Virus record (IMG/VR): IMGVR_UViG_3300050343_000281
Location: 1 to 64,000 of that record
DNA length: 64,000 nucleotides
Reading direction: 5' to 3' (one strand)
From: a virus
The notes below the pieces were generated by a model, which did no database searches, was not told where the DNA came from, and worked only from the letters and a program-made list of their open reading frames with translations. This document shows, one piece after another, positions 1-64,000 of the stretch. How positions within the stretch are numbered: position 1 is the stretch's first letter; each line of letters opens with the position of its first letter. The translations under genes and the position numbers were made by a program.

Positions 1-93
1 AGGGGCAGGAGTGTCCTTTTCTACTATTACTGCATCTTGGGCATTACTTAGTGTTGAAGTGATCAACAATATCATTATCAGAAATTTTTTCAT
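1..93 (-). CDS. Secreted protein, N-terminal part (runs off window)
   Basis: Manual translation MKKFLIMILLITSTLSNAQDAVIVEKDTPAP, signal-peptide-like. Confidence 0.5.
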   Translation of the reverse strand, partial: MKKFLIMILLITSTLSNAQDAVIVEKDTPAP

Positions 94-213
94 TTTCTAT
101 CTCTTCTAGTTTTTTTTCAGTTTTTTCAATTTGTTCTTTTAAAAACTTCTCTTTAGTATCTACTTTTTTATTAAAACCTAGTAAATTTTTTATAAAGTTT
201 ATTATTTTTAATA

Positions 214-657
214 TCATAATTCTTCGTCCTTTGCTTCTGGACTATCATTTACTACCTCTTTGGTTTCAAAATCTTCTACTCTAATCAGATTTGAAATAAG
301 AACCATGGTGTCGTTTTCTTGGTCATAAAAGATACCATTATTAAAAAATTGATCCAAATAAGCCATAGTTTCTTTATTTAATTGTGTCTTTTTATCTAAA
401 GATTCATGCATTACTTTTATTAAATCATCTCTTTCTTCTATGGCTTTTCTTAAATTTTCTATGTCAGAATTTAATACATCTATTTGATTTTTCAAATCCT
501 TATCTTGAGCAGAATATTCTTCTATAAGAGTTCCCTTCTTATCTAGAGCTTCTTTATACTTTTCATTAGATATTCTTATTTTTCTTTTTAAATAAGATAT
601 TGAGTACAAAAGAAAGCCACAACTAATAAATAAAATAATTCCTATTAAAATTTCCAT
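214..657 (-). CDS. Membrane-anchored coiled-coil hypothetical protein
   Basis: N-terminal hydrophobic helix followed by coiled coil. Confidence 0.6.
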   Translation of the reverse strand: MEILIGIILFISCGFLLYSISYLKRKIRISNEKYKEALDKKGTLIEEYSAQDKDLKNQIDVLNSDIENLRKAIEERDDLIKVMHESLDKKTQLNKETMAYLDQFFNNGIFYDQENDTMVLISNLIRVEDFETKEVVNDSPEAKDEEL

Positions 658-660
658 AAA

Positions 661-867
661 TTAACCTCTATTTAACTCTTTTTCTATTTCTTTTCTAATA
701 GGGGTATTAGCTGTCATATATTTTAAAGTACCTTTTAAAAGCCTTCTATAGTGACTTTTTTTAACATCAAGTTCTATTTCTAGGGATGTCAATTTTTGCA
801 AAGTATTTTTTAACATAATCATAAGTATGAGTATAATTACTGCAGGAATTGCTACTATAACATCCAT
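661..867 (-). CDS. Small membrane protein
   Basis: N-terminal TM helix, tightly packed with neighbours. Confidence 0.55.
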   Translation of the reverse strand: MDVIVAIPAVIILILMIMLKNTLQKLTSLEIELDVKKSHYRRLLKGTLKYMTANTPIRKEIEKELNRG

Positions 868-870
868 ACA

Positions 871-1116
871 CTATCCTTTGGGTTTCTTTTCTAATAAAGA
901 CTTTTCATAAAATAATTTTCTAAGTTCTTTATGTAATTGAATTATGTTTAGTACTTTATTTATTTTTTTAGTATTTTCTTCAAGTTTAGAAGAAAACATA
1001 GCTTCTTCGGAAACAAAAGTTGCTAATCTCCTAGCTTGCTTTAGTCCTAACTGAGTCTGCTCTAGTTTTCTTAACTCTTTTTTAGCTTCTTCATATGACA
1101 AAAACTTTTTGTTCAT
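871..1116 (-). CDS. Hypothetical protein
   Basis: ORF with RBS, co-oriented with neighbours. Confidence 0.55.
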   Translation of the reverse strand: MNKKFLSYEEAKKELRKLEQTQLGLKQARRLATFVSEEAMFSSKLEENTKKINKVLNIIQLHKELRKLFYEKSLLEKKPKG

Positions 1117-1572
1117 TTTTTATTACCTTTTTCTTTTATCTGTAAGTATGCACTTCTAGCAAAACATCCTAGGGCCATACCCTGAAGAAATACTCCATCT
1201 TGTAGATAGTTTAATACAAATCCTACATAAAGTCCAGCAAAAAGAAACAAGTATCCTAATTTATCTTCCTTTCTCATTTTCAATCCCTTGATTTTATTAA
1301 ATATATAGACGTAGAAAAAAAACTAAGTAATGGAGTAATTAACAAAAAAGAAACAGCTTTTATAGTTAGTCCATTTTGTAAAGCTTCGTTAAATCCTATT
1401 AAAAAAGTGTAAAGGGATATTAAAAAAGATGTTAAGTAAAGTATCATATTTTTTCCTTAGTTTAGTTTATTAGATTTTATATACTCTTGCTTGAGTATTT
1501 TATATAATTCTGGGTATTTTTCTATTAACTCATTAAACATCCATATTGCCATTTTTATTTTATTTGTATATA

Positions 1573-1842
1573 TCAACTAGCCCTCTTTAGACATTGTTTT
1601 TGTGATTTTATAGAAAGCCCGCCTTTTACATTACCTACTTTTTCTTTTACAAAATCTCCCACTAAGTAGTAGTATAAGTCGTTGCTATGGACCAGTAATC
1701 TTTTACAAGCTACTGCATGGTGCCCACAATTTGTACAGATTTCATTTTTGTCAACAATTACTAGTCTATAGGAAGTCCTACCTTCTTTTACTCTCCTATC
1801 ATTTTCTTTATTATTTAAACAGGTACAATAAAAATAAGCCAT
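1573..1842 (-). CDS. Zn-finger-like hypothetical protein
   Basis: CTC and CTNC motifs. Confidence 0.55.
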   Translation of the reverse strand: MAYFYCTCLNNKENDRRVKEGRTSYRLVIVDKNEICTNCGHHAVACKRLLVHSNDLYYYLVGDFVKEKVGNVKGGLSIKSQKQCLKRAS

Positions 1843-1987
1843 TTATTTTCCCTTTTGTTTTTCTAATAAAAATATAACACAAGTAACTAAAACTAACAAG
1901 CTACAAATTATAATTTTATCATCGTCTAAATAAAGCCCACGTAAAAAGCTCATAAAAGAAAATAAACTATAAATATATAACTTCATA

Positions 1988-2542
1988 TTATGAGCCTAAT
2001 CTCCAAATTATTTCATTATATTTATATTTTGGTAAAGATATTCCATTTTTAGAACATAAAGCATTATCTAAAAATTGTATTCTATATTGAGGATATAAGT
2101 GTATATTACCTTCTTCAGACTTTATAACATGAAACATTTTCCATTCTGTAGGATCTCTACTCAAGTCTTGATTTCCTATATGGTCAATAGTAAATAAATA
2201 CTCCCCTTTTATCAACTCTCCAGAGTCTAATTTTAAACTACACGGCATATATAACAAAGTGTCAAATTGTATAATTTGTATTTCAGAACTAATACTATCC
2301 CACATTTGACAATCTATTAACTCTCTATTTGGAGCATCTTCTTCAAAGCAAATAGCATGTGCTGGAAGTCCTGTAAACAAAGCACCAGTTTCTAACAATA
2401 CTTGAAATTGCATAGCTTGATTCTGTAAAGATCTAACTCCGATTAATCTTCCCCAGGTTTTGCCATTATATTCTGGATCATCTTCAAAGTGAGTAAATTT
2501 ATTTCTTACATATACTCCAATAGGAGGTAAGTTTACATTCAT
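1988..2542 (-). CDS. Phage hypothetical protein
   Basis: 184-aa ORF downstream of polA. Confidence 0.7.
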   Translation of the reverse strand: MNVNLPPIGVYVRNKFTHFEDDPEYNGKTWGRLIGVRSLQNQAMQFQVLLETGALFTGLPAHAICFEEDAPNRELIDCQMWDSISSEIQIIQFDTLLYMPCSLKLDSGELIKGEYLFTIDHIGNQDLSRDPTEWKMFHVIKSEEGNIHLYPQYRIQFLDNALCSKNGISLPKYKYNEIIWRLGS

Positions 2543-2695
2543 TTTATATCCTACATACTTCTTCTTAAAGTATCTCTTATAGTCTCATGAACAGTCTGTT
2601 CATAGAACACTTTAGTCTTTGTTTTAAATCTCCAATTAGAATCTTCTCCAATTGCTACTATTGTAATAAATAATATTAAAAACATACCATCTCCT

Positions 2696-4969
2696 TTAAT
2701 GTCCATCTGCTAAATTTTTTGCTATTTCTGCAGGAGCTTTTAACTCTAAACTTAGCTTATAATTACTTTCCATAATTTCTTGAACTAATAATCTACACTC
2801 TTCTTCTTTTTCTACAGGTACGTTTACTACTAATTGATCATGAATTTGTAAAGATACCCATCCATTAATACCTTTTTTAATAAGCTCTCTATTTATTTCA
2901 ATAGCCGCCATATTAACTATACTAGCAGAAAGGCTTTGTATTTGGAAGTTTTTAGCATTATTAAGACCATTTTTATAATCTTTATACATACAATAAACTT
3001 CTTCTTTTCCATACTTTTTAGATATTTTATTTCTATATTTAAAATCCAATAACTTATCACCATGGATTTTATACAAATATTTTACTTTATCTAGATGTCT
3101 TTTTCTCCCCACTTCTGATTGAACATATCCTAAATGTCTCGCCATATCTTCAGAATTATCCATCCACTTTCTTAAATCTGGAAATCCCGATAAATAGCCC
3201 TCTATAAGTTCTTCAGCTTCTTCTGTATCAATCCCTAAAGTTTTACCTAGAGCAAAGCCTTTCATTCCATAAGGTACTCCTAAAGAATAAGCCTTGGCTT
3301 TTTGACGTAAAGGTTTATCCACTTTACCTAAATAATTATCAGCTTTTTTATCAGCACTAACTCCAGTAAGCCCTTCTGTAGCAATGGCAATAGTAGAATA
3401 AAAGTCATGTCCTTTTCTAAATATATCCCTTAATCCTTCATCTCCAGAAACATGAGCAAAAACATGCGGTTCTAAAGATTCGTAGTCATTGTCTATAAAA
3501 GATCTTCCATCTCCAGAAATAAAAAACTTTCTGATAATATTGTTATATTTTAAAACTAATGGGTCAAGTTCCCCTTCTTCTTTAGGTCTATTTAGCTGCT
3601 GCATATCGCTTCCATATCTTCCACTTATAGTTCTATGTTGAAAGAAACTAGGGTAAAATATACCATCTTCTTGAGCATCTAAAAACCTATCAATATAAGC
3701 ACCTTTTATTTTAACAAGTTTATTATAGTTACCTAACTTTCTAGCCCACTCAAGTTCCAATTCTTCCAGCTTTTGTATCATAATATCATTAAACTGAGGA
3801 GATCCTTTATCAGTTTTAGATACAGGTTCTATGTTCATAAAATCAAATACTATTTCTGCTAGTTGTTTTTTAGAACTTATGTTTAATAATTTACCCTCTT
3901 TATCAAGATGCATTTGGTATTGGATATTATAAATATCTTCTGCTTTTAATTCAGAATTACCTAGTAAAAAACCAGTAGCTATACAAGGTCTTTCTTGTTT
4001 TATAGATTTTTCTGTTAGACTATACTTTCCAGATTTAGTTTTAGGTATGTTTAAGTCAAAATATTCACAAACATATTGTCCAAACTTTCCTTTGTTGTTA
4101 ACAGGGTACTTTTCATTTAAGTACCAATTTAACCATGACTGCCCTGCATCTGTATTCATTATGTCATCAATTACTTCTTTTTCAAGCTTTAACATATCTT
4201 TTATTATACCTTTTTGGGTATAATTAATAAGATCTAGATCAAGAGCTATTCCTTTTTCTTCCATTTTAATAGTAACTTCTTTATACAAAGGCATTACTTC
4301 TTTATCATAAAATAACTCTTCAAGTCCCTCTTCAGCTAGTTTATCAGCAAACAACTCACCCAGTCTTAAAGTCAGATCAACATCGGCACAGGCATAAATA
4401 CCAATATCATATAAATCGGCTTTATATAGTTCATAGTTAGTTTTAGTAGAACTTCCACCATTTTTCTCTATACTAGATTTTAGTGCTAATTGTTCTTCGT
4501 TAGCTTCTTTTTCCATATCAAGACCTATCTGCTCTTGGTACTCAATAGCTACGTCTTTTAGTCTAAAGTTACCTTCTTCCTGGACCGTATGTTTCATTAA
4601 CATTATATCTGCTAAAAGGGAATTAGTAAGATCTAGTCCTAAATCATTCTTTACAATACGAATATCATAACTAGCGTTCCACATTAATAAGTCTTTTGAA
4701 GCTAATTCATGTAGCAAAATAAAATGGTCTACTGAATTATTTATGGGATGTTTTTTTAATTCCTGTGAATCAACGTCATAGTAGTATAAAGGCATATAAT
4801 ATCCTTTTCCTATTTCTCCAGAAAAAGAATATCCTATTACTTTATCTTTTCTTACATTAAGTCCTGTAGTCTCAGTATCAAATGCAAGGTAATCACAACT
4901 ATTTATATGATCAATAGCTTTTTTAAAGTCATGTATATCTGTAATTATTTTATAATCTTTTTTAACCAT
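2696..4969 (-). CDS. polA: DNA polymerase family A with 3'-5' exonuclease domain
   Basis: ExoI FDTETTG; motif A DYESLE; motif B RQKAKAYSLGVPYG; motif C QIHDQ; HRTISGRYGS. Confidence 0.96.
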   Translation of the reverse strand: MVKKDYKIITDIHDFKKAIDHINSCDYLAFDTETTGLNVRKDKVIGYSFSGEIGKGYYMPLYYYDVDSQELKKHPINNSVDHFILLHELASKDLLMWNASYDIRIVKNDLGLDLTNSLLADIMLMKHTVQEEGNFRLKDVAIEYQEQIGLDMEKEANEEQLALKSSIEKNGGSSTKTNYELYKADLYDIGIYACADVDLTLRLGELFADKLAEEGLEELFYDKEVMPLYKEVTIKMEEKGIALDLDLINYTQKGIIKDMLKLEKEVIDDIMNTDAGQSWLNWYLNEKYPVNNKGKFGQYVCEYFDLNIPKTKSGKYSLTEKSIKQERPCIATGFLLGNSELKAEDIYNIQYQMHLDKEGKLLNISSKKQLAEIVFDFMNIEPVSKTDKGSPQFNDIMIQKLEELELEWARKLGNYNKLVKIKGAYIDRFLDAQEDGIFYPSFFQHRTISGRYGSDMQQLNRPKEEGELDPLVLKYNNIIRKFFISGDGRSFIDNDYESLEPHVFAHVSGDEGLRDIFRKGHDFYSTIAIATEGLTGVSADKKADNYLGKVDKPLRQKAKAYSLGVPYGMKGFALGKTLGIDTEEAEELIEGYLSGFPDLRKWMDNSEDMARHLGYVQSEVGRKRHLDKVKYLYKIHGDKLLDFKYRNKISKKYGKEEVYCMYKDYKNGLNNAKNFQIQSLSASIVNMAAIEINRELIKKGINGWVSLQIHDQLVVNVPVEKEEECRLLVQEIMESNYKLSLELKAPAEIAKNLADGH

Positions 4970-5205
4970 TAGTCCTCAAATTCGTCATCATGCCAGTATA
5001 GTAAGTAATATCCTAATAAAGCCTGTCTTTCTTCTTCGGTTATTTCTCCCTTTTTTAAATAATTACCTATAATTTTACTTATTTGAGGATGCCTATCGTG
5101 GTCTAAATGTAGTATTTCTTCCATGAGATAATCATCGTCCATATCATACACTTCCATGAACAACTTCCACATTTTAACATTGCTCAATCCAGAATTAACG
5201 TCCAC
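4969..5205 (-). CDS. Hypothetical protein
   Basis: Start/stop overlaps with neighbours. Confidence 0.6.
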   Translation of the reverse strand: MDVNSGLSNVKMWKLFMEVYDMDDDYLMEEILHLDHDRHPQISKIIGNYLKKGEITEEERQALLGYYLLYWHDDEFED

Positions 5206-5660
5206 TAGATCTCCTTCATCTGCTTAACATACTTTTTAAAATTATATTTATTACACCAAATCCCTGTATCTTTATAGTGCATAAAATTATCAGCACATCC
5301 CCAACTGTCTACTTTATTTATATGACCTATTTTTTTATAACAATGAGCTATTTCATGTGCTATCAGTAAAATTCTACCATGATAATTTAATTTATTCCAG
5401 CTTTTTTTATTAACTATTACCTCTCCTCTAAAAAAATAACAAGTTGCCAATACTCCATCTTTTTGACTACCAAAGTTAATGTTAAGATTAGTTCCATCTA
5501 GATTGCCATCAGATAACTCTTTAGTTTTTAAAACATAAAACATTAGAGAAGATTCTATTCCTGATTTTAATGGAACAAATGTTACTAAACTACTAAAAGT
5601 GATAGCAAATATCGCTAGTAATAACATAATTCTTCTAATTGGTAATTTCTTTAAATTCAT
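5205..5660 (-). CDS. Membrane-anchored zinc metallopeptidase (metzincin-like)
   Basis: HEIAHCYKKIGH, downstream NFMH Met-turn, N-terminal TM. Confidence 0.75.
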   Translation of the reverse strand: MNLKKLPIRRIMLLLAIFAITFSSLVTFVPLKSGIESSLMFYVLKTKELSDGNLDGTNLNINFGSQKDGVLATCYFFRGEVIVNKKSWNKLNYHGRILLIAHEIAHCYKKIGHINKVDSWGCADNFMHYKDTGIWCNKYNFKKYVKQMKEI

Positions 5661-5976
5661 AACAAAGTACTTTCTTTTTTATTTTATCAGTATTTATAAT
5701 AGTAGCTTTTGCTAAAGTATAGTAATCTGTACTAATGCACTTTCCGTGAAATGGAAGTAAAAAGTACCTTTTAGCAGAGGATTCATGCATTAAGTTAGTT
5801 AATATAGTATCTTTATCTTGTTCTTCATGCTCTCCAGTAGCAAATTCAGTATATATTTCTACTTCATTACTTTTACCAATAAACATTAAATCTACTTTAA
5901 TTTTTGTCAACTCTACTTCTTTTTCTACTTTTATTGGATACTTTTCTTTTTCTTTGTTAGTAAAGTAATTTATCAT
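5635..5976 (-). CDS. Hypothetical protein
   Basis: ORF overlapping neighbours. Confidence 0.55.
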   Translation of the reverse strand: MINYFTNKEKEKYPIKVEKEVELTKIKVDLMFIGKSNEVEIYTEFATGEHEEQDKDTILTNLMHESSAKRYFLLPFHGKCISTDYYTLAKATIINTDKIKKKVLCYEFKEITN

Positions 5977-6323
5977 ATATTTTCCTTTTTTTTATCACAG
6001 ATCTTACAATAGTAAAATTGCTGAGAAAGTCCTAAATAATATTGCCATTCATGGCTACAATTGTCTTTATTTAGTTCTCTGTCTATATTAAAATCTTCTA
6101 CAAAAGATATTATATCAAAATTTTCCATGTTTCTGTTTGAATATTTACCATCTGCGTAATGCCAAGTTCCGTTTACTATGTAATTTTTTCCTGGGTCGTG
6201 TTTAACAAAAACTGGCATGGTAGAATCATCAAATACTGTTATTTTACCTTTTGTATTATCTTTTAATATAACATATTTTCCTAAATCGTCTTTAGTTATA
6301 TTCATATTACCTATTAACTCCAA
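5973..6323 (-). CDS. Hypothetical protein with C-terminal CxH..CxxC zinc ribbon
   Basis: CSHEW...YCKIC. Confidence 0.6.
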   Translation of the reverse strand: MELIGNMNITKDDLGKYVILKDNTKGKITVFDDSTMPVFVKHDPGKNYIVNGTWHYADGKYSNRNMENFDIISFVEDFNIDRELNKDNCSHEWQYYLGLSQQFYYCKICDKKKENI

Positions 6324-6783
6324 AAACTTGATTATAGTATTTATTTTCGTATTTTTTAAAACATCTTGAACTAAACAAAGATCGGTACATAATTGAAACA
6401 GGACATTTATCTTTTAATAGTTTATTAGTATGTTCTAAGTTTTTATCACAATGTCCTATTTCGTGAATAAGTACCAACTTTTTTTGTACCTCTGAAGTTC
6501 TATCCCACTCTTTTCTGTTTATGTATATTACATTAAGAGCGTTTGTTTTATATTTTTTACATATAGCAACGTATTTATCTTCCACTTCTTTAAATTTTAT
6601 AGGAGTTTTTGTACTTATTTTAAATTCTCTTAATTTAGCCTTTATGTAAGGGTCTGTTTTGTTATTGTCCATTTCAATACCTATAGTCGGCTTTACGGCA
6701 CATGAAGCTATAAAAAAGAGTAAAAAAAATCGCACCATTAAAATTCTCCCTGTTTCACAGACGATCTTTTTATATAATATCAT
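6307..6783 (-). CDS. Lipoprotein zinc metallopeptidase (metzincin-like)
   Basis: Lipobox-like FIASC; HEIGHCDKNLEH; CPVSIMY Met-turn. Confidence 0.75.
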   Translation of the reverse strand: MILYKKIVCETGRILMVRFFLLFFIASCAVKPTIGIEMDNNKTDPYIKAKLREFKISTKTPIKFKEVEDKYVAICKKYKTNALNVIYINRKEWDRTSEVQKKLVLIHEIGHCDKNLEHTNKLLKDKCPVSIMYRSLFSSRCFKKYENKYYNQVFGVNR

Positions 6784-6817
6784 TTTATTTAAAAAAAATC
6801 AAAGGTGAGGGTAAGAT

Positions 6818-7201
6818 TTATTTTAAAGTTGTTATTTTACCTTTTGGTTTTTTTTGTAAAGAGTCAATATATTTTAATACCTCTTTAACTTCTTCTTTAC
6901 TTATTTCATGTTCTGGCATTATAGTAGGTTTGTATAATTCATAGACCTTAACTGCAGTTTGGTCTGGCTTTTCATAGCCTTCCTCTTCTTCGTCTCCAAA
7001 AATCATGCCTTCTGGGTAATTTATAAACTTTACTATCCAATCAACATCTCTTCTTTTAGATAACTCAGCTAAGTCTGGACCTATTTTATCACCTTCTCCA
7101 ACACTATGACAGGCTGTACAGTTTTGATTAAAATAATTTTTACCATTAAAAGCAAATACTTGATTTGTTAAAATAATATACAAAAAAATAAAATATTTCA
7201 T
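6818..7201 (-). CDS. Class I monoheme cytochrome c
   Basis: Signal peptide; CTACH heme motif; IGPDL; distal MP axial Met. Confidence 0.9.
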   Translation of the reverse strand: MKYFIFLYIILTNQVFAFNGKNYFNQNCTACHSVGEGDKIGPDLAELSKRRDVDWIVKFINYPEGMIFGDEEEEGYEKPDQTAVKVYELYKPTIMPEHEISKEEVKEVLKYIDSLQKKPKGKITTLK

Positions 7202-7211
7202 AATAGCTCCT

Positions 7212-7790
7212 TTATATATCTTTCATTTTATTATATAAAAAGTGATGAAATCTAGCCGTGTTTAATGCGTCAATAACGGCATTATGTTTTCCACTACCTT
7301 GCCAAGTTAATCCACATCTTTTCATACATTTTGACAGACCTCCACTTCTATTTAATCCATTTGCTTCTGCATACATTTGATACAAATGTTTTATATTCAT
7401 TCCAGATCTTCCAAATTGCCATTCTACATCAGGAAGTTCTTTTCTAAGACAGTCCATGTCTCCTCCTCCCCACTGTTTGATTACTCTAGGAAAGTTATAT
7501 TTTTTTTGAAGATCTACCAATCTATTGTAAGATTCTTCTAAAGTTATTCCAGATTTTATATCATCGTCAGATATTTTTGTTAATTTTTTTATGAACTCAG
7601 AAAGTTTAACACCAATGTTAATGAAATCACTTACTTCTTCCAATACCTTAAACTCAGGTTCTATTTCGTATATAACGTACCCTACTTGAATTATCATCTC
7701 TTTATTTAACTGAGAGTCGGGAGTTTGGTGGTTTGTGTGTGGCTGTTCTAATTCTAGGTCAATGCAGCAGTGTATTTTGTTAGTGTTCAT
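7212..7790 (-). CDS. DEDDh 3'-5' exonuclease (ERI-1-like)
   Basis: IDLE, WGGGD and HNAVIDA motifs. Confidence 0.85.
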   Translation of the reverse strand: MNTNKIHCCIDLELEQPHTNHQTPDSQLNKEMIIQVGYVIYEIEPEFKVLEEVSDFINIGVKLSEFIKKLTKISDDDIKSGITLEESYNRLVDLQKKYNFPRVIKQWGGGDMDCLRKELPDVEWQFGRSGMNIKHLYQMYAEANGLNRSGGLSKCMKRCGLTWQGSGKHNAVIDALNTARFHHFLYNKMKDI

Positions 7791-8032
7791 TCTAAATCAT
7801 TCATATCTATACTATGTAACTCTAGTATAGAGTGAATCTCCTCTCTAATAGATTCTACAGTTAGTAAGGCAGTATTAGAATCTTCTTCCATTGGTAATTC
7901 ATACTTTATTTTTTGCCTAAGCATATTGTCGATATCGTGCAAACATAAATATGCATCTGTAGCAGAAACGCATCTTTTATGAGCTTTTCTATCGCTTGGA
8001 TCGTCTAGGTCAAATTCTAATTTAGCTTTCAT
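7787..8032 (-). CDS. Phage hypothetical protein
   Basis: MKAKLEFDL start typical of a recurring small phage family. Confidence 0.65.
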   Translation of the reverse strand: MKAKLEFDLDDPSDRKAHKRCVSATDAYLCLHDIDNMLRQKIKYELPMEEDSNTALLTVESIREEIHSILELHSIDMNDLE

Positions 8033-8336
8033 AATCTACCTTAAATTCATCATAATTTTTAAAAACTTTAATAATATCTTTATTTTTTTCTTCTTCATCA
8101 AATATAAAAGGCATTACAAGAGTAGAACCGTAAGATTTTTTGTGACATTTATAAACTGATCCGCTAAGTCCCTTAAGCAAGTAATAGTCTCCGTCTTCTT
8201 TTATGTTTTCAATTCCGCTATTTAATCTCCAACTATCTCCGTCTAGATAGCCTCCTCTCCATCCTCCTAATACTTTGTAAGTAGTTTCATCATCTTTTTT
8301 AAACCTAACTATTAACGATCTATCAGGACAATACAT
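8022..8336 (-). CDS. Conserved phage hypothetical protein
   Basis: YKVLGGWRGGYLDGDSWRLNSGI motif typical of phage small proteins. Confidence 0.7.
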   Translation of the reverse strand: MYCPDRSLIVRFKKDDETTYKVLGGWRGGYLDGDSWRLNSGIENIKEDGDYYLLKGLSGSVYKCHKKSYGSTLVMPFIFDEEEKNKDIIKVFKNYDEFKVDYES

Positions 8337-8345
8337 AGCATCTCC

Positions 8346-8885
8346 TTAATCCCAGAATTTATCTAAATATTCTGACATTAACTTATCATACCTTTTTTTT
8401 CTACTTTTTGCAATTTCTAAGTCTTTTGCATAAGCTTTTTTAAATGCTTCTTTATTTTTTATACCTTCATTTAAGTTTTCTAGTAAGTTAAAATGTCCAT
8501 ATTTTTTATAATACAAAGACATATAGTATCCATCATTAAATTCGTTTTCTACCTTTCTTTTACACAACTCTTCTAGCTCATATAATTTTCTTATAAGTCC
8601 TCTTTTTCTTCCGCTATTCCACATAAGATGAGTTTTATCAGAGTCCATAAACTTTCTTACTCTTTTTATATGAGAATATATTAAAATATCTAGGCTGTCA
8701 GCGTCAAAGTCATGGGCTTTTGTACCAGCTTTCCCATAGTATATAAATTTATCTACGTAGTTATAAAATCTTTTTGGTAGCCAAATTAGATTATAAATAG
8801 GAAGAAACATATCACTATAATACATTCCTTTTAGCATTCCATACTCTTTTATACAATCTATTAGATCTTCATATAAATCTTTCAT
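8346..8885 (-). CDS. Hypothetical protein
   Basis: 179-aa ORF ending FWD. Confidence 0.65.
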   Translation of the reverse strand: MKDLYEDLIDCIKEYGMLKGMYYSDMFLPIYNLIWLPKRFYNYVDKFIYYGKAGTKAHDFDADSLDILIYSHIKRVRKFMDSDKTHLMWNSGRKRGLIRKLYELEELCKRKVENEFNDGYYMSLYYKKYGHFNLLENLNEGIKNKEAFKKAYAKDLEIAKSRKKRYDKLMSEYLDKFWD

Positions 8886-8886
8886 A

Positions 8887-9123
8887 TTATCTCCGTAAAT
8901 TCAAGTAACTTCCACCATTTTTTGAATTAACTAAGTTATTTTTTATACAAATAAATAATGCTTGCCCAGCTCTTTTTCCAGACCTACAAACTATGGTTAC
9001 ATTAGTGTCTTTATCCAGAGTTTTTATATAATCTTCAAATTCTTCTAAAGGTACATTTATAGATCCTTCAACATGGCCTTGTTCAAACTCTTCTTTACTT
9101 CTTACATCTATTACTAAACTCAC
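8887..9123 (-). CDS. Single-domain rhodanese (PspE-like sulfurtransferase)
   Basis: IDVRSKEEFEQGH and CRSGKR active loop; GTG start at 9123 after AGGAG preferred to the 9204 start. Confidence 0.88.
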   Translation of the reverse strand: MSLVIDVRSKEEFEQGHVEGSINVPLEEFEDYIKTLDKDTNVTIVCRSGKRAGQALFICIKNNLVNSKNGGSYLNLRR

Positions 9124-9124
9124 A

Positions 9125-10036
9125 TTATCTCCTAAAAATACTAGATCGCTTCTTTTTTGGTCTATTTTGTACTTTTTCTTCCTCTTTTCTCTTTTCCTGA
9201 CCATCTTTATAAGCCCTTTCTAGTAAATCCTCGTCATGAGCATCTAAGCTTTCAGGAGCTAATTCTTCAAATACTGCAGCTATATTCTGGAATGGTACAT
9301 TTTGTAGTGCTAATGTAAATATGAAACTGTTTGCTGAATTATGCCAAACTCCAGGAAGTCCTGTATTAGCTTCTCTAATGAAAAAATCTACTTGTTCTGG
9401 TATCTTTTCTCTAACTTCTCCGTATAAGGCTTTAACAATGTCCTCAACGTCTTCTCCTACTTCAATTGTATCTGAGTAGCTAAGTTTATTAAAAGTATCT
9501 GAGAGCTCAGGCTTAGGTTTTATGGGAGTATATAGGTTGCCGTCTATCCAAAAACCATCGTCCATTGTAGATCCATAGTAAAACCTCGCAAGGTCCTTGC
9601 ATTGTGAGTCTACGGGAAAGTATTCTGCTAATTTCATATAAGTTTCCTTATATTCATCAATATCGTATATAGCTCTTGAAAGAGGGAATATTAATCTAAA
9701 TTTATGATGAACTTCAGAATGACTAGTACTAGGCATACACAGTGCGCAAAGTTCCAACTTTTCTACTATTTTTTCAGCCTCATCTATAGTCATGCCGTCG
9801 TCTATATCAAACGCTATTAAATCTGTTTTTATAAAATCAGACTCTCTTCTATAATTTTCAAATATTAATGGACTCCAGGCATATTTAGTAATAATCTCTA
9901 TTAACTCGTTTTCGTTATCAAAAGAAATGGTCTTTGGATTATAAGGACTAGATGCAAATCTAGCATTTTTAACTTTTTCTTCCTTTGACTTAGGATGAGC
10001 TTTTGCTTTTGGGAATATAGAAAGTTTAATAGCCAT
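9125..10036 (-). CDS. Primase / prim-pol-like protein
   Basis: AFDIDDG, STSH..HHKFRLIFPL and CKDLARFYY motifs; close to the helicase. Confidence 0.75.
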   Translation of the reverse strand: MAIKLSIFPKAKAHPKSKEEKVKNARFASSPYNPKTISFDNENELIEIITKYAWSPLIFENYRRESDFIKTDLIAFDIDDGMTIDEAEKIVEKLELCALCMPSTSHSEVHHKFRLIFPLSRAIYDIDEYKETYMKLAEYFPVDSQCKDLARFYYGSTMDDGFWIDGNLYTPIKPKPELSDTFNKLSYSDTIEVGEDVEDIVKALYGEVREKIPEQVDFFIREANTGLPGVWHNSANSFIFTLALQNVPFQNIAAVFEELAPESLDAHDEDLLERAYKDGQEKRKEEEKVQNRPKKKRSSIFRR

Positions 10037-10048
10037 CTCCTTCCTTTT

Positions 10049-10435
10049 TTAAACTAACTTAATAGTATTTTTTTTTTCAGTCTTTTCAATAACTTCAATT
10101 AACTGTCTACCAAAATTTTCCCAAGACTCTATTCTTTCTTGTATTACTTCTTCTCCCACTTTTTCTTTTATCAACTTTGATCTAGTATTTAAGTAAACGG
10201 CATAGTCCAAAACAGTATTATATAGTTCATTTTGAAAATTATATAAATCTAATTTATTTTCATTAAATATATTAATAGAAGTTTCTATATTAAATTCTTT
10301 CCATTCCCCATTGTTAATAGGTCTTAGTCTCCAAAGAAAACCTTTTCCGTACATTATCTCGTATCCATTATTGTGAGAATAAAAATATCCACTTATACTA
10401 TCTTGAATGATTTCCATAGACTCTTCTATTTCCAT
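10049..10435 (-). CDS. Hypothetical protein
   Basis: ORF between helicase and primase. Confidence 0.6.
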   Translation of the reverse strand: MEIEESMEIIQDSISGYFYSHNNGYEIMYGKGFLWRLRPINNGEWKEFNIETSINIFNENKLDLYNFQNELYNTVLDYAVYLNTRSKLIKEKVGEEVIQERIESWENFGRQLIEVIEKTEKKNTIKLV

Positions 10436-10444
10436 AAGCTACCT

Positions 10445-11464
10445 CTAATCTTCTGCTTTATCTCCACTAAAAATTTCTTTAATTTCTATTTCTTTTCCAT
10501 CTTTGCCCATTATTTTCTTAGTAAGATCATAAGAAAAAGCTTTGTTTCTTTCTTCTGCAGACTTCATTTCTAGGAGAGTATTGTAATATAATTTGAATAT
10601 TGTGTACTCTTCTGTAGTCATTTTTCTTAACATTCTCAGCTCTCTATCATAAGCTAGTAGTTTATTTTGCCCACGTTTAACTTTATCATTTTTATGAGCT
10701 TCTCTAATTTTTGCATACCCCCATCCAAGGATGCTAATTCCAGCATCTTCTTCTAGTCTGAGTATAGGCCTATGGATCTGGATAATGTTGTTAGCAATAT
10801 ACTTAAACTGACTACATGCTAAAACAGAATCTGCATCTAAAGGTATTTCCCCTTTACCTCCAGAAGACTTGTTAACCTGTGCCATAGCTATTCCTAAAGC
10901 ATCTAAATTAACTGCCATTTCTTTTACCATAACCATTATAGAGTTTAGCGTACTTGGATCATTTTCTCCAATTACATGCAAGTGATCAATTGCAAAACAA
11001 CTAACATCTCCAATAGCATCTTTATAAACATTTAACTGCTCTTTAATCCACCTCATACTAATGGAATCTCTTGACTTACCCTCATCATCATATCTAGATA
11101 AAATGAATAATCTTTCGGAAAGGTCCTCATCATCTCCAGTCATATCAAACCATCTCTTAGCAATTTCTTGGTCAGTCATTTCAAGAGAAACATAAACAGC
11201 ACAACTATTTTTATTTGATATTAGAACGTCTTTCATTAACTGAAGTACTACTTCTGATTTACCAACACCGCTGTCTCCAAGTACTCCAAGAACTTCTTTA
11301 CGACTCCATTTATGTACTAAACAATCAAATTCTGGAGTAGATTTTACATATAAAGCAGGGTCGCTTCCTTTCTTGACTCTACCACTTCTTCTAAGTTCTC
11401 CAAGAGATCTTATACCAGCTTGTTCTCTTCTTTTTTGTGCAAAATTCACCACTCCTCCTTTCAT
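10445..11464 (-). CDS. DnaB-like (SF4) replicative helicase
   Basis: Walker A GDSGVGKS; YVSLEM; IDHLH; AQVN. Confidence 0.9.
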   Translation of the reverse strand: MKGGVVNFAQKRREQAGIRSLGELRRSGRVKKGSDPALYVKSTPEFDCLVHKWSRKEVLGVLGDSGVGKSEVVLQLMKDVLISNKNSCAVYVSLEMTDQEIAKRWFDMTGDDEDLSERLFILSRYDDEGKSRDSISMRWIKEQLNVYKDAIGDVSCFAIDHLHVIGENDPSTLNSIMVMVKEMAVNLDALGIAMAQVNKSSGGKGEIPLDADSVLACSQFKYIANNIIQIHRPILRLEEDAGISILGWGYAKIREAHKNDKVKRGQNKLLAYDRELRMLRKMTTEEYTIFKLYYNTLLEMKSAEERNKAFSYDLTKKIMGKDGKEIEIKEIFSGDKAED

Positions 11465-11493
11465 TACAGCTCCTTTTATTATAACACATGTAG

Positions 11494-11703
11494 TTATTTA
11501 TATCCAAAAAAATCTTTTATGGCTTTAATTCTTTCTTCACAATTCTCTTTTTCTTCTGGTACTAATTCCATCAATAGTTCATACACAACTATGGTAGGAA
11601 CTCCAGTTAAAGCAGAGTAAAGAGACATTTCTCCAAAACCGTGTCTTTTATAATGTGATAAAAGAGAGTGTAAACAGTCTCTATAGTCTTCTTTATTATA
11701 CAT
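11494..11703 (-). CDS. Hypothetical protein
   Basis: Probable ATG at 11703 downstream of the terminator. Confidence 0.5.
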   Translation of the reverse strand: MYNKEDYRDCLHSLLSHYKRHGFGEMSLYSALTGVPTIVVYELLMELVPEEKENCEERIKAIKDFFGYK

Positions 11704-11718
11704 TAAATTAATCTTCTT

Positions 11719-11743
11719 TAAAAAAAGCCCCAATTAAGGGGCT
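11719..11743 (-). terminator. Rho-independent terminator
   Basis: AGCCCC-6nt-GGGGCT stem followed by a T tract on the minus strand. Confidence 0.7.
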
Positions 11744-11785
11744 ATCGGAAATATAAGTTAAATTAAGAAAAGGAGAGGGAGAAAC

Positions 11786-12106
11786 TTAATTTAACTTTAC
11801 TGTACCTTCTTCGATAATATAATCAGGAATTTTAGATATACGATCTTCAGCCTGATTTTCTGTCATTGTTCCGTTTTCTAACATGATTTGAAATTTTTCT
11901 GCTGGATCATTTACATAAATAGTTTTACCATTTACGTTTACTCCATTAATTTCAATGTTAACATAATCAGAGTTTTTTACAAATTGAATATACTCAGAAC
12001 CATCTTCGCCTTTTTTAACTTCAAATAATGTCACGTATCCTGTAGTTTTTAAGTTACCTGAGTTAGTATTTTCTCTTGTGGAAGTTCTTCTAGATGTTCT
12101 TGTCAT
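11786..12106 (-). CDS. Hypothetical protein (possible ssDNA-binding protein)
   Basis: Position between Sak and helicase, followed by a terminator; no motif recognised. Confidence 0.4.
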   Translation of the reverse strand: MTRTSRRTSTRENTNSGNLKTTGYVTLFEVKKGEDGSEYIQFVKNSDYVNIEINGVNVNGKTIYVNDPAEKFQIMLENGTMTENQAEDRISKIPDYIIEEGTVKLN

Positions 12107-12539
12107 TTGTAGTCTCCTTTGATTTTCTTAGCTCTTGTATTTTTTGTTGTATCTGTTCAATATTTTCTTCTGTATCTTCTTCAACATCTACATCACTATT
12201 TAAGTTTAGCTTTTTAGAATCTTTTTGTAAAGCATTATTTTCTTCTATTTTTACTTTTCTTTTGTTTATTTCAGAAGTACCAACAGAATCTAACATGTAT
12301 GGAGTTTCTGTAACTCCTAAGTTTCTATCATAAAGTTTATATTGTCTAACCAGATCATCTTCTATTAGATAAACATTTCCCTTAACATCTTCTGCTACAT
12401 GGTAATGCCAAGATCCCATATTTCTAATTTTTACAGGACTAATGTTAGCAACTCCGTCTGTTAAGTCAGTGTAGTTAGGAATAACATTTCTTTTTAGATT
12501 CTTTTCATTAATTCTATATGCTCTAACTTTCTGAGTCAT
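12090..12539 (-). CDS. Hypothetical protein
   Basis: ORF in replication operon. Confidence 0.6.
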   Translation of the reverse strand: MTQKVRAYRINEKNLKRNVIPNYTDLTDGVANISPVKIRNMGSWHYHVAEDVKGNVYLIEDDLVRQYKLYDRNLGVTETPYMLDSVGTSEINKRKVKIEENNALQKDSKKLNLNSDVDVEEDTEENIEQIQQKIQELRKSKETTNDKNI

Positions 12540-12801
12540 CTTTCTTCTCCTGCTCTTTAAGAGCTAAACTAACCATCCCCATTTTTAGCTGCATTTCTTT
12601 TAAAGCGGCTCCCATTTTATAAACATCAACTTCTATTTGATTAGTTAGACTTTTACTAGGAGGTACTGGATATTCCATTACTGCCATAAATACCCTACTT
12701 AATTCTTTCTTTTTTAAATTAATTGCAGAATCTTGTAAGTCTATTGTAAGTTGAGCTGATATTTTTGCTAGTTTTTCAAATTCTTGTTTTAACTCACTCA
12801 T
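12523..12801 (-). CDS. Hypothetical protein
   Basis: ORF in replication operon. Confidence 0.6.
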   Translation of the reverse strand: MSELKQEFEKLAKISAQLTIDLQDSAINLKKKELSRVFMAVMEYPVPPSKSLTNQIEVDVYKMGAALKEMQLKMGMVSLALKEQEKKDDSES

Positions 12802-13358
12802 TCTGCAGTTCTCCTTCTAAATCCTCGTTTGTTTTTAGTTTCTTTTTTTGCAATCAGACTTATATCAGTAGTAGTTTCAGAACTATCAACACTGGTTTCT
12901 TGACTAGTTCCAACTTTTTTAGACCTTGTACTAGTTTTTTTAACTTCTTTTTCTCCAGATTCATCTTCGGGAAGATCCTCTCCAGCATAAATATAAAGTC
13001 CTAATCCATGTAATCCAATGGCTTTTACCGTAGCTCTTTGTATAGCTTTATTGACATCCATCATGTCAAAGACATCTTTGGAAATAGATTTGTTTTTAAA
13101 GTCCATTAAAGGCAAGTAGCTAATATGTTCTACTCCATTTACTTCTACTCCAACTTTTACAATAACTCCAGCTTCAGATTCAAAATATGGCATATTATCT
13201 TTTTCGTTATGATAAACTGTGACCCTGGCATCTGGAGCTACTTTCTTCAGTTCTCCCCAAGCAAAAGCCCAAGATAAATAAGTAAATTTACCTTTCTTTT
13301 CAGTTTTATCATTTACGTTTACTTTACTTAAAGAGTCAAATAAGCTTTCATTACTCAT
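12798..13358 (-). CDS. Sak / DUF1071 Rad52-like single-strand annealing protein
   Basis: TYLSWAFAW; NKAIQRATVKAIGLHGLGLYIYAGEDLP. Confidence 0.9.
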   Translation of the reverse strand: MSNESLFDSLSKVNVNDKTEKKGKFTYLSWAFAWGELKKVAPDARVTVYHNEKDNMPYFESEAGVIVKVGVEVNGVEHISYLPLMDFKNKSISKDVFDMMDVNKAIQRATVKAIGLHGLGLYIYAGEDLPEDESGEKEVKKTSTRSKKVGTSQETSVDSSETTTDISLIAKKETKNKRGFRRRTAE

Positions 13359-13803
13359 CTGAGATCTCCTCTTTTAAGTCGTTTTCTGTAATGTCATATC
13401 TACTAAATACAGTAGATTCTAATCTTGTTTTAAATTCTCTCAATCCCTGGACCTCTTCTTCCGCTCCACCTAAATTGATGATTTGACTAATCATGTTATC
13501 AATTTGTAGATAAGATTTCATTTCAACTCTAGACTGATTGAAAGCTTCTCCTAAAGAGTATTCTATTAACTTACTATCTACTTTATCTACAGTAATTTCT
13601 TCTTCTTCTGCAATTTCTTCTACATCTACATCTAGTTTCGTAATTAAATGAGACTCTAAAGTACTAACTACTTTAGACAATTCTGTTTCAATGCCCAACT
13701 TAGGAGCAATTTTTTCTAGTAATTGTCTATTATTCAATAACATTCCTAGTTCAAAATCTAAATCTTCATGTCTTGCATTTAAAGTTTCTGTAAGTTTACC
13801 CAT
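13351..13803 (-). CDS. Hypothetical acidic protein
   Basis: ORF overlapping neighbours. Confidence 0.6.
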   Translation of the reverse strand: MGKLTETLNARHEDLDFELGMLLNNRQLLEKIAPKLGIETELSKVVSTLESHLITKLDVDVEEIAEEEEITVDKVDSKLIEYSLGEAFNQSRVEMKSYLQIDNMISQIINLGGAEEEVQGLREFKTRLESTVFSRYDITENDLKEEISDE

Positions 13804-14125
13804 TTAATACCTCCGAATTATATACTTGTTGATACATTTTTTCTGCTATTACCATTTCTAATCTATATAGTGCTAATTCTTTACTACTTTCTTTAATTTG
13901 TTGAACAACTTTTACATTATTGCTTTCTGGAGAATATTTTAAAACATCTACTACATGGGAGTTACCGTTTTTGTAATAGGTATTTGCAAATAATGGAAGT
14001 TTATTTTCATCTAACTCACCGTTTTTTAAGTTATCTAACTCTTTTTTTAATAATTTGTTTTCCTGTTTCAACTCTCTAGCTAGGGCAATTAAGTCTTTTT
14101 TTGTAAGTTTTTCTAATGCTGCCAT
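13796..14125 (-). CDS. Hypothetical protein
   Basis: N-terminal coiled coil. Confidence 0.6.
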   Translation of the reverse strand: MAALEKLTKKDLIALARELKQENKLLKKELDNLKNGELDENKLPLFANTYYKNGNSHVVDVLKYSPESNNVKVVQQIKESSKELALYRLEMVIAEKMYQQVYNSEVLNG

Positions 14126-15106
14126 TTAAATTCCTTTTAATCCCTTTTTATTTTGTCCATCACTTCTACAGTAAGAATAGTATGGACATGGTTTACCAAA
14201 AAAATAACATCCCGAATCATAGTTTTTTTCAAAGAAACCAATAGAGATTCCCTCTAGTACATTATCATATACTTTGAATGTTTCGTCAATAGTTTTTTCT
14301 GGTATTTTATCTATAATTAATTGTGTTCTAGTTTTAGGTTCTCTTTTTCTTATTTTTTTTTCTACAACTCCATAAGCTCCCCATTCTAATCCCTCATGTT
14401 CTACATAAGTTGCTAGTTGTGGGCTATTAGCCACAGAGTCTTCTGTGTAAGCTTTTGAACTTGATTTGTTATCCAATACTACCTTTCTATCTGGAGCATC
14501 TATAAAGCTAACTACAGCGTCAATATACCCTATTAGAATATTACCTCTATCATCTGGTAACTCTACTTTTTTTTGTATATCAAATACTGTATGGATTTTT
14601 GGCAAAATGTCGTCATGATAGGCTTTTATTAACATGCTACCCTTTTTTAGCAGACATTCCCAAGCTATTCTTTTATATAATATTTTATCTTCTGGAGATA
14701 GTTCTTCTTTATTTTTTATAATATCAAAACATTCTTTTATAAATAATTCGTGATCTCTAACTTCTGGGTCAAATACAGTTAAGTCTTTTAGGTCGGATTG
14801 ATCTAGCAGGGATAGGTCTATGTCGGATTTAAAGTAATCTATGTTATTTTGATCAACTTTGTCATCCCATTGGTCTTCAAATTCTATAATTGCTTTTTGT
14901 AATAATGATATATTCTGTGCTTCTATACCCAGTTGCATACTTTTCTTAGACTCTAAAAGTACATTAAAAGATTCATCTAATGCACTACCAAAATATAAGG
15001 CACTACTATTTGAAATAGGTCTTATCCTATCAATGTAATGATATTTATACATTGCAGGACATTGTTCGTATTTATTAGCTGCAGAATGTGATAATTGGAT
15101 TGTCAT
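14126..15106 (-). CDS. PD-(D/E)XK exonuclease, Cas4/AddB-like with Fe-S cysteines
   Basis: LSHS..YEQCP; GYIDAV..LDNKSS; QLATY; CYFFGKPCPYYSYC. Confidence 0.85.
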   Translation of the reverse strand: MTIQLSHSAANKYEQCPAMYKYHYIDRIRPISNSSALYFGSALDESFNVLLESKKSMQLGIEAQNISLLQKAIIEFEDQWDDKVDQNNIDYFKSDIDLSLLDQSDLKDLTVFDPEVRDHELFIKECFDIIKNKEELSPEDKILYKRIAWECLLKKGSMLIKAYHDDILPKIHTVFDIQKKVELPDDRGNILIGYIDAVVSFIDAPDRKVVLDNKSSSKAYTEDSVANSPQLATYVEHEGLEWGAYGVVEKKIRKREPKTRTQLIIDKIPEKTIDETFKVYDNVLEGISIGFFEKNYDSGCYFFGKPCPYYSYCRSDGQNKKGLKGI

Positions 15107-15107
15107 A

Positions 15108-15578
15108 TTACTCCCATACAGGAATTAGTTTATCAGTATCCCATCTATCATTCAAGTATAATTTATACGCTTCATATACATTATCTACATGTTTGTAACT
15201 AACATTAAATTGCTGATTAGCCGCACAATTAGGCTTTTTAGTTAATCCATTGGATGGTATCAATTTTCTAGCCTGTAGTTTTATGTCTGAGTTTATAAAC
15301 TTAATAAAAGACTTATGTACTTTTCCTCTACGTTTTTTATATTCTAATGCTAAAGCTACCATATGATTCCATAACCATGTCCAATTTTCATAACTATGAG
15401 TAGCCCATAAAGTACTAGGATGATTTTTGTGAGTAGATTTATATGGAGCATGTCCTCCATTTTGTATTACTGCCGTTGAAAGCATTTGGCAACTTTCTAG
15501 TATCATTTTATTTACTCTTTTAGTATCTAAGTACTTAGCAGATTTTAAAGGACTTTTATCTGTAAAAAATATATTCAA
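15108..15578 (-). CDS. Pyrimidine dimer DNA glycosylase / endonuclease V family
   Basis: MNIFF; KMILESCQMLST; HKNHPSTLW; EYKKRRGKVHKS. Confidence 0.85.
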   Translation of the reverse strand: MNIFFTDKSPLKSAKYLDTKRVNKMILESCQMLSTAVIQNGGHAPYKSTHKNHPSTLWATHSYENWTWLWNHMVALALEYKKRRGKVHKSFIKFINSDIKLQARKLIPSNGLTKKPNCAANQQFNVSYKHVDNVYEAYKLYLNDRWDTDKLIPVWE

Positions 15579-15580
15579 AA

Positions 15581-15784
15581 TTATCTCCTATGTATTTTCT
15601 CGCAAATAGCAAAAGCATCCTCAATATCTACACCTTGTTCTGTCATAAAGTCATCAATACATTCCTTTAATCTTTGTATATGGGTTTTGTTTTTTTTCTT
15701 TTTAACGCTTCTTTCTGGCAAATTTAAGGCACAAGAAGAAAATACGCAAAATACGATTAAAATGATTAAATTTTTTAATAACAT
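15581..15784 (-). CDS. Small lipoprotein
   Basis: Lipobox-like VFSSC. Confidence 0.55.
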   Translation of the reverse strand: MLLKNLIILIVFCVFSSCALNLPERSVKKKKNKTHIQRLKECIDDFMTEQGVDIEDAFAICEKIHRR

Positions 15785-15888
15785 GTTATTCCTTTTCTTT
15801 ATATAAATTTTGTAAAAACTTTATAAAACTTACATAATCTGATTCTCTAAATAGTTTTATTATAAGTTTAACATCCATATCATCCCTT

Positions 15889-16671
15889 TTAAAAACTGGA
15901 TAGTGTTTTAATAGTTAATGATCCGTTATAATTTGATCCACTTATATTATTACTTTTATATTGCAGTTGTCCATTATTGGTTATACTAAAATCAACTCCC
16001 GCATAACTTCCAGAAAAGTTATTTGATATGCTAAACTCAGATCCTTCTTTAATAACCCTCATCTCTCCTACTTCTGTAAAGTCTAAGTTATCAACACTTC
16101 TAGAAACATTGTAATGTAATATAGTAGATTTCAAACTAGAATCTATCAATGCTCCTGTAATGTTAGAAAAAGAAGTTATATTGTTTACTATATTAAAAGA
16201 GTCGACTAATAAATCTGAACTAGGTTCTACAACTTGCTCTTTTAATAACTTATAAAAAGAGCTATTGTAAAATAACAATTGTAAAGTGTTGTTTGATGCT
16301 ATGGTAGAAAAAGAAGTATTATCATTATTGTTTACAGAAACTTCTTCGCTAGAGGCATTATGTAAATTTAACAAATATCCACTATTTAAAGAAGAAGTTA
16401 GGGGTAGTTTTAAAGAAAATCCAGTACCTGTACCGACTATAATAAAGTTACTAGATAGATTTTGAGAAACTTCATAAACTCCATTATTTGAGGTAGTAAC
16501 TAGTGTCGGCTCAAAATAAATACTTTTTATATTTGTTAGACTATTACTACCCAAGCTTAAATCACCTTGCATTGTATCGCCTGATCTATTTACTTTTTTA
16601 TTATCAAGCTCCAATAATTCAGTATCGTCTGTCATTGCAGAGCTAATGAATTTCGGGTCAATTTTTGGCAT
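15889..16671 (-). CDS. Virion fibre-like protein located in the replication arm
   Basis: KVNRSGDTMQGDL fibre motif; C-terminal domain paralogous to 50401..51213 and 36369..37937. Confidence 0.7.
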   Translation of the reverse strand: MPKIDPKFISSAMTDDTELLELDNKKVNRSGDTMQGDLSLGSNSLTNIKSIYFEPTLVTTSNNGVYEVSQNLSSNFIIVGTGTGFSLKLPLTSSLNSGYLLNLHNASSEEVSVNNNDNTSFSTIASNNTLQLLFYNSSFYKLLKEQVVEPSSDLLVDSFNIVNNITSFSNITGALIDSSLKSTILHYNVSRSVDNLDFTEVGEMRVIKEGSEFSISNNFSGSYAGVDFSITNNGQLQYKSNNISGSNYNGSLTIKTLSSF

Positions 16672-16673
16672 AG

Positions 16674-16922
16674 TTACCTCTTATCTTTATATTGATTTAA
16701 TTCAATTCTTAGTTCACTTATAGTATTTATCAACATTTTTTTCTCTTCTTGCATAAGAACGTAAGCTTCTTTAACTCTTTCTTGAGTCTCTTCCAGTCTT
16801 TTTTTATAACTATTGGTTTCTAACTCATAGTTAGCCGTCAAACCTCTACTAAAAATATAACACAATGTTACAATTAATGCAAGTTTTATAAATATCATTG
16901 TTCTGTTCCTATAATGTAGCAA
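16674..16922 (-). CDS. TM plus coiled-coil protein
   Basis: Hydrophobic N-terminus. Confidence 0.5.
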   Translation of the reverse strand: MLHYRNRTMIFIKLALIVTLCYIFSRGLTANYELETNSYKKRLEETQERVKEAYVLMQEEKKMLINTISELRIELNQYKDKR

Positions 16923-16953
16923 AATATTAAAAATAATAGTACAAATAAAAGTA

Positions 16954-17190
16954 TTATAATTTACTTAAACCATCGTACGTTTTTAAAGCTCTTGCATTAT
17001 TAGCCAAAGTTCCTAATAGATTTGCATATGCATCTTCTAAACTATTTCCTTTTACTACAGCTACGGTTGTTTTTGTAGACAGGTCTTCTAGTTCTAGTGT
17101 AATTTTATTACTTATTGTAAGTATTACATCTAAGTCGTTCTCAAATAATTTCTTTTGAAGTAATGCTAGTAAGTTTAAATTATTTTCCAT
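16954..17190 (-). CDS. Hypothetical protein
   Basis: ORF in operon. Confidence 0.55.
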   Translation of the reverse strand: MENNLNLLALLQKKLFENDLDVILTISNKITLELEDLSTKTTVAVVKGNSLEDAYANLLGTLANNARALKTYDGLSKL

Positions 17191-17191
17191 T

Positions 17192-17416
17192 TTATTTTCC
17201 TTTTTTTATCAATGATTTTAGCTCATCTGTGTTTACATTTATTTTTAAAATAGCTTCGGATAGTGTTAAGTTAGTAAGGTCTTTATTTGAAGTATACTCT
17301 GATACTATAAAACTTTGATCGCTTTTAACTAAATCAATTATATAATTTAAATTAACATACTCGCTAATTTTACGACTATATAACTTTCTATTTTTATACT
17401 TTATAATATTTTCCAT
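17192..17416 (-). CDS. PhaR-like (PHB_acc_N) DNA-binding domain protein
   Basis: IIKYKNRKLYS..SEYVNL..I.DLVK...F.V......DLT...L matches the PhaR N-terminal pattern. Confidence 0.8.
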   Translation of the reverse strand: MENIIKYKNRKLYSRKISEYVNLNYIIDLVKSDQSFIVSEYTSNKDLTNLTLSEAILKINVNTDELKSLIKKGK

Positions 17417-18129
17417 TACTTAATCTCCTCCTTTCTAACTTTATACCCTTCTTTATTTTTAGTTTTCCCTTGGGAATAGTGAATTATACTAGTTTCTGAT
17501 ACTCCAATAGCTTTTCCAGCATCCTTAGCACCTATGAATTTTCCTATTTCTTTTCCAGCTTTTGTTACGATAAAATAAAATCTTTTTTTGTTTTTAGTAA
17601 CTAGTTTTCTATCTTTTTTATTCTTTAACTCTTCTCTTTTTATTAAGATGGGTAATCTTTGCCTACCCCCCGTATTTTTTACTTGCTCGCTATTTCTTTT
17701 CATTATATTTATAATAGTTTCTTTGCTTACTTTTAGCTTATCTGCTATTTCATTCATACTATAAGCTTCTGCTAATAAGCTCCCTTTCGGACAAGTTGCT
17801 ACATATTTGTAAAACTTTCTTCCACCAGAATATAGATCTTCTTTAGATCTTCCATCAACTACAGGACATAAGTCTATAACTTCCTCTTTTTCATTTATTA
17901 ATATTTTTCTAAAACCAGAACCAATGGGTTCTAATACTTCTACCAAATCATCTTCTTTATGTCTTTCTTTTAGTCTAATCTTGAACAACTCCTCAAACTG
18001 CTTTACATTTGCAGGAATCATGTTATCAAATTTTTTTATTTTATCCGCTATGTTCATAAGATCCCTATTGTATGCTTTCGCTGTCAATGCTAATTTCATT
18101 ATCGTCAAGCTTTTCCAATTCTTTTTCAA
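17416..18129 (-). CDS. Tandem HTH/NUMOD-like DNA-binding protein
   Basis: Two HTH-like modules; paralogous to 19428..20054. Confidence 0.65.
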   Translation of the reverse strand: MKKNWKSLTIMKLALTAKAYNRDLMNIADKIKKFDNMIPANVKQFEELFKIRLKERHKEDDLVEVLEPIGSGFRKILINEKEEVIDLCPVVDGRSKEDLYSGGRKFYKYVATCPKGSLLAEAYSMNEIADKLKVSKETIINIMKRNSEQVKNTGGRQRLPILIKREELKNKKDRKLVTKNKKRFYFIVTKAGKEIGKFIGAKDAGKAIGVSETSIIHYSQGKTKNKEGYKVRKEEIK

Positions 18130-18268
18130 TTTTTTGTACGATATTTACAGACTTCTCATAATTTTTTTTAGACATTGCTAAATCATAGTCTGATAAAAGA
18201 TTATCAATAGTACTTTCAATTTTTGTAATTTCTTTTAAATTCATTGTTTTTTCTCCTTTAATCCACAT
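18065..18268 (-). CDS. Hypothetical protein
   Basis: Short ORF, probable start 18244. Confidence 0.5.
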   Translation of the reverse strand: MWIKGEKTMNLKEITKIESTIDNLLSDYDLAMSKKNYEKSVNIVQKIEKELEKLDDNEISIDSESIQ

Positions 18269-18441
18269 GTAGCATTATATACTCTTTTTTCTTTTTTAAC
18301 AAATTTTTTTAAACATGGCTGATCGCCATACCTAGAATCACTAGAACATACATATTGACTTCTTTTTATAGCTTTAAAATCTGTATTATTTAGTGGAAAA
18401 CTAGTTAAGTTAATAATAATAGTTGTCATACAAATTAACAT
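18241..18441 (-). CDS. Cys-rich hypothetical protein
   Basis: ORF with RBS. Confidence 0.55.
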   Translation of the reverse strand: MLICMTTIIINLTSFPLNNTDFKAIKRSQYVCSSDSRYGDQPCLKKFVKKEKRVYNATCGLKEKKQ

Positions 18442-18453
18442 AATATATTCCTT

Positions 18454-18873
18454 TTAAAATGATATAGTTATAGCATGTGTTATAATACCAAAAGACACAA
18501 TATTGTCTAATGCTATTATAGTGTCGTTTTTTTTATATAATGGTATTTTATAATCAATGCCCAAAACTGGAGTAATGTTTCCAGAAGTTATAGGAGTTAT
18601 GTCCCTATCGTAAAACTTTTTATGATTTGTATTATACCCACCTACTATAAAGCTAAAGCTATCGTTTACATTTAAAGACGCAATAGGTCCAACTATATCT
18701 CCGCAAGCTGAATCTTTTCCCATAATTAAACCAATTTGCAAACCTTTAGAGCCAACTAAAGCCCCTACATAATTATTTTGTATTGTTCCGACTTCATTTA
18801 TTTGATTACAGTAGTTAAGATCAGTTGCAATATAGTGATGAGTTATACCGCCTAAAAGTAAAGTAGTTAGCAT
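18454..18873 (-). CDS. Hypothetical beta-rich protein (possibly outer membrane)
   Basis: Alternating hydrophobic strands and terminal Phe. Confidence 0.45.
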   Translation of the reverse strand: MLTTLLLGGITHHYIATDLNYCNQINEVGTIQNNYVGALVGSKGLQIGLIMGKDSACGDIVGPIASLNVNDSFSFIVGGYNTNHKKFYDRDITPITSGNITPVLGIDYKIPLYKKNDTIIALDNIVSFGIITHAITISF

Positions 18874-18882
18874 ATTATTTTC

Positions 18883-19137
18883 CTAAAAAGTTAAAGTTTC
18901 TTTGTTAGACTTTACTTCTTTTACAGTATTTAAGTTAACGGTTCTATATTGTTTTTTTCCAAGATCAAAAACTGTTAGGTAGTTGAAATCATCTGGATTA
19001 TAAAATTTTTTCCCACCTTTTAAATACTTAGTTACTCCAAGTCTTGCGTTCATTTTTCTTAAAGTACCATCTTTTTTAATAAACGATATTGTAAAAAATT
19101 TATTTCCTACTAGTTTAATAATTTTTTCTTTATTCAT
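18883..19137 (-). CDS. SH3-fold phage protein (DUF2693/WYL-like)
   Basis: FFTISFIKKDGTLRKM..VFDL.KKQYRTVN. Confidence 0.7.
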   Translation of the reverse strand: MNKEKIIKLVGNKFFTISFIKKDGTLRKMNARLGVTKYLKGGKKFYNPDDFNYLTVFDLGKKQYRTVNLNTVKEVKSNKETLTF

Positions 19138-19166
19138 AACACTCTCCTATAGTTTTAACTCTTTTT

Positions 19167-19361
19167 TTATTCATTTTTATTCACCTTTTCGTAATAAGCT
19201 TGTTTAATTTCTTCTATGTAAGGCTGATAATCATGACCATTTATACCACGGTTATAGGGTTCATTTATTATTTCTAGTGGTTTATCTTTACTCCAATGTT
19301 TAAAGTTTTTATAAGTCCTAGTATCTTTTTTCCTTATATGTCCTTTATTTAAAATAAACAT
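19167..19361 (-). CDS. Hypothetical protein
   Basis: First gene after a sigma70 promoter. Confidence 0.55.
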   Translation of the reverse strand: MFILNKGHIRKKDTRTYKNFKHWSKDKPLEIINEPYNRGINGHDYQPYIEEIKQAYYEKVNKNE

Positions 19362-19384
19362 ATTAATACTCCTTTCCTGTTATT

Positions 19385-19413
19385 ATTATCTCATATTATA
19401 CGCAACGTGTCAA
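19385..19413 (-). promoter_or_regulatory. Sigma70-type early promoter
   Basis: TTGACA-17-GATAAT. Confidence 0.75.
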
Positions 19414-19427
19414 CTATTATTTTATAA

Positions 19428-20054
19428 CTAACTACATTTATCAGAAATTCTTTTGACCGTATAACCATTTTTGTTTTTTATTTCGCCTCTTAAATATCTA
19501 GCAAGGGTATTTAACCCAACTCCAATTTTATTAGCTGTTTCTTTTTGTCCATAAAATTTTCCAATACTTTTACCTTTTAAAAATACTTCATATAAATGTT
19601 TTGGTTGCTTTGTTTTATTTTCTATCCTTTCTTTGTCGCTCATTAGTATTTTTTCTATAATAAAATCTTTACTTGGGCGACCTCTAAAATTCTTTTCTTT
19701 TGTTTCATTTTTTAGTAAATTTTGTACGGTAGATGTACAAATATTTAACTTTTTTGCTAAACCTTTTAAGGTATAGTCTATTGCTAATAAAGTACCATCT
19801 TTGTTACTAGCTTGATATTTATATCCTTTTTTCTTAAAATCAACAGGTTTCTTTTTTGCGTTGTTTATATCTAAAAATATTATATCTTTATTGATTAGTA
19901 TTTTTCTTTTTCCATCTGGCATTAAATTTAATATTTCTACTATACTTTTTTTTGAATATCCTTTTACTTTTATATTGAATATTTTTTCAAAAAATAGTAA
20001 AGAATTATCTAGAGAATTATCAAATCGTAGTATTTTTTGTCCTATCATTGTCAT
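19428..20054 (-). CDS. Tandem HTH/NUMOD-like DNA-binding protein
   Basis: LAKKLNICTSTV and TANKIGVGLNTL; paralog of 17416..18129. Confidence 0.65.
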   Translation of the reverse strand: MTMIGQKILRFDNSLDNSLLFFEKIFNIKVKGYSKKSIVEILNLMPDGKRKILINKDIIFLDINNAKKKPVDFKKKGYKYQASNKDGTLLAIDYTLKGLAKKLNICTSTVQNLLKNETKEKNFRGRPSKDFIIEKILMSDKERIENKTKQPKHLYEVFLKGKSIGKFYGQKETANKIGVGLNTLARYLRGEIKNKNGYTVKRISDKCS

Positions 20055-20134
20055 CCTTTAAAATAAATCATAAACTTTTAAAGTAAAGTATAAAGCTATA
20101 ATTCCTAAAATAGTTATCATTGCATCAACTTCCA

Positions 20135-20326
20135 TTAAAATATCCTTTCAACTACTAGATCATAAACATAACTACTATCTTGATTTAATTCATCCAATTC
20201 TTTCTCCGTCGCTTCTCTTATGTCTTCATTATCAAGTAAAACATTCGCACTAGATATAAAAGCATCACAAAAGTCTGGATAATCATTTGTATTTATACCG
20301 TTTAATTCAATATCAATATATTTCAT
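20135..20326 (-). CDS. Conserved small phage protein
   Basis: GINTNDYPDFCDAFISSA motif. Confidence 0.7.
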   Translation of the reverse strand: MKYIDIELNGINTNDYPDFCDAFISSANVLLDNEDIREATEKELDELNQDSSYVYDLVVERIF

Positions 20327-20508
20327 TTTTTAATCCCTATTGTAAAATGATGTTTATTTAGATAAAAGTTTATTGGCATAATGCCTTTTCCGTTATTGTC
20401 TTCAAAGTAAACATAACCATGAGAAACTTTAGTAACAAAATAATATTTTTTAAATTTAGTATGAATTATGTACATACCGCTTTTTATTTTACTTGGATCT
20501 TTAATCAT
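20323..20508 (-). CDS. Hypothetical protein
   Basis: Short ORF with RBS. Confidence 0.5.
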   Translation of the reverse strand: MIKDPSKIKSGMYIIHTKFKKYYFVTKVSHGYVYFEDNNGKGIMPINFYLNKHHFTIGIKK

Positions 20509-20656
20509 TCAATACTCCTTTATTCATCATGGTCTTGTCATTCTTTTACTACATGTGCCTTTGATTTACAAACAGGGCATTTAGTTTTATTATACTTGTC
20601 GTAATTTCTATAGTCACATTTAGTGCAAGAAATGTCATACATAACACTTGCCATAA

Positions 20657-21661
20657 TTAAACCTCACTTAGATCATACTTACTAAATAATTTCATAACAC
20701 TCCCATATAGTTCTATTTGATCATTTGTATAGTCATTTTCTTTACCTATTTCTTTATAGTCTTTTAACCAATCTTTATAAGGTAATACTTTACATCCTAT
20801 CTTAAAATAATGTTCGTTATCGTAATAAAAATACACTAATAAATCTTTTTCCCCATTAAAAGACATTATACCTTTTGCCTCATTTAAGTTTGCTCCACGT
20901 AATTCTGCCTCACCTAAGTTTACTCCACTAAAGTCTGCCCAACGTAAGTCTGCCTTACGTAAGTTTGCTCCACCTAAGTTTGTCCCACTTAAGTTTGCCT
21001 CACGTAAGTCTGCTCCACTAAAGTTTGCCTCATTTAAGTCTGCTCCACTAAAGTTTGCCCCATACAAGTCTACCCCACCTAAGTCTGCCTTACGTAAGTT
21101 TGCCCCACGTAAGTCTGCCTTACGTAAGCTTGCCCCACCTAAGTTTGCTCCACCTAAGTTTGCCCCACGTAAGTTTGCCCCACTTAAGTTTGCTCCACTT
21201 AAGTCTGCCTTACGTAAGTTTGCCTTACCTAAGTATGCCTCATACAAGTTTGCCCCACGTAAGTCTGCCTTACGTAAGCTTGCCCCACCTAAGTTTGCCC
21301 AACGTAAGTTTGCTCCACCTAAGTTTGCCCCACGTAAGTTTGCCCCACCTAAGTTTGTTTTATTTAAGTTTGCCTTACCTAAGTATGCCTCATACAAGTT
21401 TGCCCCACTTAAGTTTACTCCACTTAAGTTTGCCCAAAACAAGTTTGTCCCACTTAAGTTTGCTCCACGTAAGTTTGCCCCATACAAGTTTGCTTCACGT
21501 AAGTTTGCCCCACTTAAGTTTGCTCCACTTAAGTCTGCCTTAAGTAAGTTTGCTCCACGTAAGTTTGCTCCACTTAAGTCTGCCTTACGTAAGTTTGCTC
21601 CACGTAAGTTTGCCTCACGTAAGTATGCTTTAGGTTCTATTTTATAATTATATACTATCAT
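20657..21661 (-). CDS. Pentapeptide repeat protein
   Basis: About 50 A(N/D)Lxx repeats and a C-terminal FKIGC domain. Confidence 0.93.
   Translation of the reverse strand: MIVYNYKIEPKAYLREANLRGANLRKADLSGANLRGANLLKADLSGANLSGANLREANLYGANLRGANLSGTNLFWANLSGVNLSGANLYEAYLGKANLNKTNLGGANLRGANLGGANLRWANLGGASLRKADLRGANLYEAYLGKANLRKADLSGANLSGANLRGANLGGANLGGASLRKADLRGANLRKADLGGVDLYGANFSGADLNEANFSGADLREANLSGTNLGGANLRKADLRWADFSGVNLGEAELRGANLNEAKGIMSFNGEKDLLVYFYYDNEHYFKIGCKVLPYKDWLKDYKEIGKENDYTNDQIELYGSVMKLFSKYDLSEV
20875..21630 (-). repeat. 15-bp tandem coding repeat (pentapeptide units)
   Basis: Repeated aagtttgc(c/t)ccac(g/t/c)t units. Confidence 0.9.
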
Positions 21662-21891
21662 TTATCCCTCTCATATTCCATTGCATAATCAATTCTTAGG
21701 TCGATATCATTTTTATTAACAACTTTACCATTACAAAGGTTTATCCAGTCTTCTATAAAATCATTTTCGTCTTGTCCCTCATGTTTTAATTCCATTATAA
21801 GATCAACTAATTCATCTTTAGAACATGATTCGTAATGTCTTAAAAGGTCATTTTCCATGCCGTCAATGTCTTCTATAAGCCTTTTATTCAT
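21658..21891 (-). CDS. Acidic hypothetical protein
   Basis: First gene after a promoter. Confidence 0.55.
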   Translation of the reverse strand: MNKRLIEDIDGMENDLLRHYESCSKDELVDLIMELKHEGQDENDFIEDWINLCNGKVVNKNDIDLRIDYAMEYERDK

Positions 21892-21913
21892 TATTATTTC
21901 CTTTCCTATAGTT

Positions 21914-21942
21914 ACTTTACTAAATTATATGCAACGTGTCAA
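21914..21942 (-). promoter_or_regulatory. Sigma70-type early promoter
   Basis: TTGACA-17-TAAAGT; 23 of 24 nt shared with the 19413 promoter. Confidence 0.7.
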
Positions 21943-22088
21943 CTATTTTATTAAAATATACATTTTAATCTAAAAAGATCATGAAGATTATCAATATTGC
22001 TAAACATAAAAGCCAATGCTCCTAACTCCATAAATCCTTTTCCTTTATAAAGTCTAATCTCATTTTATTAAATTGAGTATTATACTTT

Positions 22089-22301
22089 CTATTCACTATC
22101 TTGTTTGCTAATTTCTTCAAAAATTGTAACATAATAACCGTCCTCATCTCTATTTAGAATATCACTTGACATGATTACTCTATATGTTTTTTTAGTAGAC
22201 TTTTTTAAAAGACCATTAGGTTCTGTAATTTCAACTATACTATTCTTTTTGAATTGCTGCTCTGTTTTGATCCATCTAGTTTTATCCATTAATTTCTCCA
22301 T
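22089..22301 (-). CDS. Hypothetical protein
   Basis: Short ORF. Confidence 0.5.
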   Translation of the reverse strand: MEKLMDKTRWIKTEQQFKKNSIVEITEPNGLLKKSTKKTYRVIMSSDILNRDEDGYYVTIFEEISKQDSE

Positions 22302-22315
22302 TTAGTACAATGTCT

Positions 22316-22705
22316 TTAAATAGTATAGTATAAATCATTTAACTTTGTATAATTATTTTTACTCTTTGCTGTTTTTTCATCAACTCTTTGTAATTTACCT
22401 AGCTTTTGCTCTTTTCCATCTGAGTAAATCAACCAACTTAAACCATTACTATCTTGATGTAAAATAGACTCTTGTTTGAAGTTTAAGAAAGCAAATGACT
22501 TTAAAGCCTCTAATTCTACATTATCCCTTACCACAACTACAAAACTATTTTCTAAATTACCTTGATAAAATCCTTGAGATTTTCCATAATGAAAATTACA
22601 CTCAGCAAGACATTTTTCTAAATTAGAGGTTCTTCTTTTATTCTCTTCTGAAGTGTTATTTTCTAATTCAGCCGATAAAATTACAATCCTTGACATTATT
22701 CTCAT
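22316..22705 (-). CDS. S-adenosylmethionine lyase/hydrolase-like protein (T3 SAMase family)
   Basis: VILSAE..N..R; GFYQG..ENSFVV; FKQESIL resemble recalled T3 SAMase motifs; early location. Confidence 0.7.
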   Translation of the reverse strand: MRIMSRIVILSAELENNTSEENKRRTSNLEKCLAECNFHYGKSQGFYQGNLENSFVVVVRDNVELEALKSFAFLNFKQESILHQDSNGLSWLIYSDGKEQKLGKLQRVDEKTAKSKNNYTKLNDLYYTI

Positions 22706-22854
22706 TTTTATACTCCCTTTTTAATACCATTAGCTTTTTATATCTTTCTTTTTATTTCTATAAACTTTGTATGATTCATAAATATCTAATATTATACTAA
22801 AAAATATACATAAAGCAGTTATAATTAAATATATTAAGATATCGTGTATAAACA

Positions 22855-23070
22855 TTACAAGCCCCTATGATTATCTAAAATATTTAGTAACTTAATATTA
22901 ATGTCATAAACTTTTTGATCTAATTCTTTTACTTCATTACTATCGTTTCCCCACATAATATTATAAACTTCTATCTTTTTTAATAAAATATTTAACTCTT
23001 TGTATAACATCAAATAAGTACTCTTTGTAAAAGCGTCCATTGATTCTGTAATTTTTGTTTGATTGTTCAT
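22855..23070 (-). CDS. Hypothetical early protein
   Basis: Downstream of a promoter, with RBS. Confidence 0.55.
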   Translation of the reverse strand: MNNQTKITESMDAFTKSTYLMLYKELNILLKKIEVYNIMWGNDSNEVKELDQKVYDINIKLLNILDNHRGL

Positions 23071-23103
23071 ACGGTCCCTCTTTTGTTTATTTCCTTAATA
23101 TTA

Positions 23104-23132
23104 ATTATAGTGTATAACGCAATGCAATGCAA
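23104..23132 (-). promoter_or_regulatory. Sigma70-type early promoter
   Basis: TTGCAT-17-TATAAT. Confidence 0.7.
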
Positions 23133-23224
23133 CAAAAAAATAACATAGTGTGTAAAAAAATGTAATATTGTAATGATTTCAATAAAAGAGTAACAATTCC
23201 GTAACTTATCCGTAAGTAATTAAA

Positions 23225-23237
23225 TTTAACAACTATA
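23225..23237 (+). promoter_or_regulatory. Putative phage late promoter motif
   Basis: TTTAACAACTATA, identical to the motif before structural genes. Confidence 0.7.
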
Positions 23238-23239
23238 TA

Positions 23240-23610
23240 TATATAAGACTAAGACCGTAAAAAAATGCCTTAAGATGTACATGCAAGAGGCGACTAGGAT
23301 AGCCCCACTAACTTAGGTTAGTATATCACTACAAGTCGAGGGATTAAGTTTGTAGCGGAACGCTTAGTTTAGTATAAAGAGTAAGTACACGCTCTAAAAT
23401 GCGACCAATCAGAGCTTGATAGCTAAAGCCTTAACCGAAAGTACAAATAAAGTTAAGCGCATAACATAACCAAACTAGAGTTTTTCGGACTACTAGTAAA
23501 GTATTGTTATGCCTTGAAACGTAGCTTTATAAAGATATAGCCCCTTATCCTTGGAGCTATTTAGAAGTGTATAATGTTGCATTGAACAATGCTTGTTAAA
23601 TCGGTGGGAC
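23240..23610 (+). ncRNA. Candidate large structured non-coding RNA
   Basis: Gap with no ORF of 60 aa or more, at least 11 nested helices, downstream of the late motif; G-U pairs favour the + strand. Confidence 0.65.
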
Positions 23611-23653
23611 CATTGAAATGTATTCTATTATATCCGTATAAGTGTTAAATGTA

Positions 23654-23845
23654 TTATCTTGTTTTGATAGTCTCAATTAAAGATAGTATTAGTTTATAAT
23701 TAGTTGAATTTTTATACCAAATCACTCTATCCATTACCTCATCTTCCAAATAACTCTCCAATATAAACTCACTATCAGTACAATATAAGCTATAATCATA
23801 CTGTACATTCCTACAATCTCCAGTAAAGTCCTCTAATAGTTGCAT
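23654..23845 (-). CDS. Hypothetical early protein
   Basis: RBS GGGAGA, downstream of a promoter. Confidence 0.55.
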   Translation of the reverse strand: MQLLEDFTGDCRNVQYDYSLYCTDSEFILESYLEDEVMDRVIWYKNSTNYKLILSLIETIKTR

Positions 23846-23882
23846 GATATCTCCCTTGTGCTATGTGTCATTTTCTATATAA

Positions 23883-23911
23883 ATTATATCTTATCTAAAA
23901 TATCCTGTCAA
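23883..23911 (-). promoter_or_regulatory. Consensus sigma70 early promoter
   Basis: TTGACA-17-TATAAT, perfect match. Confidence 0.88.
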
Positions 23912-23963
23912 GTACTTTTCTAAAAAATGTTCCATCCATAGAACTAAGGAGAAGGTATTGTAT

Positions 23964-24155
23964 TTAGTATAAAGAACCAGTTAACTCTATGGTTCCGACT
24001 AAAAACTCTAAATTATTGTAGTCGTCTAATACGTTACATATGTCTTTATTATTTAAAATCCAAGTATTGTTATCAGTTTCTATATAGCCCTTGTTCTTTA
24101 TTGAATCATATACAAATCTATATTTATTACTGTCATCATTAATTACTGTTAACAT
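23964..24155 (-). CDS. Hypothetical early protein
   Basis: Short ORF with RBS. Confidence 0.55.
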   Translation of the reverse strand: MLTVINDDSNKYRFVYDSIKNKGYIETDNNTWILNNKDICNVLDDYNNLEFLVGTIELTGSLY

Positions 24156-24156
24156 A

Positions 24157-24339
24157 TTACTCTCCCTTTAACCAAGTTAGGTGTTTTACTATAGTACTTG
24201 TAATATTTAGATTACTCTTGTTGCATAACTGTGACTCTTTTTTACTTAGTAATACTGAGTTACCAATCAATGTATTAGTTATAATGCCGCCATCACCATT
24301 GTACTTGTAGTGGTAGTCTCCAATAAATACTGATATCAT
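24157..24339 (-). CDS. Hypothetical early protein
   Basis: Short ORF with RBS. Confidence 0.55.
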   Translation of the reverse strand: MISVFIGDYHYKYNGDGGIITNTLIGNSVLLSKKESQLCNKSNLNITSTIVKHLTWLKGE

Positions 24340-24378
24340 ATGTCCCTCTCTTTGTGCTACGTGTCATTTCCTAATACT

Positions 24379-24406
24379 AGTATACCACACTTACAACTCC
24401 TGTCAA
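24379..24406 (-). promoter_or_regulatory. Sigma70-type early promoter (extended -10)
   Basis: TTGACA-16-TATACT with TG before the -10. Confidence 0.75.
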
Positions 24407-24513
24407 GGGGAAAGTACACTATATTAAAATAAAATTCAGTATTACAATGATGACAGATAATTAGTTACTTTATATATTCTAGTCTATATAATGTAATATT
24501 GGAGAGTGATGTA

Positions 24514-24660
24514 TGCAAGGATGGTACCAAGTATGTGGTAAGTATTTTGCTAATGCAAGAATCGTGCCCACCAATATGGCACAGTATTTGCAGGGGGGAA
24601 TGCTTGGCATAGTAATTGCTAATGCAAGAGCGATACCAGAAAGTTGGCATGGGGATTGTA
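24514..24660. promoter_or_regulatory. Array of seven sigma54 (RpoN) -24/-12 boxes
   Basis: Matches to TGGCAC-N5-TTGCW at 24514(-), 24536(+), 24554(-), 24577(+), 24605(+), 24623(-), 24645(+). Confidence 0.8.
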
Positions 24661-25225
24661 GGGGGGGTGGGTGGTTCTAGCTGTGTACTGTTGGTTACGT
24701 ATAGGGCTGAGAGTGCGTAGGTACTAAATATATTTATTACACGTAATATAACCTCTATACTACCCTATTTACCATTTACTTTACTCCATTTAATTGATCT
24801 ATTATATACTTACATAATAATACAGGTAATACTAAAGGAGTTGATATAATTATAACAACTGCTGTTATGCCCAAAAAAAAACTCATTAATACAAAAACCA
24901 ATGCACTTTCTGTTATATTCATAAATCCTCTAAATAATCTTTAATTATTTCTATTCTAAACTGTGGAGCATATGGTTTATTCTGATCAAAGCTTTTCTCA
25001 AGATCTGCCAAATATAAGTATATATCATCAGAGACTAATCTATCAACATAAGAATCATCAATTCCAATAAGCCATATTCTAATATATTTCAATACTGCTC
25101 CTATTTATTACACTTAATTTCGACAACCTCTTAAATTAGCTTTATTTGCGTTTTTTAGATAAGACATATAAAGTATAGGGTTAGGGTGTTTAGAGAATTT
25201 AAACGGCAAATTAAGGGCTAATTTG

Positions 25226-25435
25226 CTAGTCTTTTCCTTCCATGTCGCATCTAAGAATTGCATAGTCTATTTTTAGACGTAACATTTCAAGTTCAGTGAC
25301 TGTTTCTTCATATTCTTCTATAAGTCTATTTAACTCCTGATCTGTTTTTGGAAGCTCTTCCCAGCCAGGATATTGTTTTTCTGAGTAGGCGAAATTATAT
25401 CGAGTCATTTCGTTGATTAATAATAGCTTTTTCAT
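25226..25435 (-). CDS. Hypothetical protein, paralog of 25436..25651
   Basis: Shared YNF..SE..Y.GW.ELP...LN....YE. Confidence 0.65.
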   Translation of the reverse strand: MKKLLLINEMTRYNFAYSEKQYPGWEELPKTDQELNRLIEEYEETVTELEMLRLKIDYAILRCDMEGKD

Positions 25436-25651
25436 TTAAAAACTTTCCTTTTTATCACTTTCTAGTCTTTCTAGTTCTCTTTCAAAAAGGATTTGTAAAG
25501 CTTTTAATTCTCTTCTAATGTCTTCATAATCTTGTAATATGTTATTTAATCTTGGTGAATATGGTAATTCTTTCCACCCTACGTATATTTCTTCGGATTC
25601 TGTAAAATTATACACCAATTCATTGGTAATACACATTTGTAGTAATTTCAT
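25436..25651 (-). CDS. Hypothetical protein, paralog of 25226..25435
   Basis: Shared YNF..SE..Y.GW.ELP...LN....YE. Confidence 0.65.
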   Translation of the reverse strand: MKLLQMCITNELVYNFTESEEIYVGWKELPYSPRLNNILQDYEDIRRELKALQILFERELERLESDKKESF

Positions 25652-25675
25652 GCTCTATTCTCCTTCCTTTATAAA

Positions 25676-25686
25676 TATAGTTGTTA
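25676..25686 (-). promoter_or_regulatory. Putative late promoter motif, minus-strand copy
   Basis: TAACAACTATA 25 nt upstream of the ORF starting at 25651. Confidence 0.55.
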
Positions 25687-25716
25687 TTTTAGAAGGATAA
25701 AAAGTAATACATTTAC

Positions 25717-25944
25717 TTAAATTTTATAGGATTTATAGTCGTTTTTCCAGTTTTCTATGTCTTCATACGTTCTTAAAGCATCATAAGATTCAACCCATCT
25801 TACATCTCCTGGATCGTCTACCCAATAAAATCTATTATCATGAGCTTTAATACAGAAAAAACCAGCATCTGTTATTTTAATCAACTCTCCAGACATTAAT
25901 TTGTTTTCAAATCGGTGCAAAAACACTACGTATATCTTTTCCAA
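25717..25944 (-). CDS. Hypothetical protein
   Basis: ORF with RBS. Confidence 0.55.
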   Translation of the reverse strand: MEKIYVVFLHRFENKLMSGELIKITDAGFFCIKAHDNRFYWVDDPGDVRWVESYDALRTYEDIENWKNDYKSYKI

Positions 25945-25952
25945 GACAACTC

Positions 25953-26138
25953 CTATAGTTTATTTTTAGAATATCTAGCTTTTTCTAGTAATTTATCAGT
26001 TATTACATCTATTCTGCGTATTATAAACTTCTTTTCTGACTCAGAAATGCTATAAGTACTTAGAATCCTAAGTAATTCTTCTCTTTCTTTCTTAATTTTT
26101 TCAATTTTTTCTTTATCTTCAAATGGGCTTAAACGCAC
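25953..26138 (-). CDS. Hypothetical protein
   Basis: Short ORF. Confidence 0.5.
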   Translation of the reverse strand: MRLSPFEDKEKIEKIKKEREELLRILSTYSISESEKKFIIRRIDVITDKLLEKARYSKNKL

Positions 26139-26415
26139 GAAAAGTTCCTTTATCTAAATCAAACTCTAATTCATATACCTGACCTTGAGAATTAAATAAA
26201 AATCCCTGATTACCATTACACATTGGACTAGTTTCTAGTTTTTTATCGAAAAAAAACCAGTAATTCATAGAATATGCACCAGAATGGTTCATTTTACTTG
26301 TAAAAAAGTATCCAAATTTGTCATATATTTTTAAATACACCGTAGCAGACAGGACTAGAGTATTAGTACACCCTGCATATAATCTTAAGTCCATGTCTAA
26401 AAAGTCCCGTCCCAA
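26119..26415 (-). CDS. Hypothetical protein
   Basis: Overlapping ORF chain. Confidence 0.5.
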   Translation of the reverse strand: MGRDFLDMDLRLYAGCTNTLVLSATVYLKIYDKFGYFFTSKMNHSGAYSMNYWFFFDKKLETSPMCNGNQGFLFNSQGQVYELEFDLDKGTFRAFKPI

Positions 26416-26651
26416 TCATCTCCATCATAATCAAAATCTAATTGAGAAATAAGCTCTTCCCAATCTTCTATGTTACCTAGTCTATATTCTTTAGTTCCAG
26501 AAGCAGAGGATTTTTTTAATACAACTATATCTTCTGCTGTTTTTCCACAAGGTTTGCAATCATACCATATATTAACTCCAAAAGAAGTTCTAGTCCACTT
26601 GGTATCGCAGATAGGGCATTTTTCAGTTTCTGGTTTAAATTGCTTTGTCAC
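26397..26651 (-). CDS. Zinc-ribbon protein
   Basis: CPIC...CKPC. Confidence 0.6.
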   Translation of the reverse strand: MTKQFKPETEKCPICDTKWTRTSFGVNIWYDCKPCGKTAEDIVVLKKSSASGTKEYRLGNIEDWEELISQLDFDYDGDDWDGTF

Positions 26652-26838
26652 TTTCTAAGATCTCCTTTCTCTTGCGAATAGACCACACTACATGTGTTCT
26701 ATTAACAGTAGAACATGCCATTCCTAATTTTACCTGGGTTTCTGGTTTTAGTAAAGAAAAATCTGTTTCACAAGGTTTTTTTTCTTGCTTTACAGGCTGC
26801 GGACTGCTAAAAAACAATGCTATTAGTAATTCTTTCAT
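26635..26838 (-). CDS. Hypothetical protein
   Basis: Short ORF. Confidence 0.5.
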   Translation of the reverse strand: MKELLIALFFSSPQPVKQEKKPCETDFSLLKPETQVKLGMACSTVNRTHVVWSIRKRKEILESDKAI

Positions 26839-26981
26839 GTTATTACACCTTTTCGGGAGATCGTATTTTTGTGAAACAAAAAACGAAAGGGCTTTCCACC
26901 CTTATTTTAATATATCTGTCACTTTTTGTACTTTTTGTTATATTTTTCATATAAAATAGCCCATCTGTCACTAAAATTATA

Positions 26982-27221
26982 TTAGTCCTTATCCGTCATA
27001 TCTTTGTAATCTTCGTCCGACACTATAATAGCTGCATTGTACTGAAGGTAGATTCCAAAAAAGTATAAAAATATATTTAGAAAAAATATCAATACTTGTA
27101 GAGGATATAAAGAAGATATTATAGCTATTTTAAAAGCACTTAATCTTTCTGGATAATTATATATTCTAAAAGTAGTCAGTCCTAGATATATAGAAAGATA
27201 TAATATTATTAAAAGTTCCAT
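26982..27221 (-). CDS. Two-TM membrane protein
   Basis: Two hydrophobic helices. Confidence 0.55.
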   Translation of the reverse strand: MELLIILYLSIYLGLTTFRIYNYPERLSAFKIAIISSLYPLQVLIFFLNIFLYFFGIYLQYNAAIIVSDEDYKDMTDKD

Positions 27222-27370
27222 GAATCCTCATTAGTAGGTACTAAATATCCTAAAGATGCTAATTTAGTTTCCATATACAGCGTGTCACATACCATTTCTA
27301 TAGCTTCTTCTAAATCTTCTGCCATAAAAGTAAAAAATGCATAATCCCTTGCCACTTTTCCTACTATCAT
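27209..27370 (-). CDS. Hypothetical protein
   Basis: Probable start 27370 after GGAGGA. Confidence 0.5.
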   Translation of the reverse strand: MIVGKVARDYAFFTFMAEDLEEAIEMVCDTLYMETKLASLGYLVPTNEDSWNF

Positions 27371-27389
27371 ATTAAATCCTCCAGTAATT

Positions 27390-27440
27390 ATAATAGTATT
27401 ATAAGTAATGTAAGTCAATAAGTACATTTTAACAACTATA
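27390..27440. promoter_or_regulatory. Divergent promoters: sigma70 (minus) and late motif (plus)
   Basis: TTGACT-17-TATTAT on minus (27390-27418); TTTAACAACTATA on plus (27428-27440). Confidence 0.7.
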
Positions 27441-27468
27441 ACATTGTATTAATCAGGAGGATTGTGGT

Positions 27469-27805
27469 ATGATGGGAGAAATGGAGCGTATAAAAGCTAT
27501 TATAGCAAAAAAGAAAGCTGAAAAAGACAAAAAAGAAGCTGAAAGAATAGCTAAAAGAAAAAAAGAAAGAGAAAGGGCTAGAATATTTGAAATAGCTGGT
27601 GATGAAAGAGCTCCTGTAAAGTATAGACAGGCTTATATAGCTAAAAAAGCCGCTATAGAAAAAGAAGAAAGGGAAAAAAGAAGATCAAATAAAGATAAAA
27701 GAAGCTAAAAAAAGAGAATTAGAGGATTATTTTAAAAAAGCTAGTGAAAGAAGAAGGATAAGAGTTGAAAGGTTAAGGGAAAAGTATGGAAAAGTCAAAA
27801 AATAA
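27469..27805 (+). CDS. Basic coiled-coil protein, apparent +1 frameshift in an A6 run
   Basis: Frame shifted at 27674-27679 continues EDQIKIKEAKKRELEDYFKK to TAA 27805. Confidence 0.5.
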
Positions 27806-27956
27806 GCCATATGGAGCATTAACTTTTGGAAAAGCTGATCCTATATTTAAAGAAATATATGCAGATAAGGTAGAAAAGCCTACATATAAGAATAAACGTA
27901 AGTTTTCTAAAATAAGAAATACAATCGGAAGAAAAAAGAAAAGATCTACACCTTAG
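27786..27956 (+). CDS. Small basic protein (56 aa) with FSKIR motif
   Basis: Manual translation MEKSKNKPYG...KRKFSKIRNTIGRKKKRSTP. Confidence 0.55.
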   Translation: MEKSKNKPYGALTFGKADPIFKEIYADKVEKPTYKNKRKFSKIRNTIGRKKKRSTP

Positions 27957-27992
27957 TACAAGACTAGACTTTATTTTTTTACAGGAGATTAC

Positions 27993-28277
27993 ATGAAATC
28001 TATTAAAAAAGCCCTCCCATTTGTGCTATTAGCATCTTTTTTAGCACTTTCACACTACAAACAAGCTCAAATAGCTGATTCTATAATTATTATAGCTTTG
28101 GCTTCATTATGTGCATTTAGCATGTACCTAGAAACAAAAAAGAGTCCAAATTACCTAGAACAATTTCAAAAAGACCTTGAAAACAAGGATAAAGAGATAA
28201 AAGAACTACAAACTTCTTTGGGCATTTATAATATGTCTCAAAAAAGAAAAGAACAAGTAGAAAATATTATCTGGTAG
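27993..28277 (+). CDS. Two-TM membrane protein
   Basis: Two hydrophobic helices, RBS AGGAG. Confidence 0.6.
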   Translation: MKSIKKALPFVLLASFLALSHYKQAQIADSIIIIALASLCAFSMYLETKKSPNYLEQFQKDLENKDKEIKELQTSLGIYNMSQKRKEQVENIIW

Positions 28278-28283
28278 GTATAA

Positions 28284-28634
28284 ATGAGTGATTATAAAGA
28301 TGTTGAATACGAAATATCTATATTAAAGGATAAAATACTCCAATTAGAATCAGAAAATCAAAAAATGAAGCAGGTTATTTTAGATAACGAGCTTGAGAAT
28401 GAAATTGATGGCTTAGATGCTATATCTGAAGAAGAGTATATTTGTGTAAAGGGTATAGGACATTTAAAAAAACTATTTGAAAATGGAACATTTACTAAAG
28501 ACGATACTCAACAATTAGACTTACTTATAAAAAACCTTAGAATGATACGGGGACAAAGTAGTAAAAAAGCTAAAGGCAAAAGACTAAAAACAGAAGATGT
28601 AGCAGAGTTATTTAGTATAGTAAAAGGTAAATAA
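28284..28634 (+). CDS. Putative terminase small subunit
   Basis: Directly upstream of and overlapping TerL. Confidence 0.5.
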   Translation: MSDYKDVEYEISILKDKILQLESENQKMKQVILDNELENEIDGLDAISEEEYICVKGIGHLKKLFENGTFTKDDTQQLDLLIKNLRMIRGQSSKKAKGKRLKTEDVAELFSIVKGK

Positions 28635-30097
28635 TGTCTAAAGAAGAGCAAAAAAAACTTGCGGCTAAGCATAAACTATGGAGAATGGGAGAATTAAGCT
28701 GGAAGTTAAAAGGAAAACAAGAAGATATATATAAAAACATGAGAGAAACTACTCATGATGTATCTTGTATATTGGTATCTAGACGTTTTGGTAAATCTTT
28801 TACAAACTGTCTTTTAGCAGTTGAAACTTGTCTTAAAAATCCTAATGCTATTGTTAAATATGCTTGTCCTAAGCAAAGAATGGTTCAAACTATAATTAAA
28901 CCCATAATGCGTGAAATATTTAAAGATGCCCCAGAAGAGTTTAATTTATCTGATATGTGGAAAGCTAATGATAAAGTATACCAATTTCCTAACGGATCAG
29001 AAATACAAATAGCGGGAACTGATAATGGTAATGCCGAAAACCTACGTGGTGGTTATGCTCAGTTGCTCATATGTGACGAAGCTGGATTTATGGACGATTT
29101 AGACTACGTAGTAAATTCTATACTACTTCCTACCACAGATACAACAGATGGTAAGTTAATTCTTACATCTACTCCAAATTATAAAGATCCTCAACATGAA
29201 TTTCATACAGAATTTGTATTCCCTCTAGAAGCAGAAGAAAGGCTTATAAAATATACTTTATATGAATCTCCAATGGTAGATGAAGATAAAATACAAAAGA
29301 TTATATCAAGATACCCTGGTGGAGCAGAGAATCCTAAGTTTAGATGCGAGTATCTTTGTGAGATACCTAAATTAACAGAAAACACTGTAATACCTGAATA
29401 TGGCTATAATAAACATGAGATCGTAATAGATGATGTAGCCCTTCCAGATCACTTTGATGCCTACGTAGCAGCAGATATTGGATTTAGGGACTTAACCGTA
29501 GTTTTATTCGGTTACTATGACTTTATGAACGCTCAGTTAGTTATATTAGATGAACTAGTAATGAACGGTCCAGAAATGACTACTGACGAACTAGCTAAAA
29601 GAATTAATCAAAAAGAAGAACTCAGATTTCATTTAGATTCTATTAACATGCCAGTAGCTCCGTATTTACGTATTATGGACAATGATTTAAAGCTTATAAA
29701 TGACTTAGTTAGGCTACATAATATTCATTTTATAGCTACTAAAAAAGATAATAAAGAAGCTCAAATTAACCAAGTTAGGTTGTGGGTACATCAAGGTAAG
29801 ATTAAAATTCATGAAAGATGTAAACATCTAAGGTATCATTTAGAAAATGCACAATGGGATAAGCATAGAAAATCTTTTATACAATTAAAAGATACTCCTA
29901 ATGGAGAAATTAGAGGAGGCCACTGTGATGCTCTTGACGCTCTTATATATCTAGTTAGAAATGTTAATGAAGGTAGAAATCCTTTTCCAGAAGATTATAA
30001 TAAATTAAGAGGACCAGGAATATTTAAAAGTCTCCATAAACCTAAAGAATCAAAATTACAGGAACTTATGGATACTATCATGGGAAAGATAAAATAA
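28634..30097 (+). CDS. terL: Terminase large subunit
   Basis: Walker A SRRFGKS; Walker B LLICDEAG; STP; nuclease ADIGFRD and HCDALDA. Confidence 0.95.
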   Translation: MSKEEQKKLAAKHKLWRMGELSWKLKGKQEDIYKNMRETTHDVSCILVSRRFGKSFTNCLLAVETCLKNPNAIVKYACPKQRMVQTIIKPIMREIFKDAPEEFNLSDMWKANDKVYQFPNGSEIQIAGTDNGNAENLRGGYAQLLICDEAGFMDDLDYVVNSILLPTTDTTDGKLILTSTPNYKDPQHEFHTEFVFPLEAEERLIKYTLYESPMVDEDKIQKIISRYPGGAENPKFRCEYLCEIPKLTENTVIPEYGYNKHEIVIDDVALPDHFDAYVAADIGFRDLTVVLFGYYDFMNAQLVILDELVMNGPEMTTDELAKRINQKEELRFHLDSINMPVAPYLRIMDNDLKLINDLVRLHNIHFIATKKDNKEAQINQVRLWVHQGKIKIHERCKHLRYHLENAQWDKHRKSFIQLKDTPNGEIRGGHCDALDALIYLVRNVNEGRNPFPEDYNKLRGPGIFKSLHKPKESKLQELMDTIMGKIK

Positions 30098-30118
30098 TAT
30101 ACTCTAAAAATACACCAT

Positions 30119-30131
30119 TTTAACAACTATA
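30119..30131 (+). promoter_or_regulatory. Putative late promoter motif
   Basis: TTTAACAACTATA. Confidence 0.75.
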
Positions 30132-30161
30132 AATGTGTAATAAACCACTTTAGGAGTTAAA

Positions 30162-32251
30162 ATGAAAGACAGCGTTTACTTTGCTGCAGATACATCTGAA
30201 AAAGCTGCCAGTTACTTACAACACAAAACCAAAGAATGGTTTCAAAACATAAGTGTAAACAACTATCTAAATAAAATCAAAAAATCATGGGCTGCTTATC
30301 ATGGAAATTACTACGCTAGTAGTCATGAAATAACCTTTGGCGGGGAACAAGGAGAGCTTGTAAACCTAGCCGTAAATCACTATTCCAACCTATGTACTCA
30401 CATGCTTAATATGGTAACTGGGTCTCGACCTAGTTTTCAATGTAGGGCAATTAACACTGATAGAAAATCTAAAATCCAAGCTGAACTGGGTAATGGACTA
30501 CTAGAATATTATATGCGTGAAAAAAGACTAGAGCGTAATATAAAAGCTGCTGTAGAATATGCTATTGTATTAGGATCTGGTTTTGTTAAAATGGAATGGA
30601 ACGCTACTAGAGGCGAAATAAGTGATTATTTAGATATAAGTCCAGAAGATATTGCATCTTTTGATGAAGAAGGTAATCCATTAGACGAAGATGGAAATAT
30701 GCTTTCTCCCACTCCAATATACGATGGTGACGTAGATTTTTACACACTATCTCCTTTCGATGTCGCATTTGATCCAACTAAAGAAACTCCAGATTTACAT
30801 GAATGGGTAGTTATTAGAACTTTTGTAAACAGGTACAATCTTAAAGAAAAGTATCCTGAGTATGCAGAAGAAATTATGAGGATTGGAACTAAAGACACTC
30901 AAAATTCAAACAATAGAATATCTCTAACATCTTTTAGTAAAACTGATGATATACCAGTATATGAATTATATCATAAAAGAACTGAAGCTTGTCCAGAAGG
31001 TAGATTTATGATGTATCTTACTAGCGATATAGTATTAGAAGATACTGACATGCCTTATAGAGACTTACCTATATTTAGAATAGCTCCTAGGAACGTACTA
31101 GGGACTCCTTTTGGTTATACATCTATGTGGGATATTTTACCACTCCAAGATGCTGTTAATAGTCTTTATTCTACAATAATGACTAATAATAACGCTTTTG
31201 GGGTGCAAAATATTCTCAACCCACAAGGAAACAATCTAAAAGTTAATCAACTAGAAGGTGGGCTAAATTTTATAGAATATAATCAAACAGTTGGGAAACC
31301 AGAACCACTACAACTTACATCTACTGCTCCAGAAACTTATAACTTTTTAGGAATGTTAGAAAAGACCATGGAAACAGTTTCTGGCATTAACTCAGTAGCT
31401 AGGGGTAATCCTGAATCTAGTTTAAGATCCGGTACTGCATTAGCACTAGTACAATCTCAAGCTTTACAATTTATGTCAGGACTACAACAATCTTATATTC
31501 AATTATTAGAAGATGTAGGAACTGGATTAATTAACATATTAAAAGATTTTGCAGATGCTCCAAGAATTGCAGCAATTGCAGGAATATCAAATACCAGTAA
31601 AATGGTAACATTTAAGTCTGAGGATTTAGAAGCAATAAATAGGGTTGTAGTTGATGTCGGTAACGCACTCGCACAAACACCTGCTGGTAGAGCGCAAATT
31701 GCAGAAAATCTTCTTCAAATGGGGTTAATTACTACTCCAGAAAGATACTTAGAAGTACTAAATACTGGTAACTTGAAAACAGCAACACAAGGAATTACAA
31801 GCGAATTAGATACTATAAATTCAGAAAATGAAGCATTATTAAAAGGACAGAGTGAAGTCATTGCTATTGCAACAGATCACCATGCCATGCACATTAGAGA
31901 ACACAGATCTGTACTCTCCGACCCTGCATTAAGACTTGACTCAGAATTAGTAGCCAGGACTCTTGCTCATATTAATGAACATATCAGACTCCTTCAAGAA
32001 ACAGATCCTAACTTACTATCCATCATCGGGAGCAGCCCCTTGCTCCTCCTGGTGGATCTCCTATTAATCCTCAACAACAAGGCGGTATGCCTGGTGCTCA
32101 AGGTGCTTCTGCTCCATTACAAGGAACTCCAATGACTCAAGCAATGCCTGGTATGCCTAGTCCTGCTCAAGCTCCTGATATATTAGGACAAGGGCAACCT
32201 CAAACTCCTGAAGAATTACTGGCAATGAATTTAGGTGGAGGTAACTTCTAA
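30162..32251 (+). CDS. Portal protein, apparent -1 frameshift near 32030
   Basis: Follows TerL; portal-like motifs (LPLQDAVN, METVSGINSVARG, SGTALALVQ); P/Q/G-rich tail in the -1 frame ends at a TAA overlapping the next ATG. Confidence 0.9.
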
Positions 32252-32595
32252 TGAAAAGAATAAGATATAAAAAAACAGATAAAGAAAATATTGTAATATC
32301 AAATAAGATTATTAGATCTCAAAGAACTGGAGCAGAGTACCTAGTTTACCTAGATCTAGAAAATGTAACATATAAAATTAAAAATATAAATTCGGAAAAC
32401 GTACATAGAGGTGGGGATAATATTAACAATCTAAATGTACTTAAAAGATCGGTAAAAACTAGACTTGAAGGTATGGGTGTAGTTTTTGCAGAAGAAGAAC
32501 GTGATAGGACCTTCGGAAGATGTCCTAAAGGATGGAATCAAAAAAAACAAGAACAAATTAGTAGTTATGTTATTGAAGAGGGAGAAAATGAGTAA
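32251..32595 (+). CDS. Hypothetical protein
   Basis: Translationally coupled to portal. Confidence 0.65.
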   Translation: MKRIRYKKTDKENIVISNKIIRSQRTGAEYLVYLDLENVTYKIKNINSENVHRGGDNINNLNVLKRSVKTRLEGMGVVFAEEERDRTFGRCPKGWNQKKQEQISSYVIEEGENE

Positions 32596-32770
32596 GAAAA
32601 AAAGTTGTGCAGGTAAGACAGCTAATGGAGCTTGTCCTACTAAGCCAGAATTATACCAAAGAATAAAAGCTAAAATAAAAGCTAAATTTGGAGAAGATTA
32701 TCCAAGTGCTTATGCCAGCTCTGCGCTTGTAAAAGAATACAAGGAAAAGGGTGGAGGATATAAGAAATGA
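32588..32770 (+). CDS. Small basic protein, DUF5872-like N-terminal half
   Basis: PELYQRIK..YPSAYASSALVKEYKEKGGGY; ATG 32588 with RBS. Confidence 0.6.
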   Translation: MSKKKSCAGKTANGACPTKPELYQRIKAKIKAKFGEDYPSAYASSALVKEYKEKGGGYKK

Positions 32771-33045
32771 GTAAGCCTAGTGCGAAACAAGGCGGTCTTG
32801 TTAGATGGCACAAGGAAAAATGGAAAGACTCTAAAGGTAGAGAATGTGGTCATGGAGATGACGACAGTTACTGCAGACCTAGTAAAAGGGTTACTAAAAG
32901 TACTCCAAAAACTTGGGGAGAATTATCTGAATCTGAAAAGAAAAGTGCTTTAAAGGCTAAAGCGAAAGCTAGAAGAGAAGGTAATCAATATAGTAGTAAA
33001 AGGTTTTCTAAAATTAAAAGGAAGTTAGATAATGAAAAAAAGTAA
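32767..33045 (+). CDS. Small basic protein, DUF5872-like C-terminal half
   Basis: GLVRWHKEKW..CRPSKRVTKSTPKTWGEL. Confidence 0.6.
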   Translation: MSKPSAKQGGLVRWHKEKWKDSKGRECGHGDDDSYCRPSKRVTKSTPKTWGELSESEKKSALKAKAKARREGNQYSSKRFSKIKRKLDNEKK

Positions 33046-33202
33046 AAAAGAAGATGGAGAATTTCTTGCAAAGTTTAGGAAAGGCTTTAAAGGGTCTGAT
33101 GAAGATAAAGAAAGAATGGAACTTAGTGAAGATCAGCAAGAAAGACTAAAGAAGAAGAAAAAGAAAGGGTTATTTTCAAAAATAAAATCAATGTTAGAAT
33201 AA
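33032..33202 (+). CDS. Small charged protein (56 aa) with FSKIK motif
   Basis: Manual translation MKKSKKEDGEF...KKKGLFSKIKSMLE. Confidence 0.6.
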   Translation: MKKSKKEDGEFLAKFRKGFKGSDEDKERMELSEDQQERLKKKKKKGLFSKIKSMLE

Positions 33203-33263
33203 GATTTACAAACTGCCTACCCATAGTGGATGGCTAACAAACATATACAACTAAGGAGTTATT

Positions 33264-34262
33264 ATGTCTGATGAAATCGTAGAAACAAATGATGTACAAG
33301 ATGAAGTAGTACAAAACGAACTAGTAGAAGAATCTATTGATGATTCTGGATTAGAAGCATCTTCTGAATCAGTAGAAGCTAGTACAGTAGAAGATCTTGA
33401 AGAAGAGTTAGTAGAAGCTGCAGAAAATGGTGCTTCTCAACAAGAACTTCAAAACATGATTAAAGAGTTTGAGCTAAAAGTTAATGGTAAAACTCTAAAG
33501 AAAAGAATTGACCTAAGTGATGAAGACGCTGTAAAAAGAGAACTTCAAAAAGCCTATGCTGGTCAATTAGCAATGCAAGAAAAGGCTGAATTAGAAAATG
33601 CTCTTAAGAGTAGAGTAAATGATTGGAAAAACAACCCTTGGCAATTCTTTGAAGAAATTGGTTTAGATGCTGACGAATTAGCCGAAATCAGACTTGCTCA
33701 AAGATTAGAAGAGATGAAGAAAGATCCAGCAGAACTTGAAAGAGAGCAAAGAGAATTAGAACTTCAACAATTAAGAGGACAATTAAAAGATAAAGAAGAA
33801 AGAGAAAAGCAACTTGAGTACGAAAGATTACAAGAAGAGGCTGCAATGCAACTTGACGTTGAGATTTCTGAAGCATTAGATGCACATCCAAGTCTTCCAG
33901 CTACTCCAAGAGTTATACGACAAATTGCTGATACTCTAGCTTGGGCAATTACTCCACAAAACGAAAATGGCGGTGGATTTGATCCAGATGAAATTTCAGT
34001 GTCTGATATTCTTCCTACAGTTGAAGCTGAAATAAGAAAGGAAATATCTGATCTTATGGCTTCTCTACCAGAAGAAATGATTGAACAATATATTGGCAAT
34101 AAAGGTATTGAAAGGCTTAAGAAAAAGACTATTGCTAAAGTGAAAAAGGCACCTAAGTCTGCAAAATCATTGAACAAACCATCTGCACCTAAAGAAGAAA
34201 GTAAAGTAGAGCCTAAAAAGAAGGGCAGACTTGATGATTTCTTTAGTGTAAGAAATAGATAA
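33264..34262 (+). CDS. Capsid scaffolding protein
   Basis: Acidic coiled coil with LKVNG motif, directly upstream of the capsid gene. Confidence 0.8.
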   Translation: MSDEIVETNDVQDEVVQNELVEESIDDSGLEASSESVEASTVEDLEEELVEAAENGASQQELQNMIKEFELKVNGKTLKKRIDLSDEDAVKRELQKAYAGQLAMQEKAELENALKSRVNDWKNNPWQFFEEIGLDADELAEIRLAQRLEEMKKDPAELEREQRELELQQLRGQLKDKEEREKQLEYERLQEEAAMQLDVEISEALDAHPSLPATPRVIRQIADTLAWAITPQNENGGGFDPDEISVSDILPTVEAEIRKEISDLMASLPEEMIEQYIGNKGIERLKKKTIAKVKKAPKSAKSLNKPSAPKEESKVEPKKKGRLDDFFSVRNR

Positions 34263-34264
34263 AT

Positions 34265-34304
34265 TTTAACAACTATAAAAATACGAGGTATATTACCTCG
34301 TATT
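34265..34304 (+). promoter_or_regulatory. Late promoter motif plus perfect 11-bp inverted repeat
   Basis: TTTAACAACTATA then AATACGAGGTA-TAT-TACCTCGTATT. Confidence 0.7.
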
Positions 34305-34463
34305 AATATACTTTTAACTAGGTTTTAGTAAATTTAGTGAGACTTCTAGATACCCTTAATAGGGCTTTAGAACATCGAGTTAAGGAGAAAGGGTTGATGT
34401 TGAATTTATATAAAACTTTTAAATTTTAAATTAACAAAAAACTATTTTATAGGAGAATTAAAA

Positions 34464-35747
34464 ATGGCTGATATTGGAAACGCTCTACCAGGGGTAGAAA
34501 ACGCTCAAAGTTCACTAAACGGATTATTTAAAGAAATTTACAACCAACTTAAGGACTTAGTACCTGCTAATACTAAAATGGCAGATATGATTCCTTTCGC
34601 ACCAGGAGACAAAGAACTAGGTGCTGCTTATAACGAGCCAGTAGTTCTAGGTTTAGAAGGTGGTGTAAGTTATGGTGGATCTGACGGAGAAGCTTTCGCA
34701 TTAAGAACTCCAAGTTCATTTACACTTAAAAACGCAAGAGTAAAGTCTGTAGAAATGGTATTAAGATCTGCAATTTCTACTGCTGTAGCTTCAAGATCTC
34801 AAAACTCTAACGGTGCTTTTGAAAGAGGTATTAAACTTCTTACTGGTAATATGATGAAATCTATGTACCACAGATTAGAAGTATCAATGCTTTACGGACA
34901 ACAAGGAATTGCTGTTGTAGAGTCTGTAGCTGGAACTGGTCCATCTGTAATTAAAGTAGAAGATCAAGAATGGGCTGCTGGTATTTGGGTTGGAACTACT
35001 AAGCACAAAATAGAAGTATTTAGTGCAGATTTAGCTACAAAAAGAGCTGAATTAACTATTTCAGGATATGATATTGGTGCTAAAACAGTAACTGTTATAG
35101 AAGATGCTTCTACATTACAAGCTACTGACGTAATCTTCTTTTCTGGTGCTGCTGAAGCAGGAGCTGTTCACAAGGATATGCTAGGTCTTCACAAAATCGC
35201 TTCAGAAAGAGTTTCATTATTTGAAATTTCTAACGCTACTGAGCCACTTTTCCAAGGTAACATCGTAGATGTTGGTGAACTTGCTAACGCTGCTGTACTT
35301 TCTTTTGCTAAAGTAGAAGAAGCTGTTGCAAAAGCTGTAGAAAAAGGTCTTGGAGAAGAGCAAATGACTGTTATAGTTAACGTAAACTCTTGGAATGACT
35401 TACTTACTGAGCAAACTGCTAAGAGAAGATTTACTTCTGACTACTCTTCTAAAATCAAAGAAGGTTCTAGAGCAATTGAATTTGAAGGACAAGCTGGTTC
35501 TATCAAAATTGTCCCTTCTACTTACGTAAAAGAAGGATACGCTTACGCTTTTTGTGAAAAAGATCTAATCAGAATCGGCTCTTCTAACATTACTTTTGAT
35601 CCAAAAGGATACGAAGGTGAATTTTTCAGACTACTAGATAACCACTCAGGTTACGAAATTAGAGCATACTCTGATCAAGCTCTTTTCTCTAGTAGACCAA
35701 GCTGTATTACTGTATTAAGGTACATTAAAAACGCTACACACGCATAA
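34464..35747 (+). CDS. Major capsid protein
   Basis: Position after scaffold, 427 aa, strongly biased codon usage, followed by a terminator. Confidence 0.88.
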   Translation: MADIGNALPGVENAQSSLNGLFKEIYNQLKDLVPANTKMADMIPFAPGDKELGAAYNEPVVLGLEGGVSYGGSDGEAFALRTPSSFTLKNARVKSVEMVLRSAISTAVASRSQNSNGAFERGIKLLTGNMMKSMYHRLEVSMLYGQQGIAVVESVAGTGPSVIKVEDQEWAAGIWVGTTKHKIEVFSADLATKRAELTISGYDIGAKTVTVIEDASTLQATDVIFFSGAAEAGAVHKDMLGLHKIASERVSLFEISNATEPLFQGNIVDVGELANAAVLSFAKVEEAVAKAVEKGLGEEQMTVIVNVNSWNDLLTEQTAKRRFTSDYSSKIKEGSRAIEFEGQAGSIKIVPSTYVKEGYAYAFCEKDLIRIGSSNITFDPKGYEGEFFRLLDNHSGYEIRAYSDQALFSSRPSCITVLRYIKNATHA

Positions 35748-35776
35748 AATTACTATTCTAGTGATTCAAAGTATAT

Positions 35777-35805
35777 AGCCCAGATGCAATGTCTGGGCTT
35801 TTTAT
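35777..35805 (+). terminator. Rho-independent terminator
   Basis: AGCCCAGA-7-TCTGGGCT followed by a T tract. Confidence 0.85.
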
Positions 35806-35827
35806 TTAATACAACAAAACCTTTATT

Positions 35828-35840
35828 TTTAACAACTATA
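35828..35840 (+). promoter_or_regulatory. Putative late promoter motif
   Basis: TTTAACAACTATA. Confidence 0.75.
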
Positions 35841-35875
35841 GAGTATATATCTATATAATATAATAAAGGATAGAC

Positions 35876-36355
35876 ATGTCAACGATACGACTCAGATTAG
35901 GTGATGATGTTTTTGATATACCTGTTGTTGGAGCAAGCAATTGGGGAGAACAAATAACTCTTTATCTAAGAAAAAATTCCGAAATAATTGAAAATATACA
36001 AGGTCCACAAGATATTCTATTAACTTCTGATACTTTACAAAACGGAGTATCAATTGAAGCTCCAGAAGATGTTAAAGGGTTAAATTTCAATACTAATGAT
36101 ATTCAAAATATAATAGTAGATGGTTATATAAAAAGAACTATTACAGGCGATGTTAAAGTAGATTCTTTTCGATGTGAAGGTATCTATGATAGTTCTAATT
36201 TTCATGTAGATATAAATTACACAGGAACTGATACAGGAGTTAGAATATTTCCAGATGAAATGGGAACTGGTCAGTTTAAATATACTTCAGAAGATGTAGC
36301 TAATACTACAAATATACAAATATTTTTTAGAGCTAAAACAATTATAGAAGAGTAG
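35876..36355 (+). CDS. Virion structural protein
   Basis: Carries the shared beta domain (TGVRI..GQFKYTS). Confidence 0.65.
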   Translation: MSTIRLRLGDDVFDIPVVGASNWGEQITLYLRKNSEIIENIQGPQDILLTSDTLQNGVSIEAPEDVKGLNFNTNDIQNIIVDGYIKRTITGDVKVDSFRCEGIYDSSNFHVDINYTGTDTGVRIFPDEMGTGQFKYTSEDVANTTNIQIFFRAKTIIEE

Positions 36356-36368
36356 GGAGATATAAACC

Positions 36369-37937
36369 ATGCCAATCGTAAGAAAACGTCATATAAAAGG
36401 GATTAATCTAGATCCAGTTGATTTAACCTTAGATTCGTTGAATAAAGAAGGTGATTTAGCTTTAGATTCTAGTGATAGTAAATTAAAATATAGGGATGGA
36501 TCTGCTACTAGAACAGTAGTAAATACAGACGAAGAGCAAACATTTTCTAATAAAAATTTAGATAATACTAATACAGTAAATTATGAAAACTTAGCAATTG
36601 GGACAATAGATCCTTTACAAAAGGACATGGCTGATGTAGATAATGTAGCAGATGCATTAGATGCTATTAGAGTTTTAATAGACGGACAAGATCAGGCTAG
36701 TGAGATAGGTTATACTATAAAAACAGGTACTGGAGATAATTGGAACTCTTTTATAGACGAAGAAATTACTAAAGTAGATTTAGCTTTAGATGAACTAGCG
36801 TCTAGAGTTACTGCTAATAAAGAAGATATTATTTCAGATGGACAAGCATTACAAAATCACTTAAACAATGCTACAGGTGCTCACGCTGCATCTGCAATAT
36901 CAAGTGTTGCTTCTGGTAATTTAACTGCAACAGACGTACAAGCTGCTTTAGATGAGCTACAATCAGATGTAGACACTAGAGCATTAGCTGATATGGGAAC
37001 TATAACAAATGCTACTATACAAGACGCTTCTATAGAAAGTCCTATTAGATTGGACGTAAAAAAAGATGAGCTAACTGATTTAGAAACATATGCTACTACT
37101 GCTTCTGATGGGCAAATAGTATTTGCAACAGATACTAAAAAAATGTTTCAAGTTATAGACAATGTTTTAGAACCTATTGGAGCAGGTGGAGCTACTCAAT
37201 TTGAAGTAGATCAAGTTGCACATGGACTTTTAGTAGGATCTGGTGTTTATTACAATGGTACTTCTAATCAATGGGAAACAGCTCAAGCTGATAGTGCAGA
37301 TACTTTAGCTACATATGTAGTAATTGAAGCTTCTACGGATAAATTCGTAGCTGCAGACTTTGGGAGAGTAGAAGTTAGTTTACTTACCAATCCTTATTCT
37401 TTAGCTGCAGGAAATGAACTATACCTTTCTGAAGATATAGCTGGACAGCCTACTACAACAGAACCTAGTATTTTTTCTAATCCATTGTTTTATGTAGAAT
37501 CTTTAGATGCAACAGATCCAAATAACCAGTTAGCAATATTACAAGTTAAAGTATATAGGCCAGAATCTGTAGAAGCAGATGAACTATTTCCTGAAATATC
37601 ACAAACTATTTTAGATAATCAATCTGATGTATCAGTAAATGGAATAGCCTTAAATACTGCAGTACATAGAGGACTATCTTTATCTTATTCTCTTTTTAGA
37701 ACTAATGATGAGGGATTAGAAGTAGCTCAAATTGGACAGCTAAGAATAGTTTATAAAGTAGATAATGTTTCTATGAGTAATGTATTTTCTATATCAGACG
37801 ACTTTGCAGGAGATGATTCTGGAATAGAGTTTAGTGTAGATGCTAATGGTCAGGTTCAATATACTAGTTCTGCTTTAGGTGGTACTAGCCCTACAGGAAT
37901 ATTGAAGATAAAAGGATCAGAAGTATTCTTTCAATAA
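36369..37937 (+). CDS. Virion fibre/structural protein
   Basis: AHAASAIS and ATDVQAALDEL fibre motifs; shared C-terminal beta domain. Confidence 0.75.
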   Translation: MPIVRKRHIKGINLDPVDLTLDSLNKEGDLALDSSDSKLKYRDGSATRTVVNTDEEQTFSNKNLDNTNTVNYENLAIGTIDPLQKDMADVDNVADALDAIRVLIDGQDQASEIGYTIKTGTGDNWNSFIDEEITKVDLALDELASRVTANKEDIISDGQALQNHLNNATGAHAASAISSVASGNLTATDVQAALDELQSDVDTRALADMGTITNATIQDASIESPIRLDVKKDELTDLETYATTASDGQIVFATDTKKMFQVIDNVLEPIGAGGATQFEVDQVAHGLLVGSGVYYNGTSNQWETAQADSADTLATYVVIEASTDKFVAADFGRVEVSLLTNPYSLAAGNELYLSEDIAGQPTTTEPSIFSNPLFYVESLDATDPNNQLAILQVKVYRPESVEADELFPEISQTILDNQSDVSVNGIALNTAVHRGLSLSYSLFRTNDEGLEVAQIGQLRIVYKVDNVSMSNVFSISDDFAGDDSGIEFSVDANGQVQYTSSALGGTSPTGILKIKGSEVFFQ

Positions 37938-37968
37938 TATACTATAAATACTTGTTTTTATTATAAAA

Positions 37969-37980
37969 TTAACAACTATA
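37969..37980 (+). promoter_or_regulatory. Putative late promoter motif
   Basis: TTAACAACTATA. Confidence 0.7.
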
Positions 37981-38070
37981 TAATATAGTGTCAATAACGA
38001 CGCTTATTCTAACCTGAAAGGGAGTGACACTAGTTATTCTCTATTTGGAAAGTGAAAATAGGAGATACTC

Positions 38071-39438
38071 ATGAGTAAAGATTTTTTTAAGGTGAAGAAA
38101 GGCTTACACATTAAGCCATCTGATCCCTCAACACTCACTGATCTAGAAGATGGCGACATCATTGTAGACAGTACCGACAACCAACTTAAAAAGTACAGTG
38201 AAGAAGACGGAGAATTTGCAACAATTGCAGGTTCTGGTGGATCTTCTGGTAATATCATGCAAGATATTGAGAAATTAACTCCAACAGTAACTAACGTAGT
38301 TGCTACAACGGATACAGTTACTTTCTTACCAATTGAAGATAACAACAAATCAGTTAAAGCTGTATTTTCTGGATCTGATGGTTCAATAAGATACGATGCT
38401 GCTTGTGATGCAAGTTTAGACGGAGTTGAAGGTTCTGTTAAAGTTTGGATTAAAACTGCTTTAGATAACTTAACAATAGTTGCTACTAAAGATGGTGTAG
38501 CACAAAACGAAGGACTAACAATTAACTCTACTGATAAGTGGAGACAATATGAAATTCCTGTAGTATTAGGCGATGCTGATTATGGATTTGAAGTACAAGC
38601 TTCTGGATCTGTAGCTGGTGATGTTCATATTGACGAGGGGTTTGTTAAAGTTGAAAAACAAATACAGATTGAAGAAGTAACAGCTGACTTAACTGCTGCA
38701 ACTGCTAATGAATTAAGTGCAAGTGTTACTTCTGCTGCATCAATAACAAGTCAAAATTATAATTATTTAAGTAATTGTGTAAATAATTTTGCAGGTTCTT
38801 ATACTTGTAATTTTGAAGCAGCATTGTTTAGTGAATCACCTAGCTGTGTTGTAACTACAGAAAGTGATGGTATATTAGCGGCTATTTCAGCCACAAGTAC
38901 TTCAAGCCTTACTGTAAGAACTAGAAGACATGACAATTCACCTTTAAATGCAGCTTTCAAATTACACTGTTCAAAGCAAGGTGCAGATGTTAACAAATCT
39001 TTTGTAGGTGCTGTTATTAAAGAATCTAGCATTAGTCAGACTAAGTGTCAGACTAAGTTTTTAAGTCTTAATAGAACTTCAGATGTAACAAATGAACCTG
39101 ACTTGCGATTTAATAACTTAACAATTGGTAAAAAATACGAGTTAAATTTAAGCTTTAGATCACAAAGGTCTTCTACAGGTACTGACAACATTGGTTTGGT
39201 TATAAATCATAACAGTTCTATTGTTTTAGATACAAATCACTCTCATGCTAATGCTGGAGGTACTTCAGTTTATCAAACAGGTGCTTCTTCAAAATTTACA
39301 GCATCTACAACTGAGATAACTACAAATCTAACCAGTATATCAACAAACTCGTTAGTTAAAGGTGGTGACAACAGAAGTTCAACTTGGATTGAATTATGCC
39401 AGCTTCCAGACACAGTTATAGATACTGACGAATGGTAA
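38071..39438 (+). CDS. Tail fibre / receptor-binding-like protein
   Basis: Modular, S/T-rich beta domains, in the structural module. Confidence 0.65.
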   Translation: MSKDFFKVKKGLHIKPSDPSTLTDLEDGDIIVDSTDNQLKKYSEEDGEFATIAGSGGSSGNIMQDIEKLTPTVTNVVATTDTVTFLPIEDNNKSVKAVFSGSDGSIRYDAACDASLDGVEGSVKVWIKTALDNLTIVATKDGVAQNEGLTINSTDKWRQYEIPVVLGDADYGFEVQASGSVAGDVHIDEGFVKVEKQIQIEEVTADLTAATANELSASVTSAASITSQNYNYLSNCVNNFAGSYTCNFEAALFSESPSCVVTTESDGILAAISATSTSSLTVRTRRHDNSPLNAAFKLHCSKQGADVNKSFVGAVIKESSISQTKCQTKFLSLNRTSDVTNEPDLRFNNLTIGKKYELNLSFRSQRSSTGTDNIGLVINHNSSIVLDTNHSHANAGGTSVYQTGASSKFTASTTEITTNLTSISTNSLVKGGDNRSSTWIELCQLPDTVIDTDEW

Positions 39439-39445
39439 AACAAAT

Positions 39446-39465
39446 GGCAGGGATAATTCCCTGCC
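39446..39465. terminator. GC-rich hairpin, probable terminator
   Basis: GGCAGGGA-TAAT-TCCCTGCC. Confidence 0.6.
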
Positions 39466-39473
39466 CTAAATGC

Positions 39474-39503
39474 TTGACAATATGTTAGATTACATGGTAT
39501 GAT
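39474..39503 (+). promoter_or_regulatory. Sigma70-type promoter inside the late arm
   Basis: TTGACA-18-TATGAT with extended TG. Confidence 0.65.
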
Positions 39504-39529
39504 TTAACTATTTATCAAGGAGATTTTGT

Positions 39530-40012
39530 ATGATTAATATCGACAATGTAGAACAAGCTAATAAATTCAAGGAAGAAGAATTTTCAGTACTTTTAATATG
39601 GGCAGAAGGATGTGAGTTTTGTGAAGAAGCGAAACCCATGTTCCAAGTCCTAGAAGATAAGTTCACTGACTTTAATTTTTATCAGTGGAAACTCGACAAG
39701 GATAGTTTCGAGTTTTATTCTCAGTATGAGGAAAAAGAACCTATTAGAATACCTTCTGTGGACGAAGATGGCGACCCCATTCTAGATGCTAAAGGTAATC
39801 AGATTTCACAACTGGCTACTGACGAAAATGGGGAAGTTGTAAAACGTGCTCCAATAGCAGTCCCTAAGCTTTACGTATTCCACGGAGAAGAGTCTACAGA
39901 GGAGAACCCTTATGGACTATTAGGTAAAGTAGACGGCTTCAATATGGAGCAATTAGAGGCTATTTTAGGGCAGATTAAGGGTATGCAGGAGGAAGAAGAT
40001 GGGGAAGCTTAA
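39530..40012 (+). CDS. Thioredoxin-like protein
   Basis: WAEGCEFC and cis-Pro loop IAVPKL, with an acidic insertion. Confidence 0.75.
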   Translation: MINIDNVEQANKFKEEEFSVLLIWAEGCEFCEEAKPMFQVLEDKFTDFNFYQWKLDKDSFEFYSQYEEKEPIRIPSVDEDGDPILDAKGNQISQLATDENGEVVKRAPIAVPKLYVFHGEESTEENPYGLLGKVDGFNMEQLEAILGQIKGMQEEEDGEA

Positions 40013-40238
40013 AAGCGGAGCTAAAAGTCTATTTACAATTGCTAAAAACGCTGCTAAAGGAGTGGACCAATCTGTTCCAGAAGAAGTGGCTAAAGAGAGA
40101 TTAGAAATCTGCAATAATTGTCCAAAAATGATAAAATTGACTGGTAATTGTGCGGAATGTGGTTGCTTTCTTTCAGCCAAGAGTAAATTTAGACAAGAAA
40201 AGTGTCCTTTAGGTAAATGGGACGAATGGAAGCCTTAA
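39999..40238 (+). CDS. Cys-rich small protein (DUF6171-like)
   Basis: RLEICNNCP..CAECGCFL.AK....EKCPLGKW. Confidence 0.75.
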   Translation: MGKLKSGAKSLFTIAKNAAKGVDQSVPEEVAKERLEICNNCPKMIKLTGNCAECGCFLSAKSKFRQEKCPLGKWDEWKP

Positions 40239-40251
40239 TTTAACAACTATA
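40239..40251 (+). promoter_or_regulatory. Putative late promoter motif
   Basis: TTTAACAACTATA. Confidence 0.75.
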
Positions 40252-40279
40252 ACTATAAGATATTGAAATAGGTATAGTT

Positions 40280-41017
40280 ATGGGTTTTGTTAAGAAAAAA
40301 GGCATTAAAGAAGAGCTTGTTACAAAAAACGACTCTCAACATGTAAAAAATAAAAATATAACAAATTCAATAATATCTAATAGTAAATTACAGAACGTAG
40401 AATTAGAAAATTGTACTATTACAAATACAAAAAACAACTTAATACGATGTTTCAATAACTTAGAAGATGCAGAAAAAGAAACTGATATTGTAAAAGTTGG
40501 AGAAATAATTTACGTAAACGATTTACAAAAATTATTCCAAACAGATTTAGTTAAAGGTGAAAAAGCTTTTATAGAGCTTTTGAAAAAAATACCGCCAGTT
40601 ACTCTGAAAGCTTCAGATACTAGTGGTCAATATATAACTGCTAATTCAGAAAACGTGTTGTTGTTCAGTAATATTGATTATAAAACAGATGACATAGAAT
40701 TACAAGGTAATAATGTAGTTAGTATTGAAAAAACAGGAGTATATCTATTAACTGCTAATTTTACTGTAAATAACGTAGTTAAAGAAGATACTTTAAATAA
40801 ATTTGCAATTAAAAAAAGCAATAAAGAAATAATTAATATAACTAACTTTTTTATAAAACAAGATAGTATAGGATATTTATCTGGAAGATTTGAAGGAATA
40901 TTTGAAAAAGGTACTAGCTTTAGCTTAGTTTTGAATATAAATGGAAACCAAGATAAATACCTTGATTTAAAAAAAGGTACTAATTATCTAAATATAAAAC
41001 TTTTAGAAGAATTATAA
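40280..41017 (+). CDS. Structural-like protein with C1q/TNF-like C-terminal domain
   Basis: IEKTGVYLLTANF pattern. Confidence 0.55.
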   Translation: MGFVKKKGIKEELVTKNDSQHVKNKNITNSIISNSKLQNVELENCTITNTKNNLIRCFNNLEDAEKETDIVKVGEIIYVNDLQKLFQTDLVKGEKAFIELLKKIPPVTLKASDTSGQYITANSENVLLFSNIDYKTDDIELQGNNVVSIEKTGVYLLTANFTVNNVVKEDTLNKFAIKKSNKEIINITNFFIKQDSIGYLSGRFEGIFEKGTSFSLVLNINGNQDKYLDLKKGTNYLNIKLLEEL

Positions 41018-41029
41018 AGAAGAAATAAT

Positions 41030-41314
41030 ATGGCAAAGTTTAGTAAAATAAAAGAAAAAATGCGTTGCGGAGAAGTTAAGACATCTAGCAGACCTGGAAA
41101 AAAGGTTATGAAGAAAGTATGTAAAGACGGTAAAGAAAAAATCGTACATGCTGGTGCAAAAGGATACAAGCATAACTATTCTAAGGACGCTAAGAAATCT
41201 TTTAGAGCTAGACATAAGTGCGATGAGCCTAAAGCATGGGACTCTGCTCAAAAAGTAGCTTGTGAAGAGCTGTGGAGTAGGAGTATGAAGATTGGTAAGA
41301 AGAGAAAGAAGTAA
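41030..41314 (+). CDS. Small basic protein (DUF5754-like) with N-terminal FSKIK
   Basis: SSRPGKK..KIVHAGAKGY..KSFRARHKC. Confidence 0.6.
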   Translation: MAKFSKIKEKMRCGEVKTSSRPGKKVMKKVCKDGKEKIVHAGAKGYKHNYSKDAKKSFRARHKCDEPKAWDSAQKVACEELWSRSMKIGKKRKK

Positions 41315-41793
41315 TGCACTTTGTTATCATTACCAACTTAGTATTAAACAAAAAGTATATTGGTAAGTTTGATACTAAAAAAGAATGTGATGAGTGGGTA
41401 AAAAACCACAAATTAAAAGGCAAAGATAGAGTAATAAAAAGATCTGATAAAAAGTTAAAAGGATTTGAAGTTTTATTAGAAGATAAAGACTCTGATGGAA
41501 ATATAGAATACGTTTTAGAAGGAGCTAGTGAGTATAAAGTTGAGTATTTATCTCATGATCCATTTGAAGCAGTAAATCATTGGAATGACTTTAGTAGTAG
41601 AAGGCTATGGTTATTAAAAGAAACTGATTGGAGTCAAATATCTGATGCTGAGATTTCTACTGAAGAAAGAAGATTATATAAAGAATATAGAAAGTATATA
41701 AGAAGAAAAAATAAAGAATATAATGACGAAACTATAAAAAATTGGAAGATACTTAGTTACAGAGAATATGTAAGAATGAAGTATCCAAAATAA
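41314..41793 (+). CDS. Tail fibre assembly chaperone
   Basis: RLWLLKETDWSQISDA..YRKYIR motif. Confidence 0.7.
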   Translation: MHFVIITNLVLNKKYIGKFDTKKECDEWVKNHKLKGKDRVIKRSDKKLKGFEVLLEDKDSDGNIEYVLEGASEYKVEYLSHDPFEAVNHWNDFSSRRLWLLKETDWSQISDAEISTEERRLYKEYRKYIRRKNKEYNDETIKNWKILSYREYVRMKYPK

Positions 41794-41802
41794 GGAGAAT
41801 AT

Positions 41803-42042
41803 ATGGATCAGTTTATTTTTTTAATGGAGCAGTATCCAGTAATAAAAGATATAGTAGCTGCTATGGTATTATGTAGAATAGTGTTTAAAACAGTATTTAC
41901 AGTAGCTCAAAAATATGTAGATTTTACTGTAACTAAAGAAGATGATAAAAAACTACATAAAATAATGGATAGTAAGTATTACAAAATAGCTGCTTTTTTG
42001 GTTGATTTACTAGCTAGTGTTAAGTTACCAAAATTAAAATAA
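41803..42042 (+). CDS. Holin-like membrane protein
   Basis: Hydrophobic segments and T.TKEDD motif. Confidence 0.45.
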   Translation: MDQFIFLMEQYPVIKDIVAAMVLCRIVFKTVFTVAQKYVDFTVTKEDDKKLHKIMDSKYYKIAAFLVDLLASVKLPKLK

Positions 42043-42051
42043 GGAATAATC

Positions 42052-42405
42052 ATGGGTTTTGTATTAGACGCAATTCTTAAAAAAATAATAGATTCTGACT
42101 TTACTGTAAATACAGAGTATGTTTCTCCTGCTATAGACATTGATAATAGAGAAGATGACTTTTCAGTACAGTTAGTTTACGATAACGGAACTAATGTAGA
42201 TATGCTACTCCAACTAGAGGTTTCTACTAATGGAGTAGATTTTTCTACTATTAATGAAGCTAATCAAAATATTACTGATAGTAGTGGATCTCATATTTGG
42301 GACATTTCTGGTTCTGGAGTTAGTTATTTAAGAGTTAAAGTTGTAGTTACAACAGGATCTATTGATGTTAGTAATGTTATATATTCAGCTAAAAGAAGAC
42401 ACTAA
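42052..42405 (+). CDS. Small beta-sandwich structural protein
   Basis: LQLEVSTNGVDF..YLRVKV. Confidence 0.6.
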   Translation: MGFVLDAILKKIIDSDFTVNTEYVSPAIDIDNREDDFSVQLVYDNGTNVDMLLQLEVSTNGVDFSTINEANQNITDSSGSHIWDISGSGVSYLRVKVVVTTGSIDVSNVIYSAKRRH

Positions 42406-42415
42406 GGAGTAAGTA

Positions 42416-44530
42416 GTGGCTAATACTTATATAAGAATAGGAATAGGACTTACTGGATCAGGATCAGGAGGAGATACATTTAGAGTAAAAATATCTTCAG
42501 ATGATAATACTCCAGCTTTTTTAGAAGATAAAATTAAAGTAGGATCTAATAAACTTACTAAAGTAATAGAAAATCCTGGTGCAGATGAAAGAGTTGTATT
42601 AGATATTAGTCAAGAATTTATAGACACAGAAATAGAATTAAAATTAGAGGAGTTAGAAAGTTCATTAAATTCTTTAATACTTAATATAACTGAAGGAATA
42701 GACGAAAATATAGATTCTATTAATTCAAACATTAATAACATAAACCAACTAATACAAGAATTAAATTTAGAAATAACAGAAGTAGAAGAGTCCACTTTAA
42801 TTATAATAATAGCCTTAAAAGAAGAACTAGAACTAAATTTGCAAAATCTCAAATCTCAAATTGATGAAATAGAAGATATGGATGATAATCTTGCTCAAGG
42901 GTTATCAGAATTAGAAGATTCTTTATTGAATATAATAATTTCTAATAAATTAGATACTGATGCTGATTTATTAGAAGTAAAGGAAAGTTTAGAAAGTCAA
43001 GTAAGTGAAATTAAGGATAATGTAGATTTAATAGAATCTAATTTAGAAGACATAATAATTTCTAATAAATTAGATACTGATGCTGATATAGTAAATTTGG
43101 AAAATTCTATATCTACTAGTATAGAAAGTTCTATCTCAGAAATAACAGAAGCAACTAATGAACCAACTGGTTTTGTAAATAGAACTGACAGTGTAGTTAC
43201 ATTTGACGATGTTACTTTTACATTAAGTATTCAGCCTACAGTAGACTCTTTTGATATTTTTATAAAAGGAAATAAATGTACAAAAACTTCTGAAGAAAGT
43301 GTGTCTTTAGATAACAACTTATCTGGTAATCATTATTTTTTCTATAACGAAGACGGAGTTTTAATTGTATCTAATATATTTACTCCTAATATTTTTATAG
43401 AAAATGCAATTGTAGCTGTAGTATATTGGAATACAGATTTACAAGAACATGTTTATTTTGCAGAAGAGAGACATGGACTTCAAATGGACGGAGCTACTCA
43501 TGGATATTTACACACTACTTTCGGTGCTAGGTATATATCAGGGTTAGCTTTAGAAAATTTTTCTAATGTAGGAGGTCCGAGTTTAGATGTATCTTCTGGT
43601 AGTATTAGGGACGAAGATTTACTGCTCCAAATAAATCCTTCTACAACTTCACAACTTGGTATTATGTATAGAATTGGGAATCAATGGAGAAAAGATGGCG
43701 GACTTTCTTATCCTTTATTATACGGAGGATCTGTTTCTTCTTATCAAGGACTTGATTTAAGAGTTCCTTATAATGAATTTGATGAAATGTCCCAAGCTTG
43801 GGCTTTAGTGGAGGCTGATAATAATAACTTTGTATTAGTACATTACTTTGCTACGAACGACGTAGAGACTCCTATAGTAGCTATTCAAGGCACACAGCAA
43901 TATAATAATATACCTGATGCTAAAAATGGCGCAGCTAGTGAGATTAACTTACTTTCTGGATTACCGTTTTTAGAATTTGTTTCTATTGGTACAGTTGTAT
44001 ATGAAACTTCAAATGGTTTTACTAGACCTTCTTTAGCTGAATATGTAGAAATACAACCTGGAGTTGATTACGTAGACTTTAGAGGAACACAACCATATAC
44101 TCCTGCAGGTACTGCTACTTCTCATAGTATATTATCAGGACTAGCTAACGATGATCACTTTCAATATCTTACAGAAGAAAGGGCAGATATTTGGTATCAA
44201 AATAAATTCCCTTTAGAGATACTAGAACAAGATGTTACTTTTTTAGATGCTCAAACAGATGTAAATTCTGGTATAGTTTTAACAAATGATATGCAGGCTG
44301 TAAACATAGAAGTTGCTATAGAAAGAGGAACTAATATAGAATATTTACAGGTAGAAGCTGTAAGAACTCCTGCCAGCTTAGATTGGGCTGTTTCTACTAC
44401 ATCTCTGGGAAATAATAGCGGAGTTTCTATAGATGTAATAGGAAATAATATAAAATATACGTGTACTAGTACAGGAATAAATGCCCTAGCTAGAATAAAA
44501 GTAAACGGAATAGGATACAACATACCATAG
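42416..44530 (+). CDS. Virion fibre protein with acidic coiled-coil stalk
   Basis: ISSDDNTPAFLEDKI; duplicated IIISNKLDTDAD; HSILSGLANDDHFQYL. Confidence 0.7.
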   Translation: MANTYIRIGIGLTGSGSGGDTFRVKISSDDNTPAFLEDKIKVGSNKLTKVIENPGADERVVLDISQEFIDTEIELKLEELESSLNSLILNITEGIDENIDSINSNINNINQLIQELNLEITEVEESTLIIIIALKEELELNLQNLKSQIDEIEDMDDNLAQGLSELEDSLLNIIISNKLDTDADLLEVKESLESQVSEIKDNVDLIESNLEDIIISNKLDTDADIVNLENSISTSIESSISEITEATNEPTGFVNRTDSVVTFDDVTFTLSIQPTVDSFDIFIKGNKCTKTSEESVSLDNNLSGNHYFFYNEDGVLIVSNIFTPNIFIENAIVAVVYWNTDLQEHVYFAEERHGLQMDGATHGYLHTTFGARYISGLALENFSNVGGPSLDVSSGSIRDEDLLLQINPSTTSQLGIMYRIGNQWRKDGGLSYPLLYGGSVSSYQGLDLRVPYNEFDEMSQAWALVEADNNNFVLVHYFATNDVETPIVAIQGTQQYNNIPDAKNGAASEINLLSGLPFLEFVSIGTVVYETSNGFTRPSLAEYVEIQPGVDYVDFRGTQPYTPAGTATSHSILSGLANDDHFQYLTEERADIWYQNKFPLEILEQDVTFLDAQTDVNSGIVLTNDMQAVNIEVAIERGTNIEYLQVEAVRTPASLDWAVSTTSLGNNSGVSIDVIGNNIKYTCTSTGINALARIKVNGIGYNIP

Positions 44531-44548
44531 ACATAATAGGATTTTACA

Positions 44549-44857
44549 ATGGACAATTACAAAAGACAAGAAGAAGAGGAAGCAAAAGAAGCTATTAGAA
44601 AGATAGCATCTGCTAGAATACAACCTTATTTAGAAAAAGCTGCTAAAAAAGCAGAAAGAAAATTATCTGACCTTGCATATGACGGTGGATTAGATGATGA
44701 GACTCTGAAAAAAATTGCAGGTACAGTAGGCGCTTTAGGTGCTATTGGCAAGGGAGAATTAGAAGGTGGTTTTGATATTGACGAAAATACTAGAGTAGAA
44801 GGTAGAGTTTCTCCTAGAGAACAAGCCATTAGGTTATTGTATAATCAGAGATTTTAA
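44549..44857 (+). CDS. Hypothetical protein
   Basis: ORF with RBS. Confidence 0.6.
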   Translation: MDNYKRQEEEEAKEAIRKIASARIQPYLEKAAKKAERKLSDLAYDGGLDDETLKKIAGTVGALGAIGKGELEGGFDIDENTRVEGRVSPREQAIRLLYNQRF

Positions 44858-44877
44858 ATTTTTTATTAAAAAAAGGG

Positions 44878-44905
44878 TTGACTTACTTTAAATTAAGCTT
44901 ATAAT
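44878..44905 (+). promoter_or_regulatory. Possible sigma70 promoter
   Basis: TTGACT-16-TATAAT. Confidence 0.5.
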
Positions 44906-45018
44906 ATATACTATAGAACGCTCTAAAAATCCCCAATATATAGTATTTGTTATCAAGCTACGTATTAAAAATACATGATACGTAAATTAACGCTCGGTAT
45001 AGAACTATAGGGAATTAT

Positions 45019-45921
45019 ATGAAACTTGTAAATAATAAAAAAGTTTTAGTAGAAGATGTAGAAGGTACATCTCAATACGATGGACAACAAGTATTAAAAG
45101 ATGTCCACTCCCTTCCAGGGCATTATTTACGAACTAAAGACGCATTTTCTCTAGTTACAGCTCATTTTGACAGCTTTCAAGTTACTTACGATTCTAACAA
45201 TAATCCTACATTTATATCATATCTAGTTGGAATTACTCCACATTTAACAACTATAGGACTATCTGGAGATGTTAATGGATCTTTACAAGATACTGGATTT
45301 ATTATAAGTTCTTCTAAGAAGGAAAAAAGATTTGCTATTTACTATACAGTATCTGGACAAGGTAGTGCTCCTAGTATGGATGGAGTTACTAACATAGAAG
45401 TGCCTCTTGAATTAGATGATAGTGGGCAAATAGTAGCTCTTGCTACTAAATTAGCACTAGAAAAAACTTGTGAATTTGATATTAAAACTTTTAACTCTGT
45501 TTTAGAAATAAAAACTAAAGAGTTAGGAATTACAAATAATACAATACTTCTACCAAATTCTTCATTTTTGATACAAAATACAAGTGGAGAAGTAGAAAAA
45601 GTAGAAGAAGTTAATATAAGTTACTCAGACTCTGGATACCCTATTTGGCAGGGACAAGAGTTAAAAGAACATAAGTATAATATATATACTGCGAAATTTG
45701 AAACATTAGTTGCAGATTATACAGATGTTTATGGAAAGAAGTCTTTAAATGTAGTAAATTCTGATGAAGTAGTATGGGACGAAATAGTAACTTCTTTTCC
45801 AGATACGACATCTGAACTATACACGTATAGATTTGAACAAAATACTGTTCAAACTGTTTTAGTAACTTATGCTAACGGAAGTAGAAGTTCTATTTTGAGT
45901 GTAGTAAAAACAAGGGTATAA
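45019..45921 (+). CDS. Virion structural protein
   Basis: Contains a module similar to the repeats in the 2031-aa nozzle protein. Confidence 0.6.
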   Translation: MKLVNNKKVLVEDVEGTSQYDGQQVLKDVHSLPGHYLRTKDAFSLVTAHFDSFQVTYDSNNNPTFISYLVGITPHLTTIGLSGDVNGSLQDTGFIISSSKKEKRFAIYYTVSGQGSAPSMDGVTNIEVPLELDDSGQIVALATKLALEKTCEFDIKTFNSVLEIKTKELGITNNTILLPNSSFLIQNTSGEVEKVEEVNISYSDSGYPIWQGQELKEHKYNIYTAKFETLVADYTDVYGKKSLNVVNSDEVVWDEIVTSFPDTTSELYTYRFEQNTVQTVLVTYANGSRSSILSVVKTRV

Positions 45922-45922
45922 A

Positions 45923-46111
45923 ATGGCTTGGAGATTTGATCCACAAATTATAGATATAGTATTTGTTCAAAATCCAGATCAAATTCAGGCTAGCGGTTCT
46001 ATTGATTTTGGAGAAGACATTACTTCAGATATATCAATTGATACTGGAGATAGAACTAATGATACCTCCATACTAGATCAAGGCGAGAGAGTAATAGATG
46101 GCAATATTTAA
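45923..46111 (+). CDS. Small acidic structural protein
   Basis: MAWRFDP start; D-x-G repeats. Confidence 0.55.
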   Translation: MAWRFDPQIIDIVFVQNPDQIQASGSIDFGEDITSDISIDTGDRTNDTSILDQGERVIDGNI

Positions 46112-46475
46112 AGTACCTAGAATAACAACATCTCAAAGGCAGAATCTAATTCTTCAAATTGGAGAAATAGTTTATGATACTGACCAAGATATTTTTTATG
46201 GAGGAGATGATGAAACTTTAGGTGGATTTACTATAGGTAAAGGTGCTGGAGATGTCGTAGAACGTATAGAATTAGAAGAAGAAAATATATTTAACAAATT
46301 TGTAACACTAGGAGATACTCCTGTAATATCTCAAAACGTAACTGTTACTCCAGAAGGCGGAATAACTCAAGTTAACGGCATAGACTTTAGAGTAGTAGGA
46401 AATACTATTAGATGGGATGGCATGGGACTTGATGGAGTTTTAGATAAAGACGATTCTTTAATAGTACAATATTAA
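46098..46475 (+). CDS. Mtd_N / hyaluronidase-N-like fibre protein
   Basis: VPRITTSQR....GEIVYDTD..FYGGD. Confidence 0.7.
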   Translation: MAIFKVPRITTSQRQNLILQIGEIVYDTDQDIFYGGDDETLGGFTIGKGAGDVVERIELEEENIFNKFVTLGDTPVISQNVTVTPEGGITQVNGIDFRVVGNTIRWDGMGLDGVLDKDDSLIVQY

Positions 46476-46518
46476 GTTTTACAGCTAAACTGCTGTAATT
46501 AAACCAAAAGGAGTGTGT

Positions 46519-48045
46519 ATGAAAAAAAACACAAAAGACATCAAAGATTCTGTATTAAAAACCAGAATTAAACAGGCTAATAAAAGAGCCAAAGAAGTAG
46601 AAGCTTCTCAAGGGAAAAGTGATGATATAGTTAATGATAACTATGCAGCACTTTATTCTAAAGGACTAGCTCACGATTCTACTACTATGTTAGCAAGTGA
46701 AGCTGATATTAAAGAGATCCAAATTGCATTAGAAACTGGAGAACAATCTGATTTTGACGACATTAAACTTGTAGGAGCTAGAAAACAAGCTTCTCCTCAA
46801 GGTTCTTTATCTTCAGAAATTTCTGGTGGAGATCCAGAAGGATTTTCTATGAAAAAAGCTCCAGCTCTTGATTCAAGAGAAGCTGCTGCTGAAATGGCTG
46901 AAGTTTATCTTAAAAACATAATGAGAGACAAGCCATTTAAAGATTACGAAGATGGTTCTCAAGAAATTCAAGATGCTTTAGATATTCTTAATGCATTTGG
47001 AAGTGATTTTTTAGGACTAAAAGAAAACGGATCAGTAACTCCTAAAACTCTTTTTAGAGGAACATCCCCAGGATGCTCTGTTGGCGGATACGTATCTCAA
47101 CTGTTTCTTAATGAAATTGGAGTAGGTAATTTTTCTTATGAGCCAAAAGGACCAACTAAAACTGGAATCTATGGAAATACTAAAGCTAATTATTTACAAA
47201 TCCAAAACGGTAATGTACCAGTATCTCAAACTGTTGATTCAGTTAAAAAATGCATGTTTAACGGTAGACAACTTGGTTCTACAGTTCACATTGACCTAGT
47301 TTTTCAACATTTCTATGAAGCTGCTGCTATTCTTTTAAATGCAGGTGTAGGAGCTGGTGCTCAAGTTAAGGTTGGAGCTAAAGAAGGTAACTTTTTAGGC
47401 GGACCAGTATTACTTACTACTGCAATTGCTGAAGTATCTAGACACGCTCTAAGAGCAGCTTGGGTACAAAAGTGGAGAAAAAACCAAAGATTAAGACCAG
47501 AAGCTATGGCTGCAAGAGTTGTTGCTGAAAAAGCTGGAGATATTCCTTCTGGAACAGTACATGCTGATTTAATGTCAAGTGCTATTGTAGGAGCGGTTGA
47601 AGCTTTTAACGTAGCTAACAGTGGAGATAATGCAGCATTTTTACCTCTTCAGTATGCTGAAGGTAGTCCGACGCATCCTGCATATCCTGCTGGACACGCT
47701 ACAATTTCAGGAGCTTGTGCTACTATTCTTAAGATAATGTTTGCTGATGCAAATTGGTCGACTACTGGTCTTTCTGAAGTTCAAGGTAATAGTGATGGGT
47801 CTGTTGTAGAAGCTTATTCTGGCGCAGATGCTGGACAAATTACTATCCATGGAGAAATTGACAAATTAGCACATAACGTAGCTTTAGGAAGAGACTATGC
47901 TGGAGTGCATTACAGAAGTGACTCTGAATTAGCTCTTGGAGAAAAAGTAGCTATTCAATTTTACAAGGATCAAAAAGCACTTTTCAACGAAGAAGTTGAG
48001 GAAGTTACTTTTATTGGATTTGATGGTAATCCAATTACTGTATAA
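46519..48045 (+). CDS. Vanadium-dependent haloperoxidase (PAP2 superfamily)
   Basis: KWRKNQRLRPE; EGSPTHPAYPAGHATISGAC; GRDYAGVHYRSD; ATG 46519 after AGGAG. Confidence 0.9.
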   Translation: MKKNTKDIKDSVLKTRIKQANKRAKEVEASQGKSDDIVNDNYAALYSKGLAHDSTTMLASEADIKEIQIALETGEQSDFDDIKLVGARKQASPQGSLSSEISGGDPEGFSMKKAPALDSREAAAEMAEVYLKNIMRDKPFKDYEDGSQEIQDALDILNAFGSDFLGLKENGSVTPKTLFRGTSPGCSVGGYVSQLFLNEIGVGNFSYEPKGPTKTGIYGNTKANYLQIQNGNVPVSQTVDSVKKCMFNGRQLGSTVHIDLVFQHFYEAAAILLNAGVGAGAQVKVGAKEGNFLGGPVLLTTAIAEVSRHALRAAWVQKWRKNQRLRPEAMAARVVAEKAGDIPSGTVHADLMSSAIVGAVEAFNVANSGDNAAFLPLQYAEGSPTHPAYPAGHATISGACATILKIMFADANWSTTGLSEVQGNSDGSVVEAYSGADAGQITIHGEIDKLAHNVALGRDYAGVHYRSDSELALGEKVAIQFYKDQKALFNEEVEEVTFIGFDGNPITV

Positions 48046-48098
48046 TTAAAAAATAAAAAAAGCAAAGTTGCTTCCTATTTTAACAAAAGGAGAGCCAC

Positions 48099-50342
48099 AT
48101 GGCACAACAATTAAAGAAGAAGTTTATTGCCGACAACGCAGTTGACGGTGATAAAATCAAACTACTTAAAGATCAGTCTTTAGAAATTGAAAATCAAGCT
48201 GGTCAAGTAATTAGCTTGTTACAATTAAATGCTTCTGATGAAGTTCTTATTAAAGGCGAAGCTGCTGCTACAAGAGCTTACGTTGATCAAGAAGTTAGTG
48301 CAGAAGAGACTAGAGCAATGGCTGCTGAAAGTGTTTTACAGGGCGAAATTAATGCAGAAGAAGTAGCTAGAATTGCTGCAGACTCTGCTTTACAAGATGC
48401 TGTAGATGCTGAAGTAGCTGCAAGAATTGCTGCTGACGATGTTTTAGATACTGCAATTAGTGCAGAGCAATCTAGAGCACAAGGCGAAGAAGCAAGAATT
48501 GAAGGTAAAGTAGATCAAGAAGTAATTGATAGAGCTGCTGCTGATACCACATTACAAGGTAATATAGATGCAGAAGAATCTAGAGCACTTGCTCAAGAAG
48601 CTGCTATCAGAGGCGAATTTGCTGCTGCTGATACTGCACTACATACTACTATTTCTGCAGAAATTGATGCAGATGTTTTAGTAGAAACTCAAAGAGCACA
48701 AGGTGAAGAGTCTAGAATTGAAGGTATAGTAGATCAAGAGGTTCTTGATAGAGCTGCTGCTGATACTACATTACAAAGTGCAATTGATACTGAAAAAAGT
48801 AGAATTGATGCAATTTTATCAGCTTCTACTGCAAATGCGGACAGTTTCAAAGAAATTGTTGACTTAATCAATTCAGTTGATACTGCAAACGATGACGCTT
48901 TTGCTGCCTATGTACTATCTAATAACGCTGCATTAGCTGCTGAAGTATCAGCTAGAGGGACACTAGAAGGCGAATTTGATGCTTACGTAATTTCTAACGA
49001 TGCTGCATTAGCACAAGAAGTTAGTGATAGAGCTGCTGACGTAAATGCAGAAGAAACCAGAGCACTAGCTGCTGAAGGTGTTTTACAAGGTAATATTGAT
49101 TCAGAAGCTGCTTCTAGAGCTGCTGAAGATCTATTAATGTTAAAATTAGATGGGTCTAGACCAATGGGGGCTGCTTTAGCTATGGGATCTTTTAAGATTT
49201 CAGGAATGGCAGACGGTTCTGTTGCTTCAGATGCTATTAATAAAGGTCAATTAGATGCTGCAATCGCTGGAGCTGCTTCAGACGTAACAGCTTTAGAAAA
49301 TGAGTTAACTCAAGAAATTTCTGACAGAGAAGCTGGCGACGCTGCTATAAAAGGTGTTCTGGGAGGAATGGAAGCTTATACTACTATTAAAGCTCTAAGT
49401 GACGCTGTAGAAGCTGAAGAGTCTGCTAGAGGTACTTTAGAAGGCGAGTTCGATGCTTATGTTATATCTAACGATGCTGCATTAGCACAAGAAGTTTCTG
49501 ATAGAAGTGCATTAGAAGGGGAGTTTGACGCTTATAAAATCTCTAATGATGCGGCTTTAGCTGCTGAAGTATCAGCTAGAGAAACTTTAGAAGGTGAGCA
49601 TGACGCTTATGTTATCTCAAATAATGCTGCATTAGCACAAGAAGTTTCAGCCAGAGGCTCTGCTGACAATACGCTACAAAGTAACATTGATGCTGAAGCA
49701 TCAGCTAGAATTGCTGCAGACGTTGTTTTACAAAGTGCAATTGACACTGAAAAAGGTAGAATTGATACTATCTTAGATATGTCTACTGCAGATGCGGACA
49801 GTTTCAAAGAAATTGTTGACTTAATCAATAGCGTAGATACTGAAAATGATAATTTATTTTCTGGACATGTAACAACTTATAACGCTTATGTTACTGCAAA
49901 CGACGCTAGAGTTTTAGCTGTAGAAGGCGAAGTTGATACTCTTCAGTCTGAAATGAGTGCTGTAGAAGGTAGACTTGATATAGTTGAGCCAAAAGTTTCT
50001 ACTCTAGAAATGGAAATGGACGCTGTAGAAAACAGAGCTACTACTTTAGAAGGTGAAATGGACTCTGCTGAAGGAAGATTAGACGCTATTGAAGCTGAAG
50101 TTTTCCATAAAGAGCAGTTTGTTCTTACTCAAATTCAAATAGACGCTCAAAAAGTAGTTCTTTCTAATGCTCCACAAGCTAACTCTGTAGTAGCTTTTGC
50201 GGGTAGACTAGCTCTTCACGAAGGTGCTGCTCAAGATTACGAAATGTCTGGTTCTGATTTTCAATTCAGAGGAGACATTGCTACAGCCGGAGTTTCTGCT
50301 CTTGTAGCTGGAGATGTTATTACTATAGTTTACTACAAGTAA
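48099..50342 (+). CDS. Long coiled-coil fibre protein
   Basis: Repeated E.RA.AAD/E units; duplicated ADSFKEIVDLINSVDT. Confidence 0.75.
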   Translation: MAQQLKKKFIADNAVDGDKIKLLKDQSLEIENQAGQVISLLQLNASDEVLIKGEAAATRAYVDQEVSAEETRAMAAESVLQGEINAEEVARIAADSALQDAVDAEVAARIAADDVLDTAISAEQSRAQGEEARIEGKVDQEVIDRAAADTTLQGNIDAEESRALAQEAAIRGEFAAADTALHTTISAEIDADVLVETQRAQGEESRIEGIVDQEVLDRAAADTTLQSAIDTEKSRIDAILSASTANADSFKEIVDLINSVDTANDDAFAAYVLSNNAALAAEVSARGTLEGEFDAYVISNDAALAQEVSDRAADVNAEETRALAAEGVLQGNIDSEAASRAAEDLLMLKLDGSRPMGAALAMGSFKISGMADGSVASDAINKGQLDAAIAGAASDVTALENELTQEISDREAGDAAIKGVLGGMEAYTTIKALSDAVEAEESARGTLEGEFDAYVISNDAALAQEVSDRSALEGEFDAYKISNDAALAAEVSARETLEGEHDAYVISNNAALAQEVSARGSADNTLQSNIDAEASARIAADVVLQSAIDTEKGRIDTILDMSTADADSFKEIVDLINSVDTENDNLFSGHVTTYNAYVTANDARVLAVEGEVDTLQSEMSAVEGRLDIVEPKVSTLEMEMDAVENRATTLEGEMDSAEGRLDAIEAEVFHKEQFVLTQIQIDAQKVVLSNAPQANSVVAFAGRLALHEGAAQDYEMSGSDFQFRGDIATAGVSALVAGDVITIVYYK

Positions 50343-50359
50343 TAGATATTAATTAAATT

Positions 50360-50382
50360 GGAGGGCTTTGCCCTCCTCTTTA
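50360..50382 (+). terminator. Rho-independent terminator
   Basis: GGAGGGC-TTT-GCCCTCC followed by TCTTT. Confidence 0.75.
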
Positions 50383-50400
50383 TAAAACAAAGGAATTAAA

Positions 50401-51213
50401 ATGTTAACTATAAATGGAGATTTACAAAAAGGCTCAGAAGTAGAATTTGTGCTAAATCTAAACGATCTTCTAGCACATTCTAAAGTTTCTAGTGACGGCT
50501 ATTTTTCTAATCAAGGGATTTGGGATAAAATTCTTTTAAGTTATTCTAGTGTACCTGGACTTCAAAAAGAAGTATTAGTATTTAAAGATGTAGATCTTGG
50601 TATAGATAGTTCTGCAGATTTTGGAGTATTTTCAAATGCTAGGGATAGTTTTTTTATAAAAAGCTTAACAATTTTAGACAAACAAGGTGGATATTTACAG
50701 ATAAAAAGAGATGAGCTAACAGTAGCTGATTTTGACATTCATCTAGGAGACGCTCCATTAGAGTTTAATGGTTTTAGCGGAGTAGGGTCTAATGATGTTG
50801 AAATAAACTTAATAGATACTATTCAAAGTGATATTGTAACCCTTCAAAATGAAGTAAATACACTTAAACAAAGTCCTACAGCTCCTGGTAATTTAGTAGA
50901 CGCTGCTGAAATAACAAATAACCAAAGTGTTTTTGTTAACATAGCTGATGCAGTATTACCAGAAGGAACTAAAACTGCTATATTACACTATAGCGTAGAA
51001 AGATCTAATAGTGTGGATAGTTTTTTACAAATTGGAGAACTAAAAGTTGTTACCGATGGAACTAGTTTTTTTATAAACGATAGTTTTAGTGGTGATTTTG
51101 CTGGAGTAGATTTTAATATCACAAGCTCAGGTCAGATACAATATAAAAGCTCTTACATGGCTTCAATTAGCTATCAAAGTAAGTTGTATATTAAAATAGT
51201 ATCTTCTTTTTAG
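50401..51213 (+). CDS. Virion structural protein
   Basis: C-terminal domain paralogous to 15889..16671. Confidence 0.7.
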   Translation: MLTINGDLQKGSEVEFVLNLNDLLAHSKVSSDGYFSNQGIWDKILLSYSSVPGLQKEVLVFKDVDLGIDSSADFGVFSNARDSFFIKSLTILDKQGGYLQIKRDELTVADFDIHLGDAPLEFNGFSGVGSNDVEINLIDTIQSDIVTLQNEVNTLKQSPTAPGNLVDAAEITNNQSVFVNIADAVLPEGTKTAILHYSVERSNSVDSFLQIGELKVVTDGTSFFINDSFSGDFAGVDFNITSSGQIQYKSSYMASISYQSKLYIKIVSSF

Positions 51214-51310
51214 TATATAAAAAATACTAACTTAGTATCGTCCTGGATTTTTATTTTAATAATGTAATTACAAGGATTTATAGAATATTATATTCATATA
51301 ATGTTGATTT

Positions 51311-51323
51311 TTTAACAACTATA
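51311..51323 (+). promoter_or_regulatory. Putative late promoter motif
   Basis: TTTAACAACTATA. Confidence 0.75.
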
Positions 51324-51343
51324 GTACAAATAGGAGTGTACAC

Positions 51344-51703
51344 ATGAAAAAAGATAAAAGAATGAAAGGAATGGCTAAGTTAAGTCAGTTAAGTGAGCTT
51401 AGTAAAGAAATGAAAAAAATGATGGGCGATGACTATGCTAAGGGACTTCAAAAAGTTACAGTAGCATCTGACTCTCCAGAAGGTCTTAAAAAAGGACTAT
51501 CAAAAGCACAAGAAATCATGGAAAAAAAAGGTCTTATGAAAGAAGAAAAAGAAGATAAGGCTGAAGAAAAAGAAGAAGATGAAATGTGCGAAGCTTGCGA
51601 AGGAGAAGGTTGCGAAGCTTGTGAAGAACAAGAAGAAATGTCTCCAGAAGTAATTAAAAAACAAATCAAGGAACTTCAGGCAAAATTAGCTGAAATGGAG
51701 TAA
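51344..51703 (+). CDS. Charged hypothetical protein with CEACEGEGCEAC
   Basis: KVTVASDSPEGLKKGL motif; double CxxC. Confidence 0.65.
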   Translation: MKKDKRMKGMAKLSQLSELSKEMKKMMGDDYAKGLQKVTVASDSPEGLKKGLSKAQEIMEKKGLMKEEKEDKAEEKEEDEMCEACEGEGCEACEEQEEMSPEVIKKQIKELQAKLAEME

Positions 51704-51706
51704 TAG

Positions 51707-52708
51707 ATGGCAAGACCAATAATTGCCTCTAAGCTGATCAGATCAGTTAGAAATAGGGCTTTAATCCCAACAGATACTTCTACATACCAAGACCAAGATA
51801 TTCTCGATATTCTAAACGAGGAAGTTACACAAGGTCTTTTATCCACAATTATGTCTCTAAATGAAGAACATTTAGTAGACCATATCGACATTCCAATAAA
51901 CTCAACTCAAGACTTATCAAACGGTATAAAAATACCAGAAAGAGCAGTAGGTAATAAATTAAGAGAAGTTTCCTATATTAGAGAAGGAAATATATACGAA
52001 TTATCTAGAATCTCTTTAGAAGAACTTTCTGACTACAGAAATGACTTTGATAGATATAACTATAACCTAGACCTTTTTTATATAGAAGGAGATAGGATTA
52101 AATTTGTATCTAATAGAGTTAGTGCTGATTTTGTAAGAGTATATTTTTACATGATGCCTAATGATATAGTACTTGAAACAGAATGTGCTCAAATAATAAA
52201 TATACTTGATAACGGAGATGGAACTACAAAGTTAACTTTATCTACTTTTCCAGAAAGTTTATTAGCTGTAAATGGAGATTATCCTTTATATGACTTTGTT
52301 AGTCCAAAAGTTCCTAATAAAATTACAGGATTTGATGTAAAACTATTAGAAACTGAAAGTCCTATAAACCAAAACGATAAAACTATACTTTTTAAAACAG
52401 AAGATCTTCCATCTAACTTAGAAAAAAATGATTATTTATGTAAGCAATTTACCACTCCTTATCTAAACATGCCTACAGAAATGCACTCATTATTAGCACA
52501 AAGAGCTGCTATATATATCCTTGAAGCACTTGGAGATACAGAAGGCTTAAGAAACGCTGCTGCTAGATTACAGGGAATGAATGTATCTATTCAAACTGTT
52601 TTAGAAGATAGAGTAGAAGGTGCTCCACAAAAAATTAACCCAAGACACTCACCTCTTTCTCAGACATCTTGGGTTGGGACAAGAGGTAGAAATAAAGGGA
52701 GAGGATAA
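51707..52708 (+). CDS. Head-tail adaptor (tail tubular A-like)
   Basis: Helical N- and C-termini typical of adaptors; precedes the nozzle gene. Confidence 0.65.
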   Translation: MARPIIASKLIRSVRNRALIPTDTSTYQDQDILDILNEEVTQGLLSTIMSLNEEHLVDHIDIPINSTQDLSNGIKIPERAVGNKLREVSYIREGNIYELSRISLEELSDYRNDFDRYNYNLDLFYIEGDRIKFVSNRVSADFVRVYFYMMPNDIVLETECAQIINILDNGDGTTKLTLSTFPESLLAVNGDYPLYDFVSPKVPNKITGFDVKLLETESPINQNDKTILFKTEDLPSNLEKNDYLCKQFTTPYLNMPTEMHSLLAQRAAIYILEALGDTEGLRNAAARLQGMNVSIQTVLEDRVEGAPQKINPRHSPLSQTSWVGTRGRNKGRG

Positions 52709-55700
52709 TGTCTCAAAGATCCAATACCATTAAAGCTGCAGGATTATATACATTTTTATCAGAGCTACAAGCTCCAGAAGGGAGTTTAGTAAAAGCTGAT
52801 AATATAAATATAGATGAAATGGGAGTTATCACTCCTAGAAGAGGCTTTGGTGATTATGGAGAAGAACTTCCTAATACTAGTCAAACAGTTAAACAATTAT
52901 TAGAATATAAAAACAGAATACTAAGACATTATAACGGTAAGTTAGAATTTGACGATGGTAACGGAGTATTCACTCCATTCTTAGAAACTATTGAAGAAGT
53001 AGAGCCAGGTCTTAGAATAAAATCAAAACAAGTAAACAGTAATTTATATTTTACTAGTAGCGAAGGTATAAAAAAACTTTCTGCAAAAACATCAGCAGAT
53101 TTAAGTAATATTAACATTGATAATGCAGGAGTCCCAAAAGCAGTAGACCTAACTGCTAAAGTATCTCCAGCTTCTACAGCACTAGGTTTTTTACCCCCTA
53201 GATCTAAAGTAGGTTATAAAATTCTCTATGGATATAGAGATTTAAATAATGTACTTATATTAGGAGCACCTACTTCAATAACCGTTGTTACAAATGCTGA
53301 AAGAGATATTCCTACTCCAGAACAGTTTAGTATTACTTTTCAAGAAGGTACTAGTGCTGAGCAAGATTTTATAAGTACTGAAGGAATTGGAAAATACTTT
53401 ACAATATCTACATTAGATATAGACTACTATGTTTGGTATAATATAGCAGATATTGGAGACTCAGAAACGGCTACTGAAAGACCAGAAGACGAAGATACTT
53501 TTGGGAAAATACCAATTCAAGTTAATGTTAATAAAACTGACACTAATGAAAAAATAGCTGCAAAAACAGCAAACGTACTAAACAATGAATTATCTTCTCA
53601 ATTTGAAGTAATATTTTTAGGAAATAAGATTACACTAAAGAGTAAAGAAGATGGTAATATAAAAAACGCAACTAATGGAAATTTAACAGCTAATGAAATC
53701 TTACTAGAGATCATTCTAGAAGGTAATTTAATAGAAGGTAAAAACGTAAATTGCGAAATAGAAACGGTAATACCAAATACAATAGATAAAGACAGATTAC
53801 CGTTTTTTATTCAAATATATAGAACTAGATTTATAACAGCTACTGAAGATCAAGAACTTTCTGATATACTTCCAGGAGAAGAATGTAACTTGGTCCATGA
53901 AGAAGCTATAACACTAGAGCCTGGGCAAATATATACCCATATAGATGACGTAACAGAAGACTTTAGAGATAGAGGAACTCCTTTATACAATAATCCATTT
54001 TCAGGAGAAGGTCTACTACAAACCAATGAAATCCCACCTATTGCAAAGGATATAGAAAACTTTAATAACTATACCTTTTATTCCAACACAAAAACATTCC
54101 ACAGATCTCAATTTAGATTTATTTCAGTAGACGATTTTAAAAACGAAGAAACAGCTATATTTATAGGAAATGAAGATATACTTAATCAATATGTTTTTAG
54201 AGGAGTACAGGAACAAACTACAATTACTTGTGGAACAAAAGCTAATACAGCAGAGTCTGTTATTGAAGAAAATCAATTAGTTTTTAAAAACCCTAATTTA
54301 AATTATTTAAAAGATACTGCAGAGTTTCAAGTTGCGGTAGATAATGGGATAGTGTCATCGTCCAGTGCTTCTTTAGCAATTTTTGAAAATTACTTGGCAG
54401 ATGCACCATCTTTAAATACTTTAAATTTTTATGAAATAGTTAATAACCAGTTAATATTAAAAAACAATAATATAGAAATTTTTAATGAAGAAATAAAATC
54501 TATAAGCATATATCAAAACTATTTAGCAACTTTAAGCCTAAGAGGAGATCCTCCCAATACTGATGGAGTTTTACGTTTATATGAGATCATAAAAGATCCT
54601 GTTACTGAGGACATAATTCTTAATGGAGCCGGATTTTCTACTTTTGATTCTAATGTTTTATCTAATAATAGTGTGTTGTCTATTTTTAACGATACTGTGG
54701 TTCATACAAATGAAGATGGTGATAATATATTTATACATAAAATACAAAACAACACTATAAACCCTACTCCAGACCTTATAATAGATAATCAAACAATTAC
54801 TGATTTAAAAATATCTAGTTTGAGTCTTTATCAAGATTTATTATTAGTAGGAGGAGAAAAAACTTTATTAATTGATATATCTGATTTGCAGAATATAGTT
54901 ATAAAAAATGAAATTAACACTGAAATGCAAGAATCTTTTGTATCAATACAAGGATCATATGCTTTAGTATCTAATGTTTTATCTTCTGGAAGTAACGATT
55001 CTTTTACTAATGCTGGAGAGGTTAAAGTATATAAAATTAATACAAATAATCAACTAAATTTGTTAACCACTTTGTACTCTCCTATTGAAATAGATAGTGG
55101 CTCTTTTGGAAGATCTGTAGACGTTTATAACAATTATATAATAATAGGACAAAGAAAAAGAACCTTACCTTCAGGAGAAGGAAATTCATTTTTATTTAGA
55201 ATAAATAATGACGATTCTATAGAATTAATTGATGTACAAAGCTCTAGTGATGAAACGCAAACAACTTCTTTTGGAGAAATGGTAAGATTGTATGATGATA
55301 AAATAGCTGTAGGAACTACGGGACCTGTTGGAGCACCAGGCACTCATTTATTTCAAATAAAAAACAGCGAATATCTTCCAATAGAATCTACTCAACAAAA
55401 TCCAGCATATTTAAAAATATACTCAAGAGAAGACGAAAACAAATATTATTTATGGTATAATCTAGGACAGGGGGTAGATCCATCAACATTAGATAATACT
55501 TTAGAAGATTTTACTGGGATAGAGGTAAATATAACAGAAAATGACAATTTTACTGAAATACTAGAGTCAACAAAAGAAAGTCTTGAAGTATTTTCGGATT
55601 TTCAAATAAACACTGTAAATTTATTGGAAAGTTTTTTAGCAAAACAATCAACTAACATATTTAATAAAGAAAATCACGGACTTGTTACTAATACTAAAGT

Positions 55701-58700
55701 TATCTATAAAGATAAAAATTGTAATGCAATTCCGATAGATAATAACAACTTTAAGTTATATGATATAGATTCAAGCTCTGAAATTAAAGTTGGATCTATA
55801 CTAACAGAAGTATTACAAAACCCTTTAGATCACCGCCTAGAAAAAGATAATCATGGATTACAAAATGGAAACAGTGTAACTTATAATAATATAGATTACA
55901 TAGTAACTAAAGCTACTGAAAATCACTTTAAGTTATTAGAAGATGATGGCCAAGAAGTGGAAATACCAGGAATTGTTTTAGAAAATGTTACAGTTACTAG
56001 TAATGAGTTTGCAAGTAATGGTCATGGATTATTAAATAATGATTTTGTAAGACTAATAGGCACAGTAGATGATCCAAGTAAAGACGGAGAATACTTTGTT
56101 ATAAATACTATGACAGACACTTTCCAACTATCTATTACAGAAGGAGGACCTGCAGAAACATTTACTGATACGTCTAATTTAACTTTATATTCTTTGGAAG
56201 AAATAGATATACAAGTAAACGATAATTCAAGTACAATTGAAATTACTACTCCATTTAGACTTAATGTAAAAAACTCAAATGCAGGACAATCGACTGGTAT
56301 TGAAAATGTAGATCAAACCGAGGTAGAAGTTGTAAATGTTTCTCAAGGATTATCATCATATATTAATTTATATTCTGCAGAAGACACAATACATTATTAT
56401 ATTTGGTTCAATAAAGGAAATTCTATTGATCCTTTAGTAAATCAAGCTATAGGCATAGAAGTTGATATTTCTAGTGAATTAATAGCAGATAGCGAAAACG
56501 TATCTGTATATTTAAGACAAGCTTTATTAGATAATTTAGATTTTTTTGTAACACTTACAAATCCTTCTGGTGGAGTAATTGTAACTAATTCTGAAAACGG
56601 AGAGTCTACAAATTCCAGTACATTTGAAAATATTGAAACTGACATAGGTAATGGATGGGCTATTACTACGGATATTGAAGGCATAGGAGAAGATACTAGT
56701 ACTCAATCGTGTAAGTGGTCTATAAACCCATCAATAGCTATAAGCATAGAAGAAACAGCTAGGTCTTTTGTAAGAGTTGTTAATAGGGATGTAGATAGTC
56801 CAGTAAATGCATTTTATTTATCTGGAGAAGAAGACATACCAGGATTAATATTATTAGAAAATAGAAATGTAGAAGATAAACCATTTTATGTAGGAGTTAG
56901 AAATACTGGAAATATAGGCAAAGACATATCTACAGAGTTTGATCCAGCCCTGCCATTTGCAGAAGGAAAACTTGGAACTGAAATTACTGTAGGTGATATT
57001 GTTAAACTATTAGGAGAAGATATAATAAGGGTAAGTTTTGAAAAACATGGATTAAATGTAGGAGATGAAATATATTTTTATTTAGGACCAATAGACGAAC
57101 AGTCCAATGTAGATCAAATAAAACAAACTTTTACTGTTATAGAAAAAATAGAGGAAGGGATAGATCCTAATAATAATTTTTATTTGGAGTTTTCACAAAT
57201 AATAGACACCACTAACAGCCCTAGCTTTTACTTTTACAAAACAGATCAAGCTTCTGAAAACGAAGTAAAACCAAATAGGTTATATTACTCTAAGTTACTA
57301 CAACCAGAAGCAGTTCCTATTGGTAACTTTTTGGATGTAGGTAGTAGAGATTTTCCTATAGAAAGAATAATTGCATTAAGAGATACTTTGTTTGTTTTAA
57401 AAACAGACGGTATATATATGTTAACAGGATTTGGTGCTCCATTTGCAGTAAGGATATTAGATAATACTAGTAAAATAATCGCTCCAGATTCTGCAGTAGT
57501 GTTAAATAATCAAATATACTGCTTAACTGATGACGGAGTGGCTTCTATTACGGAAAGCGGAATATCTATTATATCAAGACCGATAGAAGATAGATTACTA
57601 GAAGTTACTGGGCAAGACTTTGATTTTAGACTTAGTACTTTTGCAGTACCTTACGATAACGATAAAGCATATATACTGTGGCTTCCAGTATCTTCTGAAG
57701 ACACAGTTTCTAAACAAGCCTATAGATACAACTACTATGAAAGAACTTGGACAAGATGGACAGTATCAGCTACTTCTGGAGTAGTATCAAATGATAGTAT
57801 CTTATATTTAGGTGACGGAGAACGACCATATACACTAAAAGAAAGAAAATCAAGATCTAGATTAGATTTTTCTGACATAAACTTTACTTTACAAATACCT
57901 CCTGATTCTGTAATTGGAGAAACTACTATAAGGTTGTCTAATTTTTCTAAGGTTGAAGTAGGGGATGTTTTAGTACAAGAACAATACGTTACAATTGACG
58001 TATATAATAATTTATTACTAAAACTAGATTTAGATCCCTTAGTAATTCCAGATGAAAATGAAAAATACGAAGCAATAAAAGCTGCTCCAGGAGATAACAT
58101 ATCTACAAAATTAGATCAACTTGAACAAAAACTAATATCAGATGGGATAAATATATCCGATAGAACATGGATACCATCTGCTCAAGATCTTGAAACTAGT
58201 ACATTTGCAGAATATATTAGGGATGAATTTAATGCATTTATAGATGAGTTGAATAACGAAAATAGTGGAACACAGTATAAAACTTATTCAAAAGCTAATC
58301 AGTTAATTCAATATGAATCTATAGTAGATAGCAAAAATACAAAAAGACCTGACTTAAATCGAATATCTGTTTTAATGCCTCATAGATTTTTTGAAGGAGA
58401 TATAGAAATATATAAAGCTATAAAAGCAGAAATACAATGGAATCCATTACATTTTGGAGATCCATCAGCCCAAAAGCAATTTAGTAAAGGTACGGTAATA
58501 GTAGATCAAAATAATTTTACAAAAGCAACTGTTTCTTATTCTTCAGATGTCTCGCAAGGATTTGTGGACATAGAAAAACAAGGTAAGGGAGTCGGATATT
58601 TTTCTTCTGGAAATTACGGAGATTCTAATTTGTATTGGGGAGGAGATGGAAATGATGTTCCATTGTTGAATATCATTCCTAGAGAAAAACAAAGAGGAAG

Positions 58701-58803
58701 ATACCTTAACGTAAAATTCCAACATGCAGTAGCTAGAGAAGGATTTAGAGTATTGGGAGTAACCACAGTAGTAAGAGCTGTATCAGATAGGGGATATAGA
58801 TAA
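52708..58803 (+). CDS. Tail nozzle / tubular protein B-like, greatly expanded (2031 aa)
   Basis: ADNINIDEMGVITPRRG start; RLYYSKLLQPEAVP; RGRYLNVKFQH end; internal repeats. Confidence 0.75.
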   Translation: MSQRSNTIKAAGLYTFLSELQAPEGSLVKADNINIDEMGVITPRRGFGDYGEELPNTSQTVKQLLEYKNRILRHYNGKLEFDDGNGVFTPFLETIEEVEPGLRIKSKQVNSNLYFTSSEGIKKLSAKTSADLSNINIDNAGVPKAVDLTAKVSPASTALGFLPPRSKVGYKILYGYRDLNNVLILGAPTSITVVTNAERDIPTPEQFSITFQEGTSAEQDFISTEGIGKYFTISTLDIDYYVWYNIADIGDSETATERPEDEDTFGKIPIQVNVNKTDTNEKIAAKTANVLNNELSSQFEVIFLGNKITLKSKEDGNIKNATNGNLTANEILLEIILEGNLIEGKNVNCEIETVIPNTIDKDRLPFFIQIYRTRFITATEDQELSDILPGEECNLVHEEAITLEPGQIYTHIDDVTEDFRDRGTPLYNNPFSGEGLLQTNEIPPIAKDIENFNNYTFYSNTKTFHRSQFRFISVDDFKNEETAIFIGNEDILNQYVFRGVQEQTTITCGTKANTAESVIEENQLVFKNPNLNYLKDTAEFQVAVDNGIVSSSSASLAIFENYLADAPSLNTLNFYEIVNNQLILKNNNIEIFNEEIKSISIYQNYLATLSLRGDPPNTDGVLRLYEIIKDPVTEDIILNGAGFSTFDSNVLSNNSVLSIFNDTVVHTNEDGDNIFIHKIQNNTINPTPDLIIDNQTITDLKISSLSLYQDLLLVGGEKTLLIDISDLQNIVIKNEINTEMQESFVSIQGSYALVSNVLSSGSNDSFTNAGEVKVYKINTNNQLNLLTTLYSPIEIDSGSFGRSVDVYNNYIIIGQRKRTLPSGEGNSFLFRINNDDSIELIDVQSSSDETQTTSFGEMVRLYDDKIAVGTTGPVGAPGTHLFQIKNSEYLPIESTQQNPAYLKIYSREDENKYYLWYNLGQGVDPSTLDNTLEDFTGIEVNITENDNFTEILESTKESLEVFSDFQINTVNLLESFLAKQSTNIFNKENHGLVTNTKVIYKDKNCNAIPIDNNNFKLYDIDSSSEIKVGSILTEVLQNPLDHRLEKDNHGLQNGNSVTYNNIDYIVTKATENHFKLLEDDGQEVEIPGIVLENVTVTSNEFASNGHGLLNNDFVRLIGTVDDPSKDGEYFVINTMTDTFQLSITEGGPAETFTDTSNLTLYSLEEIDIQVNDNSSTIEITTPFRLNVKNSNAGQSTGIENVDQTEVEVVNVSQGLSSYINLYSAEDTIHYYIWFNKGNSIDPLVNQAIGIEVDISSELIADSENVSVYLRQALLDNLDFFVTLTNPSGGVIVTNSENGESTNSSTFENIETDIGNGWAITTDIEGIGEDTSTQSCKWSINPSIAISIEETARSFVRVVNRDVDSPVNAFYLSGEEDIPGLILLENRNVEDKPFYVGVRNTGNIGKDISTEFDPALPFAEGKLGTEITVGDIVKLLGEDIIRVSFEKHGLNVGDEIYFYLGPIDEQSNVDQIKQTFTVIEKIEEGIDPNNNFYLEFSQIIDTTNSPSFYFYKTDQASENEVKPNRLYYSKLLQPEAVPIGNFLDVGSRDFPIERIIALRDTLFVLKTDGIYMLTGFGAPFAVRILDNTSKIIAPDSAVVLNNQIYCLTDDGVASITESGISIISRPIEDRLLEVTGQDFDFRLSTFAVPYDNDKAYILWLPVSSEDTVSKQAYRYNYYERTWTRWTVSATSGVVSNDSILYLGDGERPYTLKERKSRSRLDFSDINFTLQIPPDSVIGETTIRLSNFSKVEVGDVLVQEQYVTIDVYNNLLLKLDLDPLVIPDENEKYEAIKAAPGDNISTKLDQLEQKLISDGINISDRTWIPSAQDLETSTFAEYIRDEFNAFIDELNNENSGTQYKTYSKANQLIQYESIVDSKNTKRPDLNRISVLMPHRFFEGDIEIYKAIKAEIQWNPLHFGDPSAQKQFSKGTVIVDQNNFTKATVSYSSDVSQGFVDIEKQGKGVGYFSSGNYGDSNLYWGGDGNDVPLLNIIPREKQRGRYLNVKFQHAVAREGFRVLGVTTVVRAVSDRGYR

Positions 58804-59210
58804 TGGCAAAAATAAATAACTATAAAGCTATATCTTACGAAGACTATTCAGAAGAAGCTGCTGAAATAATGGAAGACCTTGCTGATATTCTAAATCCTTT
58901 TATGAGGGAAGTGACCGATGTAATAAACGGTAATCTAGATTTTGAGAACTTACAACAAAATATAGTAGAGTTACAAGTTACTGTAAATTCTAATGGAGTA
59001 CCTAATGTAAATAAACTAAATGTAGGGAGATCTTCTGTAAAAGGACTAGATGTCATAAATGCTAGAAATCTTACAAATTCAAGTACTTATCCTACAGCTA
59101 AACCATTTATATCATTTTCTCCAACAACTACGTCAAATGTAGTTACTTTAAATAATATCAGTGGTTTACCAGCTAACAACAAATTTATATTAACAATAGT
59201 AGTATATTAA
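58803..59210 (+). CDS. Virion structural protein
   Basis: Translationally coupled to the nozzle gene. Confidence 0.6.
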   Translation: MAKINNYKAISYEDYSEEAAEIMEDLADILNPFMREVTDVINGNLDFENLQQNIVELQVTVNSNGVPNVNKLNVGRSSVKGLDVINARNLTNSSTYPTAKPFISFSPTTTSNVVTLNNISGLPANNKFILTIVVY

Positions 59211-59220
59211 TTATTTGATT

Positions 59221-59233
59221 TTTAACAACTATA
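59221..59233 (+). promoter_or_regulatory. Putative late promoter motif
   Basis: TTTAACAACTATA. Confidence 0.75.
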
Positions 59234-59265
59234 GGTATATAATATCAATGAAATAGGGTGGAAGA

Positions 59266-60969
59266 GTGTCTAAAAAAACAATTAGAGACCGCAGATTAAC
59301 TGGAGAAAATAGCCTAACCAACGTACTAGCTGGACAAGGTGGAGCTGTGTCTGAAGATCCAACTCAGCCTGGAATTACTGGGACTCCAGAAGATGGTACT
59401 GGTACTTCAGTAAAAACTACTACAAGTACTCAAGCTGGACAGCAACAAGCTGGACAACAGAATCAACAAAAACCTAATATTGCTACAAAAACCCCTAAAC
59501 AACCAGCTAGATCTGGAATGTTCACAAACATAAAACAATTCTTAGAAAAAAATAAACCTGCTGTTCAACAAATGGGAGAACAAGCTGGTAGACAATTTGC
59601 TACTACTGCTGAAAAAGTAAAAGAACAAGCTAAAACAGCAGACATAGGGTACCAAAGAAGATTACAAGAATCACAAGAAGCCATTGGATCTCAATTAACT
59701 GGTGGACAACAAGCTATAGAAACTGCTTTACAAGCTGCACCAGGCCAGTCTACAACACCTGCAGAAGATATTACAACTCCTACAGAACAACCAGAACAAA
59801 GAACTTTGTCTGATTATGCAAAACAAGCTGAAGAATTAGCTGCAAGTACATCCTCTTTAAATTTACAAGATCAAATAAAAAAAGCAGAACAACTACAAAA
59901 ACAATCACAAGGTATTTTAACAGACGCTGGAAGAAGAGATTTACTTAAAGATGTGTTTGGTAGAGGAACTAGACAATATACTAGTGGATCGCAAGCATTA
60001 GATAATTTATTACTTGCTGCAGATCCAAGAGCTGGACAAAGACTAGAAGAGACTATACAAACTTCAGCTAGAGGTTTAGAAGACGTTTCTAGAAGGCAAC
60101 AAGCTGCTGCTGAATCTTTTCAAGCACTGAAACAAAGAGCTGGTGGAGTTGGTGATATATTAGAAAAGCAATCTGAACAAGCCTTGCAACAACAGTTCGA
60201 AGATGCATCAGACTCTCAAGGTGGGTATTTACAGCAAAGAAGTGGTATATTAGGAGATATTATAGCAGGTGCTAATAAACAATTTCAAGATATATATAAA
60301 AATTTACAATATAATTATATAGATAATGACAGGTACTTAACACAAAAGTCGGAAAATCCAGATACCATAAGTTATAATTTTAATGAAAATTTATATGATC
60401 AATATAACTTAGATAAATTGGGATACGATAGAGCAAAGTTTGATAAAATAATAAAAGACTATATGCCAAGAAGCTTATATAAATATAAATCTACAAAAGG
60501 TGAAGATTTGTATAATGATGATCCTGGACATAATAATGATATATGGGTTAGTGGCAAAGAAAGAAGAGAACAAAATAAAGCTGTAGATACTTTTAAAGCC
60601 CAAATAGAAAATTATTTAAACGAAGGAATGTCTCCTGAAATGCAAAAAGTAGACGGACTAGAAATAAATCCATATGCTTTATCAGCTATTAATAGCTACC
60701 TAACAGGACAAGGACAAGCTTCTTTATCTGATCTATTAGCAGGGTCTGATATAGATCCAGAAAAATTTTACGGATTCTCTGCAGAAAATGCAGCTAGAAT
60801 AAATGCTCTTAAGAGATTAAGAGGAGAAGCAGAAGTATTACCAAGTGAAAATTATTTTAGATTAGAAGATTTACAAAATTTATTAGGAAACAAAGGTGGG
60901 TATGAATTAGAAAATTTATACGATGATATACTTTATCCATACCTTAATCCAGATAGACCAAGAAGTTAA
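59266..60969 (+). CDS. Internal virion / ejection protein
   Basis: Q/A-rich helical protein after the tail genes. Confidence 0.6.
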   Translation: MSKKTIRDRRLTGENSLTNVLAGQGGAVSEDPTQPGITGTPEDGTGTSVKTTTSTQAGQQQAGQQNQQKPNIATKTPKQPARSGMFTNIKQFLEKNKPAVQQMGEQAGRQFATTAEKVKEQAKTADIGYQRRLQESQEAIGSQLTGGQQAIETALQAAPGQSTTPAEDITTPTEQPEQRTLSDYAKQAEELAASTSSLNLQDQIKKAEQLQKQSQGILTDAGRRDLLKDVFGRGTRQYTSGSQALDNLLLAADPRAGQRLEETIQTSARGLEDVSRRQQAAAESFQALKQRAGGVGDILEKQSEQALQQQFEDASDSQGGYLQQRSGILGDIIAGANKQFQDIYKNLQYNYIDNDRYLTQKSENPDTISYNFNENLYDQYNLDKLGYDRAKFDKIIKDYMPRSLYKYKSTKGEDLYNDDPGHNNDIWVSGKERREQNKAVDTFKAQIENYLNEGMSPEMQKVDGLEINPYALSAINSYLTGQGQASLSDLLAGSDIDPEKFYGFSAENAARINALKRLRGEAEVLPSENYFRLEDLQNLLGNKGGYELENLYDDILYPYLNPDRPRS

Positions 60970-60970
60970 T

Positions 60971-61057
60971 ATGAAATTATATGCAGATTACTTAAAAGAA
61001 AGAGAAAATATAGAATGTAAATATAATGAATATATATTTGCTACTTATAAAATATAA
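60971..61057 (+). pseudogene. Truncated remnant, possibly of a GNAT-like virion-associated gene
   Basis: MKLYADYLKERENIECKYNEYIFATYKI* followed by AT-rich non-coding sequence. Confidence 0.35.
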
Positions 61058-61129
61058 TATAAAATAAATAAAATTTTATCCGTAATCATTAAGTAATTAT
61101 GTTATAAAAATTAAACAGGAGAATATAAA

Positions 61130-62077
61130 ATGCCTATAGCAGTAGGAACAGCGTTAGCACTATCAGCAGGAGCAAGTGCTTTAGGAAATTACCTTGGAGG
61201 AAAAGCCCAAGAAAGGGGCGCTAAAGCAGCAGCAGCCACCCAGGCTAGAGCACAGGCAAAAATCCAAAAAATGCTAGAAGACATCGGAATACCTTCTGTA
61301 GAAGCTCAACAAATATCTTTAGAAGCTCCAGAATTAGTAGGATTGCTAAATGCAGAACAACTAGAAGATACAGAACTTAAACAAATACAAGAAGATACAA
61401 GGCTTAGAGAAGCTCAAATGGATGCTTTACGTAATCTCCAAACTCTTGGAGAAGTTGGACTATCTCCAGAAGAAAGAGCACAAAGATCTGAAATGTTAAG
61501 ACAGGGTGCTGCTCAAGAACAGGCTAGACAAAAACAAATACTACAAGGAATGGCTCAAAGAGGTACTTTAGATTCTGGAGCATCATTACTAGCTCAACTA
61601 CAATCAAGTTCTGCAGCAGGAGCTGATACGAGAAGACAATCTGAACAAATGGCAGCAGATATAGCAGCTAGAAGACGACAAGCTTTAGCACAAGCTGGAT
61701 CTATGGCTAGTACAATGAGTGCGGAAGATTTTAGAAGAGGAGCTACTACAGCATCTGCACAAGATCAAATAGCGAGGTTTAATGCAATGCAAAGAGCTGG
61801 AACAGCTCAACAAAATTTAGCAGCAAAACAAAATATTGCTAACCAAAAAGCAGATTTAGCTAATCAACAACAAATATATAATAAACAACTACTACAACAG
61901 CGTTATCAAAATGAAATGGATAAAGCTAGAACTTTAGCTGGAGTAGAATCTCAAGGTGCTACACAACAAGCTAATTATAAACTACAACAAGGTTCTGCAC
62001 AAGCTGGAGTGTATTCTGGATTAGGAAATGCAGCTATGACATCAGGATTAGCTTACGCAGATTACAAGAAACCATAA
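61130..62077 (+). CDS. DNA ejection / pilot protein
   Basis: Gly/Ala hydrophobic N-terminus and Q/A-rich helices. Confidence 0.7.
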   Translation: MPIAVGTALALSAGASALGNYLGGKAQERGAKAAAATQARAQAKIQKMLEDIGIPSVEAQQISLEAPELVGLLNAEQLEDTELKQIQEDTRLREAQMDALRNLQTLGEVGLSPEERAQRSEMLRQGAAQEQARQKQILQGMAQRGTLDSGASLLAQLQSSSAAGADTRRQSEQMAADIAARRRQALAQAGSMASTMSAEDFRRGATTASAQDQIARFNAMQRAGTAQQNLAAKQNIANQKADLANQQQIYNKQLLQQRYQNEMDKARTLAGVESQGATQQANYKLQQGSAQAGVYSGLGNAAMTSGLAYADYKKP

Positions 62078-62088
62078 AAAGGAGATAC

Positions 62089-63432
62089 ATGAAAAATCCA
62101 TTTTTAGATCTAATAAACAAAGAAAGAGATGAATACATAACTGCTATTCCAGAAGTAGAAGATGGTATTTTACAAGAAGAGTATCCAACTTTAGATAATT
62201 TACCAGATATAGGATCTAAAGATCCCATAGAAGAGATTAGAAAAGAAGCTGTAGCAAGTTCTGTTCCAAAATTAAGTGAGCAAAAAGGTTTATTAGCTTC
62301 TAATGACGCAGCTAAAACAATAGAAGATGCTGCAGCAAGTCTAGACTTGTCTAAAACAGATGAAGATGTAGAAAGTGACGAGCCTACTAGTGATATGCAA
62401 AAATATAAAAACTTAATAGAAGAGTACAGAGCTAATAGAGAAGGTAGAGCAAAAAAAATAGAAGCTGCTGCAGAACAAGATAGAAAGACAAGGTTACTAA
62501 ACAATCTAAGTAAAGCAATGGCTCAACTAAATACAGGATTAGCATCAGGATATGCTAATATTAAAGTAGATCCTATAGATCTAGGTCCAGCAGATGCAGA
62601 AGCTAAAGTAAGAGCTGCACAGCAAGGGAAATTAGGAGAGTTGTTAACTGAGTATAAGCTACAAAAAACTATGGGACCTGAAACCGAAAGTGCTGCAGAA
62701 AAACTTAAAAGAGAAAAAATGGAAGCTGATAGAGATTATAAAAAAGAACAAATAAGTAAAATAAGAGGCGAAGGAATATATGCTAAGAAAGAAGAAAAAG
62801 AAGACAAAAAGCCTACCATTTTTGAAAAAAAATTAGAAGAAAAAGCAGCAGAAGATTATATAAAAGTTCAACAAGTAGCAGAAGATTCTGTAAAACAAAA
62901 TGCACAATTAGAAGATGCTTTACAGTCTCAATTAAAATTTTCAAAAGACACTGTTTTTGGTACAGGTTTATTGTACTCGGATCTTCCTTTTACTGATAAA
63001 AGCCCTTTTAGGGGATTAAACAGAGAAGCAGAACAATTAGATGCAAAATACAAACAATTAGGCCTAGATAAAATGGTAAAAATGTTTAGCGGTATGTCAA
63101 AAGCAGTAGATTCTGATGCAGAAAGATTAGCTTTTGAAAAAACCACACCTAGTATAAAAAATGATGATGCTACAAATACTCAAATTATTTTAGGAGCTAA
63201 AGCTATTAACTTTAGAAATAAAGTAGAAGCTAAAGCTCAACAAAAATATTTAAAAGAGCACGGAGACTTAAAAGAATATACAAGTCCTATGATGGACACT
63301 CCTACTTCAGTAGTTGTAGATAAAACCGGTAATTTTAAGTTAATACCAACTAAACAATTAGACTTAGCTCAAAAAAATGGCTTTATGACTATTGATAATT
63401 ATGCCAACTCTTTAATATATTCTGATAAATAA
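62089..63432 (+). CDS. Internal virion / ejection protein
   Basis: Position; helical charged protein. Confidence 0.6.
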   Translation: MKNPFLDLINKERDEYITAIPEVEDGILQEEYPTLDNLPDIGSKDPIEEIRKEAVASSVPKLSEQKGLLASNDAAKTIEDAAASLDLSKTDEDVESDEPTSDMQKYKNLIEEYRANREGRAKKIEAAAEQDRKTRLLNNLSKAMAQLNTGLASGYANIKVDPIDLGPADAEAKVRAAQQGKLGELLTEYKLQKTMGPETESAAEKLKREKMEADRDYKKEQISKIRGEGIYAKKEEKEDKKPTIFEKKLEEKAAEDYIKVQQVAEDSVKQNAQLEDALQSQLKFSKDTVFGTGLLYSDLPFTDKSPFRGLNREAEQLDAKYKQLGLDKMVKMFSGMSKAVDSDAERLAFEKTTPSIKNDDATNTQIILGAKAINFRNKVEAKAQQKYLKEHGDLKEYTSPMMDTPTSVVVDKTGNFKLIPTKQLDLAQKNGFMTIDNYANSLIYSDK

Positions 63433-63443
63433 AGGAAATGTAA

Positions 63444-64000
63444 ATGAAAAATGATCAAGAAAAGTTAACATTCTTAGATGAAGATATATTAAATGAAACA
63501 AAAAGAGAGCCTTTAGAAGAAGATACTTTAACTTTTTTAGATGAAGGTGTTGAAAGTTTTTCACAAGATGTAATAGATAAAGATAAAATGAACATAGTAG
63601 AAGCATTGTCTAGAGCGGGAGTTAGTGGAGCTGCTCTTGGTCTTGCTCCCTTTGTTGGAGGAGCAGGAGAAGCTGGAAAAGTATTAGAAGATTTTGCAAG
63701 TCCCTCTGGTGAACCAGCTACTTATAAAGGTATGCCTATGGGTAAACCTAAATCTAAAGAAGAAATAAGAAAATTTAAAGATTATTCTGATCTTTTGTCT
63801 CAACTAAAAGAAGCTTATTATAAAGGAAGAGATGAAACAATAGAAAAAGAAAAAGAAGCAATAGAAGACTATCCAGTATTAGGTACTGGAGCTTTAATAG
63901 CAGGGTCAATACCTACTACAATATCTACTGGTGGATTAGCTGGTGGAGGAAGAGCTGCTCAATTAGCTAGTAAAGTACTACCAAAAGCTGAAAGTTTAAC
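63444..64000 (+). CDS. Large internal virion protein, N-terminal part (runs off window)
   Basis: Manual translation MKNDQEKLTFLDEDIL...; Gly/Ala segments; appears open to the window end. Confidence 0.6.
   Translation, partial: MKNDQEKLTFLDEDILNETKREPLEEDTLTFLDEGVESFSQDVIDKDKMNIVEALSRAGVSGAALGLAPFVGGAGEAGKVLEDFASPSGEPATYKGMPMGKPKSKEEIRKFKDYSDLLSQLKEAYYKGRDETIEKEKEAIEDYPVLGTGALIAGSIPTTISTGGLAGGGRAAQLASKVLPKAESL

Follow-up and report, generated by a model that had tools for sequence, protein, structure and literature searches.

GOLLD (RF01998) and ROOL (RF03087) are large ornate RNAs that are often found in phages and prophages (Kretsch et al. 2025, PMC12286853). Here, we describe a candidate RNA gene in the first 64 kb (referred to as the window) of the 74.4-kb IMG/VR record IMGVR_UViG_3300050343_000281, an AT-rich sequence of ~27% GC. 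Similar to GOLLD and ROOL, it appears to be a stand-alone gene for a multi-domain non-coding RNA, carried on phage DNA and supported by covariation, with no adjacent partner gene and no known function, and its conserved unpaired A-rich stretches are of the type with which GOLLD and ROOL form A-minor contacts. In contrast to them, the window RNA matches no covariance model, has about half their size, and does not lie beside tRNA genes, of which the window has none, but behind what looks like the phage's own late promoter motif. A second point of reference is the pRNA of phi29, an RNA of about 120-174 nt from small protein-primed phages. Like pRNA, the window RNA would be a phage-encoded structured RNA that could be present during virion assembly, but it lacks sequence or model similarity to pRNA, and the conventional large terminase and portal of the window phage mean that nothing calls for an RNA in its packaging motor. 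The HK022 put/EAR RNAs, which are 70-120 nt long, comprise two to three stems and work in cis on the polymerase that transcribes them, offer a third comparison. The window RNA shares with them a position directly downstream of a promoter, on a strand without a nearby ORF and with hairpins following, but differs from them in its two-domain organization, its length of ~300-360 nt, which makes it three to four times larger, and the absence of an Rfam match.

At the gathering score, Rfam 15 gave no match in the whole window, either to GOLLD, ROOL, raiA, OLE, HEARO, RNase P and 6S or to group I/II introns, riboswitches, small ribozymes and pRNA. At E values up to 10, the sole match in the region was a chance snoRNA hit of 19.7 bits, and searches of four homologous loci gave no Rfam match on the RNA. 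ARAGORN found no tRNA or tmRNA genes in the window, and blastn of the gap that holds the RNA gave no match among 50,697 GenBank phage records. The view taken in the original prediction, which was made from the letters of the window, that the RNA belongs to no assignable known family is thus borne out by these empty searches. A literature search also found no description of the RNA, although this is not proof of absence. As far as sequence and predicted structure can tell, the RNA is a new family relative to Rfam 15, and its novelty lies at the level of the RNA family.

The genome is organized in two arms. Genes up to ~27.2 kb are on the - strand and make up the early arm, with a DNA polymerase, a DnaB-like helicase, a Sak annealing protein, a PD-(D/E)XK nuclease, a SAM lyase, a pentapeptide-repeat protein and many small ORFs, and from 28.6 kb the late arm carries the terminase, portal, major head protein and further large genes on the + strand. 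The terminase shares 31.7% identity with that of a Silvanigrella phage (Bdellovibrionota) and ~25% identity with T5-like phages, and the phage is without a close cultured relative. The RNA is carried by a lineage of tailed phages, marine and uncultured, with sizes of about 75-85 kb. The stretch under study is nearly complete in two seawater metagenome runs, one of which is possibly the source sample of the window itself, and relatives are present in four DNA sequencing runs as short contig pieces only.

Within the early arm, a 583-nt gap (23071-23653) separates two - strand ORFs (22855-23070 and 23654-23845). This gap had been singled out for its lack of long ORFs, and indeed it contains no ORF of at least 30 aa, just two - strand frames of 29 aa and 26 aa at its 3' end. 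Signs of coding potential, be it a frame, a triplet pattern or residual similarity to proteins, were absent. The GC content of the gap is 35-37%, compared with 25-28% in its surroundings, and its GC skew is positive, opposite in sign to that of the surrounding - strand genes. A tandem 11-bp repeat, TCCGTAA, lies just upstream of the RNA at 23196-23216. The locus is also part of an early, anti-defence-like region and adjoins the genes for the SAM lyase and the pentapeptide-repeat protein.

The gap contains on its + strand the motif TTTAACAACTATA, as had been noted before. There are nine exact copies of TTTAACAACTATA in the window, all nine on the + strand; eight belong to the late arm, mostly 20-60 nt upstream of gene starts and mostly before structural genes, and the copy in the gap is the sole exact one within the early arm. 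With up to two mismatches allowed, the window holds 27 matches, as opposed to 11 +/- 3 in shuffles. Moreover, TTTAACAACTA(T/A)A directly precedes the RNA in all ten distinct sequences of the family. This placement suggests that TTTAACAACTATA is a late promoter, in which case the transcript would probably start ~6-8 nt past the motif, near 23243-23245, where helix P1 begins. Since the motif is common to the RNA and the structural genes, the RNA is presumably made late, together with the virion proteins. Table 1 lists the features of the locus.

Table 1. Predicted features of the RNA gene and of its surroundings (positions are those of the window).
Feature	Sequence	Position	Strand	Remarks
Putative late promoter motif	TTTAACAACTATA	23225-23237	+	Repeated upstream of late genes; fixed in homologues
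Domain 1		23244-23370	+	Multi-helix junction; comparative model
P1	AGACTAAG/CTTAGTTT	23246-53/23363-70	+	Closes domain 1 with P2
P2		23255-57/23356-58	+	
P3		23267-69/23289-91	+	
P5	ACTAAC/GTTAGT	23307-12/23317-22	+	Subfamily A
P7	CTACAA/TTGTAG	23329-34/23350-55	+	Conserved 15-nt loop, 23335-49
Invariant unpaired word, domain 1	GUWAAAAAA	23257-65		
Invariant unpaired word, domain 1	GACUAGG	23292-98		
Invariant unpaired word, domain 1	GGAAC	23357-61		
Closing helix around domain 2	GTACAC/GTGTAT	23385-23390/23567-23572	+	Subfamily A
Domain 2 core		23391-23516	+	Linker CUCUAAAAUG, hairpin a, helix b, helix c, hairpin d
Hairpin a	(U)AGCU-N4-AGCU(A)	23413-16/23421-24	+	Kept across the family
Unpaired junction	AAAGCC	23425-30	+	Invariant in subfamily B
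Helix b		23431-35/23452-56	+	
Helix c	GCATAACA/TGTTATGC	23459-66/23505-12	+	Encloses hairpin d
Hairpin d		23474-78/23493-97	+	Followed by the invariant word ACUAGUAAAG
Local hairpin	ATAGCCCC/GGAGCTAT	23537-23560		Inside the RNA, subfamily A; on the - strand terminator-like, with a T-rich tail, behind ORF 23654-23845
3' hairpin	GCATT-GAAC-AATGC, tail TTGTTA	23579-23598	+	Equivalent hairpins in subfamilies A and B
Sigma-70-type promoter	TTGACA-17-TATAAT	23883-23911	-	12/12 consensus matches; drives ORF 23654-23845 toward the RNA gene

Two DNA patterns, the terminase and the proteins encoded on either side of the RNA served as queries, and the homologues that they retrieved are on contigs of uncultured phages or metagenomes. 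Together with the window copy, we collected ten distinct sequences, all on contigs of this kind, that fall into three subfamilies: A (the window, L003, G001, which is identical to L015, L010 and L025, and L026), B (L036, identical to L041, together with L037, L038 and L043) and C (L032 and L042, with a long insertion in hairpin P3). On contigs that are long enough, the terminase follows the RNA at a distance of 5-7 kb and shares its strand, and the RNA lies amid small ORFs of the opposite strand. The immediate neighbour genes differ from locus to locus. Neither of the two ORFs that flank the RNA in the window has a tblastn match in G001, and the RNA is the only stretch of the two sequences that can be aligned as DNA. 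Between the window and L003, the RNA is 91.8% identical (93.7% in domain 1), compared with 79-88% in the neighbouring genes. A covariance model built from subfamily A only (R1) recovers the copies of B and C at full length, with E values of 6e-6 to 4e-4, and a model built from subfamily B only (R2) recovers all four A copies, with E values of 4e-12 to 7e-5 and directly 3' of domain 1 (in the window at 23399-23516, E 7e-5), so that the matches to the two models are adjacent and in the correct order. The copy in L032 was found by cmsearch on its locus and missed by the wider R1 search of genomes. In representative genomes of 185,579 prokaryote species we found no homologue. The 13 pattern matches there, as well as those at L034, L035, L039, L040 and L058-L060, were set aside as chance since R1 and R2 are silent at the pattern site; the few weak matches to these models in rejected loci have E values of 0.055 or worse and lie away from that site. 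G002/L016 was also rejected, because it has merely the late promoter followed by a protein gene. Given that the terminase has 1,299 relatives at E <= 1e-60, a sign of a large phage lineage, the RNA family is probably much larger than ten sequences.

In the proposed fold of domain 1, helices changed in sequence and kept their pairing. RNAalifold on the four subfamily-A sequences gave 31 pairs in this domain, 12 of them compensatory. In a model-based alignment of nine sequences, 92.7% of the cells are paired, whereas sliding the 3' partners by 1-3 columns lowers this to 29-45%. Changes on both sides are seen in 22 of the 31 pairs, and none of 500 shuffles reaches any of the five observed measures. 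For instance, P1 reads CUAAG/CUUAG in the window, UGAGG/CCUCA in G001 and UAGGG/CCCUA in L032, and P7 reads CUACAA/UUGUAG, CAAGGU/ACCUUG and CUUGAG/CUCAAG in the window, G001 and L036, respectively; the P7 loop differs among the subfamilies and the scaffold is retained. Of the helices that had been proposed by eye for this domain, AGACTAAG/CTTAGTTT, GCC/GGC and CTACAA/TTGTAG are kept in relatives at the positions first given for them, mostly with compensatory changes, and ACTAAC/GTTAGT holds at its position within subfamily A. Alignments of eight to ten sequences made with MAFFT only misplaced helices and gave poor RNAalifold results, and alignments fitted to the models were used in their place.

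For domain 2, the MFE folds of single sequences independently gave the same architecture in all eight sequences of subfamilies A and B. In an alignment of these eight (28 pairs), 93.4% of the cells are paired, compared with 27-48% when slid; 11 of the 28 pairs have changes on both sides, six of which are among the seven pairs of helix b, and none of 500 shuffles scores as high. In subfamily C, helices b and c and the ACUAGUAA word are recognizable in an altered arrangement. The pairs CTTAAC/GTTAAG, GCATAACA/TGTTATGC and ACTAG/CTAGT, as well as the GCATT/AATGC hairpin, were correctly placed by the original prediction and are kept in relatives, but other pairs proposed for this part of the RNA have a narrower range or fail. 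The helix TACAC/GTGTA, proposed to close domain 2, is part of a longer helix that is kept in the four subfamily-A sequences (window, L003, G001 and L026) by one-sided changes (G-U to G-C, C-G to U-G and A-U to G-U), with no double compensatory change, and that is missing from subfamilies B and C; the word around its 3' strand, GAAGUGUA, is conserved in all four A sequences. TAAAGC/GCTTTA extends to the closest relatives but not beyond them, and GCTCT/AGAGC and ATAGC/GCTAT are not conserved, their place being taken by hairpin a and, in subfamily A, by the local hairpin at 23537-23560. At the place equivalent to the latter, G001 and L026 have hairpins of other sequence with a UCC-containing loop. 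By eye, a possible pseudoknot of just 3-6 bp, in which GACUAGG(AUA) would pair with a 3' loop or tail that contains UCC, can be drawn in seven of eight sequences. The long-range pair CCCAC/GTGGG is broken in the nearest relative, L003, which has GTGAG, and lies outside the 3' hairpin.

Taken together, the two domains have 59 supported pairs, of which 33 have changes on both sides, and ~93% of the cells are paired, compared with 27-48% in the slid controls. These controls matter because alignments fitted to R1 and R2 lean toward the structure of the model. The covariation that had been asked of homologues is thus found in both domains, in a sample of ten distinct sequences from about three lineages, where each compensatory change may be a single event. 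Across both domains there are 38 G-U cells and five A-C cells, although alignments fitted on the plus strand favour G-U somewhat; this excess, together with the orientation of the promoter, agrees with the earlier argument from G-U pairing that the + strand is the RNA strand. The expectation that folding energy would stand out from shuffles did not come true, with z-scores of -1.28 on the + strand and -1.30 on the - strand. The support for the structure is therefore evolutionary, through covariation, and not thermodynamic; in a genome of 27% GC the folding z-score is a test of low power and counts for less than the comparative evidence. The covariation-supported model of the window copy lies only 2.3 kcal/mol above the unconstrained MFE. 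While several of the helices first drawn, the long-range pair and the energy signal were lost, the essentials of the original prediction, namely a structured + strand RNA of no known family behind a late promoter motif, are supported by covariation, the G-U count and the motif. Comparison of the sequences indicates that the locus is, very probably, a real structured RNA gene on the + strand.

Conservation ends just past ...AUGCC, where the sequence continues with 30-90 nt of variable tail. In subfamilies A and B, this tail leads to a hairpin of unrelated sequence, GCCTCA..TGAGGC followed by ATTTTTG in L043 and CCCGC..GCGGG in L037 and L038. We infer that the corresponding hairpin of the window (Table 1) is the probable 3' end of the RNA. 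On the + strand, the hairpin of L043 is followed by a U-tract and those of L036, G001 and the window by a weak one, and the T-run of L037 and L038 lies on the - strand side. As the + strand U-run is clear in some homologues only, read-through into the antisense strand of early genes is possible. From the other side, the sigma-70-type promoter and the hairpin that the - strand forms at 23560-23537 suggest that early transcription ends without reaching the body of the RNA gene. The RNA had been described as antisense to the early arm, which is accurate for its orientation, but it overlaps no gene, as 23244-23598 lies wholly between the ORFs at 22855-23070 and 23654-23845, and the 29-aa and 26-aa frames over its 3' part are chance ORFs. 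In this sense, the - strand terminator-like hairpin and the lack of an overlapped gene give the RNA gene the look of a separate, shielded unit and not of an antisense partner of an early message. A role as an mRNA leader or riboswitch finds little support, as the next + strand promoter and gene are at ~27428, some 3.8 kb away, and the interval in the window holds just short + strand frames that overlap - strand genes; at no locus does a + strand ORF of at least 45 aa with a counterpart elsewhere, or of at least 80 aa, start within 780 nt of the RNA start, and the few + strand frames farther downstream mostly overlap - strand genes. Based on the motif and the hairpins, an independent late transcript is likely.

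We propose that a gene at ~23244-23598 on the + strand would give rise to an RNA of ~350 nt (300-360 nt in relatives), transcribed late from the strand opposite to its early neighbours. Its 5' domain would be a multi-helix junction closed by P1 and P2, and its 3' domain would consist of hairpin a, helix b and helix c around hairpin d, followed by a variable tail ending in a hairpin. The helices drift in sequence while the unpaired words GUWAAAAAA, GACUAGG, GGAAC, CUCUAAA, AAAGCC and ACUAGUAAAG are invariant, a pattern that fits a precise tertiary fold and a specific ligand. Since there is no nearby ORF on the same strand and no overlapped gene, a trans-acting, protein-binding RNA is the most economical reading, and no conserved neighbouring protein gene across loci indicates the partner. 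The RNA may thus act in trans during late infection, serving some phage or host factor as scaffold or decoy, and antisense pairing or action as an mRNA leader is probably not its mode. We regard the explanation as a whole, a stand-alone late gene for a folded non-coding RNA that acts in trans through protein binding, as somewhat favoured on balance, while protein scaffold or decoy as the mode of action, drawn by analogy, is a tentative assignment that we would place below even chances.

Other readings of the locus have to be weighed against this one, and the original prediction had itself named a packaging RNA, a ribozyme and a protein sponge as options. The RNA could act in cis, as the 5' element of a long antisense transcript that is made late and runs over ~3.8 kb of early genes (23654-27221) toward the late operon, modifying the polymerase (processive antitermination, as in HK022 put/EAR) or stabilizing the transcript and shutting off the adjacent early genes late in infection. 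In favour of such a transcript, the RNA starts directly behind the promoter and is separated from the terminase, 5-7 kb downstream on its own strand, by genes that nearly all have the opposite orientation. On the way to the late operon, just one + strand site resembles a terminator, and weakly. Several homologues also lack a convincing + strand U-run, and in L037 and L038 the hairpin is terminator-like for the - strand only. However, L043 and L036 do have a hairpin and U-tract on the + strand, a conserved core of 255-290 nt with two domains and many invariant junction nucleotides is far from the 70-120 nt of known antitermination RNAs, and conservation stops right after that core, the tail being variable. 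Furthermore, the late operon has copies of the promoter motif of its own and does not need read-through for its expression, and we consider a cis-acting element improbable. We also judge it unlikely that the RNA is an RNA-only machine without a protein partner, such as a ribozyme or an ornate RNA that assembles with itself as ROOL, GOLLD or OLE do. Its junction-rich fold and the invariant A-rich unpaired words GUWAAAAAA, CUCUAAAUAAAAU, GAAAGUAAA and AGUAAAG would provide raw material for A-minor contacts, it is phage-carried, as are GOLLD and ROOL, and it has no conserved neighbouring protein gene. Nevertheless, 300-360 nt is about half the size of ROOL and GOLLD, and no Rfam ribozyme or ornate RNA matched even at E values up to 10. 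Pairing between molecules through the invariant palindrome ACUAGU is possible in principle, but this word is already satisfied by a local hairpin, whose opposite strand varies yet still pairs; CTAG words show no excess in the RNA.

A regulator that base-pairs in trans with early phage or host mRNAs would suit the late timing, as a means of shutting off these messages, and several words of 7-13 nt are both invariant and unpaired. Bacterial base-pairing RNAs are, however, usually smaller and far less structured. In addition, complements of GACUAGGAUAGCC and of the P7 loop, the two most conserved GC-containing words, are no commoner in the 64-kb window than in shuffles, and the P7 loop varies between subfamilies while its scaffold is kept, which makes this role very unlikely. 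The most radical alternative is that there is no RNA gene at all and that the locus is a DNA-level element (a replication origin or a packaging or protein-binding site) or a decayed protein gene. An ORF-free conserved stretch in the early region of a phage, the tandem TCCGTAA repeat just upstream and an unremarkable folding energy would fit this view, but the 38 G-U against five A-C cells make sense only for one RNA strand, 33 pairs changed on both sides with their pairing kept, every homologue has the promoter motif at its 5' end, and neither a frame, a triplet pattern nor residual protein similarity is left of a gene. Therefore, we regard an origin, a DNA site or a gene remnant as extremely unlikely.

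To our knowledge, large well-folded non-coding RNAs without a known function are rare, and RNase P, riboswitches and the cage- or dimer-forming GOLLD, ROOL and OLE each revealed unexpected properties of RNA. The RNA described here is well defined, with a fixed 5' promoter motif, 59 pairs supported by comparison and invariant junction nucleotides, and its size of ~300-360 nt suits chemical probing and cryo-EM. It is conceivable, if rather doubtful, that it forms the core of a late phage function that is so far unknown, an RNA-protein or RNA-only machine made together with the virion proteins; examples would be a packaged RNA, a cofactor of assembly or packaging, or a decoy by which a host defence or nuclease is put out of action. 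If so, the fold would represent a new functional class of RNA and not a variant of a known one. That the RNA carries the motif of late genes yet sits in the early region suggests a role in late infection that is invisible to protein annotation.

Upstream of the large RNA, the homologue loci of subfamily B carry a second conserved non-coding element, which is located on the same strand as this late-promoter RNA at a distance of 50-180 nt. The element contains a sigma-70-like -10 box, followed by two interleaved helices (GTAGGC..GATGCG..GCCTAC CGCATC) whose layout is that of a predicted H-type pseudoknot, and then by a hairpin with a T-run. Pairing is preserved despite sequence changes in two of the loci, L043 (GTAGC/GCTAC, GATGCA/TGCATC) and L037 (GAGCG/CGCTC). 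This element has no match in Rfam and is not present in the window. It resembles either a small early RNA or an attenuator preceding the large RNA. On the downstream side of the large RNA, loci of subfamilies B and C contain stretches with no qualifying ORF on either strand, that is, none of at least 45 aa with a counterpart in other loci and none of at least 80 aa; such stretches could harbour very small genes or additional non-coding elements.

The large RNA gene may also have a dedicated regulator. The tandem repeat next to its promoter motif is retained in the subfamily-A locus L003, and in subfamily-B loci the repeat word is inverted (TTACGGAAAAnnTACG) at the same distance from the motif as in the window. 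The word is not found at the window's other late promoters. The repeat may be bound by a regulator that acts specifically on this gene.

Features in and around the large RNA gene and at its homologue loci
Feature	Coordinates	Strand	Description
Second non-coding element (subfamily B)	L038:4437-4561; L037:234-358; L043:8171-8295; L041:6975-7099	+; +; -; -	conserved
ORF-poor stretches	L032:3250-4700; also L042, L037, L038		1-1.7 kb, downstream of large RNA
Tandem 11-bp repeat	window 23196-23216		TCCGTAAC-TTA-TCCGTAAG, immediately upstream of large RNA's promoter motif
Perfect sigma-70 consensus	window 23883-23911	-	TTGACA-17-TATAAT
Near-perfect sigma-70 consensus	window 24379-24406	-	TTGACA-16-TATACT, preceded by TG
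G-rich stretch	window 24500-24720	+	within minus-strand arm; GC 0.47, GC skew +0.45
Early neighbours	window 20657-21661, 22316-22705		pentapeptide-repeat protein, SAM lyase

Elsewhere in the lineage, several terminase homologues (P0012, P0042, P0053, P0056, P0073 and P0109) measure 820-848 aa, against the usual ~490 aa, and contain a LAGLIDADG domain (PF14528), accompanied in one by Hint/intein domains, a sign that in some of these phages the terminase may have acquired inteins.

Within the minus-strand arm, the G-rich stretch, in which the word GCTAATGCAAGA occurs twice, includes a candidate plus-strand ORF of 55 aa (24513-24680) with GGAG 7 nt upstream. It overlaps a 61-aa minus-strand ORF, and either strand may be the one used. 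The two predicted sigma-70 promoters would drive small early ORFs and, given their perfect or near-perfect consensus, host-type promoters appear to serve early genes, while the TTTAACAACTATA motif would serve late genes. Among the early neighbours of the RNA gene, the pentapeptide-repeat protein (334 aa) has a strikingly high GC content (0.44-0.49 vs 0.27). Because pentapeptide-repeat proteins and SAM lyases are both known from phage counter-defence, the large RNA gene sits in an anti-defence-like early region.

Follow-up and report, generated by a model that had tools for sequence, protein, structure and literature searches.

Alternating arrays of sigma-54-type boxes in phages: a candidate docking site for host RNA polymerase near the early promoters of a marine phage

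We found seven 16-bp boxes of the sigma-54 (RpoN) promoter type within 147 bp of non-coding DNA in a phage from marine metagenomes, and this array is a member of a widespread class of alternating sigma-54 box arrays found mostly in phages. Host sigma-54 is the likeliest reader that we predict for the boxes. Judging from sequence comparison, we propose a cis-acting docking array for closed sigma-54 complexes, placed between a block of small genes and the early sigma-70 promoters, and we give this proposal an even chance of being correct. The parts of the element are known; their arrangement and the phage setting have not been described previously, and a full-text literature search found no paper describing sigma-54 box arrays in phages.

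The sigma-54 holoenzyme forms stable closed complexes, and their opening needs an AAA+ activator ATPase; glnAp2 and pspA are examples of such enhancer-dependent promoters. It is the one form of bacterial polymerase that sits on DNA indefinitely without acting. Surveys of sigma-54 regulons are available (PMC4591121, PMC12316311), and most of the sites mapped by ChIP-seq in Escherichia coli were transcriptionally silent (Bonocora et al. 2015, PMC4591121).

The array and its place in the phage genome

The window, that is, the whole stretch of 64,000 nucleotides that was analysed, corresponds to the initial 64 kb of an IMG/VR viral contig of 74.4 kb. Its leftward genes occupy the part from about 27430 down to position 1 and include a primase, a helicase, a DNA polymerase, a SAM lyase, a Sak annealing protein, and many small ORFs; its rightward genes, from 27469 on, are a T5-like large terminase (TerL), followed by the portal and structural genes. 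The contig L002 is the same phage (99.96% identity), and two relatives, L003 and L005, have TerL sequences 96% and 82% identical, respectively, to that of the window's phage, L003 being the nearest of the distinct relatives.

The array lies inside a 436-bp gene-free gap between the leftward genes 24339-24157 and 24922-24776, within a G-rich island of 49% GC in a genome of 31% GC. An earlier note on this DNA had listed seven sigma-54-type 16-mers, and all of them were found, with the coordinates and strands given below together with the neighboring features.

24514..24529, minus strand: box 1, TGGTACCATCCTTGCA, 16.4 bits; the outermost leftward box and the sole box co-oriented with the downstream genes (24339 leftwards)
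24536..24551, plus strand: box 2, TGGTAAGTATTTTGCT, 11.9 bits; position 6 is A; back-to-back with box 1 (gap 6) and facing box 3 (gap 2)
24554..24569, minus strand: box 3, GGGCACGATTCTTGCA, 16.9 bits; position 1 is G
24577..24592, plus strand: box 4, TGGCACAGTATTTGCA, 19.7 bits, the top match of the genome; a G6 run (24593-24598) follows directly
24605..24620, plus strand: box 5, TGGCATAGTAATTGCT, 17.1 bits; the first box in the second unit of about 69 bp; faces box 6 (gap 2)
24623..24638, minus strand: box 6, TGGTATCGCTCTTGCA; leftward half of the back-to-back core pair retained in L003 and L005
24645..24660, plus strand: box 7, TGGCATGGGGATTGTA; the -12 GC is GT here and GC in L003 and L005; rightward half of the core pair
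24661..24742, plus strand: G7 run (24661-24667) and G-rich, C-poor tail, kept in the relatives
24407..24513, no strand: AT-rich spacer from the array to the sigma-70 promoter, with a weak rightward sigma-70-like match at 24450-24478 (10/12)
24379..24406, minus strand: near-consensus sigma-70 promoter (11/12; TTGACA, 16 nt, TATACT, with a TG extension)
23883-23911, minus strand: perfect sigma-70 promoter (12/12; TTGACA, 17 nt, TATAAT), about 470 bp downstream of the first

The pair geometry that had been claimed for the array was also recovered, namely gaps of 2 bp in the two facing pairs and of 6, 7, and 6 bp in the three back-to-back pairs. The inter-box gaps are, in order, 6, 2, 7, 12, 2, and 6 bp, and the gap of 12 bp is one tandem step. 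The strict pattern TGGYAY-N5-TTGCW is matched by four of the seven boxes, and boxes 2, 3, and 7 are each off by one motif base. Throughout the seven boxes, GG (positions 2-3), A at position 5, TTG (positions 12-14), and the spacing are invariant, and the GC element is present in six (GT in box 7); all the N5 columns vary.

The array can be described as two units of about 69 bp in register plus one additional leftward box. A repeat search found the exact 14-mer TTGCTAATGCAAGA repeated at a distance of 69 bp, and a hand alignment showed the two units to be about 60% alike, with agreement mainly at the box positions; they are too diverged to be called by Tandem Repeats Finder. The tail at 24661-24742 contains GAGAGTGCGT at 24709-24718 and has the terminal sequence TTATTACAC. 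Its minus strand is C-rich and G-poor and lies at the end of the upstream leftward gene block.

Sites were scored with a heuristic sigma-54 weight matrix, the frequencies of which were set to follow the consensus. When the genome was scanned against shuffled controls, as the earlier note had suggested, the array stood out with seven sites of at least 11.9 bits in 147 bp (range 11.9-19.7). The largest cluster in 200 whole-genome shuffles comprised two sites, and no more than two were reached when the GC-rich island was shuffled 5000 times at the mononucleotide level. The top five sigma-54-like sites of the 74.4-kb genome are all inside the array. For the strict pattern, which four of the boxes match, 0.16 matches are expected in the whole 64-kb window, and none of 100 shuffles reached four.

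Box 1 lies 108 bp upstream of the 11/12 sigma-70 promoter, in agreement with the previous placement of the array just upstream of an early promoter. The promoter fires leftwards, away from the array, into gene 24339-24157 and onward to the SAM lyase gene at 22705-22316. Its product (22316-22705, minus strand) belongs to the SAM lyase family (PF23780, 7e-23), and the gene is of the T3 anti-restriction type, which is typically first-expressed. The two strong leftward promoters in series, both heading the operon with this gene, resemble T7 A1-A3. Box 1 is about 160 nt from the genes starting at 24339 (leftwards), with the sigma-70 promoter in between. All four rightward boxes point at opposite-strand genes; since four of the seven boxes are aimed in this way, a promoter role fits box 1 alone.

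It is very improbable that the region is a small gene (55 aa) or a structured RNA, in which the boxes would be by-products of a repeated peptide or of hairpin stems. The 55 open codons of ORF P0001 (24513..24680, plus strand) begin with an ATG that has a GGAG, resembling a ribosome binding site, 7 nt upstream, the peptide repeats ANAR, and the facing boxes could pair as stems. We rejected this ORF as a gene: a stop ends the frame after 3 codons in L003 and 7 codons in L005, and no PHROG match was found for the ORF. In their second halves, the two repeat units are out of step by one base and therefore read in different frames, which indicates that the repeat exists at the DNA level. As for RNA, the array region gave no tRNA and no Rfam match even at E <= 1, and it folded no better than shuffled sequences on either strand (z -0.97 and -1.26). 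The N5 segments of the facing boxes, which would form the internal loops of such hairpins, are non-complementary, and the 'stems' are conserved in sequence without covariation. These two features point to the recognition of duplex DNA by a protein. The boxes are non-coding.

Some further observations were made in the window. A 580-bp gene-free stretch in the early operon (23070-23653), with a 41% GC island at 23275-23424, gave no Rfam match and is a candidate antisense or non-coding RNA. Its portion at 23318-23513 is 70% identical to L005 3498-3698, which is preceded on the plus strand by a sigma-70 promoter and a consensus sigma-54 box (3441); the box is decayed in the window. In metagenome run X3, one contig stops at 24667 and another begins at 24673, within the G7-T-GGG-T-GG run, each carrying Nextera adaptor letters. 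Sequencing or assembly probably failed here because of the G homopolymer, so that the breaks would not be a genome end, although they could conceivably mark a fixed DNA end; the depths of run X1 gave no sign of a terminal-repeat boundary at the array. The leftward genes of the window include a stand-alone PhaR-type DNA-binding domain (17192-17416, minus strand; PF07879, 9e-13), a cytochrome c (6818-7201, minus strand), the nearest atlas cluster of which is commonest in Bdellovibrionota, and a 128-aa protein (10049-10435, minus strand) with a sub-threshold match to the STING ligand-binding domain (21.5 bits, cut-off 27).

Conservation in the lineage and a wider class of arrays

In L003 and L005, the element is at the same syntenic place, and the flanks align. 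The number of boxes is two in L003 (one back-to-back pair), three in L005, and seven in the window, and a marine metagenome contig carries a variant with 138 nt (2 x 69) extra between the same flanks; the box copy number is labile. What stays constant in the lineage is a core made up of a back-to-back pair, a G-run abutting its rightward box, and a G-rich tail of about 80 nt. The window's phage appears to have expanded this core by duplicating the unit of about 69 bp. A metagenome scan for further members of the lineage gave the L005 phage again and nothing else, and BLAST against cultured phages gave no match for the region or for a 10-kb stretch.

Conservation within the lineage was judged from just three distinct versions of the core pair (window, L003, and L005), in which 2 of the 22 motif columns vary, as compared with 7 of the 10 spacer columns (Fisher p = 0.001). 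The N5 segments have drifted while the motif columns have stayed, which upholds the earlier claim of selection on the motif. The GG-N10-GC spacing, the loss of which in related phages had been named in the earlier note as refuting its reading, is kept in both L003 and L005.

We then searched sequence collections with a pattern consisting of a back-to-back pair with 20 fixed bases and a gap of 4-9. The pair was found in 56 viral contigs of 29-66% GC; the chance expectation is less than one match, a value that rests on a rough guess of the collection size. At least three boxes lie within 300 bp in 51 of the 57 viral occurrences, and at least four in 39 of them. The viral arrays have up to 11 boxes each, in a mostly strictly alternating orientation.

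Removal of near-duplicates left 46 arrays with 254 boxes, the logo of which is T-TGGCA-[C/T]-[G/a]-[G/a]-N-N-[c]-TTGCA-[T/A]. Position 7 is G in 66% of the boxes and position 8 is G or A in 73%, and these two positions are constrained by neither the search pattern nor the matrix. The G or purine found there fits what we take to be the extended sigma-54 consensus. Across the 46 arrays, facing boxes are mostly separated by 1-5 bp (mode 2) and back-to-back boxes mostly by 6-8 bp; two boxes thus span about 41 bp, or about four helical turns. TTGC is located at exactly +11 for 191 of 231 TGGCAY sequences, and the inter-box gaps are variable. As the spacing is fixed within boxes and flexible between them, the 16-mer is indicated to be the unit; a rigid dimer bound to a palindrome would produce the reverse pattern.

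The surroundings of the arrays also have features in common. G/C runs of at least 6 are 5.4x enriched near the arrays and adjoin 18 of the 46. Sigma-70 promoters of at least 11/12 are 4x denser within 250 bp of the 46 arrays than elsewhere, and all nine of those near the arrays fire outward and none inward; because outward firing is largely expected from the gene layout, it is the density that carries weight. SAM lyase homologs were seen near the arrays of five contigs (L038, L042, L055, L065, and L068).

In 596 Gb of bacterial and archaeal genomes, the same pattern gave 56 loci, bacterial or from metagenome-assembled genomes (MAGs), and 48 of these are bare pairs. Gaps of 4-5 bp occur in 19 of the bacterial/MAG loci and in none of the viral set. 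Five of the loci have at least four boxes; they are on MAG contigs of 1.3-40 kb, which could themselves be viral. The back-to-back pair is present in genomes of Comamonadaceae/Burkholderiales (L084, L088, L090, L094, L105, L110, L112, L118, L122, and L124). The pairs of Comamonadaceae and Limnohabitans are bare, have a short gap of 4-6 bp, and recur in many genomes; they probably represent a divergent pair of sigma-54 promoters that is conserved on the chromosome and differs from the phage arrays.

Two viral contigs, unrelated to each other, have arrays in another genomic setting: L013 (4265-4620, 54% GC, about 10 boxes) and L015 (1883-2426, 61% GC, about 7 boxes). Both arrays are directly upstream of a sigma-70-like promoter and a module of terS-like, TerL, and portal genes, and most of their boxes are co-oriented with these genes. 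By eye, there are apparent near-consensus sigma-70 promoters between the array and the genes. A late-promoter or packaging-site role is more plausible in these two contigs than in the window.

The predicted reader of the boxes

To find a protein common to the array loci, we clustered all their ORFs within the fetched flanks, and no family common to them was obtained. The largest families were TerL (12 loci), GP88 (10 loci), and SAM lyase (6 loci, including 22316-22705 of the window), and L013 and L015 have terS-like ORFs that show no relation to each other. The motif is common to phages of very different GC content and no phage protein is shared, which suggests that the reader is a conserved host factor, most likely sigma-54. 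The phage itself seems to encode neither sigma-54 nor an activator for it: a domain search found neither a Sigma54_DBD nor a Sigma54_activat domain in it, PF00158 had no match in the phage or in three other array-bearing contigs, and the left-arm ORFs gave no sigma factor, polymerase, or AAA+ activator with Pfam. No enhancer-like repeat was recognized. As weak hints of the host, the best match of TerL is from a Silvanigrella phage, and the cytochrome c cluster mentioned above is commonest in Bdellovibrionota. The rpoN gene is present in two of the five MAGs that hold array-bearing contigs; these MAGs are incomplete and their binning is unreliable.

We consider it unlikely that the boxes are read by something other than sigma-54, either a phage DNA-binding protein (a repressor, an initiator of replication at its origin, or a terminase small subunit at a pac/cos-like site) or a different host regulator that recognizes direct TKGCA repeats one helical turn apart. 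The stereotyped palindromic spacing resembles operator or iteron arrays, the array is flanked by an AT-rich stretch and G-runs, HTH/NUMOD1 proteins are encoded in the window, and a phage protein encoded beyond the fetched flanks could serve. The absence of a protein family common to the array loci within those flanks argues against such a reader, as does the occurrence of the same motif at 29-66% GC with a match to what we take to be the sigma-54 consensus even at unconstrained positions; a rigid dimer would give flexible spacing within boxes and fixed spacing between them, the reverse of that seen.

For a terminase site, lambda cosB is the known system to compare. There, R sites and an IHF site lie upstream of the small terminase gene, and both cosB and the present array have boxes of about 16 bp in both orientations in a non-coding gap with a G-rich neighboring stretch. 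TerL is inside the flanks of 12 array loci, and the arrays of L013 and L015 are directly upstream of terS-like, TerL, and portal genes. However, the boxes of cosB are phage-specific, whereas the host-type motif described here recurs in unrelated phages, and the array of the window is about 4 kb from TerL, in the early arm. For the window, the evidence speaks against a pac- or cosB-like terminase site, the array being 4.1 kb from TerL inside the early arm and the motif occurring in phages with unrelated terS-like ORFs.

Possible functions and known systems

We infer from the features above that sigma-54 reads the boxes, that the complexes stay closed, and that they have a role in place. Host sigma-54 (RpoN) RNA polymerase would dock on the seven boxes, and, as the holoenzyme does not open DNA without an activator ATPase, it would sit there as stable closed complexes. 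The site is flanked by the end of the leftward block of small genes upstream and by the strong sigma-70 promoter of the SAM-lyase early operon; docked there, the complexes may serve as an anchor or boundary or, by way of the leftward box 1, as a poised promoter. Such a role would be position-bound and go beyond that of a free sponge. In the back-to-back pairs, the GG elements are about one helical turn apart and would be on the same face, with the polymerases pointing apart, so that both boxes could be occupied. In the facing pairs, the GC elements are 6 bp apart, and two holoenzymes should collide or sit on opposite faces. The facing geometry is conserved and so presumably matters, though it counts against a plain sponge. 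Both the overlap of the facing pairs and the fixed syntenic position by the near-consensus sigma-70 promoter speak for an element tied to its place, either for docking or as a poised promoter. The earlier note had raised, as an alternative to its decoy, a nucleoprotein cap or anchor just ahead of the early promoter, and this fits the data at least as well as the decoy does. The boundary version is weakened by a result from E. coli, where inactive sigma-54 sites, occurring singly inside genes, did not act as roadblocks for the genes they overlap (PMC4591121).

The decoy proposed previously, in which the array, multiplied by replication, titrates scarce sigma-54 holoenzyme and shuts off the host sigma-54 regulons irrespective of its position, has a modest chance of being right and is on the whole unlikely. 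The array offers high-quality sites that serve no gene in four of the seven cases, the phage is without an activator, and the G-runs directly after the -12 elements of boxes 4 and 7, in a genome of 31% GC, are expected to disfavor opening. The copy number changes fast among close relatives (2, 3, and 7 boxes, and the variant with 138 nt extra). E. coli datA, a chromosomal cluster of high-affinity DnaA sites that serves no adjacent gene and for which titration has been shown experimentally, is a precedent, yet it is host-encoded and titrates a replication initiator; we know of no datA-like titration locus for a sigma factor or in a phage. To our knowledge, a benefit from silencing sigma-54 regulons has been shown for no phage, which counts against the decoy. 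Holoenzymes should be unable to occupy both boxes of a facing pair at a distance of 1-5 bp (mode 2), which would halve the capacity, and this geometry is nevertheless conserved in unrelated phages. In addition, two boxes suffice in L003, whose TerL is 96% identical, and one syntenic position is kept in the relatives. Decoy roles of non-promoter sites have been discussed (PMC4591121).

A bidirectional cassette of working sigma-54 promoters, driven by host activators and tying phage expression to the state of the host, seems rather unlikely as well. The leftward boxes would serve the early operon, with which box 1 is co-oriented, and the rightward boxes would yield either a transcript antisense to the block of small genes upstream or a small, G-rich RNA; the tail of about 80 nt after box 7 is conserved in the relatives, and most boxes of L013 and L015 aim at the terS-like, TerL, and portal genes. 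Nevertheless, there is no activator gene and no recognizable enhancer, facing promoters would initiate inside each other, G7 occupies the region to be melted at box 7, the tail lacks a terminator and shows no folding beyond that of shuffled sequences, and the early operon already has its near-consensus sigma-70 promoter. A sigma-54-like promoter is documented in the Pseudomonas phage YuA, at least as reported in a later paper (PMC10914365), and this lends the cassette some support.

The docking array can be compared with several known systems. Bacterial sigma-54 promoters of the -24/-12 type have the same 16-bp signal, with GG and GC 10 bp apart in TGGCAC-N5-TTGCA. In contrast to them, the window has seven alternating boxes in 147 bp with facing pairs 2 bp apart, neither an activator gene nor an enhancer, most boxes without a gene, and G-runs in the melting region. 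The inactive and intragenic sites of E. coli, where holoenzyme is bound without detectable transcription, are similar in that only the informative motif positions are conserved, and the test applied to them was the one used here, with the same outcome (PMC4591121). They are single, scattered, and mostly intragenic, whereas the array is dense, intergenic, and viral, with a fixed pair geometry. The nearest published case is the promoter of YuA, a phage that uses the host sigma-54 signal: as cited in PMC10914365, it is a single sigma-54-like promoter with a mapped transcription start (Ceyssens et al. 2008), and that citing account reports no facing or back-to-back pairs such as those of the array.

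The cultured, T5-like Vibrio phage phi 3 (L132, NC_028895.1), recorded from V. cholerae 1051, has just two consensus sigma-54 sites, at 4415-4430 (plus strand) and 7336-7351 (minus strand). Both are in non-coding control regions of the left terminal repeat, where the pre-early genes are located, and they are present again in the copy at the right end. One site is in the divergent pre-early control region, and the other is in a gene-free stretch at the inner end of the repeat, which we take to correspond to the T5 injection-stop region. The terminase of phi 3 is distantly related to that of the window's phage (25% identity), and its sites likewise adjoin the first-expressed genes, but they are single sites about 2.9 kb apart and not an array. 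The V. cholerae host presumably has RpoN. We found no published statement on the sigma-54 sites of phi 3.

More tentatively, and with distinctly less confidence than for the window's array, we suggest from these comparisons that many unrelated phages might use the sigma-54 polymerase as a building block and not for transcription. Where the first-expressed genes begin, silent closed-complex arrays of fixed alternating geometry would then build a nucleoprotein device that could be an entry structure, a boundary, or an anchor. As the motif is universal, standard sigma-54 holoenzyme from E. coli or Vibrio is suitable for testing the docking, and phi 3 offers one cultured starting system. The docked-complex device, if true, would be a non-transcriptional viral use of a host polymerase holoenzyme, and it bears on the role of the many silent sigma-54 sites in bacterial ChIP studies. 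A virus element made of many such sites and recurring across diverse phages would be a new exploitation of a host enzyme, whether as a sponge, as an anchor or boundary, or as a switch responding to the state of the host.

Follow-up and report, generated by a model that had tools for sequence, protein, structure and literature searches.

The DNA analysed here (64,000 nucleotides, positions 1 to 64,000 of the IMG/VR virus record IMGVR_UViG_3300050343_000281, hereafter the window) raises the question of what a marine tailed phage might gain from a gene for a vanadium haloperoxidase (VHPO), and where the product of such a gene would act. Such enzymes are generally attributed to seaweeds, fungi, cyanobacteria and a small number of bacteria; in the ocean, HOBr, HOI and volatile halocarbons are formed through their activity. 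A previous, sequence-only reading of the window had pointed out the gene and had suggested that its product is late and possibly virion-associated. The gene, its Shine-Dalgarno sequence and the active-site segments of its product are located as follows.

46508–46513, + strand: Shine-Dalgarno sequence AAGGAG, 5 nt 5′ of the ATG, read directly from the sequence
46519–48045, + strand: VHPO gene, coding for a predicted 508-aa homologue of vanadium bromoperoxidase (VBPO)-type vanadium haloperoxidases without a signal (ORF, phmmer against the PDB, AF2, Foldseek, dN/dS)
47284–47301, + strand: VHIDLV segment with the invariant H257 and D259, D259 pairing with a conserved Asp of VBPOs in the alignment
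47470–47499, + strand: motif 1, KWRKNQRLRP, aa 318–327, with the putative vanadate-binding K318 and R326 (K341 and R349 of AnVBPO), by alignment
47674–47697, + strand: motif 2, HPAYPAGH, aa 386–393, with H386 (second-sphere His411), A391 (position of Ser416), G392 and the putative catalytic H393 (His418), by alignment
47890–47910, + strand: motif 3, RDYAGVH, aa 458–464, with R458 (Arg480) and the putative vanadium-ligating H464 (His486), by alignment

The ORF starts with ATG, and an alternative in-frame GTG at 46513 would extend the protein to 510 aa. In a phmmer search of the PDB, VHPO matched ten VBPO sequences with E-values of 2e-46 to 8e-40, the match to 1QI9 (E 2.3e-46) pairing query residues 40–493 with chain residues 48–517; these E-values, together with the 2,435 family clusters found, put the homology far beyond chance. 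The AF2 model (pLDDT 85.7, pTM 0.90) has the predicted all-helical two-bundle fold of VBPOs, and Foldseek related it to 1QI9, 1QHB, 8VH0 and 5LPC with TMq values of 0.83–0.87 and a probability of 1.00, VCPO/NapH-type structures appearing only at E>0.01. Neither a signal peptide nor a transmembrane segment was found in VHPO, the N-terminus of which is highly charged and the Kyte-Doolittle(19) maximum of which is 1.23. By sequence, modelled fold and predicted catalytic residues, ORF 46519–48045 is thus confirmed as encoding an intact and, as far as can be predicted, soluble VBPO-type homologue, and both the resemblance to algal and cyanobacterial V-bromoperoxidases and the absence of a signal peptide claimed in the sequence-only reading hold good. 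At threshold, the protein has no match in PHROGs, NCBIfam or Pfam; PF22778 is a precomputed database annotation of it that does not appear in the output of our local Pfam scan, and the names of clusters gave no useful information.

All three vanadate motifs previously described in the protein were located again, and an alignment with the Ascophyllum structure 1QI9 matches them position by position to K341/R349, H411/S416/G417/H418 and R480/H486. Just 5′ of motif 1, W315 (47461–47463) is the counterpart of the halide-pocket Trp338 of AnVBPO, and the Asp of AnVBPO that is paired with D259 is presumably Asp278. In about 133 relatives from the viral clade and 35 from cells, D259, W315, K318, R326, P327, H386, H393 and R458 never vary (100%), and A391, G392 and H464 are kept in at least 99% of the sequences. 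The vanadate cage residues H464, K318, R326, R458 and G392 are all present in VHPO and are kept in 99–100% of the 168 relatives; the [S/A]-G-H motif with the acid-base His is present as A391-G392-H393, with the Ser hydroxyl missing. This Ser-to-Ala replacement, previously presented as a departure from the usual motif, is real but not peculiar to this copy, Ala occupying the Ser position of S-G-H in 167 of the 168 subfamily sequences and in the solved Acaryochloris VBPO 5LPC. The VBPO-type second-sphere residues H386, W315 and D259 are invariant, and we take their roles (His411, where VCPO has Phe, the Trp of the pocket and the conserved Asp) to be those known for VBPOs. The gene is under purifying selection, with a dN/dS of 0.07–0.18. 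By analogy to the family, vanadate would be bound covalently to H464, inside a cage made up of K318, R326, R458 and the backbone of A391-G392, with H393 as the probable acid-base residue; H2O2 would then form a peroxo-vanadate, by which Br− or I− (possibly Cl−) may be oxidised in the pocket lined by W315 and H386 to give HOBr or HOI.

PAP2 acid phosphatases and VHPOs share active-site motifs, and apo-VHPOs have phosphatase activity. It is conceivable, albeit very unlikely in our estimation, that the protein is not a haloperoxidase in vivo and serves instead as a phosphatase or phosphotransferase, with a PAP2-type site occupied by phosphate in place of vanadate. Such a function would fit the shared PAP2 motifs, the presence of PDB 3BB0 among the structural matches and the abundance of phosphate in the cytoplasm, in which a signal-less protein would be located, as well as a weak match to the PAP2 family (Pfam PF01569; E 0.013), although the 15.7 bits obtained fall short of the gathering cut-off of 27.2. 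Against it stand the modelled architecture of the whole 508-aa protein, which is that of the two-bundle VBPOs and not the compact PAP2 fold, and the invariance of W315, H386 and D259, VBPO-specific residues for halide/peroxide chemistry. The HMM search and phylogeny that had been proposed as a check of the sequence-only reading brought out VBPO-type homology and a virus-only clade, PAP2 remaining below threshold.

Among characterised enzymes, the closest of which are about 25–30% identical to VHPO, the vanadium bromoperoxidase I of Ascophyllum nodosum (1QI9) shares its fold with a TMq of 0.87 and a TMt of 0.80, and the equivalents of its K341, R349, H411, G417, H418, R480, H486 and W338 are all found in VHPO. 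The viral protein, the activity of which is a prediction from sequence, differs from 1QI9 in that it has only about 27% identity, carries Ala for Ser416, is about 50 aa shorter, is encoded by a virus and lacks secretory targeting. The VBPOs of Acaryochloris marina (5LPC, 8Q20-22) and Corallina (1QHB, 1UP8, 7QVW, 8VH0) match through the C-terminal catalytic half with E-values of 1e-44 to 1e-46 and TM-scores of 0.83–0.86. The A. marina enzyme has Ala in an A-G-H motif, as does VHPO; however, the Acaryochloris and Corallina enzymes have Arg at the position of W315 and are 90–160 aa longer. Trp, as in VHPO, is found in AnVBPO and in the R396W mutant chain 7QVW from Corallina.

The nearest cellular relatives are uncharacterised bacterial VBPO-like proteins from Verrucomicrobiota, Myxococcota, Hyphomonadaceae, Acidobacteriota and others (loci L017–L096), which are 35–41% identical to VHPO, have an equal mature-domain length and possess the identical active-site set including Ala391; the best match in GTDB, covering about 185,000 prokaryote genomes, is at most 41% identical. 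Unlike the viral clade, these proteins bear twin-arginine signal peptides, and they lie on the far side of a long, well-supported branch. In the tree, which took in IMG/VR, metagenome and cellular sequences and left out the characterised algal and cyanobacterial VBPOs, the window protein forms one clade with 12 IMG/VR contigs and 21 metagenome sequences (SH-aLRT 99, stem 0.59) as against the 35 cellular sequences, and a Tat-like export signal is present in 31 of the 35 cellular relatives versus none of 36 viral-clade proteins. Identity to VHPO among the viral and metagenome relatives ranges from 93% down to 44%. The gene contexts of homologues, taken from IMG/VR, JGI metagenome and GTDB loci, show VHPO as the sole gene family common to 15 viral loci, among which no conserved partner gene was found; the backbones are diverse (T4-like/jumbo, PolIII-alpha, podovirus-like), and VHPO is surrounded by fibre clusters in some of them and by replication or metabolic genes in others. 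Between the window and locus L005, for instance, the VHPOs are 73% and the portals 23% identical. To judge from these sequences, the clade is large, well supported and found on phage or metagenome contigs only, across many phage lineages. The 50,697 records of the GenBank phage collection contain no protein or DNA match to VHPO, in keeping with the description of the gene as very unusual cargo, but the size of the virus-only clade means that it is not rare in nature. Small-share sequencing runs (X5–X21) were excluded as habitat evidence.

The immediate surroundings of the gene are the following.

46098–46475, + strand: upstream neighbour, a small protein of 125 aa, appendage-like, with orthologues 65.6% (relative G002) and 60% (locus L116) identical and no family match
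46476–46518, + strand: upstream spacer with a 7-bp hairpin (46479–46498), like the downstream spacer and the single empty-site spacer of G002
48046–48098, + strand: downstream spacer, with a degenerate hairpin followed by TTTTAAC and GGAG ahead of the fibre gene; relatives have a fuller hairpin
48099–50342, + strand: downstream neighbour, a putative 747-aa coiled-coil fibre (YadA_stalk, PHROG virion structural protein, P22 gp26 tail-needle coiled coil at E 1.5e-7)

Of the two flanking genes named in the sequence-only reading, the downstream coiled-coil fibre is borne out by the YadA_stalk and P22 gp26 matches, but the label "Mtd_N-type" for the upstream gene is not, the 125-aa protein having drawn no match up to E 10 from Pfam, NCBIfam or the PDB; its C-terminus was not linked to that of the 747-aa protein by BLAST at E 0.1. 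The synteny of related phages, another check proposed earlier, was most informative for G002, a complete relative (terminal repeats, 100% complete) with a capsid protein 86% identical to that of the window. With perfect flanking synteny, G002 lacks VHPO alone, its 125-aa gene adjoining the fibre gene across a 45-nt spacer. Such a single-gene presence/absence polymorphism between syntenic genomes, and the occurrence of the same gene in unrelated backbones without conserved partners, are both properties of a moron. Because a complete syntenic genome lacks exactly this gene and many unrelated backbones carry it, VHPO is, on the genomic comparison, most readily described as dispensable and optional single-gene cargo with predicted late expression. 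No tRNAs were found in the window. In L116, VHPO also lies 3′ of the orthologue of the 125-aa gene, and throughout the sub-clade of at least 70% identity (the window, L116, L002, L098, L102, L099-101, L115 and L005), every readable context has a fibre- or appendage-like gene upstream on the same strand, a constant arrangement that would also fit a virion link.

An assembly chimera or cellular contamination, which would make the gene foreign to the phage, has a negligible probability, with nothing found in its favour, and was ruled out by bridging contigs and codon usage: contigs of independent studies span 45000–48062 (X3) and 46094–48864 (X4) and thus bridge both junctions, so that the assembly is sound on the very point that the sequence-only reading had named as a possible refutation, the GC3 of the gene (0.143) and its codon usage are in line with phage late genes, and L116 has VHPO after the same 125-aa orthologue.

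Two further elements delimit the transcription unit that would contain the gene.

45245–45255, + strand: exact copy of the late motif, TAACAACTATA, within ORF 45019–45921, the probable promoter of the VHPO-containing unit
50360–50376, + strand: strong intrinsic-terminator-like hairpin, closing the unit 3′ of the fibre gene, from the sequence

The late motif at 45245 and the terminator at 50360 hence mark the two ends of the predicted unit holding VHPO. G002 keeps the motif at the equivalent place inside the orthologous gene, at +223 as compared with +226 in the window, and in L097 and L116 an exact late motif is placed 29–30 nt 5′ of the VHPO start codon. The late-versus-early codon log-likelihood of VHPO, +0.052 per codon, is second only to that of the major capsid protein (+0.061). 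Capsid-like codon usage and a late motif directly upstream in two relatives argue for late expression, and the lateness and the capsid-like codon bias ascribed to the gene beforehand were both upheld. RNA-library contigs from a relative span VHPO and the fibre gene, which is weak evidence, being contigs and not proof of transcription; a part further upstream is uncovered in the RNA runs, and no meaning is attached to this gap. VHPO appears, from these sequence features, to be part of a late transcription unit, made up of appendage genes, in a genuine tailed phage.

Its place in that unit bears on the earlier proposal of a virion-associated enzyme. Such an enzyme would be docked on the appendages or act on them, as a chemical "depolymerase" or a destroyer of quorum signals carried to the host surface, or would cause HOBr crosslinking or halogenation of fibre or capsid proteins. 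The predicted co-transcription with fibre genes, the capsid-like codon usage, the fibre- or appendage-like gene 5′ of VHPO in the sub-clade and the lack of a signal, which is common to all virion proteins, speak for it. The complete relative G002, however, has the same virion genes and is cleanly without VHPO; the alignment with cellular enzymes covers the whole protein and leaves no N- or C-terminal docking domain over; and a search for fused longer forms yielded none in the viral clade and three cellular-type proteins (weak evidence). Moreover, VHPO stands among replication and metabolic genes in other phages, and fibre clusters are general hot spots of cargo insertion. Weakened by the absence from G002, the missing anchor and the variable context, virion association now seems unlikely to us, and the interpretation given in the sequence-only reading is, as a whole, partly supported. 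A bolder formulation, namely that marine tailed phages have domesticated a signal-less, virus-only bromoperoxidase, functionally tied to the appendages in this phage group as a fibre-borne or fibre-directed chemical depolymerase, quorum-signal destroyer or HOBr crosslinker of fibre proteins, with lysis as a direct and hitherto overlooked source of reactive bromine and iodine in seawater, would in our opinion be improbable.

The explanation that we favour, and to which we give an even chance, is that a catalytically intact, soluble VBPO-type enzyme is carried as late, dispensable cargo, is released by lysis and acts in seawater, not as a virion part. Made with the late genes at capsid-like codon optimality, from a moron flanked by the genes of a small appendage protein and a coiled-coil fibre, the enzyme would build up late in the cytoplasm and leave with the progeny, lysis taking the place of export. 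Once released, it would be active near the burst in seawater, which supplies bromide, vanadate and H2O2, consuming peroxide and producing hypohalous acid. The ambient H2O2 of seawater is far below the typical Km of VBPOs, and the benefit of extracellular action is therefore uncertain.

The enzyme may instead do its work before lysis, as an intracellular peroxide scavenger, a catalase or peroxidase that needs neither iron nor haem, is assisted by halide and shields phage replication and assembly from H2O2, a role we consider possible but rather unlikely. It would accord with the lack of an export signal in all 36 viral-clade proteins, with the late and high expression predicted for VHPO, with a thioredoxin-like CxxC protein within the late arm of the window and with the position of VHPO beside IMPDH-like, GATase-like and GroEL genes in other phages, as for classical auxiliary metabolic genes. 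Yet the cellular relatives run this chemistry outside the cytoplasm, and their Tat export (31 of 35) suggests that HOX production inside the cell is harmful; in addition, cytoplasmic phosphate competes with vanadate, which tends to be reduced there.

Given a large virus-only branch that is maintained by selection, has shed the export signal and has spread over many phage lineages, the halogen and peroxide chemistry of the sea could receive a contribution from viral infection itself, and VHPO would represent an auxiliary phage function making a diffusible oxidant, of a kind not met with in the literature searched, in which no paper on phage VHPOs was found. What is new here is the virus-only clade, the lack of a Tat signal in contrast to the cellular sisters, the many phage backbones and the clean indel with respect to G002; the window genome and G002 form a clean presence/absence pair, a natural experiment on the value of VHPO to the phage. 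The sole published virus-encoded halogenating enzyme that emerged from the search is VirX1, a cyanophage flavin-dependent halogenase (Gkotsi et al. 2019, as cited in PMC11312541), which belongs to an unrelated class and is FAD-dependent and substrate-specific, in contrast to VHPO, which is predicted to depend on vanadate and to release a diffusible oxidant.

A VBPO-like fold is shared with giant-virus proteins of the "PAP2 superfamily" (Sylvanvirus A0A3G5AI90, Hokovirus, Yasminevirus; E 1e-32 to 3e-22, TMq up to 0.91), which are the only entries of the BFVD viral structure library to match VHPO. They come from Nucleocytoviricota with eukaryotic hosts, are 24–28% identical to VHPO and are not members of the phage clade; in the tree, the GVMAG locus L015 stands on a long branch of its own.

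The 508-aa protein encoded beside the fibre gene is, as judged from its sequence, probably a functional vanadium haloperoxidase (VHPO), whose gene lies in the following arrangement.

46098-46475, + strand, gene for a small appendage-like protein of 125 aa
46476-46518, spacer
46519-48045, + strand, VHPO ORF (508 aa), with the Shine-Dalgarno sequence AAGGAG 5 nt 5' of the ATG
48046-48098, spacer
48099-50342, + strand, coiled-coil fibre gene (747 aa)
50360-50376, next strong terminator, after the fibre gene

In a phmmer search of all PDB sequences, the protein matched vanadium bromoperoxidases (VBPOs) only, residues 40-493 aligning with the Ascophyllum nodosum enzyme (AnVBPO, 1QI9; E 2.3e-46) and the Corallina and Acaryochloris enzymes matching at E 1e-44 to 1e-46. 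The AlphaFold2 model, built with 18 homologues as input, is confident (pLDDT 85.7, pTM 0.90) and superposes at TM 0.83-0.87 on the bromoperoxidase structures from the same three genera, whereas bacterial chloroperoxidase/NapH-type and fungal vanadium chloroperoxidase structures are matched at E>0.01 only. The three VHPO motifs occupy aa 318-327, 386-393 and 458-464. By alignment, the vanadate cage and V-ligating His of AnVBPO (K341, R349, R480 and H486) correspond to K318, R326, R458 and H464, the catalytic His418 to H393, the VBPO-type second-sphere His411 to H386, and the pocket Trp338 to W315. Active-site positions are 99-100% conserved among 133 viral-clade and 35 cellular relatives, and dN/dS is 0.07-0.18 across eight close relatives; the active site is intact, of the VBPO type, and under purifying selection. 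The sequence-only reading had pointed to a Ser-to-Ala replacement in the S-G-H motif, which is real but not peculiar to this protein, being found in 167 of 168 subfamily sequences; as the solved Acaryochloris marina enzyme also has Ala ('YGAGHAT'), it provides no argument against activity. The same reading had claimed an intact VHPO with three motifs, with which the PDB search, the predicted fold and the aligned cage residues all agree, function being predicted, and the lack of a signal peptide, which holds in that no hydrophobic segment occurs anywhere in the protein, leaving it with neither signal peptide nor membrane anchor. The generic PAP2 model of Pfam, from the related phosphatase family, scored the protein under threshold, and no matching model was found in PHROGs or NCBIfam; that the protein acts as a phosphatase seems to us very improbable.

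The source is a genuine tailed phage, the 74.4-kb IMG/VR virus record (of which the window covers the first 64 kb) having a CheckV completeness of 95%, with the following genes.

28634-30097, large terminase (TerL)
30162-32135, P22/SU10-type portal
34464-35747, major head protein
opposite arm from the packaging and head genes, family-A DNA polymerase

Its closest cultured relative, a Silvanigrella aquatica phage, is distant (TerL 32% and capsid protein 26% identical, in the packaging and head module at 28634-35747), and this kinship gives a weak hint that the host may be of Oligoflexia/Bdellovibrionota type. No tRNA genes were found within the 64-kb window. The late arm also contains a gene (39530-40012) whose thioredoxin-like product bears a WxxGCxxC motif and whose end is overlapped by the gene for a small Cys-rich (CxxC ... 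CxxC) protein (39999-40238), so that redox-related cargo shares the arm with the VHPO gene. A chimeric assembly, for which a check had been set beforehand, is ruled out by two contigs from other studies that bridge the gene on both sides, one running from upstream genes into it (45000-48062, 7 differences) and the other from the 125-aa gene through it into the fibre gene (46094-48864), and by GC3 (0.143) and codon usage, which are those of this phage's late genes. The late-versus-early codon preference of +0.052 per codon is exceeded only by that of the capsid protein (+0.061), and the capsid-like codon bias claimed from sequence therefore stands.

The relationship of the gene to the virion is illuminated by G002, a complete relative of 78.8 kb that has terminal repeats and shares 86% capsid-protein identity with the window. 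G002 is collinear with the window through genes for proteins of 117, 1048, 104, 299, 61 and 125 aa (the last 65.6% identical) and the coiled-coil fibre, on to a 323-aa protein, but no VHPO was found in it by the search that recovers the gene in the window's own record; only 45 nt separate its 125-aa and fibre genes, exactly where the VHPO gene sits in the window. The VHPO gene is thus dispensable for building the window virion, and its product is very likely non-structural late cargo. The two spacers flanking the gene resemble each other and the lone spacer of G002, each with a short hairpin followed by TTTAAC and GGAG in that order, and relatives have a fuller hairpin, GGAAGCAATTTTGCTTCC, downstream of the VHPO gene; this likeness looks like a cassette boundary, and such boundaries may serve recombination. 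Contigs from other samples show backward or skipping joints of 381-675 nt within the fibre gene (48348-49500), which fit internal repeats (EGEFDAYVISNDAALAQEVS units) whose number varies from strain to strain; the fibre orthologue has 913 aa in G002 vs 747 aa in the window.

Late expression is suggested by the 11-mer TAACAACTATA, of which the window holds 12 exact copies, or 17 at no more than one mismatch against 5.0 ± 2.4 expected. Copies on the + strand mostly lie ~30-200 nt 5' of structural genes, and one, at 45245-45255 within the ORF 45019-45921, keeps its position in G002 (+226 in the window, +223 in G002) and is probably a real internal promoter. Since the next strong terminator follows the fibre gene, the probable transcription unit comprises a 62-aa gene, the 125-aa gene, the VHPO gene and the fibre gene. 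Two close relatives (L097 and L116, VHPO 84% and 78% identical) carry the exact extended motif TTTTTAACAACTATATAAC 29-30 nt 5' of the VHPO start codon. Contigs in two metatranscriptome libraries of one study span the VHPO and downstream fibre genes of a ~90% identical relative, a weak hint only, because DNA carry-over is possible.

Among 5.8 billion proteins, ~510-aa homologues grade from 93% to ~44% identity; in an exhaustive HMMER pass (2,435 family clusters at 50% identity), about five clusters cover this continuum, below which identity drops in a step to 42% or less. A scan of prokaryote genomes (one per species, ~185,000 species), using patterns present in all clade members, gave 377 relatives of at most 41% identity. 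Members lie on 15 IMG/VR and 20 metagenome contigs at 33-84% identity. In a maximum-likelihood tree, the window protein groups with 12 IMG/VR sequences and every one of the 21 metagenome sequences sampled in one clade (SH-aLRT 99, stem length 0.59), a term that presumes a root outside the viral group, the root not having been inferred, with all 35 cellular sequences on the other side. A 37% identical homologue on a 618,736-bp 'viral' IMG/VR contig branches as the sister lineage of the phage clade, and a 33% identical one in a giant-virus MAG forms a long separate branch. An N-terminal Tat signal (RRxFL and a hydrophobic stretch) is present in 31 of the 35 cellular proteins, whereas an N-terminal extension was found in none of 36 viral-clade proteins; the export signal is the one clear functional trait separating the two groups.

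Export of the cellular sister enzymes, together with synthesis of the phage copies shortly before lysis, leads us to suggest that lysis may replace export. The enzyme would be released with the progeny into seawater, where, following the standard VHPO cycle, its peroxo-vanadate would oxidize Br- or I-, yielding HOBr or HOI, and the enzyme would thereby remove H2O2 and make hypohalous acid. Among the modes of action we tentatively favour this extracellular one; peroxide scavenging inside the cell, by a protein without an export signal, appears unlikely. An algal precedent is cited for quorum-signal destruction by haloperoxidases (Syrpas et al. 2014, PMC3917277, cited in PMC11794697), and quinolone signals are halogenated by bacterial VHPOs (PMC11312541).

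The enzyme family is well known, but not in a viral setting. No VHPO match was found among 50,697 GenBank phage records, the BFVD viral structure library yielded only giant-virus 'PAP2' proteins, and a full-text literature search turned up no report of a VHPO in a phage or other virus; VirX1, the only viral halogenase that this search found in print, is flavin-dependent, whereas the window protein is a predicted VHPO. The present analysis adds the Tat-signal contrast, the clean absence of the gene from G002 as against its presence in the window, and the late-motif arrangement seen in relatives.

VHPO is the sole protein family common to 15 viral loci. In three (L016, L012 and L011) with a T4-type capsid protein ~70% identical to those of jumbo myoviruses, the gene lies between head and tail-fibre genes, adjoining a GATase-like gene; in kin of 225-460-kb jumbo phages (L003, L110 and L106), it lies amid RNA ligase, endonuclease, glycosyltransferase-like and helicase genes. 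Elsewhere it is flanked by PolIII-alpha and GroEL genes (L006) or preceded by an IMPDH-like gene (L009 and L010). The VHPO of L005, a phage of the same general type as the window's, is 73% identical, yet the portals are only 23% identical and BLAST found no match between the TerL or capsid proteins; evidently, the gene has passed from one lineage to another. Within the window's sub-clade (at least 70% identity), a fibre-like gene directly precedes the VHPO gene in every readable context, which would suit a virion-borne enzyme, but fibre clusters are also places where insertions commonly occur and, given G002, virion building can dispense with the gene; we consider a virion-borne enzyme decidedly unlikely. 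The earlier interpretation is partly supported, being borne out for identity, lack of a signal, codon bias and late context, and weakened for virion association. In one homologous locus (L101, 138-1670), the gene is split into ORFs of 122 and 383 aa, by either a pseudogene frameshift or an assembly error. In this locus and two others (L099 and L100), long tandem arrays of alternating ~74-aa and ~102-aa paralogous ORFs lie just after the VHPO gene on the opposite strand.
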